Assembly: GCF_018977255.1 (NCBI RefSeq)
Contig: NW_024704743.1
Coordinates: 9,426,001-9,490,000 of the forward strand
Direction: 5' to 3'
DNA from: Callorhinchus milii
Taxonomy: Eukaryota
DNA length: 64,000 nt
Position numbers and translations under genes: made by a program. Positions within the stretch are counted from its first letter, which is position 1. Every line of letters starts with the position of its first letter. Of this stretch, positions 1 through 64,000 are shown piece after piece. The notes beneath the pieces were generated by a model that searched no databases, was not told the origin of the DNA, and worked only from the letters and a program-made list of their open reading frames with translations.

Positions 1-656
1 AAAACAATTCCATCCTTAAATCAAGTGCTCAGATTCCATTCTGCACGGCACCAAACATTCCGGCCTGAAGAATGCATCCACCCAACTTTTGTGGGAGCCT
101 TTTTTTGTTTGGGTAATTACATAGGCACACAACCCGTTGACATTGTGATTTGTTTGGAGAATTACGTGGGAATCAAACGGATAGAGAGCACTTCACATCT
201 TCACAAAGACGTGCTCTCACAGCAGATCTTCACTCCCAAAGCGCAAGAGACACATGCTGCAGGCATCCGTCAACAAAAACACAGAACGACTCCAAGCATG
301 TTACGGAGACAATTAGTGTAACCAGTGGGGTATTTGTGACTGATACCACAGATCATGAATCGAGTCTCAAACACACTACATTAATGGCATGGTCAGGTCG
401 CAGACTGATTAACTGACTGGTTCACTACAAATCCTGTTTACTAATAGCTGAGGTCTAATGAGGTTGTCGACTCCTTTTTTTTCCCCCTAAAAACAACAGC
501 TAACCTATTGTACATTCAAATGTTATCCCAATGCAACAGGAAATGCCTTCAGAGGACCAAAGAAGAGTCAAATTAGCAAGTCATTTTCCTATTACATGTA
601 CATTTGAACTTGATGCAGCTGAAAATAAACAGCACAGCTGATGTTTTTAAAAGCCA

Positions 657-815
657 ATGATAACAACAGCAAATTGCATTTATACAGTGCCTTTCACTTC
701 GGTCCCAAGGCGCCAGGCAGTCGAGGGTTTACAACTGAGCTGGGGCTTGGATTGGGAGGGATGGGGGCCAAAGAGGGATGGGGGAAAGATGACTGAAGGC
801 CCGGTCAAAGAGGAA
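657..815 (-). mobile_element. L2 LINE 3' end fragment
   Basis: (CAA)n-type tail plus degenerate L2 3' stem-loop and G-rich 3' UTR, matching other L2 copies in the window. Confidence 0.65.
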
Positions 816-849
816 AGTCTTGTACATCTTGGACTGATTCCATCCCCCA

Positions 850-1061
850 GTCACACTGCCTCACCCCCTCCTTAGCCTCCTTCATGTCCCGCCTCAAAAC
901 TATTCTCTTCGACCATGCCATCGGTCACCCCCTTCCCCACCCCTCCCTTCTCCCTCCCTGACCCCAGCTCGGGTCTGAAATGCTATACACTGTCCAGCGC
1001 CTTGGGACGTCCTCCCGATGTGAATGGCACTATACAAATGTAATCTTGTTGTTGTTGTTGA
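850..1061 (+). mobile_element. L2 LINE 3' end fragment
   Basis: cttcgaccatgcc...ctgtccagcgccttgggacgtcctcccgatgtgaatggcactatacaaatgtaa followed by (TTG)n. Confidence 0.8.
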
Positions 1062-1617
1062 ATTCTTCTTAGGACATGGGAGATACAAGAGGTTGCACTT
1101 TAAATACAATAGGAGCCTGGTATTCACTTAATTGCTGTTTGTGGGATTGTTTGTGTGCTGTAAGTAAAGTGGTTGCAGTGTTTGCCTACAAAATAGAATC
1201 AGTGCACTTTACAGTAATTAGTGTGAAGCGCTTTTAGATGTGAAAGGTGCTATAGCAAATGCAAGGTTTATTATTTGATTATTATTATTAAATTCCCACC
1301 TGGTCTAAGCTTGTTGGACCAATTGTGTCTTAAAATTTAAGATTAGGACGAATTGCGGTAAATTCTTAAGTTCGACCACAATTTTGAAGCCTTTTGTTCC
1401 TCAGATCTTCAAACTAACCACATTTTTGCACACCATACAAAACTAATTCCACAACAATGCACGGAAACAACTGAATACAACATTCCTGCAGTCTTCAAAT
1501 AAACTTCAGGAAACATATTATTGAAGGGAACGGGGAAAGCAAAAGGGTTAGTGCCCATGGCCGCAATTAGGGGAGCTTGTATCAGCAGACACGATGGGAT
1601 AAATAATGATAAAAAAT

Positions 1618-1980
1618 GAATAATTATTGCATGTGATATAGCACCGTATCGCATTGTTGAAGCATCTCAAAGCGCTTCACAGAATATATTTTAAATGTAG
1701 TGACTGTGTACTTGGTTGGCGAAACGCAGCAGCCAATTGTGCACAATAGTGTTCAACAAACAGTCGTGGAATGAGTGATCAATTTTATTTATTTATGTTT
1801 TGGAGGCATTATTACCCCTGGAAGCACCAAAACTAATAACTAGGTTCCAACTTAATGTTAGGTAAACAGATGTGCGTGGAATTAGGAAATTTGCCTGAGG
1901 TTTTGCCCTGCCGGGGAATCGAACCCGAGTTCTCTCACTTACAAGGGGAGTGTGCTAACCACTACACTACAGGACTCCAG
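1618..1980 (-). mobile_element. tRNA-derived SINE, family A (long variant)
   Basis: Head ggagtcctgtagtgtagtggttagc with B-box ggttcgattcc, central tgtttaccta segment, shared 3' tail. Confidence 0.8.
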
Positions 1981-3374
1981 AAATCCTTGATAATCCTTGT
2001 CTTTGATATCATGTCATCAAAACAACTGACGTTATTATGCAGAGCAAGCGTTTCCTGCAGCCAGAACATGCTCTGAGGCCAGAGCATCACCTGTGAAGCA
2101 ATGTGTGCAACATTGGCCGAGTGTCACCAGCTAGTGCATTCAGCAGCCAATTTTCACACAGGGCTTTAGTCTAACTATGCTTTTGTAGGCGAACCCGGTA
2201 AGACAATCTGCCCAGAGCAACGGCCCGCAAATAGCCATGAAGCGAATTGCCGCTTTCTGAACCACAAACATTTTGGGAATCCACTTTCGCAGCTACATCC
2301 AGACAGACATTTGTAAGGAAGCAAATTCTTCTAACAATTAAACTTTTACGGGTACACTTAATCACACGGCATTGGCATTGCAAAACCATTTCTCCACTGG
2401 GTTAGCCGTCATTACCGAGCAATTTCCTATGCAATTTAAAATCAAAACAGCTTGTTTCTATTACAGCCAAAACAACATAATAGAACCTTGCCAATTAGTT
2501 GGCCCTTTCCCTTCCTTATTTTTCAAATTCTACCAAACATATCTTGCATTAAGAAAAAAAATCCTGAGGCTAAATTGTGAGAAACATAAATGAAGCTTAA
2601 TGATGCTCTGGCTCTTTTGGAAAACAAACGCACACAAATTCTTCCTAACACTAGATTGGATGAGATAACATTTCTCAATGCTAATTTCAGAGTTTTTAAT
2701 GTACTTAAGCTGCTGACCTATGCCCTCCACCTCCTGGTTCTACCTCCATGATTTGTGGGAACCCAGATCTGTAAAAGAAGACAAGGGAAGAGACTTCGCA
2801 AATTAGGCCTTCCCGAAACTCATCTCGTTCTAAAAATCTAAATATCTAAATAACGTATTGCCAAGAGCAATATTTTTGGTAACTTTGCTTTTAAAAAATT
2901 GTCTCCCACCCACCACCCCCCCACTTTCCATTCTACTCATGTTATACACTCCTCGCAACACTCACCCCAACCTTAACATGTTGTCTAAAAAGGACAGGAC
3001 TTCCAAACATTGCAACATTCCCGCTACAATACACTGGAGTGTAAAATGAGATTAGACTGGGGGTTCAAGGGTGTGAGCGGCCCTTGAATTCACATTCTTC
3101 TGCCTGAGTGAATCTATGTGTCAAAGCCGTGATATTCGCAAAAAGGTGAAAAGGAGTCAGTGATTCCCAAACGGCATCCGAACATGAAACAAGGCTGGAG
3201 AGTGATACAAACAGTGGTGGGGAATGGCATTTCACTCCTGACTTTACTCTTCACACCGTCTTCTTTTGGAAACTGCACATGGCACTTCCCATCCCATTTT
3301 TGGGAATTTGGCAACGTAAGACCCATTAAGTTTCCATACAAACTGGGAAGCGCATCAGTGACTTTTTCTAATTT

Positions 3375-3889
3375 TATAATAATAATCCTTGCATTTGATA
3401 TCATAGAATCAGAGAATTACAGAATTATACGGCACAGAAGGAGGCCATTCGGCCCATCGTTTCAGTGACGGCTCTTTGAAAAGAGCTATCCAATTCAATC
3501 CCACTCCTCCGCTCTCTGCAAATTTGTCCTCCCCAAATAATTATTTAATATTGTGCCTTATCACATTTTCGAGACGTCTCAAAGAACTTCACAGAATACA
3601 CTATAGGGTGATTTGCCTGCATATTTTGTGAGCGAAACGCAGAAGAAAATTGCGCATAGCACTGTCCCATAAACAGTCGTGCATTAGGTGAACAATTTTT
3701 TTTCAAGGAAATATTACCTCTGGAAAAACGATCCGCCAATGGACTAACAGCCGAGTTCCTACTTACTGCTAGGTAAACAGAGGCGTGTGGAGTAAGGAAA
3801 CTTGCCCAATATTTTGCCCTGCCAGGAATCGAACTCAGGTCTCTCGCTTGTGAGGCGAGCGCTCTAACCACTGAGCTACAGGACTCCAC
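3375..3889 (-). mobile_element. tRNA-derived SINE family A (long variant), tail interrupted by a CR1 fragment
   Basis: Head gtggagtcctgtagctcagtggttagagc at 3889; body runs to ~3545; terminal caaatgcaaggattattatt displaced to 3375-3402. Confidence 0.85.
3403..3545 (-). mobile_element. CR1 LINE 3' end fragment
   Basis: Reverse complement reads gatgggccgaatggcctccttctgtgccgtataattctg..., typical of a CR1 3' terminus. Confidence 0.7.
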
Positions 3890-4107
3890 AGTTTTGAAGG
3901 GAAAGGGGAAACTATCCGTCATTAGAGCTTTACGGTATCAATCTCCATTATAATAAATAAGATCTCATCGGTTAGAAAGTACATAAACAATTTTTCAGCC
4001 CTGGCTCCTGGCTCCACAATTAGAAGAAATGAGCATCTCTGGACTGATGTCAGTGTTATATATAACTGTACCCATGAGACTTGAGTCCATTAGGAAAAAA
4101 TATAATT

Positions 4108-4416
4108 TAATAATAATAATTCTTGTAATTGATACAGCACCTTATTATGCCCTACATAAATTTCAAAGTCCTTTACGGGATTCTTCCTGACAAGTGTATG
4201 TGTTGGCAAACGCGACATTCAATGTGTACAACAATGTCCATGAGGCAAATGATCAATTTCATCTTATGGAATTCTTGGCTCCCTTTTCTTTTCAAATAGT
4301 GCTGTGGGATCTTTAATGTCCACCTGAACAGGTAGACAGGTTATAAAATCTCCAAAAATGCAGCACTTTTCCCAACACTGGTTAACATTGACAGCTCAAA
4401 GTCCCAATGCGGGACT
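4108..4416 (-). mobile_element. Deu-domain SINE (family B), decayed
   Basis: Contains the reverse complement of ctgttcaggtggacattaaagatcccacagcactatttga and the shared tail. Confidence 0.65.
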
Positions 4417-4493
4417 TAATTTAAAGCAGTACTACCTTTGGAACTCATATTGGCAAGCACAATAGTGTGTGAAAATCTGGATTCCTTTAGATT

Positions 4494-4910
4494 TAGCCTG
4501 GTTCAGTTGATAGCACTCTCACCTCTATGTCAGAACATTGTGAATTCAAGCCCCACATTGGGTCATTTGAGCTCACAGTCTAGGCTGACACTGACAAGAC
4601 AAGGTTGGAGATTATTGGAGATTATTGGACATTATTGGAGATGCCATCTTTCTAATGAGGCATAAACCAAGATATTGTCTGGATGTTAAAGATCCTACAC
4701 CACTATTTGAAAAGAGAGGTTTCTCCCAGTATCCTGATCAACAATCCTCCAGATAAAAATTGTCATTCACTTTATGAGTGCTGTGGGACATTCTGTGTGA
4801 ACATTGGGTGCCATGTTCAAATCTAAAATACCCAGTCACTCGATTTCACAGTAAATGCTACATATCACTTTGAGATAACTTCCTGACGTGAAAAGGCACA
4901 GTGTCAAAGT
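4494..4910 (+). mobile_element. Deu-domain SINE (AmnSINE1/SacSINE1-like, family B)
   Basis: tRNA-like head agcctggttcagttgatagcactctc, Deu-like core gatgttaaagatcc...cactatttgaa, L2-like tail. Confidence 0.75.
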
Positions 4911-4990
4911 GTCAAATAGGCTATGATAGTCAGGAACCAAAACTCCAGTTGGAGTTTCCCTATTTGCTAAGTCAAGCTGCTGAGAGCTAG

Positions 4991-5800
4991 ACAACAACAA
5001 CAACAACAAGATTTCATTTATAGAGCGCCTTTCACGTCGGGAGGACGTCCCAAGGTGCTGGACAGTTGGGTCGGGACCCGAGCAGGGGGAAATGGTCAGG
5101 GTGAGGGGAGGGAAGGGAGGGAGCGAGTAGAGAGTCGATTAGGGAGCTGAAGGCATGGTCGAAGAGAAAGGTCTTGAGACCGGCCTTGAAGGAGGAAAGA
5201 GAAGAAGCAAGGCGAAGGCACTGGGGGATGGAGGTCCAGAGCCTAGGGGCTGAGAGGCTGAAGGCCCGGCCACCGATGGTAGGGTGGTTGGGGTGGGTGT
5301 TGTGGAGCAGACCGGAGCCAGAGGAATGGAGGGTATGGGCAGGTAAGTAGGGAGATAGTAGGTCGGAGAGGTAGGAGGGAGCAAGGCCGTGAATGGCCTT
5401 GTAGGTGAGGATGAGGATCTTGAATTCGATCCTCTGGGGGATGGGGAGCCAGTGGAGGCGAGCGAGGGTGGGAGTGATGTGGTCGCGAAGACTGGTGCGG
5501 GACAGTACACGAGCTGCAGAGCTCTGAATGACCTGCAGCTTGTGGAGGGAGGTGCCGGGAAGGCCGGCGAGGAGAGAGTTCCCATAGTCCAGCTTTGAGG
5601 TGGTAAAGGCGTGGACCAGAGTTTCAGCAGCGTGAGGGGTGAGGTAGTGCCGTAGTCTGGCGGTATTCCGGAAGTGATGGAAGGCGGTGCCAGTTATGGC
5701 ACGGATATGAGGAAGAAAGGACAGCTCAGGGTCGAACAGAGCGCCGAGGTTCCTGACTGGCTTTGAGAGGTGGAGAGTGCAGCCTTGGATGCTGATGCTG
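4991..5800 (-). mobile_element. L2 LINE, 5'-truncated; C-terminal ORF2 reading frame still open
   Basis: ORF 5032..5829 (RNLGALFDPELSF...AETLVHAFTTSKLDYGNSLL...LHWLPIPQRIEFKIL...GGRAFSLSAPRLW) is L2 ORF2 C-terminus; stem-loop plus (TTG)n tail. Confidence 0.92.
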
Positions 5801-6052
5801 AACAACAACAACTTGCATTTATATAGCATCCCTCACGCAGGGTAGCATGTCAGAGTGTAGTTGTTGAAAGCGCAGCAACCAATGGTGGAATGGAGGGCAC
5901 GAGGTACACGCAGAAGACCAGATCCAGTCGAGCAGAAACAGCAGGTTGGGGGGTGAGCAGGTTGGAGAGGTAGGGAGGTGCCAGGGCATGAAGGGATTTG
6001 AAAACGAATGTGAGGATCTTGAAATCAACCCGCTCGGTGATGGGGAGCCAGC
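5801..6052 (-). mobile_element. L2 LINE 3' fragment, second subfamily
   Basis: WLPITERVDFKILTFVFKSLHALAPPYLS in ORF 5850..6140; distinct tail similar to the copy at 38215. Confidence 0.85.
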
Positions 6053-6893
6053 TAAAAATAGTGTTGGGGTCATATGAAAGGAGAAACACAAACGCAACCA
6101 CAGTATGCAATAGCAATAGACAGAGATGCTTCAAATACAACTTTTCTTTACCCAGCCAAAAAAGGAATAGATATTTACCCCCAGAACTTTCATTACCATA
6201 ACCTTTTTAAACTCTGTTTTAATCACCAAATTCATCACTACTATAACCAGGATTTACAGCTCTGGAATCCCAATGGTCTGAAAGTTGCAGAGTTTTAAGA
6301 TTCCTTTTGCTTTTTAGAAGATGAAAAAAGCTTTCAAAAATAAGATTTTAAAAAATCCAGATCTTGCATGGATCTAGCACAAGCTAGTTTTACTAATAAA
6401 CACTGACCTGCCCTCATTCTTCCATCCATGCTCTTGTCAATAATGTGGGCAGGAACTGGGGTTAAGGCCAAGTTTGCCACTGTTACTAAGTGAACCTGGT
6501 TTGCCGATTTTGATCTGTGCTGCATTCAAAGTAAACATCACAGGTTAAGCCCAATATTTTGGAGTGGCAATGTTTTAAAAGAGAGCTCAAATAAATATAA
6601 CAAGTAATCCAGTAGTTTACAATCAAGGATTATTGAACCCTAATAAAATCCTCCCTGTTTTTTTTCCCAATGGAAGTCAATTGACTTAAAATCCAAATAT
6701 ACTATTTTATTCGGCATTTTTGATAGTGTTTGTGAGCAAGTGCAAACTTATCTGGCTGCAGTGCTGGTCCCAGGAATATGCAGGGAAGCCAGTTCTGATG
6801 TTGCACATGCAGTGACTGATGTGGCTTTTAAGCATGTTCGCAGGACCAGCACTGCCAAACAAGTGAGTGGTGAGTGAACAATCCAAAATAAAC

Positions 6894-7310
6894 CAGCCTG
6901 GCTCAGGCGGTAGCACTCTCACCTCCAAGTCAGAAGGCTGTCGGTTCAAGAACCATGTCAGGTCTTTGATACTCCAAGCCCAGGTTGCCATTCCAATGCC
7001 GTGATGCATTGTTTGCAGTGCCACCCTTCTGATTAGACGATAAAACCATCGTCCCATCTGCCTGTTCAGGTAGATGTTAAAGATCCCATGGCACTATTCG
7101 TAAAGAGTAAGGAGTTTCTCCTGAAGTCTTAGTCAAAAATCCCCCAGATAAATTTGATCATTTACTTTTTGGCTGTTTGTGGGACATTGCTGTGCACAAA
7201 TTGGCTGCCGTGTTTGCCTATAAAATACATGGTCACAACACTCCACAGTTAATGCAGTGATGCACTTTGATGACATAAGTTGTTATATCAAATTAAAATT
7301 ATTATTATAA
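6894..7310 (+). mobile_element. Deu-domain SINE (family B)
   Basis: cagcctggctcaggcggtagcactctc head; tctgcctgttcaggtagatgttaaagatcccatggcactattcg core; gctgtttgtgggacattgctgtg...attattatt tail. Confidence 0.85.
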
Positions 7311-10029
7311 TAAATCCCAATTCTGACTGAATTTACCTGGAGGGCTTTTTGCATTACATCTCCAAAGATCATTTTTCAATATTAAAACTGCATTCTGAAT
7401 TCTATTTCAATATCCCACATGGGTAATGAGAGGCTATTTCTATAGCAATGCTGCTACTGTGCAGTCCCTGTTGTTTTGACTATTGTATATTGTTTATCAC
7501 AAAGTCCTGCGAGTGGATGTTTGGGAAGGAAATCCTACTCAACCGAGTATGTGAAAAGAAACTTAGTACAATCACAGCATCCTCCCCTCTCCCGCATTCT
7601 CCAGGACTAGTATCCCGGCTCGTGCAGGAATGGGGGGGTGAGGGTGGCGGGTGAGAGAGACAGGAAAAAAAGCACAAACAAGTTCCAATTCGTTCACCCA
7701 ACCTATTCATGGAAACAACAATGCTACGAGAAAGTGATTGATTTCATCATGCAATATTAAGTATTCTGTCATCCTCCAAAAAGGTCAAAGTACAAAGTGT
7801 CACTCCCAAGCTTCAATAAATCAGAATACTTCATCATCCCATTTCCTCTTTCGGCTTTATATATGGTCCTTTTGTTATGTGTCATTTTTATTTATTAGCC
7901 CGAGCCTTGCATTCCGCTGCTTGGAAGGTCCGAGGAGTCGGAGTTTGCTTAGACCTCTTCTATCAGGAGTTGATTAGAATTAGTTTACAAGGCTTGTGGG
8001 CCGCTGAATGTTGCTTTAATTCCCTCCCACTGGCCCTTCAGCATTTCATTACTTCTTTTATTCTCCTCAGTTTCTCGGTTCCGACTCTCTTTCCAACTCA
8101 CTGGCCCCATTTCATTTCCCATCTCACAGAGCTCCCTTTACAAGGTGCTGACAGAAAAATCCACAGTCACACAGAGGGACAGACTGCATGAAAATGGTGT
8201 CACTTTGCTCCCCATCCTCTCTCTAAACTCAGCAGTGTACTTAAAAACAAGATTTTTGGAACTGAAACAAAAATCAACCATTTACAACTCTCAAACCAAC
8301 CTTAAAGTATTTCTAGTTCCAAATCCCTGAAACGTTAGCAATAAAGTTATTAAACAAACATATAATGCTACATCTGCAAGTCATGTGATCCAGACCACTC
8401 TATTTTATCTTTGGATCCATTCCTTTCTATCATTACTTATGAATAATAATTATAGCGCAATATCATGCCGTTGAGATGTCTCAAAGCGCTTCACAGAATA
8501 TACTCTAAAATAATTTGACTATGTATTTTGTTGGTGAAATCCAATTAACTGCTGAAATTGAACAGTTCAGAGATCCGAAATGTCTTACTTTCTCAACCTT
8601 AAGGCCATAATCTTATTATTTTAATTTGGTGTAGAATTTTGGAAAAATCCTAAATTCAGTTCTTGAGAATTTTCCAATATTCTGTGCAGGTTTTAAGACA
8701 ACTGTGTTAAGGCCAAGACCATTGAGAAATGACAGACCTCTTGAGCACATTTCCCACTATGTGCTTCGTTGAACTGCACTCTGTGCCTCAATCGAACAGC
8801 TAACCTCTGAACTGTGGACCTCAGAGTGACCCTGGATAACTAAATAAATTAACCTTCACCCGCAGACATAACCTGCACTCAACCTCAGCCTATCAACTCA
8901 TTACCTCAACCTCCAACACCTAACTCCCAACCACCCTTCACCCTATCAGCTCTGCTCAAACTCCAACCAACATTACACTTTACCACAATCTCCCTGTTCT
9001 GCACAATCCAGACTCAGGACATCCCAATCGGACATCAACAGTATGACAGCTATGGCACAAGTGAAAGCTTTCCAGAGAATCACCCTGCTTGCAAGACAAC
9101 ACATCCGTACTGCTCCATAAGTGTTTGAAGACTTCTCCCTCACTACTACATGATTCGAACACAGCAGTTTATTTAAAAGCAATACTGTACCAACCTTGGA
9201 GAAATTCACTTGGCCTTAAACTTGAGAGTTAAATGGCCTGCCGTCACTTGGATTTTTTCTCAATACATCAAAGACCAGTTATGTTCCTGCAGCTCTCATC
9301 CCAACACCATTTCCACACGTATCAGAACAAATTTCATCACACAATGCCCCAGTAGCTTGCTTAGTTGTTCCACTTCAATAGCACATTAATGCCTTGACAC
9401 CTACTTTCAGGCACCTACTATCGGGTGCCTTTAGTCTATGGCTGCATCCACAATGGGTTACCTAAAAGCACACCTTGGACAAGGCTTGTAATGCAGTATC
9501 CTCCTGTGTGAATGCTCATTGCGGAGACAGACGCTGTTTGTACGGTATCAGTCTCTAACACGATGGTGTGTATGATAGATCGCAGTGTATGGAAATTAAA
9601 GCAACAGTTAATCTGGAGAGACACAGCATGGGAGAACTGAAAAATGGGGTTGCCAAAGTCAACTCATCTGTGGAAGAGCACTCTTGAGAATTAAATGATC
9701 AATAATCTTCACTGTAGCAGTCTTCAAGTACCCCGTTAATACAAAAATTCACACAAGACAGATGGTTTTGCTACGTAAATACTTGATTTCGGCTCCTTCA
9801 ATAACTCAGCGAGTGTATCCAATGATTAGCTGATCACGCAGACAAGGAAAGCATCAGGGTTGAATCCCTTGTCTGTGCTTAGTTAACCCGTTCTCAACTC
9901 GGTCTAAAGTAGAGGTGCTACAGTTGGCCTCAGTGCCTCAGGTTAGGAAGCTGATGGACAGGCTGTGGAGAGGGAGGGAGGGAAGAACACACAAAAATCA
10001 ACTACAGCTCCTGTCCAAAAGACGACAGT

Positions 10030-10300
10030 AACAACAACTTGCATTTATATATGTCCTTTTTATGCTGGGAGGATGTCCAAAGAACAACAATAAATTACAT
10101 TTGTATAGCACCTTTCACATCAGCAGGACATCCCAAAGCGATGGACAGTCAAGGATGTGCCTCCGAGTTAGGGGATGGGATCAGGAGGAGTGGAGGGCAG
10201 GGAGGGTACGGATATGAGGGTGACTGAAAGTGCGATCGAAGAGGAAGATCTTGAGACGAGCCTTGAAGGAGGCAAGGGACCAGATGAGGCGAAGGAACTG
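10030..10300 (-). mobile_element. Two stacked L2 3' ends
   Basis: Two (CAA)n tails (~10030 and ~10083) followed by L2 3' UTR and ORF2 end. Confidence 0.7.
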
Positions 10301-10894
10301 AATTCAAAAAAACTTTAATGGAAGGTACGTATTGCGTGAATACTGAGGGAGGACAGGAGTGGGTCCCGCTGTGCTGTGTTCGAACAACCGCCAAATGCTC
10401 ATTGTGTCAAAGATCACACAGCAGAGGGCTCCTACAGCTCTGTACTCCCAGGGAAGAAAACCCAGAAATGCCTTCAGGATAAGGGAAGAAAATTTGCAAG
10501 AGAAAACAAAATAGCATAAAAAATAATAATAAATAGTGGTTTCTAGAAAAAACGAGTATTGAATTATTATAACCCATTGAAGCTGCCTTCAGTAGTGGGA
10601 TGTAAACATTGCACTCAGATCAGGTTCTTCCCTTGACACAAGCATTACATTTCTAATTACTTTGCTGAAATGCTAAGATGATTATGTCTCAGGTTGTGGA
10701 GTGGTTTATTTGACTTCATGGAAGAGGCGTTGACATTTTGCTAATGTGTCAAGCCCCATCCTTCACGATGTATATTTCAAAGCGTGCTTCAAGCTGATCC
10801 ACCGGCAGCTGCAGTGTCGTGAATTAAACCTCTTCAGTGACTGTGGCTTAAGGGAAGAGAATCATTTCAGTGATCTGGCTAACAATCTTGCAGA

Positions 10895-11206
10895 TTAATA
10901 ATAATAATAATCCTTGCATTTGATATAGCGCTTTTCACGTCGGGAGGACGTCCCAAAGCGCTTCACAGAACACACTGTAAAGTGAATTGACTGTATATTT
11001 GTGGGCGAACGCGGCAGCCAATTGCGCACAGCAATGGCCCACAAACAGTCGTAGATTGAAAATGACCAATTCATTATTGTTTTTGGTTTCTTTTTGGAGG
11101 GATTATTATTATGCGTGTGGAGTAAGGAAACTTGCCCAAGGTTTCGCCCTGCCTGGAATTGAACTTGCAAAGCGAGTGCTCTAACCACTGAGCTACAGGA
11201 CTCCAC
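10895..11206 (-). mobile_element. tRNA-derived SINE family A (short variant), well preserved
   Basis: Very similar to 43566-43880 in opposite orientation; A/B boxes; (TTA)n tail. Confidence 0.9.
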
Positions 11207-12431
11207 AATTGCTCATTCACCTCAAGACCTTTTACAACAACAAGATTACATTTGTATAGCGCCTTTCACGTCAGGAGGATGCCCCAAGGCGCTTTTATGG
11301 GAGCTTGCAGGTGAAAAATACTGCTCCAACTGTTGAGAATAATAATAATAATCCTTTTATATGATATGGCACCTTTCATGTCAGGAGGATGTCTCAAAGC
11401 ACCTCATAGGCTTCACTGTAAAATGTAATGACTTGTATTGTGTAGGCGAACACAGCAGCCAATTCTCATGTAGCAATGTCCCATTACCAGCCATGAAGTG
11501 AATGAGAAATCTGAGCTGCAGTTTGCTTATAAAAACAGTTACTAAAATGTAACAGTATTTACAGGGTGACCCCGTTATAATGCTTCGGATTTGGATCAGG
11601 AGATTGTGTTATAACAGGCTCGGAGAGAGAAGAAAATAGCCGTTTTTAAGTGATAAACTGCAGCTCAGATTTCTCATTGACTTCATGGCTGTTAGTGGGA
11701 CATTTCTGCGTGCAAATTGGCTGCCGCATTCGCCTATACAAAACAAGTCAGGCTGCAGCTGACATCTCTCCCGATTCGGAACAGCTAGCCAGTCTCCTGC
11801 ACATGCATCCAGTGCGCAGCAAACCCACTGCTTTCACAAGAGTTTCTAACACGTGTAGGAACAAGCCAACCGCAACCCCCTCGCAAGTGTTTCTGTCATA
11901 CATGCAAGGGCTCAGATCAGTCCAGGTAGAAGAGTTCTGCATCTCTGGTTCCCCTGGGTTCTTAGTGATCTTGTGCTCCAGCAAGGCTGGCCTGTGTACC
12001 TGTGAAGTACTGGAGCCATTTCACTGTGATCAGGCAGTATAAAAATCAAAATTCTCTCTCTCTTTTCCTCGGCTTTGCAGCATTGAGGCTCAACCACTGT
12101 GCCTTCTGATAAAAACAAACTAGCAATGGTTGTTTTTCTGTACAGAATCATCATAAGACATTCCTATCCAGCCAGCCACAAGCCTGCAGATAAGGTGCTC
12201 AGCCAACTGTACAAATTCCCATTTCGGAAATCCCTTTTGCAGGGTTGATTATGTGGCAAGCTTTTAATTTATATATCTATGCAATAAAAAAAGAGGAAAA
12301 TAATTCGAACAGCTTTCAGTCATCTTCTAGAAAAAGGTAACTTTTGGCTGCACAGAAATGTTTTTGTTTGACAAAAGTACAGCAGCTCGAATAAGGGCAA
12401 AATATAAATTTCCCCACGGTGCGACACTCAC

Positions 12432-12491
12432 CCAGAGTTCAGCTGAGAGGCGTTCCATTACGTGGTGTTCTCTCGCACACAAACATTGCAT
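12432..12491 (-). CDS. Candidate alternative first coding exon of PARD3: (MQCLCAREHHV)MERLSAELW
   Basis: ATG at 12458 in strong Kozak context (GTAATGG), 9 codons, then consensus donor TGG|GTGAGT (12426-12431) in phase 0 like the exon-2 donor. Non-repetitive, locally CpG-enriched sequence. No transcript evidence available. Confidence 0.35.
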
Positions 12492-15246
12492 CGACGACAA
12501 AAAAATGCACCTGGAAAACTGGTTCCTGACAGGTGTTCTGGTGCGTGTGGTGAATGGTGGGGGGGGGGGAGAAAGAAACCATGTGAAGAATATCACATGT
12601 GTGGTTTCAGTGATAGTGTATTATTGAAAAAAATATTTATGTTCCAATAATACACTGTGGCTGAAACCAAGCACGTAATATGTTTACACCGTTAAATTTC
12701 ACAACACTTTTTTTGAAAAAAACATTTGGATGACTTTGTTTATCCCAATTCTGTCCTCTCTCCAATCCCGTTCTTCCAAAACACCAACATTCCGAGACAC
12801 TATTCTGTACTTTGCGTGAGGAGCGCGCTGTATAAATGTAAGTTGTTGTTGCTCCTGTTCTCTCCCCTTACGCCAACACCCAGCACCTCCCTCCCAACTC
12901 TCCTCCTTGTTCTGCTCCGTTTCTGCAAAGCTCATCCAAGACTCGATTGTTTCCACTTCAGAGCATTGATTGACATCCACTTGGCATTTGTCCACAGTGA
13001 CTGAAGTGAGCAACTGGTCATTTGGGAAGCCATGGGTAAGAGCCTGTAACTTGCTATTCAGTGACATTACCACACAATTTACAGATGTAACATTTCATTC
13101 AAAAGCATCCAAATACATCTCTGGGTGGGGGGAGAGAGAGAGCGAAACAGCCAAAAGGAATCAAATTGTTTTGGTTGCCTAGTAACAAACGTGGAGGATG
13201 AGGAAGAACACTTCTCTCGTTCTCTCTCCCCCAACACAACAGTGACCTCTGCTGGTCCAACTCCCTAAGTACACCAACCAACCAATTTACACACGCAACC
13301 TTTGTTGAATATTTTCATGTCCTGGTTCAGAGCTTACTTTGGAACAACCTCAAGTACAACCTGCTGATGCTTGTCTCAATCCAACTGTGAAATACATCTC
13401 ACTGGCTCTTTGCAGATTGACAAACGACAAGCAGCAATTTGCATTTATTTAGGACCCTTCTATGTAGGGCAATGCCTTGGAGTGCTTTACAATGATGGGA
13501 TTGGACCTAGGGTAGAATAAGTAGGGGGGAATGAAGGGGTAAAGGGGAGGTGACCATACATGCCTTGGTCCCACTGGTAAAACTGACCAAGTCTCACCAG
13601 TCCCTCCTTGTCCTTCTGAAAGGTTTGGGAGTCACCAAGCATGTGATAAGACTTGCAAATCCACCTTATGAAGGGTGATTGGGGAAGAGAGAAGACAGAG
13701 TACTTAGTACTTAGTACACCCAATTCATTTTGCAGTGTCTAAACTCGATTGTAAATTTAAATGTAAACACTTGCCTCATTCAGAAACAGTGCACTTTGAA
13801 ATGCTCACTTTGTTTAAAACAAATGTAAGAAAGGGTCTCCTCCCCCAAGAAGGCTTTCGTTCATCAAAAGTCTTCACAGACTACTGACGTTTAAATTTCT
13901 CAGAGGAGAATTCTTGCTCTTCTAAACTGAAAGCAATCACTCATTAAACAAAGAGAGCTCTTGATGTCTCGTTCTTCGTTCCCAAGCCTGAAGCAAGTTA
14001 ACAACCTAATTGGTTAGAATGGTTTGCTCAGCACAAATGGTGGAGGACAGACTTCAATGACTGGGAGCCTTCTTTCCTCCGTTGATTGATATGGTTTTCT
14101 GAAACAAGATTAGCTCTTTGCTTTTAATTTCCTCGCCCTTCCTGAGAATGCCGACTCGCATTAATATAATAATAATAATCCTTCCATTTGATATAGCGCT
14201 TTTCACGTCTTCTCGATGTCTCAAAGCGCTTCACAGAATAGACTGTAAAGTGAATTGACCGTATATATTTTGTGGGCGAAAGAACATTAAGAGCGCAAGT
14301 CTGCTGATCACCCTCTAGTGCTTTGTCGAAGTGACCATTGGTTGGGTTGAGCCCAGTCGGAAAGTTACAACATCACAGCCTGTCTGCGATCATCAACAAC
14401 AACAACTCCACACAGGGTAGCGTCTCCACACAGGAACGACCAGACACCTATGCACTGTTTTTCCCAGTTTGGGTCACAACCTGGAGTGAGAACCCAGGCT
14501 CGAGGGGTATCATCCATTTGTAGCACGGATTAAACCTTGTCTCATCTTTGATCAGTCAACTCAGCCGCACACCTAGGTCTTTCCACTTTTGTTTTCAGTT
14601 TGCTTCACACTACGCAAGATCAACACGACAATGCAATCTACTTTCACAGTGGATTTCCACCAGTCAGCAATAAGAACATTTGGTTTCTGAAAGGAGTCCC
14701 TAGCTGCCATTCCTTGCTGAGGAATCCTGTTAGAAATTGCCACGTCTTTGATCCTATTGTCGGTTATGCTAACACTTCAGCACTGGAGTACATCTGAATA
14801 CATGTAAATCAGTCACACGGCCAAAAGCCAGTGAGAATTGGAATCTGACAGCTCCTTTCCAAAGTGTCAAAAAATTCAAAGCAACTGTACTTGTAAAGCA
14901 AAATCACCCAGAATGCTGAAAGTTCACTATGTCTCCTTTTCCAGTTATATTAATGTATATTTTCACCAAAGGAAACGTGGGACTGGGTGAAAAGAGACAG
15001 AGATGCACAGAGGAGAGGGAGAGAAAAAGAATTTCAAAACAAGTGATAATCATCACATCATAATACTGTATTTTGCAATTCCTAACTATGTGATCATCAT
15101 CTCTGGGAGCTTTTCATCTTCATCATCATCAGTGAGAAGCTTGGTAGACAGTGTTTTCAGTATGTGGTTTGGGCTGGCTAAACTCCAACAATCCAACAAC
15201 ACCCCAATGCACACTCTGGGGTCCCCAAGCCTTGATTCTTGCCAAT

Positions 15247-15545
15247 CTGTAGCTCAGTAGCTTTGCAAGTGAGAGACCTGGGTTCGATTCCCGGCAGGGT
15301 GAAACCTTCGGCAAGATTCCTAACTCCACATGCCTGACAGTAATCCCTCAAAAAAATCAATAATAAATTGGTCATTTCAATCCACCACTATTTGTGGGAC
15401 ACTTGTGCGCAATTGGCTGCCGCATTTCACCCACAAATATACAGTCTTTACAGTGAATACAGCTTCTGTGAAGCGCTTTGAGACGTCTGAAAACGTGAAA
15501 AGCCCTATATCAAATTCAAGGATTGTTATTATTATTATTATTATA
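15247..15545 (+). mobile_element. tRNA-derived SINE family A (short variant)
   Basis: ctgtagctcagtagctttgcaagtgagagacctgggttcgattcc head; shared body and (TTA)n tail. Confidence 0.85.
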
Positions 15546-17930
15546 ACTTGCGCCTAATATGCTCTGGAATTTAGTAAGCAGAGTGAGTGGCATTCCATAG
15601 TGGACACAAGAAAATTTCCACGTGTAGGTGAATACGTGGAACTGATTCAGATGGTCTTATGCACAGTAATGGATTTTCACATGTTTCAGGCATCCGACTG
15701 ACCAAGTGAAATAACAATGATAATCTGGTTACATCTCTCGAGTTCATTCATACACTTGTCACCGAAAGCTATAGCCCAAAACTAACTTACTTTGCACCTC
15801 CAGAGTCAATGCAACCCGTTTTTAAAGTTGAACTGATGCCGAAAGCACCAAAATGATCAGGTTTTAGGGTTGTGGATTGAATTCAAGCTCTGGAGCGGAT
15901 AGGTTGGGGTTAGGACAGCTTCATATATCAAACAATAAATAAGTCGGGTTTGCCTTTAAATTATAATTTTTTAAAAACTCTTAAGCTGCAGGTTTCTCGT
16001 TCTGAATCGGTGTACAACTGTTGGAAATGTCAGCTCGCTTCAGTTGTATAAAAGGGGACTATTAGTACTGATGGATAAATTACGCAGCTTCATTCATGCG
16101 TAGCTGCCCGTGTGTGTGTGAATATGTCTGAGTGCGTGTTCCTTATTTATTCTATGATACATTCTTTAAACCCATCAAACTAAATGAAGCGATAAAGTAT
16201 ATGGAGAAGCACAGTCATGTATAGGCTGGGAGAAGCAGTCTGACTGAGAGCCCTTTAATCAGGCTGTCTCCTCTCAATGACTCCCGAATGTAACTAACAC
16301 CCACCCACCTTCACTTTCACCATCCTCCCCAAAAACAAAATGTCACTTTGCCAGTTTATGCGAAAATGCTTCTGAAGCTACTTTGCCTGCTGACTGCCTG
16401 CTGCAGTCTGGTTAGCTTAGCAGTGGATTCATCGCATTCTTCACCAGGTTCTATTCAATAACTTGTGAGTTGGCAGACTTGCTTATAAATTCTTTCAGGT
16501 TCACAAGATCAAGAGCGGTTCAGGTGAAGGCTATATGGTTTGTTGGATCTCATCCTTCCAGAACAAGATATAGATAAGCTGACAGGCTATGGTTAAACTG
16601 AATAATATGTATATATATATACATATATAATATTTAACAAAAAACAAAAGAACAAAGACCCCTTCTCAGAGCAGCAAGGTGAACAGACAGGTTAGATTTA
16701 TTTACTTTGCACAGAGTGGCGAACATGGGGAAGAGCCAACATAAAAAGGCAGAGGAGACAGACTGTGTCTGAAATTCCAACAGGGAATCACACACCTTTA
16801 TAAACAAAGAAATTGATTGAGGATACGAGATACAGAGTAGTGCACCATGATTGCGGGTTTTAAGCTTTGCAATCAGTGAGATAGACCATAATGGTCTTCT
16901 CTGATCCTGTCCAAATTGTGATACTTGTCACAGTTTTATGTTGGTTACTGCAATTTTTTAAATAAAAAAAGACATTTTTCGAAAGCTCATGTGGACCATT
17001 AACAGAACCATTTTCATTTGGTTCACAGGCAGTTGTAATAACAATAATCCATGCATTTGACGTCAGGAAGATGTTTCGAATCGCTTCACACTGTAAAATA
17101 GAATAGTGTCAAAATATATTTTGTTCATTGAAGGGAAACAACAGCTTATTTCTGCAGTGCTGATGATACACACAGCTTAATGTGCGGTTCATATTTTTCT
17201 CAAGGAAATTCCTAAAGGGTTGAACAGGAACCTACCCTACCCCAGTACCTCTCCCCCTACCCCAAGTTTGTAATGCCAACATCCATAACGCCCACTCTCA
17301 GATCGCAGCATTTGACTGCTGGTTAACAGTGGGCATGTTGTTTACTTTTCAGTATCTTGTTTAGCAAATAACTATGATCCCACAAGTCATATGAGTGACA
17401 CAGACTACTACTAATAATAATCCTTGAATTTGATATAGCATCCAAATCCCTGACACCTTCGAGACATCTCAAAGCACTTCCTTCACAGAATATACTGTAA
17501 GGTGAATTGACTGTATATTTTGTGGGTGAAATGATGGGACAACAACAACAACTTGCTCCCTTCACGTAGGGGCATCAGTATTGAGAACAATGTTGGGGGA
17601 AGGAAGAGAGAGAGAGATTTTGCTTCCCATATATCCAGGGTAATACATAATCATTATTGAGAAATTTCTAAATGTAAATTCTCCCATGATCACCAGGAAT
17701 TAGTCAGAACAGTTTGTTTAAGGACCAGTAAAGTCATTAAAATATTTTTTTTAGGATCCATTTTTGAATGCTCAGGGAGAAAATCAGGGTGACGGGGGAG
17801 GGTGCAAGAATGAAACAAAACTAAGGAAATTTAGTGAAAATCTTTCTCTGCCTCTCTTACTTTGCATTTCTCTCTCTCGCTACATCTCTAATATTGTGTC
17901 TAATTCCTATGTCTTTTTCTATCGATACAT

Positions 17931-18073
17931 CACTGGTGGCCAACCTGTGGCAAGTGGAGCAGCCAAGAAGCGACCACTCCAAACATTCAGTTTTCAGCTT
18001 TTTCTTGATTTGTGGCATAAATCAAGAAATATTATTTTGTTGGCCGACAATAGATAAAAGTTGGCCACCACTA
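17931..18073. mobile_element. hAT/Charlie-type MITE, copy 1
   Basis: TIR-like ends cactggtggccaacc / agttggccaccacta; internal hairpin tttcttgattt-gtggcat-aaatcaagaaa shared with 54332-54548. Confidence 0.6.
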
Positions 18074-18626
18074 CTCGACACTGTGCAAAAGTATTACAAA
18101 CTTATCTTCTCATGCCTTTGAAAAATATAATTCTGCATAAAGTTACGTGCACACATGAGGTTACTGCATGCATTCATATTGTTTCGCTGGTGATCGCACG
18201 CACTGCAACCTCTCTCATGCGCACAACTGAATTAACAAAATTTAGTGCACGTACATTCTTGGAAACTGGAGACCAAAAATAAATTTGTAACTAATAATCC
18301 ATACATTTTATCCGCATATATACTGCTTTTCAAGTCAGAAGGTGTCTCAAAGCGCTTCATGGGATATTATTCAACACTCTGAGACATTGCATGAGAGCGC
18401 TATATAAATGCAAGTTGCTGTTGTAGTAAAGTGCAGCGTCTGTATTCTGTAAGTAAACATTGCAGGCAATATACACAATGTCCCACAAACAGCCATGGAG
18501 TGAATGGCCAAGTGCTTAATTGTTCAGAAATCAAATTGTTGGAAATGTTCAACTTTCATGGGTACTTTTTGATTTTAAAAAACGATGAATGGTCCATAAG
18601 TTTGATTTCCTGCAACCAATATACTA

Positions 18627-18878
18627 TAAGGCATTTTGGAATGAAATCAGGTGGCAGATTTTCACCCATAGGGTATTAAAAATCTGGAACTCTCTCCCCA
18701 AAGCGTTGTGGATGCTGGATCCATTCAGGACTGAGGTGGATAGATATTTGTTAGGTCAGGGTATCAAGGGATATGGGGCAAGGGCAGGTAATTGGAGTTG
18801 AGGTACAGATCAGCCATGATATTATAGAATAGCAGAACAGGCTCGAGGGGCTGAATGGCTACGCCTGTTCTTATGTTG
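18627..18878 (+). mobile_element. CR1 LINE 3' end
   Basis: FTHRVLKIWNSLP motif (ORF 18589..18801) and 3' UTR ...ggctcgaggggctgaatggc...cctgttcttatgtt. Confidence 0.85.
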
Positions 18879-18897
18879 TTAAATCTGTCGGCCACTT

Positions 18898-19170
18898 ACA
18901 ATACAATATTACATTTGTATTGCACCTTTCACGTTGAGAGGACATCCCAAGATGCTAGACAGTCAGGCATTTGGACCCAAGCAGGGGTGGGGGGGGGTCT
19001 AGAGAGTTCGGATAAGCAAGGGTGGAGGGCAAGGAGGGTGGCCGAAGGCACGATTGAAGAGGAGGGTCTTGAGAAGTGCACTGAAGGAGGCAAGGGAGGA
19101 AGGAGGCGAAGGGAAGGTGGGATGGAGTTCCAGAGAGTAGGGGGAGAGAGGCTGAAGGCCCAAGCCGATG
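18898..19170 (-). mobile_element. L2 LINE 3' fragment
   Basis: AFSLSPPTLWNSIP in ORF 18929..19333; L2 tail. Confidence 0.8.
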
Positions 19171-19725
19171 GTGAGGCAGATCGTGTCTTAAAACTTGACT
19201 TCAAAAGCCTGCCGAGTTTTAAAACTTGAGATAAATGGCTGAGTTTTGCGATGAATAGCACAGTGAGGCTCACTTGAGAACAGATCAACCAGTATTGAAA
19301 CTTTAATTTACATAACAGCGATGATAGACCCATTTGGCAGACAGACCAGTGTGTTCCTGTTTACTTGCAATGGGTTATTCATGGAGACAACAGATGCCAT
19401 TTCAAATAGAGGTGTGAAGTTGCCTGGATTTCTGTTGAACCTAATGCCTTGTACACAAGATCAAAGGCATTTCGGATTCGGGCACTGAATCAAGCTATTG
19501 CTGACATCTGTCAAGAAATTAACTGTGGACCAAATATGGTTATTTGATCCATTAGCCAATACATTCTAATGGGTGGCCCAGACAAATGCTAATGTACTTT
19601 CTATGTAAGACAATAAGCGAAACAGTTGAAGTGGCAACATTATCATTACTCAATTCCAGCCAAGAGCAGCTCTCTGGAATTCAACCAAGAACACTTATTT
19701 AAAACAATTTTTTAAAAAAAAGATA

Positions 19726-19731
19726 TTTATT
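19726..19731 (-). terminator. Candidate poly(A) signal AATAAA of the PLAAT-like unit
   Basis: AATAAA on the minus strand about 10 nt after the TAG (19742-19744) of the frameshift-corrected frame, followed by a T-rich tract. Confidence 0.4.
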
Positions 19732-19741
19732 GCAGCTTTTT

Positions 19742-20216
19742 CTATGCATTGTTAAACAGCAAATGTTTATGCAACAACAATGCAGCATCTTGGAGCGTGA
19801 CAGGTGCTGACAGTTAGCTCCGGTTGCGCTGTACTCCACCTTCAGGCCCACCAGCTGCTCGGTGTTGCCCACAATGACCTCAGCGGCTTGCAGGAATCTC
19901 ACCCCATCCCGCTCGTTGTTGACCCGGAAATAATCCATTCCCCTCCAGCCACCTGCACCAGCGACTCCCGGCTTACCATTGCCCACATGGCACAAGCCAC
20001 CAAGTGAGCCAACCACACGTGCTCCTGAACCATGATGTGAACGACGTGACCAATACCCACATAGACGGCCCAGTGTTTGAATTTCCCACGGAAAATCTTA
20101 ATCAGGTCCCCGGGCTTCAACCTAATATAGTCAATGTCCAAGTCCGTGTGTCCTGTCTTCGTGCCTGATCCACAGCTAACCCCAGATCCATGGCTTGTGC
20201 TCACACTGCTCCCCAT
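19742..20216 (-). pseudogene. PLAAT/HRASLS-family (LRAT domain, permuted NlpC/P60) phospholipase A/acyltransferase-like, intronless, two frameshifts
   Basis: ORF 19899..20216 has [27 protein letters not shown] (H-box). ORF 19699..20016 has [10 protein letters not shown]...IVGNTEQLVGLKVEYSATGANCQH (NC motif). Frameshifts at ~19939-19943 (5 extra nt) and ~19802 (1 nt missing; restoring it gives H-x-VTL as in NCEHFVTL). Confidence 0.85.
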
Positions 20217-22689
20217 TCAGAGTCGATGCTGGGTCCTGGCGAATTGCTAGTAATAATTAAGAGTTAGGCTAACATTTGAAGTCAATAACTGTTAATGTAA
20301 TGAGGTGCAGCCATCTGATAATTTCCACTGTCTGCAGGTTATTTCATCATCTCACTCTCCACCCACATCCCACCCACCAGCAGCAACAACAACTTAGCAA
20401 ATCCAGCACCAGAAATTAAATCCCAAACTTGGTTGCAAATTGCAGTGAAAGTTTTACTTGGGAGGTACTGAAATCAAGGTTCATCATTAAAAGAATATTA
20501 AGGCAATAACCATCAAGTAGCAAGTTTCTATTTACAGCAAGTAGAAAATCAGCTAACTATATGCTTATGAGCATAAAAGGACCATTACACCAATGGTTCA
20601 GTGAAGAACCAATCACAGCTTTAATTATAGGAATCATTATTCCTGCGTGCACTTTTCCCCATACACAGTTCATTATTCCTGCTATTAAGAAGTTTGATTG
20701 CTATGTACGAATAAACTGCAGGGGAATTGGAAGAAACAAACCAGTTCAGAATCAATTTTAAAAGTTTTCCAGGCAATCTTTTTTCTCCTTCCAGTTTTTC
20801 ACCTGCTTTAGAAGTGGACGGTGTGCGAGTCCCAAGAGAGATGTGTAAGTGTATATTTTGAGGTGGATTGAGAGGGGGAGGAATCCTGGCAGTGAACTTG
20901 ATGGTCCTCAAAGGCCTTTTTGTTCCACATCCCTTCCCATCTATGTCTTTATCTATATCTCTGCTATCCCCAGCTCAGGTGCCCGGCCAGTTTTGAGCGC
21001 TTTGAGACATGCTTCCAACGTGAAAGATGTAACACAAATGTAAGTTGTATTGTACAAATTACATAATCACTACCCACAACAGTAAATCATGTGAACACTT
21101 TGAGACGTCCTCCTGCCATGAACGGCACTATATCAAATGCTTTTATTATTATTACTATGTATTTACACACAGGCTCCCACAAATTTCTCCACCGCTAAAA
21201 ATTCCTTCTCCGTGACCAAACCTCAATAAGTATACTTAATTCATGCATAATTATAATTAGTAAATAATCTTGGACAAATTGCTCCCATTTCATCTAAACT
21301 CATTCACTCCACAATCGACACCATATTATCTTGCAGTGGAAGCTCCATTTGTAATTACCTCATCAACATGAATGCACATGGTGTATAATGCGTCTCAGAA
21401 ATTAATATGTGGCTGGCAGAGACACAGTTATTCCAGAGCCACCATATTCCAGCATTAACATCGAAAATCGAAGGGTCTCAGGAGAAAAAGTTTCATTAGA
21501 TGAGACAAAAGAACCAAAGTGGCTGCGTGGGATTCTTTCGCTACTGTGTCAACAAACAACTTTTGGAATATTAGCCAGCTGTGGCTCAGAGTGCAACAAC
21601 CAGTCCCTCTGCCACCAAGTGTACCTACTAATGAAACCCCTGGGAGAGGAGGCACTGCACGTGCGTCAAAAGCTCTTGCATTTGAGTAAATTCACACAAC
21701 TCGTATTATGCATTTCCATAGAATAGAACAGGCAAATCACACAACATGGCAAATAGGAGTACAAGTGGGCAGGATTGTTAGCCGAAGAATCAGGAGAGAT
21801 TCCAAAATAATTCTTCACAAAGAGGGTTTTTAATGTTGTCGACGTTACTACTCCAAGCAGCTATTGAGGCTGATTAATAAAATAATAATTCTTGCATCTG
21901 ATTTGCAATTATTATTATTATGATGCACCAACATAAGGGTTCTCAGTATTTCCTCCAAATTGAATAATTCAAAATGGAACTGGATAAGCACTTGAGAAGT
22001 AAAAAAATTAAAGATATAAATAAAGATAAGCCTCACATTTAATATAGCGTCTTTCACATAAGGAGAACATCTCAAAGCCCTGTAAAGTGTTGTGGCTGTA
22101 CATTTGTGGGTGAAGCCTATGGGGAAAGAGCTAGAAAGTGGGATTAATAAAAAGGGTAACTTAAAAAAAAGGCAGTCGTGGCACATACATAATAGATAAA
22201 TGTTCCTCTCCTGGGCTGAGAAATGCAATCTTTCTATCTGATCAGAGAGTGAAGGGAGAGTTAAGACTGATTGTGCGTCAGCAACACATTGCCACATTTC
22301 ATTGACTTTTTAGCTCTGCGGGACACCTTTCACTGATTGAGACGTCTCGAAGACATGATAAGGCGCTATATCAAATGCAAGTATTATTATTATTACCCAC
22401 AAGCTGCACTGCCGGTAAGGCGATCACCTCTAAGCTGTTAATATTCATGACAGTCATGCGACCAGGAAACGATCCCGTACTTGTGAAGAGATCATGCTGT
22501 GCATAAAACAAATAGGCACGGAGTCTCGCAGATCACCAGCTGCACCGCTTCCAGCAAACGTTCCTCCTGCTTTATTTGAATAGGAAGAGAGAGAGATGTG
22601 TCCACTCTGAAGCGTACAAAGCCTTGGATTCAAACCAATTGTCAAACATAGGGCACTCGAATGTCATCCACAAATGCTCTGCTGCCATG

Positions 22690-23060
22690 TCGGTAGAGAT
22701 TGGGGTGGCTGAGATGGGGTGTAGCAAGACCATGGAGGGATTTAAAGGCAAGAAGGGCGATCTTGAATTTGCTTCTCTGGGGGAATAGGGAGCCAATGGA
22801 GCAGAGCAAGGATGGGGGTGATCGTCTCACTGAGCCTAGTATGAGAAGTGGATACAGGCTGCAGAGCTTATGTAGAGGAGTGCTAGAAAGTCTGGTGAGC
22901 AGAACGTTGGTGCAGTCAAGCCTGGATGTGATAAAAGTATAGATGAGGATCCCGGGCAGACCGAGGGGAGAGGTAGTGGTGGAGGCTGACAATGTTGCGC
23001 GGGTGGAGGAAAGCTGAGCTAGTCAGAGTATGAATTTGGGGTTTAAAGGGCAGTTTGGAG
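22690..23060 (-). mobile_element. L2 LINE internal ORF2 fragment
   Basis: ILIYTFITSRLDCTNVLL...FKIALLAFKSLHGLA in ORF 22642..22992. Confidence 0.8.
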
Positions 23061-26000
23061 TCCTACTTGGCTGCAATGTCCCTCCAACCCTTTCAATTCC
23101 CCTTCAGAAAAAGTTGTCCTAGCTTTACACCACAGAATATATTTACAGAACACGATTCACTGGAGTTCTTGTGACCAATGTGGATGAAAGCAACGTTACT
23201 CCCCCTAGTTTCCTGCCATTTAAGAAGCCTGAATATTGACAGGAATGTGACCCTCCTTCATTTTAGTAAAGGCTTGAGAACTTCACACTTGAAAGGAACT
23301 TTCATATGAGCAGGAGAATCTGCCGCAACAATGCCACTTCTCTGTCAACCCAGTAACACTGCTATGCTGCCAGTATAGGGAGCACAGTAATCAAAGCGCA
23401 GTTATGCTACCATTCTGGCCATCAGCTGCAAAACAAGGCAGTTTGTTCAGAAAGCTGAGCAATTGAACCAGAGTAGCTAGCGTAGCCATCTGTGTCTGAA
23501 GGCACGCTTATTGTTTTGGACTTGATGTCCCACAGAAACATGCAAATCTCTCTCTCTATGTAAAATACAGTGTATAGAGATATATAATTTGGACACACAG
23601 AAAACATTTAATGTAGCATCAGGAGGATATTTCAAAGTGCTTCACTGGTATACTGTAAATGTAATGACTTTGCATTTTGTGGGTGAACAACTAAGAGATA
23701 ATACACATGCTGCAGATTGTATAATTATATAAACACACACATGTACAATATATAATGAAATATACACATGCATGCTAATTGCAATACTTTCCCTTACCTT
23801 TAAATCAAATCATATCATGGTTAGAGGTGACCCATTAACATTGACAATTAGATCTAATTTACATATGCTAATTGGGTCTATTAGGAGATGGTTATCTTCA
23901 CTTGCAAAAGGAAGCAGCTTTGCAGACCGTGCAGGTCATTAGAATACCTACTCCACTGATAATTAATTATGCTAATTAGATCACATTTCCATATGTAGAT
24001 GTCAATGGATTCTCTTCACAGCCCAGTGATCGACAGCAAGTGCCAGTCATTTAGATGATGCTGCTGCTTAGATGGAGTTCTCTCAATGGAGGTTGCCCTA
24101 CACTGTGTGAAGGCATGATCTTATTGAGAACAGTCCAAGCACGGTTTGCTTAACCTTGTTTCTTTCTTTAAAAATAAGAAGATTGAGTGAACAACTCAAA
24201 TGCCCCAGCGGGTAAACTCAGAGTCCAGTGCAGTTATGAGCCAACAGATCAGTAAGTCTGTGATCTGCTCTGAGTTAGCTGATCTGAGTTTAGACAGTTC
24301 AATTGATAGTGGAGAGAGGGGGAGAAGCAAGCTTTCCAAGGTACAGTTGAATACTGCAGTTGTCCCTGTTGTAATACGGGTTCATTCATATTGAACTCCC
24401 ACAGTCTAAACTGACCTTCCAATGCAGTGCTGGGGATGCAGTGATGGGAAGACAGTTTCTCCTGGGATGCTGCTAACAATCCTCCAGATAAAACTGATTA
24501 TTCACTTCATGACTGTTTGTGCAGAAATGAGCTACTGTGTTTACACTGAGAGGACAGAGATCACTGCAGAACACTCCTGCTGGGTAGACGCTTTGGAAAG
24601 CTTGCTTATTTGCACAATAATTTTGAAGCAAAACTCACAAAATAATGGCTATTTAACTAAAACAGCTTGATAATAGTATGCCCGCACATTTGTAACAACT
24701 GTGAGCACACATGAGGAACATTAATTTCAGCTGAATGTGTAATTTGTTGCCCTGCCTGCGGCATATCTGCAAGTCGAGTGATTTGATTTAGCCTGCATGT
24801 ATTCAAACTTCACCATTGCCACTCGGGGTGAATGAAACCAGTGCAGTGACCCAGCCTGGTATAGTGTGACCATGTGGCACTCTGGGGTCCCCAAGTCTTG
24901 ACTCTTGCCAACCCATGCCTAATACTTTCTGGAATCAGGTAAGCAGGAGTGTCCCTCAGGGAGAGAGTGCGCATTCCAACACTTTATCTCTGGGATTTCC
25001 ATGTGTAGGTTGGATGCATGGAATTTTCAGCTTGGTTTGGATACTCTTAAGCATGGTGATGGGTTTCCATATGTGTCAGACATCCAGCTGGCCAAAACAA
25101 ACAAAACGACCTGTCACATAGTGAACTGGCGTGATACAGTGTGATGACCTGGCACACAATGAAGTAACCCAGTGAATGGCGTGGCCAACAACCCAATGGC
25201 CAAATAGCCTGCCTGCATTTCTGTTACAGTCAGCAAAAGCAGCGACAAAAAGGCTGCTAACTCTTCTGTAATTGGGCTGTGATAGCCACATTACTGTTAG
25301 CATCAAACACTAACAATGTAGATTAGATTACAAGATAACAGGCTCATTTTCAAGGTGCCTAATTACTCCACTGAACGAATGAATATCTGCTCTGTGTCTT
25401 GAAAAACTGAGAAATTTGCTGCACAGAAGGGGGATATTTTGTCCATTTCTTTTGTGAATTAATCCCACTTTCCAGCACTCTTTCATTAAACCCTTAATGT
25501 TTTTGCTTTTCAAGTGCTTATCCAGGTCCCCTTTGAATGATCGTGCCTCAAAACCCCCTGTGTGTTGAATTCCAAATCCTATCAACCATGCTCTGAGTGA
25601 GGAAGATGCACCAGTTTAAGAAAGGACTTGAGCGTTTATTCCGAGACACACTTAAATAATCAAATCGCAAAAGCTAAAGCGAAGACTCCTTCATGAAAAA
25701 CATCTCCAGATGCATGAAAATAATACATCAAATTTCAACCAAGACCCGAACAGAATTTATTAAAATGTGCCACTGGCTTTCACTATCCATCAACAAAGAG
25801 TTCGGAGGGCAGCAGTGTGAAAGGTTGAATTTCCTAATCTCAATTCATTATTGTTGTTCAGTAAGCACCCAAGTTCCCAATTCTTGATCACCAACCATCA
25901 GGTGATTCCTGCTATAAAGTGCGCACGTTTCCTCACCTGCACCTAAAAATCCCTTCTCATTCACTTCATGGCTGTATGTGGGACATTGCCGTGTGCAATT

Positions 26001-26471
26001 GTGCTGCCGCATTTGCCTGCATTTTCTTGCACACAGTCACTCCATGTCACAGAAAATGCCATGAAGTGCTTTGGGACATCCTTCCAACGTGATAAAGCGC
26101 TATACTGAATGCAAGGACTATTATTACTATTATCATCATCTCCTACCACACTGCTCTGATCACCTCGTCCGATCAGCTGAAGCAGGCTGCGCAACCGACT
26201 CCATCATCATTGATGGCTAAACCGTCAGCTTCTATGCTCTTACCCTCTGAGACTCCCTCACCCCTATCCCCCCAACTCACCTCAACTCTATTAAATCCTG
26301 TCTAAAAAAACATTTCTTCAACTGTGCCTATGGACATCTTCTTCTTCCTCTCTCTCCTGTTCTTAATCTCATCCAGTCTCTGTAAACTTGATCTCACATG
26401 AAGAGTGCTATATAAATTCAAGTTGCTGTGTGTGAGTATCAGATGAGGCTTGGATCTAGTTCAACTCTTAT

Positions 26472-26850
26472 GTCAGCCTGGCTCAATGGTAACGCTCTCG
26501 CCTCTACGTCAAAAAATGGGGTGGGGGGGGGGGGTGCAGAGGGGGTTGCATTGTTGGGAGTTGCCTTCCTTCAGAAGAGACGTTAAAACTGAGCTCCCGT
26601 CTGCCTGTTAAAGATCCCATGGCGCAAAAGGTTTCTCCCGGGGACCTGGCCAACAATTCCCCAAATAAAATTGGTCACTCCCTCCATGGCTGTTTGTGGC
26701 ACATTGCTGTATGTAACTGGCTGATGAGTTTTGCCCACAAAATTCAGTCAATCTACTTTGAACTATACCCTGTGAAGCGCTTTGAGAAGTCTCAATGGCA
26801 TGATAAGGCGCTATATTAAATGCAAGGATTATTGTTATAATTATTATTAC
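26472..26850 (+). mobile_element. Deu-domain SINE (family B)
   Basis: gtcagcctggctcaatggtaacgctctcg head, partial Deu core, gtgaagcgctttgag...ggcgctatattaaatgcaagg tail. Confidence 0.8.
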
Positions 26851-27099
26851 TAGTCTACTGAAACTCAGGGTCTATGATGACACATGAAAAGTGTGCATTT
26901 CAGCAAGGCGGTAGAGAGTCCCAGTGTAACCATACCCCAGTGCAAGTCACTGGCTTCAGTAACAGAGGAGAAGGAATGGGAATATATCCAAATATTATTC
27001 AAATCTTAGCTTTCATACTTTATGAACTGTGTATGGGTTAATGGAAAAAATGTGCTGCATTTTCAAGCCTCTCTCAACTTGATACATTATGAATCACAC

Positions 27100-27280
27100 T
27101 CTGTCTCTCCGATTCACCCCATTTCACCCTCACTGTCTCTCGAGACAGAGGGGGCAAGACAGGGTGAGACAGAGGCAGGGAGAGAAGAGACAGCAAGCTA
27201 AAGAGAGAGAGAAGAGACAGAGAAGGTTAGGTGGAGAGAGAGAGAGTCTCTGCCACACACACACAGAGATAGAGAGAAAC
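27100..27280. repeat. GA/CA-rich low-complexity simple repeat
   Basis: Degenerate (GA)n and (CA)n runs. Confidence 0.7.
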
Positions 27281-27704
27281 CACTTTATTATTGAGTAATT
27301 TGACAGACAAAGCCTACCTAGGTAATAATCAGCAGCTGTGAGGGTTTAATTGCTTGTAATTACTCACGGTTGGTGGGTAAAAATGCTCATATTCATGAAT
27401 CCCAGACAGTAATGAACACGGCGGAACAAGTGAGGGGATCGGGGGCTTGTGGAGTTTGTGAACAATTAGATTTTAATAAGTAATTTTTCAGCTTTGAAGA
27501 ACTTGTAAGGAATGCCAGAGATTCTATGTGTATGAAGGTATCAAGTATCTGTGCTTAAAAACCTGAGCACCAACAAATACCATTCCTCAAATGGCCTTGA
27601 AGCATTCAACTGATCATCCATCCACAAGATATAGTTCAACTCAAACCCAACTCGTCAGAACAAATAGATTAATTTGTTTCAACAATCTGACCTTTGTATT
27701 TAAC

Positions 27705-28255
27705 AATCATAAATAATCCTCATGTTTTCTATAGCATTTTTCACATTACGAGGATGTCTCAAAGTGCTTCACAGACTACATTGTGACTGGAATGTATAGG
27801 CAAAATGCAGGAGCTAATCTGCGTACAGTAATGTCCCACAATAGCTATAAAGTGAATGACCAATTTTATCTGGTGGATTCTTGCCAGGGGCACCGGAAGA
27901 AACTGAATTAACTTTTCGAAGGCAGATGGGACCTCAATTTAGTCGAATGCGGTAGGCAATGTTCCACCGGCAGCCAGGAAGTAAACTTCCAATTTTATTT
28001 GGGGATTGTTGGCCAGGACACTGAGAGAAATGCTCTTCTCCCTTCAAATATTGCCACAAGAATCTTTAGCGTTCACTTGAACAAACAGAATGGTTTAACG
28101 TCTCATCTGAAGGATGACACCTCCAAGAATGCAACACACGCCAGCACTGCATCGGAGTGTCAGCCTCAACTGGGCATTCAATGTTCTGACATGGGACTTG
28201 ACCCCATAATTTTCTGAATTAGAGGTGAGAGTGCTACCCCCTGTGACAGGCTGAC
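27705..28255 (-). mobile_element. Deu-domain SINE (family B)
   Basis: Reverse-complement head gtcagcctgtcacagggggtagcactctcacc, Deu-like core and shared tail. Confidence 0.75.
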
Positions 28256-28914
28256 ATCTACTCAACAGAATAAATTCTAAAAATTTCAGTTTAGTTTTCC
28301 AAAACTTTCAACACAAGAGGCCATTTAACCCATAGCATGTGTGAAATGGCTAGCTTTATTTTCACATTCTTTTATAATCCTACTCCTACTTCACGGGATT
28401 TATTATAACATGTAGCAACTGTGCATTTTGTAGGCAAACTTAGCAGCGAATTTGCCTCACATCTATATCATCCCAGTTATGATGGATATAATTGGAAGTC
28501 AACTGCAACTTCTCCCTTATGAACCGTCGCTTCTGCTTTGTGCTGCCTCAGGCACACCCAACACATCCATCAATAACTTAAAAATAAATCAGGCCACAAG
28601 AATACATTTCCTGTAAACAGTTAAGGCAACACAGCTCTGTCTCTGCAAAACTCTCAAGCTCAGCTGCTGTGGTCACAGCTCTCACAGTTTTGGATCATCA
28701 ATTGCGTGACAGTTAGCGTGCGGATCCCTGACTGTCCAGCACTTTGGGACAGCCTCCTGATGTGAAAGGCGCTATACAAATGTAATTTGTTGTTGTTATT
28801 GTTACTGCCTCCCAGTCATCTATTACCCTACAAGAAGTCAACCAGAATGAAAATGTCTGGCAAAGGGGAGAAGCTGCGTTCGTGTTTTCGAAGTCATCTG
28901 CCTGAGAAACACCA

Positions 28915-29150
28915 GAGAGAAATGCAAGATACCCGCAGCAGGTCAAATCAGCAGCTGGAAGAATAAAATAGGTTGACATTTTGGGCACAGCCCTTCATCT
29001 AAATAGGCGGAGATGTCTGTGGTACTGTAATTCTTCAGAACTAAGTGCCCGACATGTCAAACTAGCTCTCTCTGATCGACCAACCTCAGATTCCCTGTCT
29101 TTATTCTCCCCTTTTGTGTCAAGATTTCCAGCACATGCATTTTTCTTTAT
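28915..29150. mobile_element. Decayed inverted pair of Penelope-associated terminal repeats
   Basis: Minus strand tagatgaagggctgtgcccaaaatgtcaac...tgacctgctg...gcattt; plus strand gtgcccgacatgtcaaac...agatttccagca. Resembles an abundant chondrichthyan repeat (recalled, not searched). Confidence 0.55.
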
Positions 29151-29504
29151 TTCTCCTTCTAATTGTATTTTTTTCTCTGACTATTTTGCTTGGGGGGAGG
29201 ATAGGAAGAAGGAATGAGAGAGAGCACAACTTGAACACAAAACCCTGCAGGAAAAAAGGGTGGCTGTGTTATCAGGGTTGGCTCCCTGCTTGACAAATGA
29301 GCCAAATCATCCAGTTCTCGATAAACACAAATCCACCTTTCCAGAGGCACGAATGACATCCAATTTGCTCCTCCCGTGCTAATCAAAAGGTCAACTGACA
29401 AGAACTGTCCCCGCTTGGTCACTTTGCACTCCAAGACAAAGCAAGCTGGTAACCAGTTCAGCCCCCAGCACCTCCGAATTATTGGTAGCTGGTGTTTGAG
29501 GTTA

Positions 29505-30010
29505 ATGACAAAGACAGACAGCGACACCCACAGAAAAACCTATACACAAGGACAAACAGACATACACACACAGAGAAATGTACCACACCCAGACAGGCAT
29601 GGTGGTAGAAATACACACACACACACACAAAAACATACACACAGACAAACTGACAAACATACACAGACACTCAGACAGAAACACAGGCAGACATCCACAG
29701 GAATAGAAAAAAAACATACACAGACAAACAGACCACACCCAGGCAGGACAGATGCACACACCCAGACTGGGACAGAAAAATATATACACACAGACAAACC
29801 TATAAACATATCATGCAGGGGCAGAAACGTACACACTCCCCAGACAGGGAAAGAAAAGCATATACACACAACAAAAACAAATTACACCCAGACAGGGACA
29901 AAGGCAACGCACATACTGCAACCAGACAGAAAGAGAAACAATACACAAGGCGTACACACACAAACACTGACCCAGAGGCGAATACACACACAAACACAGG
30001 TAACAAGACA
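29505..30010. repeat. CA/CAGA-rich degenerate tandem array
   Basis: Recurring acacacccagacaggga / cacacagacaaac units; source of several spurious ORFs. Confidence 0.85.
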
Positions 30011-30569
30011 AATTTCCCAAGTGTCATTTTTCTACCATGTTCAGTCACAAAGTTGCTGCATGGAGAAAAATAAAAGGGCTGGTTGCCTGACTCAAACAAA
30101 GAAGAATTCAGCTTTCTTTTCAAGCATCTAAAACAGATCTGTCATAATTAATAGTGGTTCTGTTATTTCTAGTTTCTGCAGAGCACTGTAGGTATTTCCA
30201 AATTATTCATAATGATAATAATTAAACGACTGGTAATGAGGAGCTGCACACTGCTGTGGCTACTTTGGTTTTTCTTCTTTTCATTAATTATGTAGACGGG
30301 GAAAAGTGCCACAGATTCCAATTTGAATAATAAGTCATGTCAGAAGAAGACAGCAACCAATCTGAGCTGCATCCTGCTGAATCTGGGGGTTTCATTTATT
30401 TAGGTCATGTTTACACCTTCACATCTGGCAACAGATGTTCTATAAAAATTGCAACAGCACCGAGCTGGTGATCTGTTCCTTCACTCTAGACGGGTGCTTG
30501 TTGTTTTCAAAGAATAAATAATCTACACAAGAGCAAGTTTTTAATTACATGTTAACTCTCAGCGAGCTC

Positions 30570-30845
30570 CCGCCTGCTCCATGTCCCCGGCCCTGCCCGG
30601 CCCACTATAAGCAGTTGGGCCTTCATTCTCTCTGCTCCCACCCATTGAAACTCCATACCAAAGTCCCTTCACCTTGCCACCTCTCTTGTCTCCAGCATAG
30701 CCTTCAGTCACCCTCCTATCTCTGCCATCCCTGCCCTCCAACCCTCCCAAACGCCAGCTCAGGTCCTAATTCTTGACTGTCCAGCGCCTTGGGACGTCCT
30801 CCCAACGTGAAAGGCACTATACAAACTTAATGTGTTCTTGTTTGA
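30570..30845 (+). mobile_element. L2 LINE 3' fragment
   Basis: gggccttc...ctcccaccc...gaaactccat..., tail gactgtccagcgccttgggacgtcctcccaacgtgaaaggcactatac. Confidence 0.8.
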
Positions 30846-31493
30846 CAACTAATTACAGTCGGTCTCACCCAGGCTCGGGTGTAGTCAGGAGAACTCTGGC
30901 CAATTTTGGAGCTAGTTAGTAAAGCAGAAGGTAGGTTTTGGGCAGTACTTGTGGCTTTTAATCTTCTGCCAGGCTACGAGACACTCAAAGGGCGCCAGTC
31001 TCGCACAGCTGGTAGCACAGCAAGCGGCTGTCCAGTGTTGTAAGAGCAAAGGGAACAAGCAGGATAATAGGCACCAAACCCAATACAGTAATTCAAACAA
31101 TTAAATACTGGCTGCCTTTCAAGGAGAGGGCTTGGGAACCAGACTAAGTGTTGAGAACAGCCAACCTTTCTCAACCATCATCTGCCGTCCCAGCTGAAAA
31201 TGGACAGCTCTTCCTAGGAATCGGACACAAGAGATGATTTCGTCCATTCAGATCGACAAATTCAACATTCGACAAATGAATGCCAGTCTGAGTACTGAAT
31301 TCCATCCCTGAAAGAATTACTTCAACTCAATCTCAACAACTCCACTTCTAGAACAAACCCATGTAGATCAATATATGAAATCACAACAATGTGTCACCGT
31401 GATGACCAGCAAAGGAACCTGATGAATCTTGTCCCTCTATCAGTCTCAGAATTGCTACTGGAGACAAATGATCATATTTCAGCAAGCTAACAC

Positions 31494-31741
31494 CAGGTCC
31501 CTGAAAGTCGACCTTTTTGGCCTGTTAAGGGCCATTTTGACTTAAAATTGGAGGTTACATAGAATTGTGGAACAAGTCTTGAATTCGGTCTCAATTTGGA
31601 GGCCTTTTTTTCTGAAGATCCTAAAAAGAACTGGCTTCCAAACTAAGACTGAATTTAAGAACTTGCTACAATTCTGCGTGATCTTAAATTTTAAGGCAAA
31701 ATAGCATTAGAGGCTAAAAAAAAGGTGGAATTCCAGGCCTG
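31494..31741. mobile_element. Old palindromic MITE-like element
   Basis: CAGG...CCTG ends and long imperfect inverted arms (attttgacttaaaatt...agaattgt versus acaattct...aaattttaaggcaaaat); related sequence at ~1320-1410. Confidence 0.6.
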
Positions 31742-34530
31742 GAATGCTTGAAAATGAACATTAAAGGATATGGGGAGCAGAGGAGTGGAATTCGACAGAG
31801 TTCAAAAAAGGTGTTAAGAAGCAAGTTCTTAATGTCTCCAATACAAGCAGTTACAGCTCCTCATACAGAAATGGTAAGTTTTCAAAGAAAGTGTAAAATT
31901 TTATACTCTCCTTCAGATAACAGATACCAAAGCTCCTACTAGAATCTCAGGCAAACAGCCGTAGCCACACAAATCGCAGTATAATTGAAGTGGATCCAAG
32001 TGGCTTCCGGAGAATCTCTGAGCCAGTGGAGGCAACAGCTGTTAAGAGCTATTGCCTCGCTGCTGTTTTCACATATCATTGCCAAAGACGGAACAGAACA
32101 AAAACCTTTTCTCCATTCTTGCATAGGTCCAGCGCCAGAAGGGGCTGGAATCAAAATAGTGCAAAGTTAGTGCCAAGAAACCACCATCCAGAATACAAGA
32201 TGCTGCTTCAAGGAATCCCACGCAAAGCTACTTGTGAGGATTGTTCCCCAAACCTGTACATCAAAGCACCTGAAACAGTTTGGGAAATTATTATTGACTT
32301 GCAAATAGTCCCATTCAGCAAACACTCAGTGATCAGAAGATCCAATATATCTATTGGAGTCCTGCAGGTTTCATTCATCACTGCCACTCCTGTTGTGCAC
32401 ACTGGGAAGTACTCTACATTTCAATCGGATGTTCCAAGTTTCTATCAATAATTGCTTGCTAGAAATTATAAATCTACCACTTTTTTTCTGTTTTTTCAGG
32501 TAACTGATATGCGTCGAACACCATCTCTATGCTTAAGGGTGTCCAAACCAGATTGAAAATTTCATAAATAATAATAATTCTTGCACTTGCTACAGTGCAT
32601 TTCATGTCAATAGGATGTCTCAAAGCACTTCACAAGATTTACTGTAAAGTGCAGAGACCAACTTCAGAAATACCAGGCCTGTGTGTGCAGCTTTCTGGGT
32701 TAAAATGGGAGATTCAGTGTACATGGACAGTGGACATACACCCATGTCCTGTTGCCCCATGGTTTTTTTTTCTACAGTGTACTGACCAAAACTGAAGCAT
32801 GTGGAAGAATGATGATATTGTATTTAGAAGTGCGTAATTGTATTCAGCACAAGTGTTTAACTGTATTTAATAAACTCTTAAAAAATTATTGTGTCACTCA
32901 ACCCATAGCTGTTTGTGGGATAATTGGCTGCCACATTTCACCCACAAAATATACAGCCAATTCATTTTACAGTATATTCTGTGAAGTGCTTTGAGACATC
33001 TAGAAGACGATAAGGCACTATATCAAATGCAAGGATTATTATTGTTATGTATTTTGTAGGAAAAAAGGTCAGTAAAATGTCCACCATAGCAACAACAATT
33101 TACATTTATATAGTACTCTTCACACGGGTAGCATTTCAAAGGGGGAATATTTCTTGCTCAGACATGAATTGCTGATCACAGTGGAGGAACTAGGTTAGAG
33201 GTTATATACTTATTGCGAAGAAAATCCAACACCGTGCAATGCCATGCAACAAGATGCCAGTATAAATCAGATCTCAGGTTGCATTCAGTTCATTCTCCTT
33301 CACAACTTCTCTTGATAAAGAACAACTTGCATTTATATAGCTCTCTTAACCTAGATTACCACTGGAGTGCTGTCCAGTGACGGAATTGGAGACCGAGCAA
33401 GAGAGAAGTGGAAAGGGTAGGTGAACATAGGTATAATTAAAGAGGCAGGCTTGCAGGTAGGATTTAAAGATACAATGTACAACAACAATTTACACATATA
33501 TAACTTCACACAGAAGAGTGCCTCAAGAGCTATGCACAGTGGTGGGATAGATGGAGAGAGGGCAAGGTAAAGGGATTGAAGCAGGGCGTTCTAGAGATTA
33601 GGAGATAGTGACAAAAGGCTCAGCCAACAATGTGAATGAACATGAGAAGAATAGTTTACATTTCACGCAAACACTTTCAGCATTACAAGATTACAATAAT
33701 CCAAACGCTTTTTAGTCAATTGTTTTGTTAAATTTTGCATCCATTCTTCCTCGTGCATTTCCTATTGCAAGGATTATTATGATTCTTGACATGTCCGTTT
33801 AGTTTGCTTTGTCTTTTCTCTGCTTATTATTTTGCAGTAGCTTTGCTGACTGATAGCTGCTCCTCTTATTCCCTCCCTTCACACAGCAGCCACCCATTCT
33901 TTAAGAGTTGGCTGAGAACAGCTGTAACAGCACCTGGAAACAGCAGTGAAAGGGAAACTTTCCTTTGTGCTCAAGTGGCTGAGGTACATTGGCACACAAG
34001 TCACCACACCACTGCCATGTAGTTGACAGCTAGCTGAAGGCTGGGACTCCTAATTCCACACTGCTCTACATGAATTAAAGTGCATGGATGTGTGAGCAAC
34101 ACTGACACATGCTTTTGTTTGTACTTGATGGACAAATATACTGATCTGTTATGCAAAAGACTTAAATGAACTGAGACAAAGGATTCCACCACAACTGGGG
34201 TCTGTCTTGCTGAAGTCGGAAAGCTTCCCCAGCACTGGACTGAGCATCAGCCTGGACCAGGAGCTCAAAGTCTTGTCATGGGACAGCCTTCTGAGTGCAA
34301 TCGCCTGAGCCAGGCTGACACTATAACTTCACAAGATTTTTGTCCATCTGAAGAACAGACAAACAGGACTTCACTTCAACATGTCAGCTAAACACAGTTA
34401 GACTGACAGAAGAAAGTTGAGGCCGAGAGCCTCCCCTGCCCAAGCTTATCCTTATATTTGTGATTAAAATCAAATAAGAGAGAAATTTGAGGTGAGGGAT
34501 GGTTTTATCAATTAATTATTAATTAAAAAA

Positions 34531-34594
34531 ACCTTAACTCTACGTTCTTTCTCCACAATACCACCTTAACTCTACGTTCTTTCTCCACAATACC
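34531..34594 (+). repeat. Perfect 32-bp tandem duplication
   Basis: accttaactctacgttctttctccacaatacc occurs twice in tandem. Confidence 0.95.
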
Positions 34595-35704
34595 ACCCCG
34601 CTCAGTATTCTAGAAGTTGCAGATGGAAACTGTTAAACACTATTTCCAAAAGCTAAAAGCTGGATTAAAAGCTTGAGAATTTCCTAATACTGCACCGGTT
34701 ACTAATTTTTCAAAACATTATACTCTTGCCTGCTGGGTTTCACAGAGCTGTTTTAGTTCACGTTAAATGGACAAAGTTGTGTGTGCATCCAGCTGCTGGC
34801 ACATTGAAAACACATTAGAACACCTTGAATGCTCTTTGTTAATAAAAGTAGGGTTTTTACAAGGTTGTGTGGTTTTAAAGCAACATATAATAATCTTTGT
34901 ATTTGATCGAGCGCTTGAACATGTCGTTGAGATCTCTCAAAGTGCTTTACAGGATGTACTGTGAAATGTATACATTTTGTGTATTTGTACGCAAACGCAG
35001 CAATTTGTAAAGAGCAATGTCAAATTACACAATACAGAATCAATATACAACATATTCTTGTGAAGGGGACTTGGTGTTGCTTTCATTGCAAAGTCTGAAG
35101 TCATTACAGCACAGATTTTTTTGACAAAGTAGTTTTATTGGGGCTCATTGAAAGACGTGCTTCTAATTTGCTCTGCCCAAAACCTAGCAACTCTCAATCC
35201 CTCATGCAGACAAAGAGATAGAAACCTGGAGGTGCTGATTTAAACTGAGGTCCCTACCGACAGCTTACAGCCTCGGCAAGACCTGGGCACAGCTAGTGGT
35301 GACCATATAGTAAAATCAGGCAGATTTATGCAGCTGCACCTTAATAAAGGAAGACAACTCTTCCATAAAGGCACACTCAGCTCTAATCTGGATTACAAGC
35401 TTCTAAAAGCAGCATCACAGCAGTTCAATCAAAGAATGCATCTCTTGTACATGCTGTGGAATATATTACAGTACAATATAGTACAAAAACAAAGCATGGA
35501 TGTAAGATCCAACCCTCTGCTCTCATTCTCTCACCCCACCCCCCACTCCCGCCTGCCAACCCTCCAAATAACAGTACCTTTTCAGTCTTTAAAAATGTAA
35601 CTTGAAATTCGTTATGGAACTAACTGATTGTTTTCCTTTGCAAGACAGCTAGCAGGCAGTGCAGATTCAATACTACTTTGACAGAGAGCAGTGAGAATTA
35701 GAAT

Positions 35705-36165
35705 ACACAACAACAACATACTGAATTTATATAGTGCCATCAAGAGGGCATCCCAAGGTGCTGGAAAGTGAAGGGTTTGCACCTGAGATGGGGTTTGGAG
35801 TAAAGAGAGGTGGAGGCCAAAGGAGGGTGGAGGTAGGAAGAATACCGAAGACGCAATCAAAGAGGAAGGTCTTGACACAGGCCTTGAAGGAGGTAAGGGA
35901 GGGGGAAGAAAGGTTCAAGGCGTGATCATCAATAGTGGACCAGGCAGCACAGGGGTCATGGAGTAAGTATGGTGTCAGTAGGTGTTAATGGGTTGCAGAG
36001 GTAGGGTGGAACAAGACCGTGGAGGGCTTTAAAAGTGAGGACGAGGATCTTGAACTCAATCGTCTGGGGATGGGGAGCCAGTGAAGCCGGGAAAGTGTGT
36101 GGATGATCAGCTCATGGAGCTCAGTGCAGCGAAGTTCACAAGCTGCAGAGTTCTGCATCTGATGG
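35705..36165 (-). mobile_element. L2 LINE 3' fragment
   Basis: (CAA)n tail, SFKACVKTFLFD in ORF 35727..35918, and reverse-complement WLPIP...FKIL region. Confidence 0.85.
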
Positions 36166-36177
36166 AAAGAATCGTCC

Positions 36178-36999
36178 AGTCACCTGGAGGGTACCCCAAG
36201 GCTCCATCCTTGGCTCCTTTCTTTTCCTCATTTACATGCTCCCTCTCAGGGATGTCATCCGTAGATATGGAGTTAAGTTCCACATGTATGCAGATGACAC
36301 CCAAATCTACTTCTCCTCCTCCAACTGACTTTTCTACCCCACATCGTTCCCTGACCAGAACCGCTTTTTCCACCTCCTCCGCATTGCCTGCCTCTGTCCG
36401 TCCGTACCTCACAACCGAAGCAGCTGAAACCCTTGTCCATGCCTTCATCACTTCCCAGCTGGACTATTCCTTTGCCCTCTTCGCTGGTCTTCCCAGCTCC
36501 ACTATACACAAAATCCAGTTAATTCAAAACTCCAACATCAAGATACTCACCCACACAAAACTCTGCACCCCCATCACACCAATCCTAGCCAGGCTCCACT
36601 GGCTCCAAATCACCAAACGGATCAGTTTCAAGAACTTCTCACTTGGTTTCAAATCCCTTCATGCCCTTGCAGCTCCCTATCTATCAGACCCACTTATCCC
36701 CCAATCCACCACCCGCCTCCTCCGCTCAGCTGGCTCCTACTTCCTGTTTGTTTGTCCCTCATGCTCTCTGTTCCACCATTAGTGGCTGTGCCTTCAGCCA
36801 CAATGCCCTGAAACTCTAGAACTCTCTCCCTCCGACTTGCCACGTTCAATTCCCACCAAAATACTTTCTTTTTTGATCGTACTTACCGTCACCTCCCCGC
36901 TTCCCGTCCCTCTTCCCCGGCTCGTTGTCAGACTCCACCACTGTGAGTACTCCGGGACACTACCCCACGTGAAGGGTGCTATATAAAAGTTGTTGTTGG
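36178..36999 (+). mobile_element. L2 LINE fragment with RT core, internally deleted
   Basis: Encodes GVPQGSILG...IYMLPL...[11 protein letters not shown], then AAETLVHAFITSQLDY...LHWLQ; ends in an L2 tail with (TTG)n. Confidence 0.9.
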
Positions 37000-37227
37000 A
37001 AGAATTTGGAATTCTAATTCCATCTTGAATTTGCTGACAACCCACAGAAACAACAGGAGGGTTATATTAGCAAATTCTGGAGGAATTAGATCACGATCAT
37101 TTTTTTAAAATGTTCTACTTTACAACTTGATTGTCTAATTGTTCTTTCTGCCCACAATGTTCTCATGCAATTGAGATAATTAAATGAATGAATAAGGCAG
37201 AAACCCAATATTTAGAACATTTAAATG

Positions 37228-37641
37228 TTATTAATAATTATCATATTTTGGTATAGCACCTTATCACATCATCAAGGTTTCTCAAAGAGCTTCACAGGAA
37301 TTTTACTGTAATTTTACTGATTGAGTATTTGTAGACAAATATGGCAGCCAATTTGCACACATCAATGTCTCAATTTTATCTTGGGTATTGTTGTCCAGGG
37401 TGCGGGGAAAAACATTAACTTTTCGAATAGCACAATGGGATGTTTAAAATCCATCTGAACTGACAGACATGGGCGTTGGCTTAATTGTCTCATTTGAAGG
37501 ACAGCACCTCCAATAAAGTCCCACTGCAAACATGGCACTGGGGTGTCAGCCTCACTTCTGCGATCAAAGTGCTGATATGGGGCTTGAACCCACATCCTTT
37601 TGACTCAGCAGGAAGAGTGCTACCAACTGAACCAGGCTAAC
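37228..37641 (-). mobile_element. Deu-domain SINE (family B), full length
   Basis: Reverse-complement head agcctggttcagttggtagcactc...tgggttcaagcccc, Deu core, shared tail. Confidence 0.85.
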
Positions 37642-38214
37642 ACCAAGCCTGAATTATCCTTTTTAATTAACCCAAAAGTAAACCTTAACGAGTTTATCGG
37701 TGAAAAGAATAAATCTTAAATAAAACATCTACACCTCCCAAAGTTTGCAGATTATTGCCCAGATTTACCAGCTGGATTTGCCGAAGTGAACTGGGAAGAC
37801 TTCCACAGGTGGGTCACTGTCTGTGGTTTCTCACCTCCAGGATAAATAGCTCTCAAGATTCACTCCAATCTCATTTGGGCTTCTAATATGACAAGTGCAA
37901 TCTAACCACACCCAACACAATTGCATTATTGTTCTATTATTGTTCTATTACAAATACGGCCACTTTCGTAACAGCAAAAACGTCTGAACACTATTTGGCA
38001 TTTGCAAATAGAGGTGACCAGAGGGGCTCAAAAAAAACCTCAACTTTGAAGAGGAACTGACCAATTTGGGTTCCGATCGCAAGTTCGGGTCTGTGCAACA
38101 TTCCTCAAATGAGAGGATGGGCAGGCAGACAGGGTTCACAGGAACTTTGCAATGTCACTAACTGGCCACAAGGAGACAAAAAATTGTAAAAATCAAACAT
38201 CAGCAGCCGTTCAA

Positions 38215-38675
38215 TGAACAACAACTTGCATTTATAGAGCGCATCTCACGCAGGATAGCATCCTAGAGTGCTTGACAGTGGCAGAGCAGACGCCAAGCCA
38301 GGGAGAGGTGACCGTAGGCATGGTTGAACAGGAAGGTCTTCAGACATGACCCTGAAGATGGGGAAGGAAAGGGCAAGCCGGAGGGATAGAGGAAGAGTGT
38401 TCCAGAGTTTTGGGGCGTAGTGGCTGAAAGCGCAGCCACCAATCGGGAAACAGAGGGCACGAGGTACATGAAGAAGGCTGGAGCCAGTTGACAGGAGGCA
38501 GCGGGGTTGTGGGGTAAGTAGGTCGGAGACGTAGAGAGGTGCCAGGGCATGAAGGGATTTGAAAACAAGTGTGAGGATCTTGAAATCGATCTGTTCAGCG
38601 ATAGGGAGCCAGTGGAGCCTGGTTAGAACTGGTGTAATGGTACAGAGTTTAATGGGGATGAGTATGCGGGCAGCA
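38215..38675 (-). mobile_element. L2 LINE 3' fragment (same subfamily as 5801-6052)
   Basis: Shares ggtgccagggcatgaagggatttgaaaac...gtgaggatcttgaaatc and the tail with the copy at 5801. Confidence 0.85.
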
Positions 38676-38739
38676 CCAATGTGGGAAAGGAAGGACAGCT
38701 ATGGGTCAAACCTGACCCACAGGTTCTGTACTTTAGACA

Positions 38740-38930
38740 GATCTCCTGTGGGTTCCACATCAGGACTTTAAGCTCACATAGTCTTGGCCAACACACGAGT
38801 GCAGTACTGGAGATGCACTGCATTGTCGGAGGTATGAAACATTAAACTGAGGTCCCATCTGCCTCTTCTGGTGGATGTGAAAATCCCATGGCCCCCATTC
38901 ACTACCTGTGGTCCGATATCCTGCCACCAT
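38740..38930 (+). mobile_element. Deu-domain SINE fragment
   Basis: gcattgtcggagg...ttaaactgaggtcccatctgcc...gtggatgtgaaaatcccatggc. Confidence 0.7.
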
Positions 38931-39499
38931 TTACTGACACGTACAATGCCCACTTGAGTGAAGTTCTGGAGATCGATCCACAGCAAGGGAGATGCCACAG
39001 AGGAACAGCATTAAATCGTTAAACAGACCAAGGCTGCATTTCACCATCTCCATGCCCACAATGCAGAGAGTTTTTTGGACACCTTTAAGAAATTACATTC
39101 CAGTGAAGAACAGAATAAAGCAGACAGAACAGCATTCCCTCTGGAACTATATACAATCATTTACTGCATCTAAATTGATTGTAACAGCTGCTGGAAAACC
39201 TGAAATACTAAACTCAGTTCTGTCAGACAATAACACCCAGTTCACTTTCAAACAACAAATAAACCCTGTCGAAAGAGGTGAAATCATTTAGAAGCAACTT
39301 TAAATATTTTAAAAAACTTCAAAAGTAATAGCAAATAAAGATGAGGTTTCAGAATAACTGCATGCAGACACAGTTACTATTTTTGGCACATCCAAGCATA
39401 AAATACCAGATTTATCCCAGGAGGCTACTAAAACGACAATGTGCATCTGAAAGCTTGTTTTATTAGGAACTCAACTTTCTTAAGGCACAAACCTTGCAA

Positions 39500-39915
39500 A
39501 GTCATAGAAAGTTGCAGCACAGAAGGAGACCATTCAGTTCATTGAGTCTGCACTTGCTCACAGCACAAGCTGTTCATTTAATCCCACTGCTCTGCCTTAG
39601 CCCTATACCCAATCAGGCATCTATGTTCCATATACAGTACCTGTCTACTTCCCTCTTAATACCCACAATGAACTCTGCATCATCTATTTAATTTGGTATG
39701 GCATTCATCATCCCAACACCTATCCGAGTAAAAACAATTCTTCTAAATTCTCCTATTGCTCTTCTTGGGACCATCTTATAACCACAGCCTCCTGTCACTC
39801 AATCCACGACTCAATCCATGACCAAGTCCCCTACCAGTGGAAATAGATTCATCTTATTTTACCTGGTCAAAACCCCTCATAATTGTGTACACCTCTACCC
39901 TTTTAACCATCTCTG
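39500..39915 (-). mobile_element. CR1 LINE 3' fragment
   Basis: catagaaagttgcagcacagaaggagaccattcag terminus plus decayed ORF2 end. Confidence 0.7.
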
Positions 39916-40273
39916 CTCAGCTAAACTTTCTGCTGTGACATAACTGCATGAAAACACTCAACGTTTCAGAAAGTTTACTGAGGCTATACAAGTTTTTTTT
40001 AATTATAGCAAAGCCAATGTTAATATGGTGAGAAAACAAATGGCCAATCGTTAGACAGTTACCTTTGAGTCAATGATGGGAACACAGACTATGTTGCATT
40101 ATCTCAAACATCTTGCTTTAAGTTATTATGGCACAGGGTGTGGTGTCTGAATCCAACCAACACCACCATTTCAGAAAACGTCCCATTCTGCTTCCATATT
40201 TGCTGTAGGCATTCTTGTGGTTACAAACCGTTCACACCCAGCTTACACAACTGGTATCCTGAAGCCTCTTTAA

Positions 40274-40420
40274 CCCCCTCTCTTGAGATGATATTCACGA
40301 AAATCTGAAGCATAGGATTAAGCATGAGCCATATAATACTTATTATATTATATGGTATTATATGGCTCATGCTTAATCCTATGCTTCAGATTTTCGTGAA
40401 TATCATCCCAAGAGAGGGGG
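40274..40420. mobile_element. TTAA-flanked palindromic MITE (piggyBac-like)
   Basis: TTAA (40270-73) | CCCCCTCTC...GAGAGGGGG | TTAA (40421-24); 66-bp inverted arms with one mismatch and a 15-nt AT-rich loop. Confidence 0.75.
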
Positions 40421-40554
40421 TTAAACAGGGTCTCTATGTAGGTCCCCACCCAACCCAACCCTGGAGGTCACCATCCAACCTGATCATGCCTATCACATCC
40501 TCCTGCATAAATTGCATAAACTTGGTCTGTATTCACTTGAGTTTAGAAAGTTGT

Positions 40555-40925
40555 GATGTGATCTAATTCAGGTTAAAATAATAAAGGGATTTGATAAGGT
40601 AGCTACGGAGAAACTGTTTCCTCTGGTGGGGAAATCCAGAACAAGGCGGCATAATCTTAAAATTAGAGCTAAGCCATTCAGGAGTGAAATCAGGAAGCAG
40701 TTTTTCACCCAAGGGTTGTGAAAATCTGGAACTCTCAAAAGACTGTGATGCTGGATCCAGTTACATTTTCAAGATTGAGGTGGATAGATATTTGTTTGGT
40801 CTGGGTATAAAGGAGATAGGGGGGAAAGGTGGGGTAATTGGAGTTGAGGTACAGATCGGCCTTGATTTTATAGAATGGCGGAACAGGCTCGACGGGCTGA
40901 GTGGCCTGCTCCTGTTCCTATGTTA
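40555..40925 (+). mobile_element. CR1 LINE 3' end
   Basis: aaaataataaagggatttgataaggtag...gaaactgtttcctctggtgggg...agaacaaggcggcataatcttaaaattagagc ORF2 end, plus a 3' UTR like the copy at 18627. Confidence 0.9.
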
Positions 40926-42526
40926 TTCTGTGAAGCACTTTGAGATGTCTCGAAGGCAAGATAAGGCGCTACATCAAATGCAAGGATTATTATTATTATT
41001 ACTATCTTCCTAGGACTGCAGGTAATCTGGTTGCCTCTGCCAATGAAAAGAGCACATGTGACTGAAAAGCAAAGACAAAATTAGCTTGCAAGCATGAACC
41101 CACTCAACTGTAGAGTTGACAGGTGAAAGAACATGTCCTTTGCTATTTTATTTTGATAGATATATATATATACACACACACAGGAGAAACCCAGATACGG
41201 TTAGAGAGCATCAGCAGGAGCCCTTTAGTTACAGAATGCTCCCATTTTAATGAGTTGCCTGGGTGGCGGAGGAGGAAAGAGCTTTGGGCTTTTGAAAGGA
41301 CGGTACTTTAATAATTAAAGACAAGCAGGCTGTTCGTAAAGAAACTAAAACATAAACTGACCCACAACTAAATTAGAGGCAGGGCTGGAGATTTCACAAC
41401 CTTGATCACAGACTCACTAATATAATTGGTTGTTGACTTCATGGCTGTTTGCTTTGTACAAACCTGTCACTGCATTCATCTCCAAATACACAGTCACTAC
41501 ACCTCAGAGTAAAATCCTGTGAAGCAACATGAAACAATTTTGATGGCGGGTTAAGGCGCTAAATCAAATGCATGGATTATTATTATTGTCGGTGATTCTG
41601 ATGCCTCCACAAGAGGGAGCACTGTGCAAGTAAACTGCAGTTAGAGGACAAGCAGGAGCAGTTTCTCAAACAGAACTGGAGCCAATCTTTCACTCTCACG
41701 AGAGGATCGGATGAAGAAGGCCCTTCAGCCCATTTTATCTCATCCTTCTAGAACACCCACCATCCCACTTTTCGAAAAATTACTATTATACGTTTTGACG
41801 AAAGCTTTGACTCGTATAACAAGCCTGGTTTAGTAAACACGTGGCAGGTACCTCCTCACTTGCTCCTATCCTCATGACCTGTCATCCACAATCCCTCTCC
41901 CCGCCCCACCACGTAAACATATTCTTGCAGCGCACACTTCAGGTTAAAGTTAAACAATGCTAGCCTTCAAAATATACAGTAACCATTTACAGCAGATCCT
42001 GTGTAATATCAAATGCAACGATTATTATAATAAAATTTCTGTCACATAGAGTGAAGTACTTTGAACCATTTTGATGTGATAAGGTGCTACATCGAATCAA
42101 GGATGACTGTTGATCACTCTCCCCCTAGTAATTCCAGGAACATTCTTGTGCTCCACCAAGTGGGACAGACGGGTCAGTGCAATAAATTAGCCCTCATTTG
42201 TGTAAGACTTTCAGCATTGGCCGCTGCTTTACTGTGAAGGGGGGGTGGGGGGTTAGAGAATAATAATAATAATCTTTGCATTTTATATGAAATAATAAGA
42301 ATGACTGAAATAACTGCACAGTGCAAATACTCTGCAACGCACCTTTAAAACCACCTTAACTCGATCCCTCTCCCTGTATTCAAAAATCACCCTACAAAAC
42401 CTATTATTTCAACCATGCCATCAGTCAACATCTTTTAAATTTCCCCAGTCCCTGCTCGGAACTCACCAAAACGTTTCCAACCATTCCACTTCTGTTGAAA
42501 GACATCATTGTAGATGCAAGTTATTA

Positions 42527-42699
42527 CAGTGAAGTTCTGATAACTCGCCCTCAGAATAAGTTATCAACCTCACAAACTAGTCACTCACTCAATATCCTGC
42601 CTACTTGAGTATTTTGTACTCCGAAGATAACGAGTCAACTCTGATAAGTAGTCATTTCAGCTTTATCCCTTAGGGTGACTAGTTATCAGAGTTTCACTG
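42527..42699. mobile_element. Tc1/mariner (pogo/Tigger-like) MITE
   Basis: TA | CAGTGAAGTTCTGATAACT ... AGTTATCAGAGTTTCACTG | TA; TIR matches at 17 of 19 positions; TA target-site duplication. Confidence 0.8.
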
Positions 42700-43565
42700 T
42701 ATTACTACCATTATTAGCTGGAGGATCGTGAAGTGGGGTTACTTGCTATAGTGCTGCTAGGAATGTTTTGAAAATGATACAACCCTTCCTTCTCTTGTCA
42801 AAAACAAAGGGCAGGAAGGGTAGTAGGGTGACCGAAGGCACGGTCAAGAATAAGGTCTTGAGATGTGCCTCGAAGGGGGCAGAGAAGCTGAAGACCCGAC
42901 CGTTGGTGGTGGGGCAAGCCGCAGACGTGGAGCAGTCAAGAATAATCTCCATTGCCATGCGACAGCTGCTCAGTTTGGGTTCCGCCAGTCACACCATTTA
43001 TTTATTAATGACAAAACAAATGCACACAGAATATTCAAGTGCAGCTCTGTACTTCAGGTTCTATAACACTCCACTTCGCAGCGTCGATTCCCTGCGCAGC
43101 AAGTTTCCAATTTATGCTGCCCTGTCAGGGCTCAGGGCAGGTGCTGCTCTGCGGGGAGTGCGGAAGATCAGAGGTTAAGCTTGTGCACCTTGGAGATCAC
43201 TGAGTGATGTGGAGTTGGCAGCAGGTTGGCTCTCTTTACTGTCAGCTGGTGCACAGCGCGTGTCCTGGGGAGAGCAGGCTGACTGCAAAGGGAGGGGGGC
43301 AAAGAAAGAGAATAGAAGTTTCCCTTTGAAATCCTTCTAATGAGGCCTATTACAAACAAACGGGTGTGTTGGGGGGGAGGGCATGAACACATTAATATTC
43401 AAAACATTAGTGCCATTCTCCTCAGAACACAACTCCTGTTCCACAATTCCTATGATAGTTTTAAAAAATGATAACCCTTGCATTTGGTACTGCACCTTAC
43501 ATGTTGGGAGGACATCGCAAAACACTACACAGGATTTACTGTAAAGTGTGGTGACTGAGTAATTT

Positions 43566-43880
43566 GTGGAGTCCTGTAGCTCAGTGGTTAGAGCACTCAC
43601 TTTGCAAGTGAGAGACCTGAGTTCAATTCCAGGCAGAGGGCGAAACCTTGGGCAAGTTTCCTTACTCCACACGCCTAATAATAATCCCTTCAAAAAACAA
43701 AACAATAATAAATTGGTCATTTTCAATCTACGACTGTTTGTGGGACATTGCTGTGCGCAATTGGCTGCCGCGTTCGCCCACAAATATGCAGTCAATTCAC
43801 TTTACAGTGTGTTCTGTGAAGCGCTTTGGGACGTCCTCCCGACGTGAAAAGCGCTATATCAAATGCAAGGATTATTATTG
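43566..43880 (+). mobile_element. tRNA-derived SINE family A (short variant), full length
   Basis: A-box tagctcagtgg, anticodon-like arm ctcac-tttgcaa-gtgag (Ala-TGC-like), B-box gttcaattcc, tail gcgctttgggacgtcctcccgacgtgaaaagcgc...ggattattatt. Confidence 0.92.
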
Positions 43881-44159
43881 TATTTTGATAAGTGGCCAAA
43901 ATTCTTGGGAGAATAGGTGGAAACTAAAGGGAGGAAATCTTTGTAATAAATTACATTCAGAGTGAGTTTTCATCCAAGAAAAGACCAGGAGAAAGCTTGT
44001 GGATGACAATTTTGTCTAGCACTTTCTATATGGCTTTTTGTTTTTAAGAAAAAGGCAAAAAATTAAATAGCTTTGCTGCTGAATAGAATTAAACCGTGAC
44101 TGCACATTTTAATTCTATATTGTAGGGGAATCTTCTGCACTTTTATAATTATTCTCGCC

Positions 44160-44365
44160 TTAATAATAAGCCTTGCATTTGATATAGTGCCTTATCACAT
44201 CGTTGAGACATCTCAAAGCACTTTGTAGAAGACACTGTAAAGTGAATTGACTGTATAGTTTGTGGGCGAAACGTGGCAGCCAATTGCGCACAGCAGTGTC
44301 CCACAAACAGTCGTGGGTTGAGTGACCAAATTATCATTAGTTTATTTATTTTTTGAAGGATGATT
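44160..44365 (-). mobile_element. SINE 3' half (shared family A/B tail)
   Basis: ccttgcatttgatatagtgcc...gcagccaattgcgcacagcagtgtcccacaaacagtcg. Confidence 0.85.
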
Positions 44366-45017
44366 ACTTCATTTGAAATCACACAAGCAAAGCTTCCTTC
44401 AGACTGTCTGTGCCACAAAACTCTACAATAGTCTATGCTGTGGCTTGATGGAAAATGGCCTGTGAATTCCATTCTTCCCCACAAGAGGGAAATTCATGGC
44501 ATAGAATTTTAGATTAAAATTTTCAAGAACGAGATGATAGGCACAGCAAGGAAGGAACTGTAACCATCAGCAATTAACTGAGGTAGGGGAGCAGGGAGAA
44601 GGAATGAGCAAGATGTGGCTCAAGTACATACAAAATAATTATTATGGTAGTTATAGCTCATGACTGATAAAAATAATTATAATAAACCTTACATTTGATA
44701 CCCAGCTTCACACGGCAGGAAATTGTCTCAAAGCACTTCACCATGATTTACTATAAATTGTAATGACTGTGTACTGTGTAGAGGAAGCCAATTTGTGACC
44801 AGTGAAGTGCAAAAATGACATCACCAAAATAATGCAATGGCCAGTATGCAATTATAAACATTACTTCCTGGTTTTGTTTTGTATATCTTTCTCCAACCAT
44901 TCACTGAAGATGGTGAGGATACTGCTCGTGACGGGACCGATAAAATAAAACTTGTCTGAGAGGTGACAAACAACTCCAAATTTTAGACGCAAAAAATTGA
45001 TTTGCAGTTTGCGCAAG

Positions 45018-45174
45018 TTGAACAGAGAGGGACGGCACCTCTGACAATGCAGCATTCCCCCACTCACTGCACTCGAGTGTCAGCCTTGACCGCAAACTCA
45101 AGTTCTGAAGTGGGATTTGAACCCCCAACCACCTGCCTCAGAGGCAAGGGTGCTACCAACCGAGCTAAGCTGAA
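45018..45174 (-). mobile_element. Deu-domain SINE 5' half
   Basis: Reverse-complement head cagcttagctcggttggtagcac...ggttcaaatcccac...gctgacactcgagtgcagtg...gctgcattgtcagaggtgccgtc. Confidence 0.75.
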
Positions 45175-45861
45175 ACTCTAATATTACCATCAGCTTCAAG
45201 GTAGGACGAGGCTTTGAGACGCCATCTGGGGTGAAGGGCACGAGATGAATCCAAGTTGTTGTAGTTAATTGAGAAAAAGTTTCGGCAGAAAGGCATTACT
45301 TTATCCAAATCTCGTTGTTACTTGGAGTCTAGTTAAGGTAGTTGCATATCACCTACTTGGTATCCCTATTGCTGACAGCAGATAAAATACTTTCTGCGCT
45401 AGGAAATATAAATTCCTAGATACCAGAGGTGGTTTGTTGCAAGCGTAATAATGATACAGAAACCTCAAGAGTAAAGCTTGATTTTCCATGGATAAAATCC
45501 AGCAATATGCACATTTCTCAATGTCTATGTGTAACTTAAGGCCTGTCAGAGTGAAAGAGTGCACCAGTCTGATAGAGGCAAGACTGATGTCTCATTTCTT
45601 CATTTCCATACCATACCGTTGATGTTGGGATAATGGGATAACTTTTTTTACGGAGACAGTACCGCAAAGAGCATTCTTCATTGAGTTACAAGCACTCTGA
45701 GCAACATACAGTGTCAAGGGGTTGAGGAAAAGTCACAAATGTCAGGTAATTTGGTTCGTAAAGCGAGGAGGTACAATTCAATTAAACCGACAGTAGAAAA
45801 AATAACCTGATCCATTGCAACAAAATACAGCTTTCAGCCTTTGTATGATTTATAACATATA

Positions 45862-46175
45862 AATGCAGTGCAGTGCTGGGTGTGATGTGCATTGTTGGAG
45901 ATGCCGTCCTTCAGAATAGATATTAAACTGTTCAGGTGGACGTTAAAGATCCCCCGATACTATTTGAAGAGAAGAGAGTTTCTTCCATTGCCCTGGTTAA
46001 CAATTGCCCAAATAAAAATTGTCGTTCTCTTCATGGCTATTTGTTGGCTCTTCATTGCTGTGTGCAAAATTGGCTGCCATCGTTCACCCACAAATGCAGA
46101 CACTATACTTAACAGTAAAATCCCATGAAGCACTGCTGAGATCCGGACAAAGCGATAAGGTGCTATATCAAATGA
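45862..46175 (+). mobile_element. Deu-domain SINE 3' part
   Basis: gcattgttggagatgccgtcc...ctgttcaggtggacgttaaagatccc...tail. Confidence 0.75.
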
Positions 46176-47424
46176 CCTAAAGGTCAGCATTTTTCAATGT
46201 TAGATAAAATCTATTTTTGTTCGCTCTCCTTTCAGAGAGTGAACAAAAATATTGGATCGAATGGGAAAATACAAAGAGGCACAAAGTATCATTCATTTAT
46301 TTTATTATTGGGCTTGTTTAGGCTTTTGTTTTAATTTCAGACTGTACGGAGCACCAAACACAAGGGCAGAACAATCTCCACTTTGAAACGTCTCAAAGAC
46401 ATGAGAAGGCCCTATATCAAATGCAAGGATTATTATTATCATTATTACAATATTGGTAATGTGCGATAGTGTCCAAGCCAAAATCCTTCAGGTAAAAATT
46501 ACCTTTTATTTCATCGCTGTTTGTGGGACATTGCTGTGTGTGAACTGGCTACCGCATTTGCTTGTAAACTAGTCACTTCACTTCAAGGTAAATCCTGTGA
46601 AATGCTTTGAGACATTGAAAATAAGATGATGAAGCATTATATCAAAGGCAAGGATTATTATATTACCTCCAGTGTCCAGAAAAGCACGAAATCACAATAA
46701 AAAGTGCCATCGCAGTGAAGGCCTGAACTGCAATGCAATGAGGCAGGAGAAACACATTATCCCTGCATTGGGATATCTTACCCTGCAGCTTTAGAAACCT
46801 ACTGAGCACATTCCTAAATTAGTCATGTGTGCCCTGGATTAGGTTGCATTACATCTTGAGCAGGCGTTTGCAGTTTACAGATGCCATCAATTGCAATTGG
46901 TGAAATGCTAGAGAAGCAGACTATTGCATGCAAACTTTGCAGTAAGTCCATTTTCAAAAAATTCCTAATGTCACTTGTAGCAAAGACTCAAAATGCAATA
47001 CATGATAATTCTCCAAAAATGCAATTGAAAAGTGTTATTAGCACCTTTAGGAAATAAATTGCTGAGAAGTTTGACACATTGTCGTGTGGGTCGATAATAA
47101 CGATGGAGCCCAGTTATAATGCTGTTGTTGAGAAACAAAAAAACCCCAACAACAACAGCAAACAACACATTGCATTTATATAGCACTTTCCATGTTGGAA
47201 GGATTTCCCAAGGCGCTGACAATCGGACGTCAGCATCTCACCATTCATTGGGGGAAGTGCACAGAAAAGACAAAATATTCCCAGGAGTGGGGGGAATGCC
47301 AAAATAACTAACTTTCAGGGCATCAGATTGTTGCTGCACATTCACAACTTGCAGAAAGCAACACTGACCTGATGAACTGAAAGGCAGCCCGTCATTTCGA
47401 CCTCCCCCACCCGTTTCAATTGAC

Positions 47425-47890
47425 TCCTATCATCCCCACGTGGCTCCACTGGCGCCCCATCCCCAGAGGATAGTTCAAAATCCTCGTCCTCGCCTTCAAG
47501 GCCCTCCAAGGCCTTGCCCCTCCCTACCTCTGTGACCTGCTAACCCCATACCAACCTATGCGCTCCCTCCGCTCAGCAGGCTGCGGCCTCCTCCACATCC
47601 CCCGCCCAGCCCACTCCACCATCAGCAGCCGGGTCTTCAGGCTTTCTGCCCCCACCCTATGGAACTCCATCCCACATTCCCTTCACCTTGCTCCCTCCCT
47701 TACCTCCTTCAAAGCATGTCTCAAAGCCCCCCTCTTCGACCAAACCTTCGGACACCCTCCTACCCTCCCTGCCCTCCACTGATCCCTCCCTGACCCCCAG
47801 CTTGGGTCCAAATCCCTGACTGTCCAGCGCCTTGGGACATCCTCCCAAAGTGAAGGACGCTTTACAAATGTAATTTTGTATTGTATTTGA
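47425..47890 (+). mobile_element. L2 LINE 3' fragment
   Basis: SAPTLWNSIPHSLHLAPSLTSFKACLK (ORF 47558..47782); L2 tail. Confidence 0.9.
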
Positions 47891-50800
47891 TGTTTTGAAA
47901 CAGCAATAGAAGCATTTTGGACAGCATGCAAAAAGCGAACCCACATAACAAAAAAGTGCTAGAACAGGGGTTCTAGTGTACTCAGATAGCACGTGAAAGA
48001 ATTGGATTGAAGGGAAAGGTAGACAAAGCCCAAAGTATGTTGCAATGGTAAACCTCTTGAATTTCACGTTTATCCTGTATTTTAGTGCGGGGGCTTCCAT
48101 TTAAATTTCAGATTGTACACAAGCTTTGTTGACCCCTTATCACCATCTAATCTGTAAAGGTGATGGAAAGTAGGTGGAGGAGGAGGTGAGAGCTAGGGGT
48201 GAGAGAGGCAGGAGAGAGAGGAGGCAAAGACACCCAATCTGCCAACATTATTAATCAAGGACGTCAGCAACTTACAGCATCAGTTTGCGGCCGGCCTGAA
48301 TTTTTTTTACTCCCGACCTCTTCTGGAGGAATCCAGAATCCGAAAAATAAAGTTCATCCAAGTTGGGCGTCAGGAAATCCGGCTGCTTTTGTTTAAGATT
48401 TGCCTGCAGAGCTGGCCTGCCTCAACAGGCAAACTCTAAATATAAAAGCTGTATTGTCCTCTTAAGGCACTTGCACATTTAGTGAAATCCAAGCAAATGG
48501 GACTTGTGCCATTGGAGCTAGGGAGCTGCACGTTTTGTTTCAAGTTAGTTACTAAGGTGGCAAATTACTGTGTAAGGGATAAGCTATTTCCTGATAAGAG
48601 TCCCACTTGAAGATTCTTCAAGAGGATCCCAAGGATTAACAAGAAATGAAACAAAATAGTTATTAATTCTGGCTAAAGAACAACAATTTAAGTTCCTGAG
48701 GTACCAGACCAATGGTTAGACATGAATGAGACATGAATACTGTTTTATCTCACCACATTTCTCTTCCCTTCCCCCATGGAGCACCAAAAGCTGTGCCCAA
48801 GGACTGCTCCAAGTGTCTTCAGAAAGCACGTAATACAATTATACTCATCCTTATATTTGAAACAGCGCCTTTCACATCAGGAGGACGTCTCAAAGCGAAT
48901 CACAACATTCTCTTAAGTGTAGTGACTGCTCATTTGGAGGCGAACAAACAGAGCCACAAAACAGTCACTGCACTACACACACAACTTCGTCCATACTGAG
49001 TTCAACTGAGTTCACAAAAACACTGTAGATTATTCACATAATTTGTAAAGCTCTTTCAGATATTTCAATGCGATGAAGTGCTATAAAAACGCAAGTTCTC
49101 TCTTTGTTTTAACAGATTGCATCGCGCGTGATCTGGCAGTAACTGAGAGATCTGGATGCTCCGCTAATCAACTGTACCTACAGTCACCTCCCCTTTCTAC
49201 CCCGGCTCAGTACCAAACTCCGCCACAGGTAAGAACTCCGAGATAATACACCCTTCACGTGTATTACGCATGAAGGGTGCTACTTAAATGCAAGTTGTTG
49301 TTGCTGCTGAAGTTAACCACATGGCTGGAGTACAACAGCCAGGAATCTGCTGAGTGATGGTTAAAGATTTACAAAGAATGTACAGCACAGAATCAGGTCA
49401 CTCGGCCCAACTAGTCTGTGCTGGTGTTTATACTCCACGAGTCTCCACCCGATCCTCACTCTATTTCATACTCCTCTAATCCACTGGCTGAATCGTTTCG
49501 CTCACAAAATACACAATCAATCCACTTTACAGTATATTCTGTGAAGTACTTTGAGATGCTTCACAGAATATACTGTAACGTGAATTGACAGTGGGCATTT
49601 TGTGGGTGAAACACGGCAGCCAATTGCACACAGCAGTTTCCCACAGACAGTCATTTTGTGACCAATTGAGTGACCAATTTATTTATTTATGGACAAGAGC
49701 ATGGCCAAAGATGTACATTTTGAGACTGGACTTGAACCAGGGGAAAGAGGGCAGATGACATGGAGCGGGCAAGCACTCGCTGAATGACAGGAGTGACTGG
49801 ATCGTGGTATGAGCTATTGATAATGCGCTGCATCAATTCAATTAATTCAAAAATATTAACAAAAGAAACTGACAGTTAATCCACTCAGACAAGCACAAAA
49901 AACTCAAACCTAAATACATTTTTGCTCAACATTGGAGTTGAAGTTCCCACCCTTCACAGGCATTGTCATGTTGCAATGGAAATCTGACACGTTGAGAGTT
50001 CAGGGACAATGTCTCTTCTCCAGCTCAGCCACCCACACGAGAAAACCATCTGTAAAAAGAAAAGGCTTGGGCGGGATTTTCAAGTACAAACAAGCCTAGC
50101 TGTGATCAGCCTGCCTTGACCTTGAACTCAAGTTTCCTCAGGGGGATTGATCCTGCACCAACTATTTCATAATATCAGCACCTCTGAAACTTGCTCAACC
50201 AGTCACTAAAAGCACAGTAGAGTAACTAGTGTGCCTTTGACTTTTCAGAAACAAGAAAGCAAGAGTTTGACTAGCAGCAGTTGAGCTGCAGGCAGGGCTG
50301 TTTCGATTCATCCTGCAGTAACCCGACAAAACCACAAGGAGGCACCACAAATCTTCATTAAAAAAAAACTGGCTGCTTTACTCAGCCGCTGAACTGCAGA
50401 TTCAGTAATTGTGTTAGCAGAAGTAAGAGACCTTGTTAATTAACTACACTGAAAATTCACCTTTGGGACTGTATTCTGTATTTAGTGCATTTTCATAGTT
50501 GGATCAAGCAAGGAAAACGGTTTCCCTCGACCCACCCCACGCGCCCCACAAGTGATGTTATTGTAACTGCACTTCACACAGCAAAAGATGAATCTCCAAA
50601 GAACTGTTAAACCACAACTGTATTGTGGTGCGTGTAACCGACATCCTACCATCAACTCACAAATCATTTTTTTAACAATTGCTCTAGCCTCAAGGATGGC
50701 ATAATAATAGTCCTTGAATTTGATATAGTGTGTTATCACATCATCGAGATGTCGCAAAGCGTTTCATAGGATAATAACAATAATAATCCTTGCATTTGAT

Positions 50801-51340
50801 ATAGTGCTCTTCACAACTTCTAGACGTCTCAAAGAATTGACTATATTTGTGGGTGAAACATGGAGCTAGAGCAATTGTTAACACAGCAAACAGCCATGGA
50901 GTGACTAATTTTATTTGGGGGATTGCTGGCCTGGATACATGATGAAACGCTTTTCTCTTTTCGAATAGTGGCATGGAATCTTACAGTAAGCACTGTACTA
51001 TTCAAATTGACATTTTTAGTAATTTAAACATAACTACATGTTCATCCAACAAATGACTGTTTGGAGTGTTATCTTAGACTATGTGATTCCAAGTCCCGAC
51101 GTGAGGCTTGAACCTACAACCTTCTGAATAATAAAGGGAGGTGTGGACTGGGAGGCCTCTGCTGAAGGTGCAAGTTAAATAAAATGTACGGTTGATTGGC
51201 CTGCTTACATAGAGTGCGACTGATGTCTGTGGATCTGTAGTGTCAATGCAAAGAAAAATAAGTCATAACCTGGGCCAATAGAAAAGTGCAGCCGCACTTT
51301 TTCCGCGGAATCCACTACAAGCACCCCCTCCACTATAAAC

Positions 51341-51660
51341 CTGTACGCACAGTGTGCCAGGCGCTGCTACTCACTTGTATACACAGTGTGCCAGGCCCCG
51401 TTACTCACCTGTACACAGTGTGCCAGGCCCCGCTACACACCTGTACATACAGTGTGCCAGGCCCCGCTACACACCTGTACATACAGTGTGCCAGGCCCCG
51501 CTACACACCTGTACACAGTGTGTCAGGCCCCGCTACACACACACAGTGTGCCAAGCCCCGCTACACACCTGTACACATAGTGTGCCAAGCCCCGCTACAC
51601 ACTTGTACACACAGTGTGCCAGGCCCCGCTACACACCTGTACACACAGTGTGCTAGGCCT
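51341..51660 (+). repeat. Minisatellite, ~10 copies of a mostly 32-34 bp unit
   Basis: Unit ~ACAGTGTGCCAGGCCCCGCTACACACCTGTAC(AC/AT); length variation lies in a CA run. Confidence 0.95.
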
Positions 51661-52868
51661 CAGGCCTCTCGTGCTGTTTGCTCAAGGTCGCTACTGTGGG
51701 CGGAGGGGTTCCGGTCATGCATACGCATCGCGGGGAGTGTTAGGATCACGGAAGTAGCGCAAGCATGAAATCGGCTTTGCCTGGCACCCGCGGCCTAAAC
51801 TCCTGCGATTAAAACTTGGTAAGTGCGGTACGATTCACATTAACATTTTTAGTACTTTAAACACAATTACACATTCAGGAAATATATGCCCATAGTTTTA
51901 ATTCGGGTTGTTTCACAAAATGCATCTCAATAACATCAATCAACCCTCTGCAATTTCCCGCAAAATTTGTCAAATACCCCACAATTTTTGGTAAATATTT
52001 CTGCACTTTTCTATTGACCCACGTCATAACATCTTCAAGGAAAATAGGAGGTCGGAGGAGAAGAAGAAAAACTTCCTTCCCCAAACACGCTCCATCCTAT
52101 AGATGGAAGTACAGGAGCCTTCAAAAGAACAATACAGTAAATCACAAAGCATTTTGCGTTGCATTTATCCCAGGGAGAAAATCCCACAAATTCCAAAACT
52201 GCGCCTACAAAACCCTGTCACCATCATGATACTTTTCAGTAAAAGTGAAGCATTTTGAAATGTCCTCCCGACATGTAAAGCACTGCAGTAAATTGTCTTG
52301 CACAAAAGAATAAAAATGCTTCTTCACATGCCGTTGGCTCATTGTTGTCTTGGGCTTCTTCAGCAGCACTTCCAAACTGGCACTGGTACGAGCCTCCAGT
52401 TTAAAACACAGGGACAACAGAAATATTTTGCAGTGTCTTCCTATTTCCCAGAGTAACCGTAGACAATGTCCATTCATTACTTCGCTCCACATCGAATGTG
52501 GCTGCTAAGCGTGCAAAGGAAAGTCAGCTTCTTTTAGGAAGCTGCCTGCAAACTTCACAATCTGGATCATGCACCAGATAGCTGCTCACATGGCTGTCAT
52601 TTCTCACTGCTTTCAAACGTATTTCCATGTTCTGTCAGAGATCAGGAAGATAGTAAAAGCGGAACATAGATCAGAAAGGAGAGACACTGCAAACTCTCCA
52701 CAGTTAACAAAAGGACGCTGTTTGTGACAAAAGCCCCTTTTGTTGAAAGTACTTAATATAAAGCAAAGTGCAAGACTCAACAATACTCTACTTGTGATGA
52801 TTTCTCTCTCATAGGAACCCGAGAAAGCCACTTAGCCAGTAAAACCTGTTCCTTCATTGTACTAGATC

Positions 52869-54303
52869 ACAACAAGAACAACAAAATTACATTTGTATAG
52901 CACTTTTCTCGTTGGAAGGACATCCCAAGTCGCTGGACTGTCAGTGTTTCGGACCCGAACTGAGGGTCCGGATTGGGGAGGATGGAGGGTAGGGGGGGAA
53001 GGAGAGAGATCGAAAGCACGGTCGAAGAGGAGAGTCTTGAGATGGGTCTTGACGGAGGCAGAGGGACTGCGGGATGGAGTTCCAGAGGGTGGGGCCAGAG
53101 TGGCAGAAGGCCCACCCGCCAATGGTGGGGCGGGCGAGGCGAGGGCTGTGAAACAGGCCAGAGCCCACTTGTGGGGGGTTAGGAGGTCGCAGAGGTAGGG
53201 GGAGCAAGACCATGGAGGGCTTTGAAGGTGAGGACCAGGAGCTTGAAATGTATCCTCTGTGTGACAGGAAGCCAGTGGAGTTGGGCGAGGATAGGGTTGA
53301 TAGGACCATAGAGCCTGGTGCGGGAGAAGACACAGGCTGCGGAGTTCTGGATGATCTGCAGCCTATGGAGGGAGGAGTTGAGGAGGCCGACAAGCAAGGA
53401 GTTTGCATAGTCAAGCCTCAATGTAATGAAAGCATGTATGGGGGTTTCAACGGCCTGCGTTGTGAGACAGTGGCGGAGCGGGGCGATGTTGCAGAAATGG
53501 GGGAAGGCAGAGCGGGTCATGGCACGGATGTGGGGTGGAAAGGATAACTGAGGGTCAAACAAGACGCCAAGGTTCTAGACTGGCTTAGTAAGGTGGAGTG
53601 TGCATTCATTATGCTGTCAGCGCCTGAAGTGTGGAGAGCCTCGGTCTTGTTGACGTTCAACTGAAGAAAGTTAGCTCTCATCCAGGACTTGATGTCTGAT
53701 GGATATTCTGTCAGGACAGCAGTGGTCCTGGAGTCAAGAGTGGAGGCAAAGAGGAACAGTTGTGTGCCATCCACATAATGTGGAAGTTGACCCCATGTCT
53801 GCAGATGATGTCACCAAGAGGGAGCATATAGACATTGAAGAGGAGGGAACCAAGGACAGAGCTCTGCGGAATGCCGCACAAGACAGTGCGGGGGCTAGAG
53901 AAGAAAGGTTGAGGGGATAGGAGAGGCGGTGGATGAAGATAGAGTGGTCAACGGTGTCGAAGGCAGTAGAGAGGTCAAGGAGGATGGGGATGCAGAGGGA
54001 GCCCTGGTTGCAGATGGACAAATTGTCATTTGTCACTTTGATCAGAGCTGTTTCTGTGCTGTGGGCGGCATGGAAACCCGACTGGAGGGGTTCATGAAGG
54101 GAGTAGCGGGAGAGGAAGGAGAGAAGCTGGGAAGCAACAACTCGTTCCAGGGCCTTGGAGAGGAAAGGGAGGTTGGAGATGAGGCAGCAGTTTGAGAGTA
54201 GGAATGGGTCTAGGGCGAGGTTTTTTAAGGATGGGAGTGATGATGGCCGTTTTTAAAGGGGTGGGAACAGTACCAGTGGACAGGGAGAGGTTTATGATGT
54301 CCA
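52869..54303 (-). mobile_element. L2 LINE, 5'-truncated (~1.4 kb), disrupted RT
   Basis: [41 protein letters not shown] and HAFITLRLDYANSLL...LHWLP in several frames; L2 tail. Confidence 0.95.
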
Positions 54304-54331
54304 TTAAGCAGCGGTGGTGTTAGCCATTAAG

Positions 54332-54548
54332 CAGTGGTTGTGAACCCGTTTCCCTAGTCTACTTCCAGCCCGCAGAACTGTCAAGGAGTGGCCTGCCGAA
54401 CATTCATCTTGTCTCGGTGAGTCAGTTTTAAATCAACGTTTCCAGTTTTTTTCTTGATTGAATCTTTCTTGATTTACGGCACAGAATCAAGAAATACTCA
54501 AACAAAAAAATGATTTTGTTGGCCAACAAAAATGGTTGTCCACCACTG
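54332..54548. mobile_element. hAT/Charlie-type MITE, copy 2
   Basis: ccattaag | CAGTGGTTGTGAACC...GGTTGTCCACCACTG | ccatacag (8-bp TSD, 6 of 8 match); internal similarity to 17931-18073. Confidence 0.7.
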
Positions 54549-55950
54549 CCATACAGTGTGGCACTGAGGCATGGACTCGTGCTCTGAACCTGTGGGCCTG
54601 TACCTCTATATGCCCTTGCAGCAATATGCAGGGGTACGTGTGTTACTCCAAATTCATGCACAGCACGACACATAAACTGTACCAGGATCAGTCAAAATAT
54701 TCCCATGCTCTGGAGCCCGATTATCACACTCAATTTTATAGAAACAAAATTGGATACTCAAGCGAGAAAGAGAGAACCAGGGGTCACGAACAATGCGGTT
54801 GTTTCAGAAATTTCTGGGAACAGAACAGAGGATGCTCAAAGGGGAACACGGATTAATCCGATCGTGCCACAAGCGAAGACCTCCACAACATGTGAGCTCA
54901 CAGAAGATTGTCTTCATGGTTGAAATGAACAGTTTAGCATTGTTCCTCTTTGTATCAGCTCCGTCTGTTCAATGTCTGGAAATAAAGTTGAAATACGTTT
55001 TTATTGAATGGGGATTGCTGCCAGTGATGCAGACTGCACTTGTTAGCCTGTCCCCTTCCCTCTCCCTCCAGATGTGAATAATCAGCAGGACATTTTCATG
55101 ATTAGACAATAAAAGAAAGAAAAGCGTAAGATTTACTGACTTTTTTGCAGGAAAAAAAACATGTTGAAATACAAACAACATATACGGAATGGACTTAGCT
55201 ATGAAAGCATGATTAGAAAATACAATCGTCAATGCAGTAAAACTGTCATTGATGCTACAACTGGATTGTTTATCTGTCCGTTGGAAGGGAAGGGGATGGA
55301 AGAAGAAAACAGAAATACAATACAAATTACATTTATATCGCGGCTTTCACGTCAGAAAGACGTCCCAAATGTCATCCACCCCCCAACCCCCCCACCCTCG
55401 ACCTACAACTGTTGCTAGAAAACACTAAATTAATTAATGGTACTTAGCAAGCTATTCAGGCAACTGGTGAAACAGTAATGGATTGGGGAAAAGGGGGGGG
55501 GGGGTGGCAGAGGGAACAAAGGCACAAGCTCACACATAGAAAGAGTTAAAGCAAGGAGATCAGAAGATGTTATTTCACATCGTTCAAAAGAAGCTCATTA
55601 ATGAAGCGAAGATCATACCATTTAAAAGGAATCCGAGCCATATACAAAGAGAAACAAGATAAAAGGATACTAGTGAAGATCAGGGAACTGGGATTGGAGT
55701 AGAATAATGAATAATAATCCTTGCATTTGATATAGCGCTCTCACATCATTGAGACATCTCAAAGCATATCACAGGAGGTCCCTTAAAGTGCAGCTTTATA
55801 GTAAATTATTGGCTGAACATAGCTACCAATTTGTGTACAGAAAGTCCCAGACACAGCCATAAAGTGAATGACCTATTTTATTTGGGTGACTGTTGGCTTG
55901 GACACCAGAAGAAACTCCCTTCTCTTTTCGAATAGTGTCATAGGGTCTTT

Positions 55951-57440
55951 AACAAACAACAACCAGATTACATTTGTATAGCGCCTTTCACATCGGGAGG
56001 ACATCATAAGGCGCTTGACAGCGTACGGCATTTCAGACCCGAGCTGGGGTCAGGTGCGGAAGAAGGGAGGGGAGGGGAAGGGGGGTGGCCGATGGCATGG
56101 TTGAAGAGGAGGGTCTTGAGGAGGGTCTTGAAGGATGCTAAGGAGGGTTGAGGCAGAGTGACTGAGGGATCGAATTCCAAAGGTTGGGTGCAGAATGGCT
56201 GAAGGCTCTCCCGCTAATGGTGGGGCGGGTGGGTTGGTGGACGTGGAGCAGGTTCGAGCCGGCTGAGCGGAAGGAACGGACAGGCTGGTAGGAGTTAGGA
56301 GGGCGCAGAGGTAGGGTGGGGTGAGGCCATTGAGGGCTTTGTAGGTGAGGACCGGAATCTTGAACTGGATCCTCTGAAGGATAGGGAGACAATGGAGTTG
56401 GGCGAGAGGGAGGGAGATGGGGTCACGGAGCTTCGTGCGGGAGAGGACACGGGCTGCAGAGTTCTGGATTATCTGCAGCCTGTGGAGGGAAGAGTTGGGA
56501 AGGCCGACAAACATAGTCGAGACTAGAGGTGATGAAGGCATGAACAAGAGTTTCAGCGGCCTGAGGGGTGAGGTAGTGGCGGAGTCGGGCAATGTTACAC
56601 AGGTGAGGAAAGGCAGAGCGGGTCATGGCTTGGATGAAGAAGAGACAGTTGAGGGTCGAACAAGACACCTAGGTTCCTGACTGGCTTGGTGAGTTGAAGT
56701 GTGCAACCATGGAGGTTGATGCTGCCAGAGCCTGAGGTGCTGAGGTGCCAATCAGGAGGGCCTCAGTCTTGTTCACATTCAACTGTAGGAAATTTACCCT
56801 CATCCAGAACTTGATGTCCGACAGGCAGTCTGTCAGGACACGAGTGGTCCTGGAGTTGAGGGTGGAGGCAGAAAGATAGAGTTGGGTGTCATCCGCATAC
56901 ATATGGAAGTTGACCCCATGTCTGCGGATGATGTCACCAAGGGGGAGCATGTAGATACTAAAGAGGAGAGGGCCAAGGACAGAGCCATGGGGGTCGCCAA
57001 ACATGACAGTGCGGGGACTGGAGGAGAAACCGTTAGAGGCAACAAAGTAGAGACGGTGAGAGAGATAGGAATCGAACCAGGCAAGGGCAGATCCGTGAAG
57101 ATTGAGTAAAGCGGAGAGGTGGTGTATGAGGATGGAGTGGTCGACAGAGTCGAAGGCGGCAGAGCGGTCGAGGAGGACAAGGAGGCAGAGGGAGCCCTGA
57201 TCACAGATGTTCAGAATGTCATTAGTGACTTTGATCAGGGCTGTTTCCGTGCTATGGGCAGCTCAGAAGCCGGATTAGAGGGGTTCAAAGAGGGAATGGC
57301 AAGAAAGAAAGGAGCGGAGCTGGGACGCAATGACTCGTTCCAGGACCTTGGAGAGGAATGGAGGTTAGAGATGGGGCGGCAGCTGGAGAGTAGGGCTGGC
57401 TCCAGGGAAGGCTTTTTCAAGAGAGGGGTGATGACGGCTG
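55951..57440 (-). mobile_element. L2 LINE, 5'-truncated (~1.5 kb), RT core recognisable
   Basis: [39 protein letters not shown] (ORF 56669..57004) and AVITPLLKKPSLEP; frameshifted; L2 tail. Confidence 0.96.
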
Positions 57441-60400
57441 AATAAACATCTGAACCTGCACTCATAGGACCTTGGTTTAACTTCTCGTTCGACAGAAGGA
57501 TATTAGTTGCTGTGCAAGAGACAGCCCAGCAAAGGCTCAATGGGATGAACCACTCCCTGCAATACAGTAGCACTTCATCACCATCATTCAGGAGACAGAA
57601 ACTGGGGGCAAGAGAAGAAAGAAAAGTCCTTCTGGGCCATTTATCAAATAATTCAAATATTATTTGTAATAATAATAATTCTTGCATTTGATATAGCGCC
57701 TCATCACGTCAAATGCAAGGATTATAATTAAAGAGCTCTGGATGCTACCCCGAGTGAAGGGCGTGATATAAATGCAAGTTGTTGTTATTGAGATGTCTCA
57801 AAGTGCTTCACAGGATATACTGTAAAAATGTGTGAATATCAAAAGTGAATTTTTTTTTGCTTAAAAATACTGTTCCATCTTGTTTTCCTCATTAGTAAAC
57901 AGATCTTGTCCAATATTGGCAGATTTAGAGAGGCTGAATTGCTGGCAAACATGATGATGAACGGAAAAGCTGTTTGATCAGCAAAGAAAAAATCGGATTT
58001 TATTTTCAGAATAATTAACAGTATAAAAGGAATCAAAAATTGTGTTGTATTGTTGAGTACAGTGTGGGAATGAGAAGCACAAAGCACTCCCCAGTAATTC
58101 CCTAACAGACACCAGCTGGCTGATGTAATTCCATAACAGTATGAAGAGTAAAGCAAAAGCACTCAGAATTCAAGATTGCTGCGCTGGGGGAGGGGTGCGG
58201 GAGGGTGAAGGAGAGAGATTGAGATACTTCATACGAGATGTCATGACTGAACCACACATTTAATACCACTCAATCCATATTATTGTAAAACAAACACACC
58301 ATAGTGACTCTTCCCTCCCCCTAGCTCCCCACTAACTGCCTCTACTTTTGACCATTTAATAGAAAACTGAAGATCAATCACTTCGGGTCAGAAACGGTCA
58401 GAGGCTATTAAGTCAATTTTACTTATTGATAACCTTTCAGGCAAAAAAGAGATTGCTGGGTGTGTTTGAAACCTGCCAAAGGGACAAACTCAGATTAGCA
58501 GGAGAGTGGTCTCTGGGGCCAGCCAGCAACAACAGCAGCAGTCACTGAATATGACTGGGGACACTCCCGATTCTAAGGCTTTCAAATTAGATGAGACAAG
58601 ACAATTTAATTACACCGGCAAGTTAACATTTCAAACAAAGGACACACATGATCCACATAATAGACACACACTGGGTTGAACGTCATCTCCACGTTGTTTT
58701 GAATAATATTGCACAATTTCAGGCTGTCTTTCGAAACAGGTAAGGTTAGGGCGCATAATGCACAAAACTAAAACTAAAACAAATTCTAAGAACCTCTGGC
58801 CTTCCAGACCTTTGGATCGTCCTCCTGACGTGAAAGGCACTTTACAAATGTAAGTTGTTGTTGTTGAGCACCTATCCTATTGTTCCACTGTACAGCGTGT
58901 TCAGAGGAGCTGCCCACAACCCTGACTTGGTGTGACCTGCCATTTCTTAGGTTTTATGAATTTCAAACAAGAACACAATAAATACGATTCCCTCATGAAC
59001 AGGAATCACTATCTACCTCCAGAACAATTTATGTATGTGACACATCATTTAGTGAAAGGTATGATATACTCTAATATGCCTAAGCTCCATGGAATACTGG
59101 CAAAGCACTCAAGCACTTACAAGATGTTTTGTTTAAGAAAAGACAGCTAAATCAATTCAAAATGTCCTAAAGAAAGGAGCTGTTTCAACACAGTTCCACA
59201 GGTCTTGCATTTTTAATGGGCTTTTGCGCTGCACTCTAAACACTGGAAGGTGGGACGTCAGCGCTTTGGGACGTCCTCCCGACGTGAAAGGGGCTTTATA
59301 AATGGAATCTTGTTGTTGTTGTTGTTGTTGTGGGGTTTCCCTCAAACAATCCCATTCTACTGCAACTGTTTCAGGTCAGTTGGAGTAAAACAAAAGGCCA
59401 AATCTTTTAAGGTAGATATTCGCAATCAGATATTATTACCCACGTCCTAACAACATGCACTGATCTATGGGAAATCAAAACCATACAACTGCATTGCAGC
59501 CCTGAGAGTGAGAGACAAACCATGACAAAAAGAGCATCGACAACGAACAAGGTGCACCGGGGGAACAGATAGAGATGAGGCTTTGGAAAATTTATCATTG
59601 TTTGCGTTCTCTATGTAAACTTGTCTTGACAATGCTCCAGATATAAATCAATAAAGCCAGGATGGGAAAAAAACTAGATGAACCAGAATGCTGGTTAATA
59701 TACTAAAATAATAATCCATGCCCCTGACGTAGAACCTTATTACTTCATCAAGACATTTCAACGAGCTTCACAGGATTTTATTCTGAAGTGCAATGACTGT
59801 GTATTTGTAGGTAAAATACAGCATACATTTGGGTGCTGCTGGAGTGTACTCAGCTAAAATCACATGGACTGCCATCCAGATGACTCTATGGAATATATAT
59901 ATATATATATATAGATATATGACACACCCTTCCTTTTGGGCTTCAGACGCGCACAGATCAGATAGATTACAAACTGGATTTCATATCAATGCATCACTAA
60001 TCATGCTTAAACATTTCAACATTGTTAACATGGGGGTAACAGCTGATAAGTCACACCAGGAAAGTGAACTTATATTAAAATCTGATCTTTTAGATCCTAG
60101 TTTATTTACTTTATAAACACAAAGAGACCTTCTATATGCTGAAGGATTGCTATCAATGATCATAAAAAGACCCACAACTTGGAATACTTAGACAAATGCA
60201 TACAAAAATAAATGAAAACATCTTCAGAGCTCAAAATCCATGAATGTTTCAGGGGGAAAGATGGTTAGAATCCTGGAAATGTACAGCACAGAAGGAGGTC
60301 ATTTGGTCCATCGAGCTTGCACTGGCTTTCAGCGAAAGGCATACATTCAATCCCACTCCCACAGCCCATATTCCCTTTAAGCCTCTAGCCATAAGAAACA

Positions 60401-61902
60401 AATTAAGAACCAGCTTTTCACATCCACTGTAATCCCTGCATAATGTCCCACAACTTTTTTTTTTGTAGGTTTATTCTATTAATGTGCCCACTTTGAAAAA
60501 GGTGATGGCTAGGAGAAGGGGAAAAAGAAAAATCAGTACTTGAAGGGTTAATGGGGACAAAGAGCAATTTAATAAAATAACCATTCACTTTCACATCGGC
60601 AATGCAAGGCTTTTTCATTTGCCTGTTGATAGCGAGGAATTGAGCTGTACTCAAGATGCTCCACACTGAAAATCCACTCCTGTGATAACATTTTGATACT
60701 AGGAATAAAATATTCCTGAACATAAAAAACTCACTTTAGACAAGAGCTTAAATTTCAGATTATCTTGATGGGGGCTGAAGAGGAGACATCATAGTAACTT
60801 TGCACGAAGTCCAAAAGTCGTTATTTCCAACATATTGAAAGTGGCGACAATGTAATAGAATGCTGTGTGAGACACTGAAATTATCAACCAAGCCCAGTGC
60901 ATTCAGAAAAGTCCACTGTTCTCGTCTTTCCCCCCACCCACACATTATGGTCGTCCTTCAGCTGTCTACTTCTACTTTCACCACAAACACGATAAGAAAA
61001 CTTAGACCTACATGAACCTGTACATGACAACTAGCCTTTACCAGAAGTTCAAACTCACAGTCTAAGTAATGAGCTAGCTGCAGCATAGAAACAAGTCATT
61101 TGACCCGACCAGTCCATCCTGTGGTTAAACGCCCACAAGTCCCAACCCTTCCCTTATTTATGCTAATAATGTTTGGGTTTCTGAAGGTGCAGAGCGTTTT
61201 CCACCCATATTTCAACACTGCAAAGATACCACCAAAATAATTATGAACTTCCCATTATAAATCAGTAAGAAAAAGGGCCCACAATAATAACACACTTCTT
61301 GCAAGCACTTGGTAGTGGTCTGGAGGTGGGGTTCTGGTTGATCTTTCCCTTTCCCAAACTCAGGGACTGTAAAGCTCAATGAACTTCCCCAACCACCTTC
61401 TTTGTTGGGATTTGCTAATTTGGAAGAAAGTCCGGATTTTTAACCTGGGATCTTGCTGGTCTGCACCAGCAAGAGTCACTCGTACATAGTATCAGGAACC
61501 TTCACCTAGCATGGAATAAACAAAGACGTGGGAATGGATCTACAATGGGAAATCCCATTAAACGCCATCATCACAAAAGGCAACGTGCACAAAGCTGAAC
61601 GGAATTTTTCCGAGTGGAATCATGGAATCTTACAGCTCATTAGCTGACTATTCTGCCCATCAAGTCTGCACATGTATTTTCCTCCACAACAAGTCACGTG
61701 ATCTAATCCTCCTTCTCTCTGCTTGCTTCCCATAGCTTTTAATATTCCTCTGTATCCAATGCTTTTTAAAAGAATGCATAAAACAGCTTCAACTACTTTT
61801 TGCAGCCAGGAATCCTACATTCCAACCATCCTTGGTATGAAGAAGTGTTTCAAACCTCCCCTTTCATTCATTTTGCTATTATAGTCACTTTGTTCCCTAT
61901 TA

Positions 61903-62148
<246 letters not shown>

Positions 62149-63040
62149 CTAGAGAGGAGAGACGCACACACACATTTCAGTCACAGAAGACCAGATAAGC
62201 CTCAGCCAAAAGGCACATCACTACTATCACTTTCGTTAGCCAAGACAACAGCAATAACCCTAAAGTGACTGCGATAGGCATTCAATTTAAGGGGTCTTCC
62301 TATTGAGATGCTTGGGAAATCACTTTGGTGCAAGTTTTAAACCCTGGTCAACCTTTGTGCTGAGCGTGGCTGCTGGTTTGTGAGTTTTTTAAAAAATTAT
62401 AAATGAAGATAAAATGAAATTACTTCCTGGCATGACACAAAATTGATTGAAGCATCTTTTTGCATCACACCAATGCCTCCTCCATAGAATAACTGTTCCA
62501 AGCGACAATGGCCAAGAATTCACAACAACTTGCATTTATACACGCAGGAGAGTGTCAAGAGCGCTGCACAGTGGCAGAAAGACATGCCGAACAAGATGAT
62601 TGTTAAGAAGGCAATCTTAACAGATGGGAAAGCATCCACTGGATTTAAAAATGGCCTTCCAGTTACAGAAAAAGCTCAGGCACAGGTGTGAAATAAAAGC
62701 AAGCCAATTCCTATTTCTTAAATATCTCAAGTGCTGAAAAAGGTTACCAATCACTCATTGGAACACTGTCCTTCAAATATTATTTGCAAATAATGAACGC
62801 TTCAAAAGAGTCTGAATTTCAAGGTAGATATGGCACCAATTTAACTCAAATAGAACTCTCAAATCCTATCGGTTAAAATAAAAAGTAGATTTTCCACAAG
62901 AAAAGGATATACTTTTGTTAATGTGTATTCCAAAGGTCTCCTTGTTTATGCAAAACATCAATTGGTCTGGTGCTCAGAGTTTTTCTCAGTCAAATTGTAA
63001 AAGGTAGACGGTTTCACTTGTTCGCTCTCTCACATCTGAT

Positions 63041-63402
63041 TTAGGTCAGAAGGTTGCGGGTTCAGGCTCCACATCAGCACTTGGCTGACACTCCAATGGA
63101 GTGCTTGGGGGAGTGCTGTATTGTCAGAGGGGCCATCTTTTGGATCAGACATAAAGCTGATGTCCAGTCTGCCTGTTCAGGTGAACATAAAAGATCTCAT
63201 GGCATTATTGAAAATGAGGGGAATTTCTGCCAGTGTACTGGCCAACGATCTTCCAGATAAAATTGGTCATTCAGTTCATGACTGCTCATTGAACATTGCT
63301 GTGGACAAACTGGCTGAGCGAGATTGCCTATAAATACACAGTCGCTGCACTTTACAGAATAACTGAAGTGTTTTGAGGCATCCAAAGTTATCGGCACTAT
63401 AT
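63041..63402 (+). mobile_element. Deu-domain SINE (family B)
   Basis: gtcagaaggttgcgggttcagg...gtctgcctgttcaggtgaacataaaagatctcatggca...tail. Confidence 0.8.
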
Positions 63403-63407
63403 CGGCA

Positions 63408-63650
63408 TAGTACTGTGTAGCATATTGGGTTCAATTCCCAGGCGGGCAAAACGTTAGGCAAGGCTCCTTACTCCATATGCTTCTGTTTACCTAGTAGTAA
63501 GTAGGAACCTGGTAGTTAGTCGATTGGCGGATCGCTTTCCTGGGAGTAATAATCGCTTAAAATATATATATATTTTTAAAAAATAATAAATTTGGTCACT
63601 CAATCCATGACTGTTTATGGGACACTGCTGTGCACTATTGGCTGTTACGC
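63408..63650 (+). mobile_element. SINE family A (long variant), 3' end lost at an L2 insertion
   Basis: gggttcaattccc...ccttactccatatgcttctgtttacctagtagtaagtaggaac...ctgtttatgggacactgctgtg. Confidence 0.8.
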
Positions 63651-63963
63651 ACTATTCACTCCCTCCGCTCGCCGGGCTCCGGCCTGTTTCATGTCCCCTC
63701 GCCTCGCCCGCCCCAAATTGGTAGGCGAGTCTTTTGTCACTCTGCCCCCATCCTCTGGAACTCCATTCCCTCGTCCCTCTGCCTCGCCTCCTCCCTTGCC
63801 TCCTTCAAGACCCATCTCAAGAACCTCCTCATCGACTGTGCTTTCGATCATGCTCCCTCCTCCCCTGCCCTCCCCAATCCAACCCCCAGCTCAGGTCCGT
63901 TCGTAACATTGACTGTCCAGAACCTTGGGACGTGAAAAGCGCTATACAAATGTTGTTGTTGTT
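63651..63963 (+). mobile_element. L2 LINE 3' fragment
   Basis: SLRSPGSGLFHVP...GRRVFCHSAPILWNSIP...SFKTHLK (ORF 63630..63935); tail with (TTG)n. Confidence 0.9.
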
Positions 63964-64000
63964 CAAATGCAGCAGCCAATTGCGCACAGCAGTGTCCCAC

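Follow-up and report, generated by a model that had tools for sequence, protein, structure and literature searches.

Vertebrate PLAAT2, PLAAT3 and PLAAT4 (HRASLS2, PLA2G16 and RARRES3) are NlpC/P60-type thiol phospholipase A/acyltransferases. Two reports tie the PLAAT family to lens organelle clearance and to picornavirus entry or restriction (PMC10760033; PMC10102619). According to a third report, the second residue of the catalytic triad is a histidine in PLAAT2-5 and an asparagine in PLAAT1, the NCEHFV motif is highly conserved and HRASLS3 is inactive without its C-terminal hydrophobic domain (PMC4624172). We examined a relative of these genes in a 64,000-nt stretch of the Callorhinchus milii genome (contig NW_024704743.1, positions 9,426,001 to 9,490,000; referred to here as the window), for which the original prediction was an intronless PLAAT/HRASLS-like gene with an intact triad inside intron 2 of PARD3. 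Our analysis suggests that this copy is probably an old processed pseudogene of the PLAAT lineage.

Family assignment and state of the reading frame

The top PDB matches for both halves of the copy are PLAAT2/3/4 (E 8e-10 for the first half and 2e-4 for the second), and its second triad residue is a histidine, as in PLAAT2-5. Unlike PLAAT2/3/4, which carry NCEHFV, the copy has NCQH, and it has neither a C-terminal hydrophobic anchor nor a continuous frame. The Pfam LRAT profile check that had been proposed was run, and the 105-aa first frame matches the profile (PF04970, E 4.9e-11, 43.4 bits against a cut-off of 24.3, profile positions 3-67); the second frame carries the same profile on at 67-110, with 15.7 bits, which taken alone is below the cut-off. 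The PLAAT/HRASLS family call is thus borne out by PLAAT/LRAT matches of both halves, in two frames. The three triad codons are retained on the minus strand where they had been predicted (Table 1), and the locus between the predicted ATG and the TAG at 19742-19744 is real; however, the span 19742-20216 is too narrow, with homology starting at 20239 and fading at ~19800-19780. The copy forms a 55% GC island between flanks of 37% GC. The two His codons are read in another frame than the Cys codon, and no active enzyme would therefore be made by the copy. Judged by its sequence, it is by descent a PLAAT3-like (His-His-Cys) gene which, as a working PLAAT enzyme, is deficient in three defining respects, namely NCEHFV/LRYG, a single open frame and a hydrophobic anchor.

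Table 1. Features of the PLAAT-like copy and of its PARD3 host in the window
Feature	Position	Strand	Remark
Whole decayed intronless PLAAT3-like copy	19781-20239	-	Paralog alignable from 20239 to ~19796; last 15 nt uncertain
Upstream piece homologous to paralog S-R-T-Q...S-E-W-G stretch	20201-20239	-	1 of 1000 random window pieces scores as high
5-nt deletion	near 20225	-	Alignment to paralog
ATG proposed as start	20214-20216	-	Across paralog GAA-TGG (Glu-Trp) codons; offset mod 3 = 2
In-frame TGA	20203-20201	-	Within upstream piece, paralog frame
~20 nt extra relative to paralog	20166-20185	-	Puts ATG at 20216 in frame with catalytic domain
ACG in place of paralog's Met	20145-20147	-	Other PLAAT3-like proteins of chondrichthyans have their initiator Met at this position
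Catalytic His (H-box), kept	20073-20075	-	CAC
Second catalytic His, kept	20037-20039	-	CAC; no intron after it
44-nt 'intron' of UniRef100_A0A4W3H5I2	19942-19985	-	Deletes conserved A-x-V-x-x-E-x-L motif
Frameshift 1, net +5 nt relative to homologs	19936-19948	-	G-rich stretch
Catalytic Cys, kept, within NCQH	19810-19812	-	TGT; E to Q relative to 149/149 homologs
Frameshift 2, 1 nt short	19802-19803	-	At invariant Phe after NCxH; homology stops a few codons on
PARD3 coding exon, Par3 residues 41-74, AG/GT-bounded	62047-62148	-	Pfam PF12053 E 5e-13; PDB E 3e-18

The net gain of 5 nt near 19942 and the loss of 1 nt near 19802 were reproduced by independent alignments, although the first of these breaks can be placed only to within ~12 nt. 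Altogether the copy carries at least four frame-shifting indels, one stop (TGA) and an ACG start, and its 3' part is missing. Among 22 near-invariant residues outside the catalytic triad, four are changed in the copy (E to K, Y to F and A to T, and NCQH in place of NCEH), whereas none of 149 intact homologs has more than 2 such changes. The E, F and Y of NCEHFV/LRYG are 100% conserved in these homologs; the copy has NCQH, then the frameshift, and LRYG..S.Q is lost. Beyond the NC motif no match to the tail of the C. milii paralog described below was detectable, 85 of 148 random pieces scoring as high, and a tblastn search of the rest of the window with 150 proteins, aimed at further PLAAT fragments or the absent 3' exon, gave one 12-residue match (E 0.007). 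A C-terminal anchor was not found either: the best 19-residue hydropathy in the downstream frames is 1.02 and 0.54, whereas four homologs with an anchor reach 1.9-2.1. We also considered a loop with a scrambled frame behind the second His, and rejected it as 105 of 500 shuffles scored as well.

The intact triad had been taken as a mark of function; however, simulated neutral decay keeps all three residues with a probability of 0.54-0.12 over 8-25% base divergence, and this argument does not hold. Nor can we retain the proposal that the copy was recently inactivated or is affected by assembly indels, in view of two more indels, the TGA, the loss of the start, the missing 3' part and the four changed sites. 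While single indels could be assembly errors, the whole pattern could not, because assembly indels alone cannot explain more changes at near-invariant residues than are seen in any of the 149 homologs, and the lesions are probably real. An enzyme that is intact and expressed from a single exon, with both breaks due to faulty assembly, would fit with the location of the first break in a G run, with one missed base also shifting the frame, with the intact triad and with the two automatic models at the locus. However, it would require two errors within 140 nt as well as a new start, would leave the four substitutions and the lost LRYG..S.Q unexplained, and would be at odds with the conserved motif and the hydrophobic domain required for HRASLS3 activity according to PMC4624172; we regard it as extremely unlikely.

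The locus is already known in the form of an automatic coding model. A protein search gave two matches among 31 candidates, both from this locus, namely the 105-aa frame itself and UniRef100_A0A4W3H5I2, a C. milii 'LRAT domain-containing protein' whose sequence agrees fully with the window in the two frames. It is a 131-aa coding gene in the database, whereas the copy as described here consists of broken frames. The model carries both breaks and may derive from the same assembly. Its first residues come from 6-7 unrelated codons at 20971-20991, at the edge of a repeat, and since its 44-nt 'intron' removes a conserved motif (Table 1), this can be read as a modelling bridge over the first frameshift. 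We regard the model as an artefact.

The C. milii paralog and the supposed MGSSVS start

The closest gene is the C. milii HRASLS3/PLAAT3-like gene XP_007882685.1 (locus LOC103171704; cDNA proteins AFM87174.1 and AFK10929.1), which is recorded on a 25,902-bp contig next to a tandem neighbour (AFK10915.1). Paralog and copy have in common the LRAT domain, the His-His-Cys triad, a private upstream stretch (RTQ, SEWG and TGH.DLDI) and the motifs AAE.IV and VGLKV.Y, and 62 of 130 aligned residues are identical. The paralog is known from cDNA and has an open frame, NCEHF and LRYG, whereas the copy has lost its start codon, frame and 3' part. With the shared upstream piece included, the paralog reaches a frameshift-aware alignment score of 244, where three further proteins from chondrichthyans reach 169-184, and a base-level score of 143, against 56-91 for seven others. 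In two comparisons with random pieces of the window, this upstream piece scored higher than all 150 and than 999 of 1000, respectively, and among the best 150 of 237 profile-search matches one protein, XP_007882685, shared the pre-domain stretch TGH.DLDI. Over the core only, a mammalian protein is as identical to the copy (48%) as the paralog is. Trees, which were built leaving out LRAT, LRATD, viral (picornaviral 2A) and named PLAAT1 or PLAAT5 proteins, pair the copy with the paralog, with support of 84/90 when the upstream piece is included (41 rows) and 76/54 when restricted to the core (27 rows); as the copy sits on a long branch, the pairing is weak.

The paralog is itself odd, as its frame stays open over a long stretch ahead of the Met at which the family starts. 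Its tail is basic and weakly hydrophobic, with a best hydropathy of 1.25 against 1.9-2.1 in four homologs, which resembles the anchor-less layout of PLAAT5, though the tail could instead represent intron read-through. Two database models (P0258 and P0163) join the two neighbouring C. milii PLAAT genes as a single protein with two domains, and many of the two- to eleven-domain PLAAT models met in the protein searches may be similar fusions across tandem arrays.

Beyond the two models of the locus, the nearest intact relative in the protein searches is this paralog, at 43-48% identity. No intact close relative, and no orthologue in other chimaeras, was seen in these searches (31 candidates; best 150 of 237 matches; 94 matches; best 120 of 778), which speaks against the proposed single-exon subfamily, although this absence is weak evidence as these protein searches have length and word limits. 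A viral origin was considered and rejected: relatives on 11 viral contigs are only 25-34% identical to a PLAAT query, the best match of the model built on the copy has an E-value of 0.008, and the private upstream stretch is common to the copy and a host cDNA. The eleven viral-contig loci in question carry distant LRAT-domain relatives, four of which share match length and score.

It had further been proposed that the copy starts with MGSSVS, fitting a myristoylation consensus. The ATG in question is out of frame with the paralog and derives from the S-E-W-G stretch, which aligns in the other frame (S-E-W-G-A-V-stop-A-Q-A-M-D in the copy and S-E-W-G-T-A-R-A-S-A-I-D in the paralog). The counterpart of the upstream piece in the paralog would be either a 5' UTR or an N-terminal extension. 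The ~20 extra nucleotides by which the ATG comes into frame with the catalytic domain resemble a short tandem duplication with 2 nt added, and in the alignment with chondrichthyan relatives the family start codon appears as a lost one, replaced by ACG (Table 1). Furthermore, 21 of the 113 Met-Gly starts in the window fit MGxxx[S/T]. Because the ATG is out of frame and the motif is this frequent, the myristoylation idea goes back to a motif at chance level, and the MGSSVS start is not supported. It is highly unlikely that the copy is a chimaera-specific retrogene which lost its start and anchor, gained a new myristoylated N-terminus from the out-of-frame ATG through the 20-nt insertion, functioned for some time as an anchor-swapped phospholipase and lives on intact in other holocephalans.

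Introns and the origin of the copy

The copy has no intron, as had been predicted; its span is collinear with the cDNA protein of the paralog, and from the second His to the next motif there are 18 codons in the copy and 17 in this protein. Intron positions were compared in seven loci from metagenome contigs, none of which is known to be chondrichthyan. In three of them (L002, L004 and L006) a phase-1 GT-AG intron of ~280-390 nt lies 4-5 codons past the second His; of the others, L001 is transcript-like, L003 and L005 are divergent and without this intron, while L007 matches over 14 residues only. L005, although PLAAT-like, has an intron at a different place. In catshark and zebra shark, PLAAT isoforms diverge solely on the upstream side of a position 5-7 codons ahead of KPGD, which points to a second splice junction just before this motif. 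The paralog probably has introns at both junctions, and the copy runs collinear with the cDNA protein across both places.

A retrocopy origin is supported as probable by these data. The multi-exon parent that would make the copy an ordinary processed pseudogene has largely been found, but it is not close (43-48% identity) and its introns are predicted from isoforms and relatives. According to the processed-pseudogene model, a PLAAT mRNA belonging to the HRASLS3-like lineage of the elephant shark, from the gene of AFM87174/AFK10929/XP_007882685, its ancestor or a close sibling, would have been reverse-transcribed, most likely by LINE machinery, and the cDNA would have entered a large intron of PARD3 in the sense orientation. 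Decay without selection would then have removed the start codon and the 3' part and introduced one stop and at least four frame-shifting indels. This model is favoured by the paralog as best match, the tree pairing and the shared upstream piece, and also by the absence of introns where relatives are spliced, the number of changed near-invariant sites and the lack of a hydrophobic tail.

A search around the copy for poly(A), a convincing target-site duplication and a SINE/LINE or repeat tail found none of these; apart from A5/A6 runs there is just a single 10-mer repeat of low complexity, located 150 nt beyond the homologous region. The poly(A) tail and target-site duplication are often lost in old retrocopies. 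Like LINE-made processed pseudogenes in general, the copy is mRNA-collinear over conserved splice positions, located away from the parent locus and decayed, and it lies in a region with several reverse-transcriptase fragments. It differs from them in having no poly(A) or target-site duplication and in being conspicuously truncated at the 3' rather than the 5' end, which is unusual for a retrocopy and counts against the model, as do the intron seen in three of seven loci only, the weak tree with its long branch and the core identity of the mammalian protein.

The same features would suit a DNA-level duplicate of a part of a PLAAT gene that is intronless over this stretch, formed without any RNA step, which would account for the absent poly(A) and target-site duplication and for a 3' end that stops within the domain, and which gains from the parental introns being deduced only. 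However, two positions at which relatives are spliced fall within the copy, and the paralog locus is spliced, as seen from isoforms and from a read-through model to the tandem neighbour at the S-x-Q junction of the family. We consider such a duplication very unlikely.

A further point against simple decay is that change is spread unevenly across sites, more so than purely neutral decay predicts: 4 of 22 invariant sites are changed, whereas for the remaining consensus sites the count is 11 of 26 (P 0.01-0.045 in simulations and 0.12 in a Fisher test). Moreover, the copy shares 8 of the 32 non-consensus residues of the paralog, and none of its 83 core codons is a stop, for which the neutral chance is 0.42-0.10. 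For these reasons the copy is probably not a dead-on-arrival version of the paralog as it exists today. Its source may have been an ancestor or sibling gene, the copy may once have worked as a retrogene, or the paralog may have changed fast later; there is a weak hint that the lineage of the copy was constrained before its death. This raises the possibility that the copy was retroposed, was long maintained by purifying selection as a functional PLAAT gene with a single exon, perhaps read from the new MGSSVS start, and died later, in which case it may stay intact in other chimaeras. The uneven change would be consistent with this idea, as would the few shared departures, which imply much constrained divergence between copy and paralog, the stop-free core and the 20-codon leader opened by the 20-nt insertion. 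However, the Fisher test is not significant, the surviving motifs are what drew attention to the copy and so bias the site-change test, and an unsampled or lost spliced sibling, or a fast-changing paralog, predicts the same pattern. In addition, intact relatives are absent from the protein searches and the MG motif goes back to codons of another frame, and we regard a long functional life as a retrogene as doubtful.

The PARD3 intron and implications

The nesting in PARD3 is supported by a coding exon of this gene on the same strand, 42 kb upstream of the copy, which we take to be exon 2 by mammalian numbering. Short motifs of the following PARD3 exons gave no credible match within the window, and the copy probably lies in the intron after this exon; of the predicted 'intron 2', the upstream exon was found and the number is presumptive. 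No repeats shared with the rest of the window were detected between ~19200 and 20950. Elsewhere, decayed reverse-transcriptase (LINE-like) fragments, presumably L2, occur on both strands (5032-5832, 36054-36782, 53179-54252 and 56050-57262, and shorter pieces), and a minisatellite with a period of ~34 bp and 9.7 copies is located at 51339-51659. A search of the window for RNA families (Rfam) gave three tRNA-like matches only (1905-1975, 3814-3885 and 43574-43636), none near the copy, with similar text again near 10895-11212; these are probably the heads of tRNA-derived SINEs. In the literature searched, we found no paper that brings together PLAAT, intron and PARD3, and nothing on the locus itself, although it may figure in pseudogene lists that accompany genome papers.

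If the processed-pseudogene reading holds, the copy itself is of little significance. The reading does, however, correct an automatic protein-coding model, A0A4W3H5I2, and the copy illustrates how an intact triad together with a chance MGxxxS motif can mislead. Should other chimaeras keep an intact orthologue, the finding would matter more, as a naturally occurring example of a PLAAT protein that has swapped its C-terminal anchor for N-terminal lipidation.
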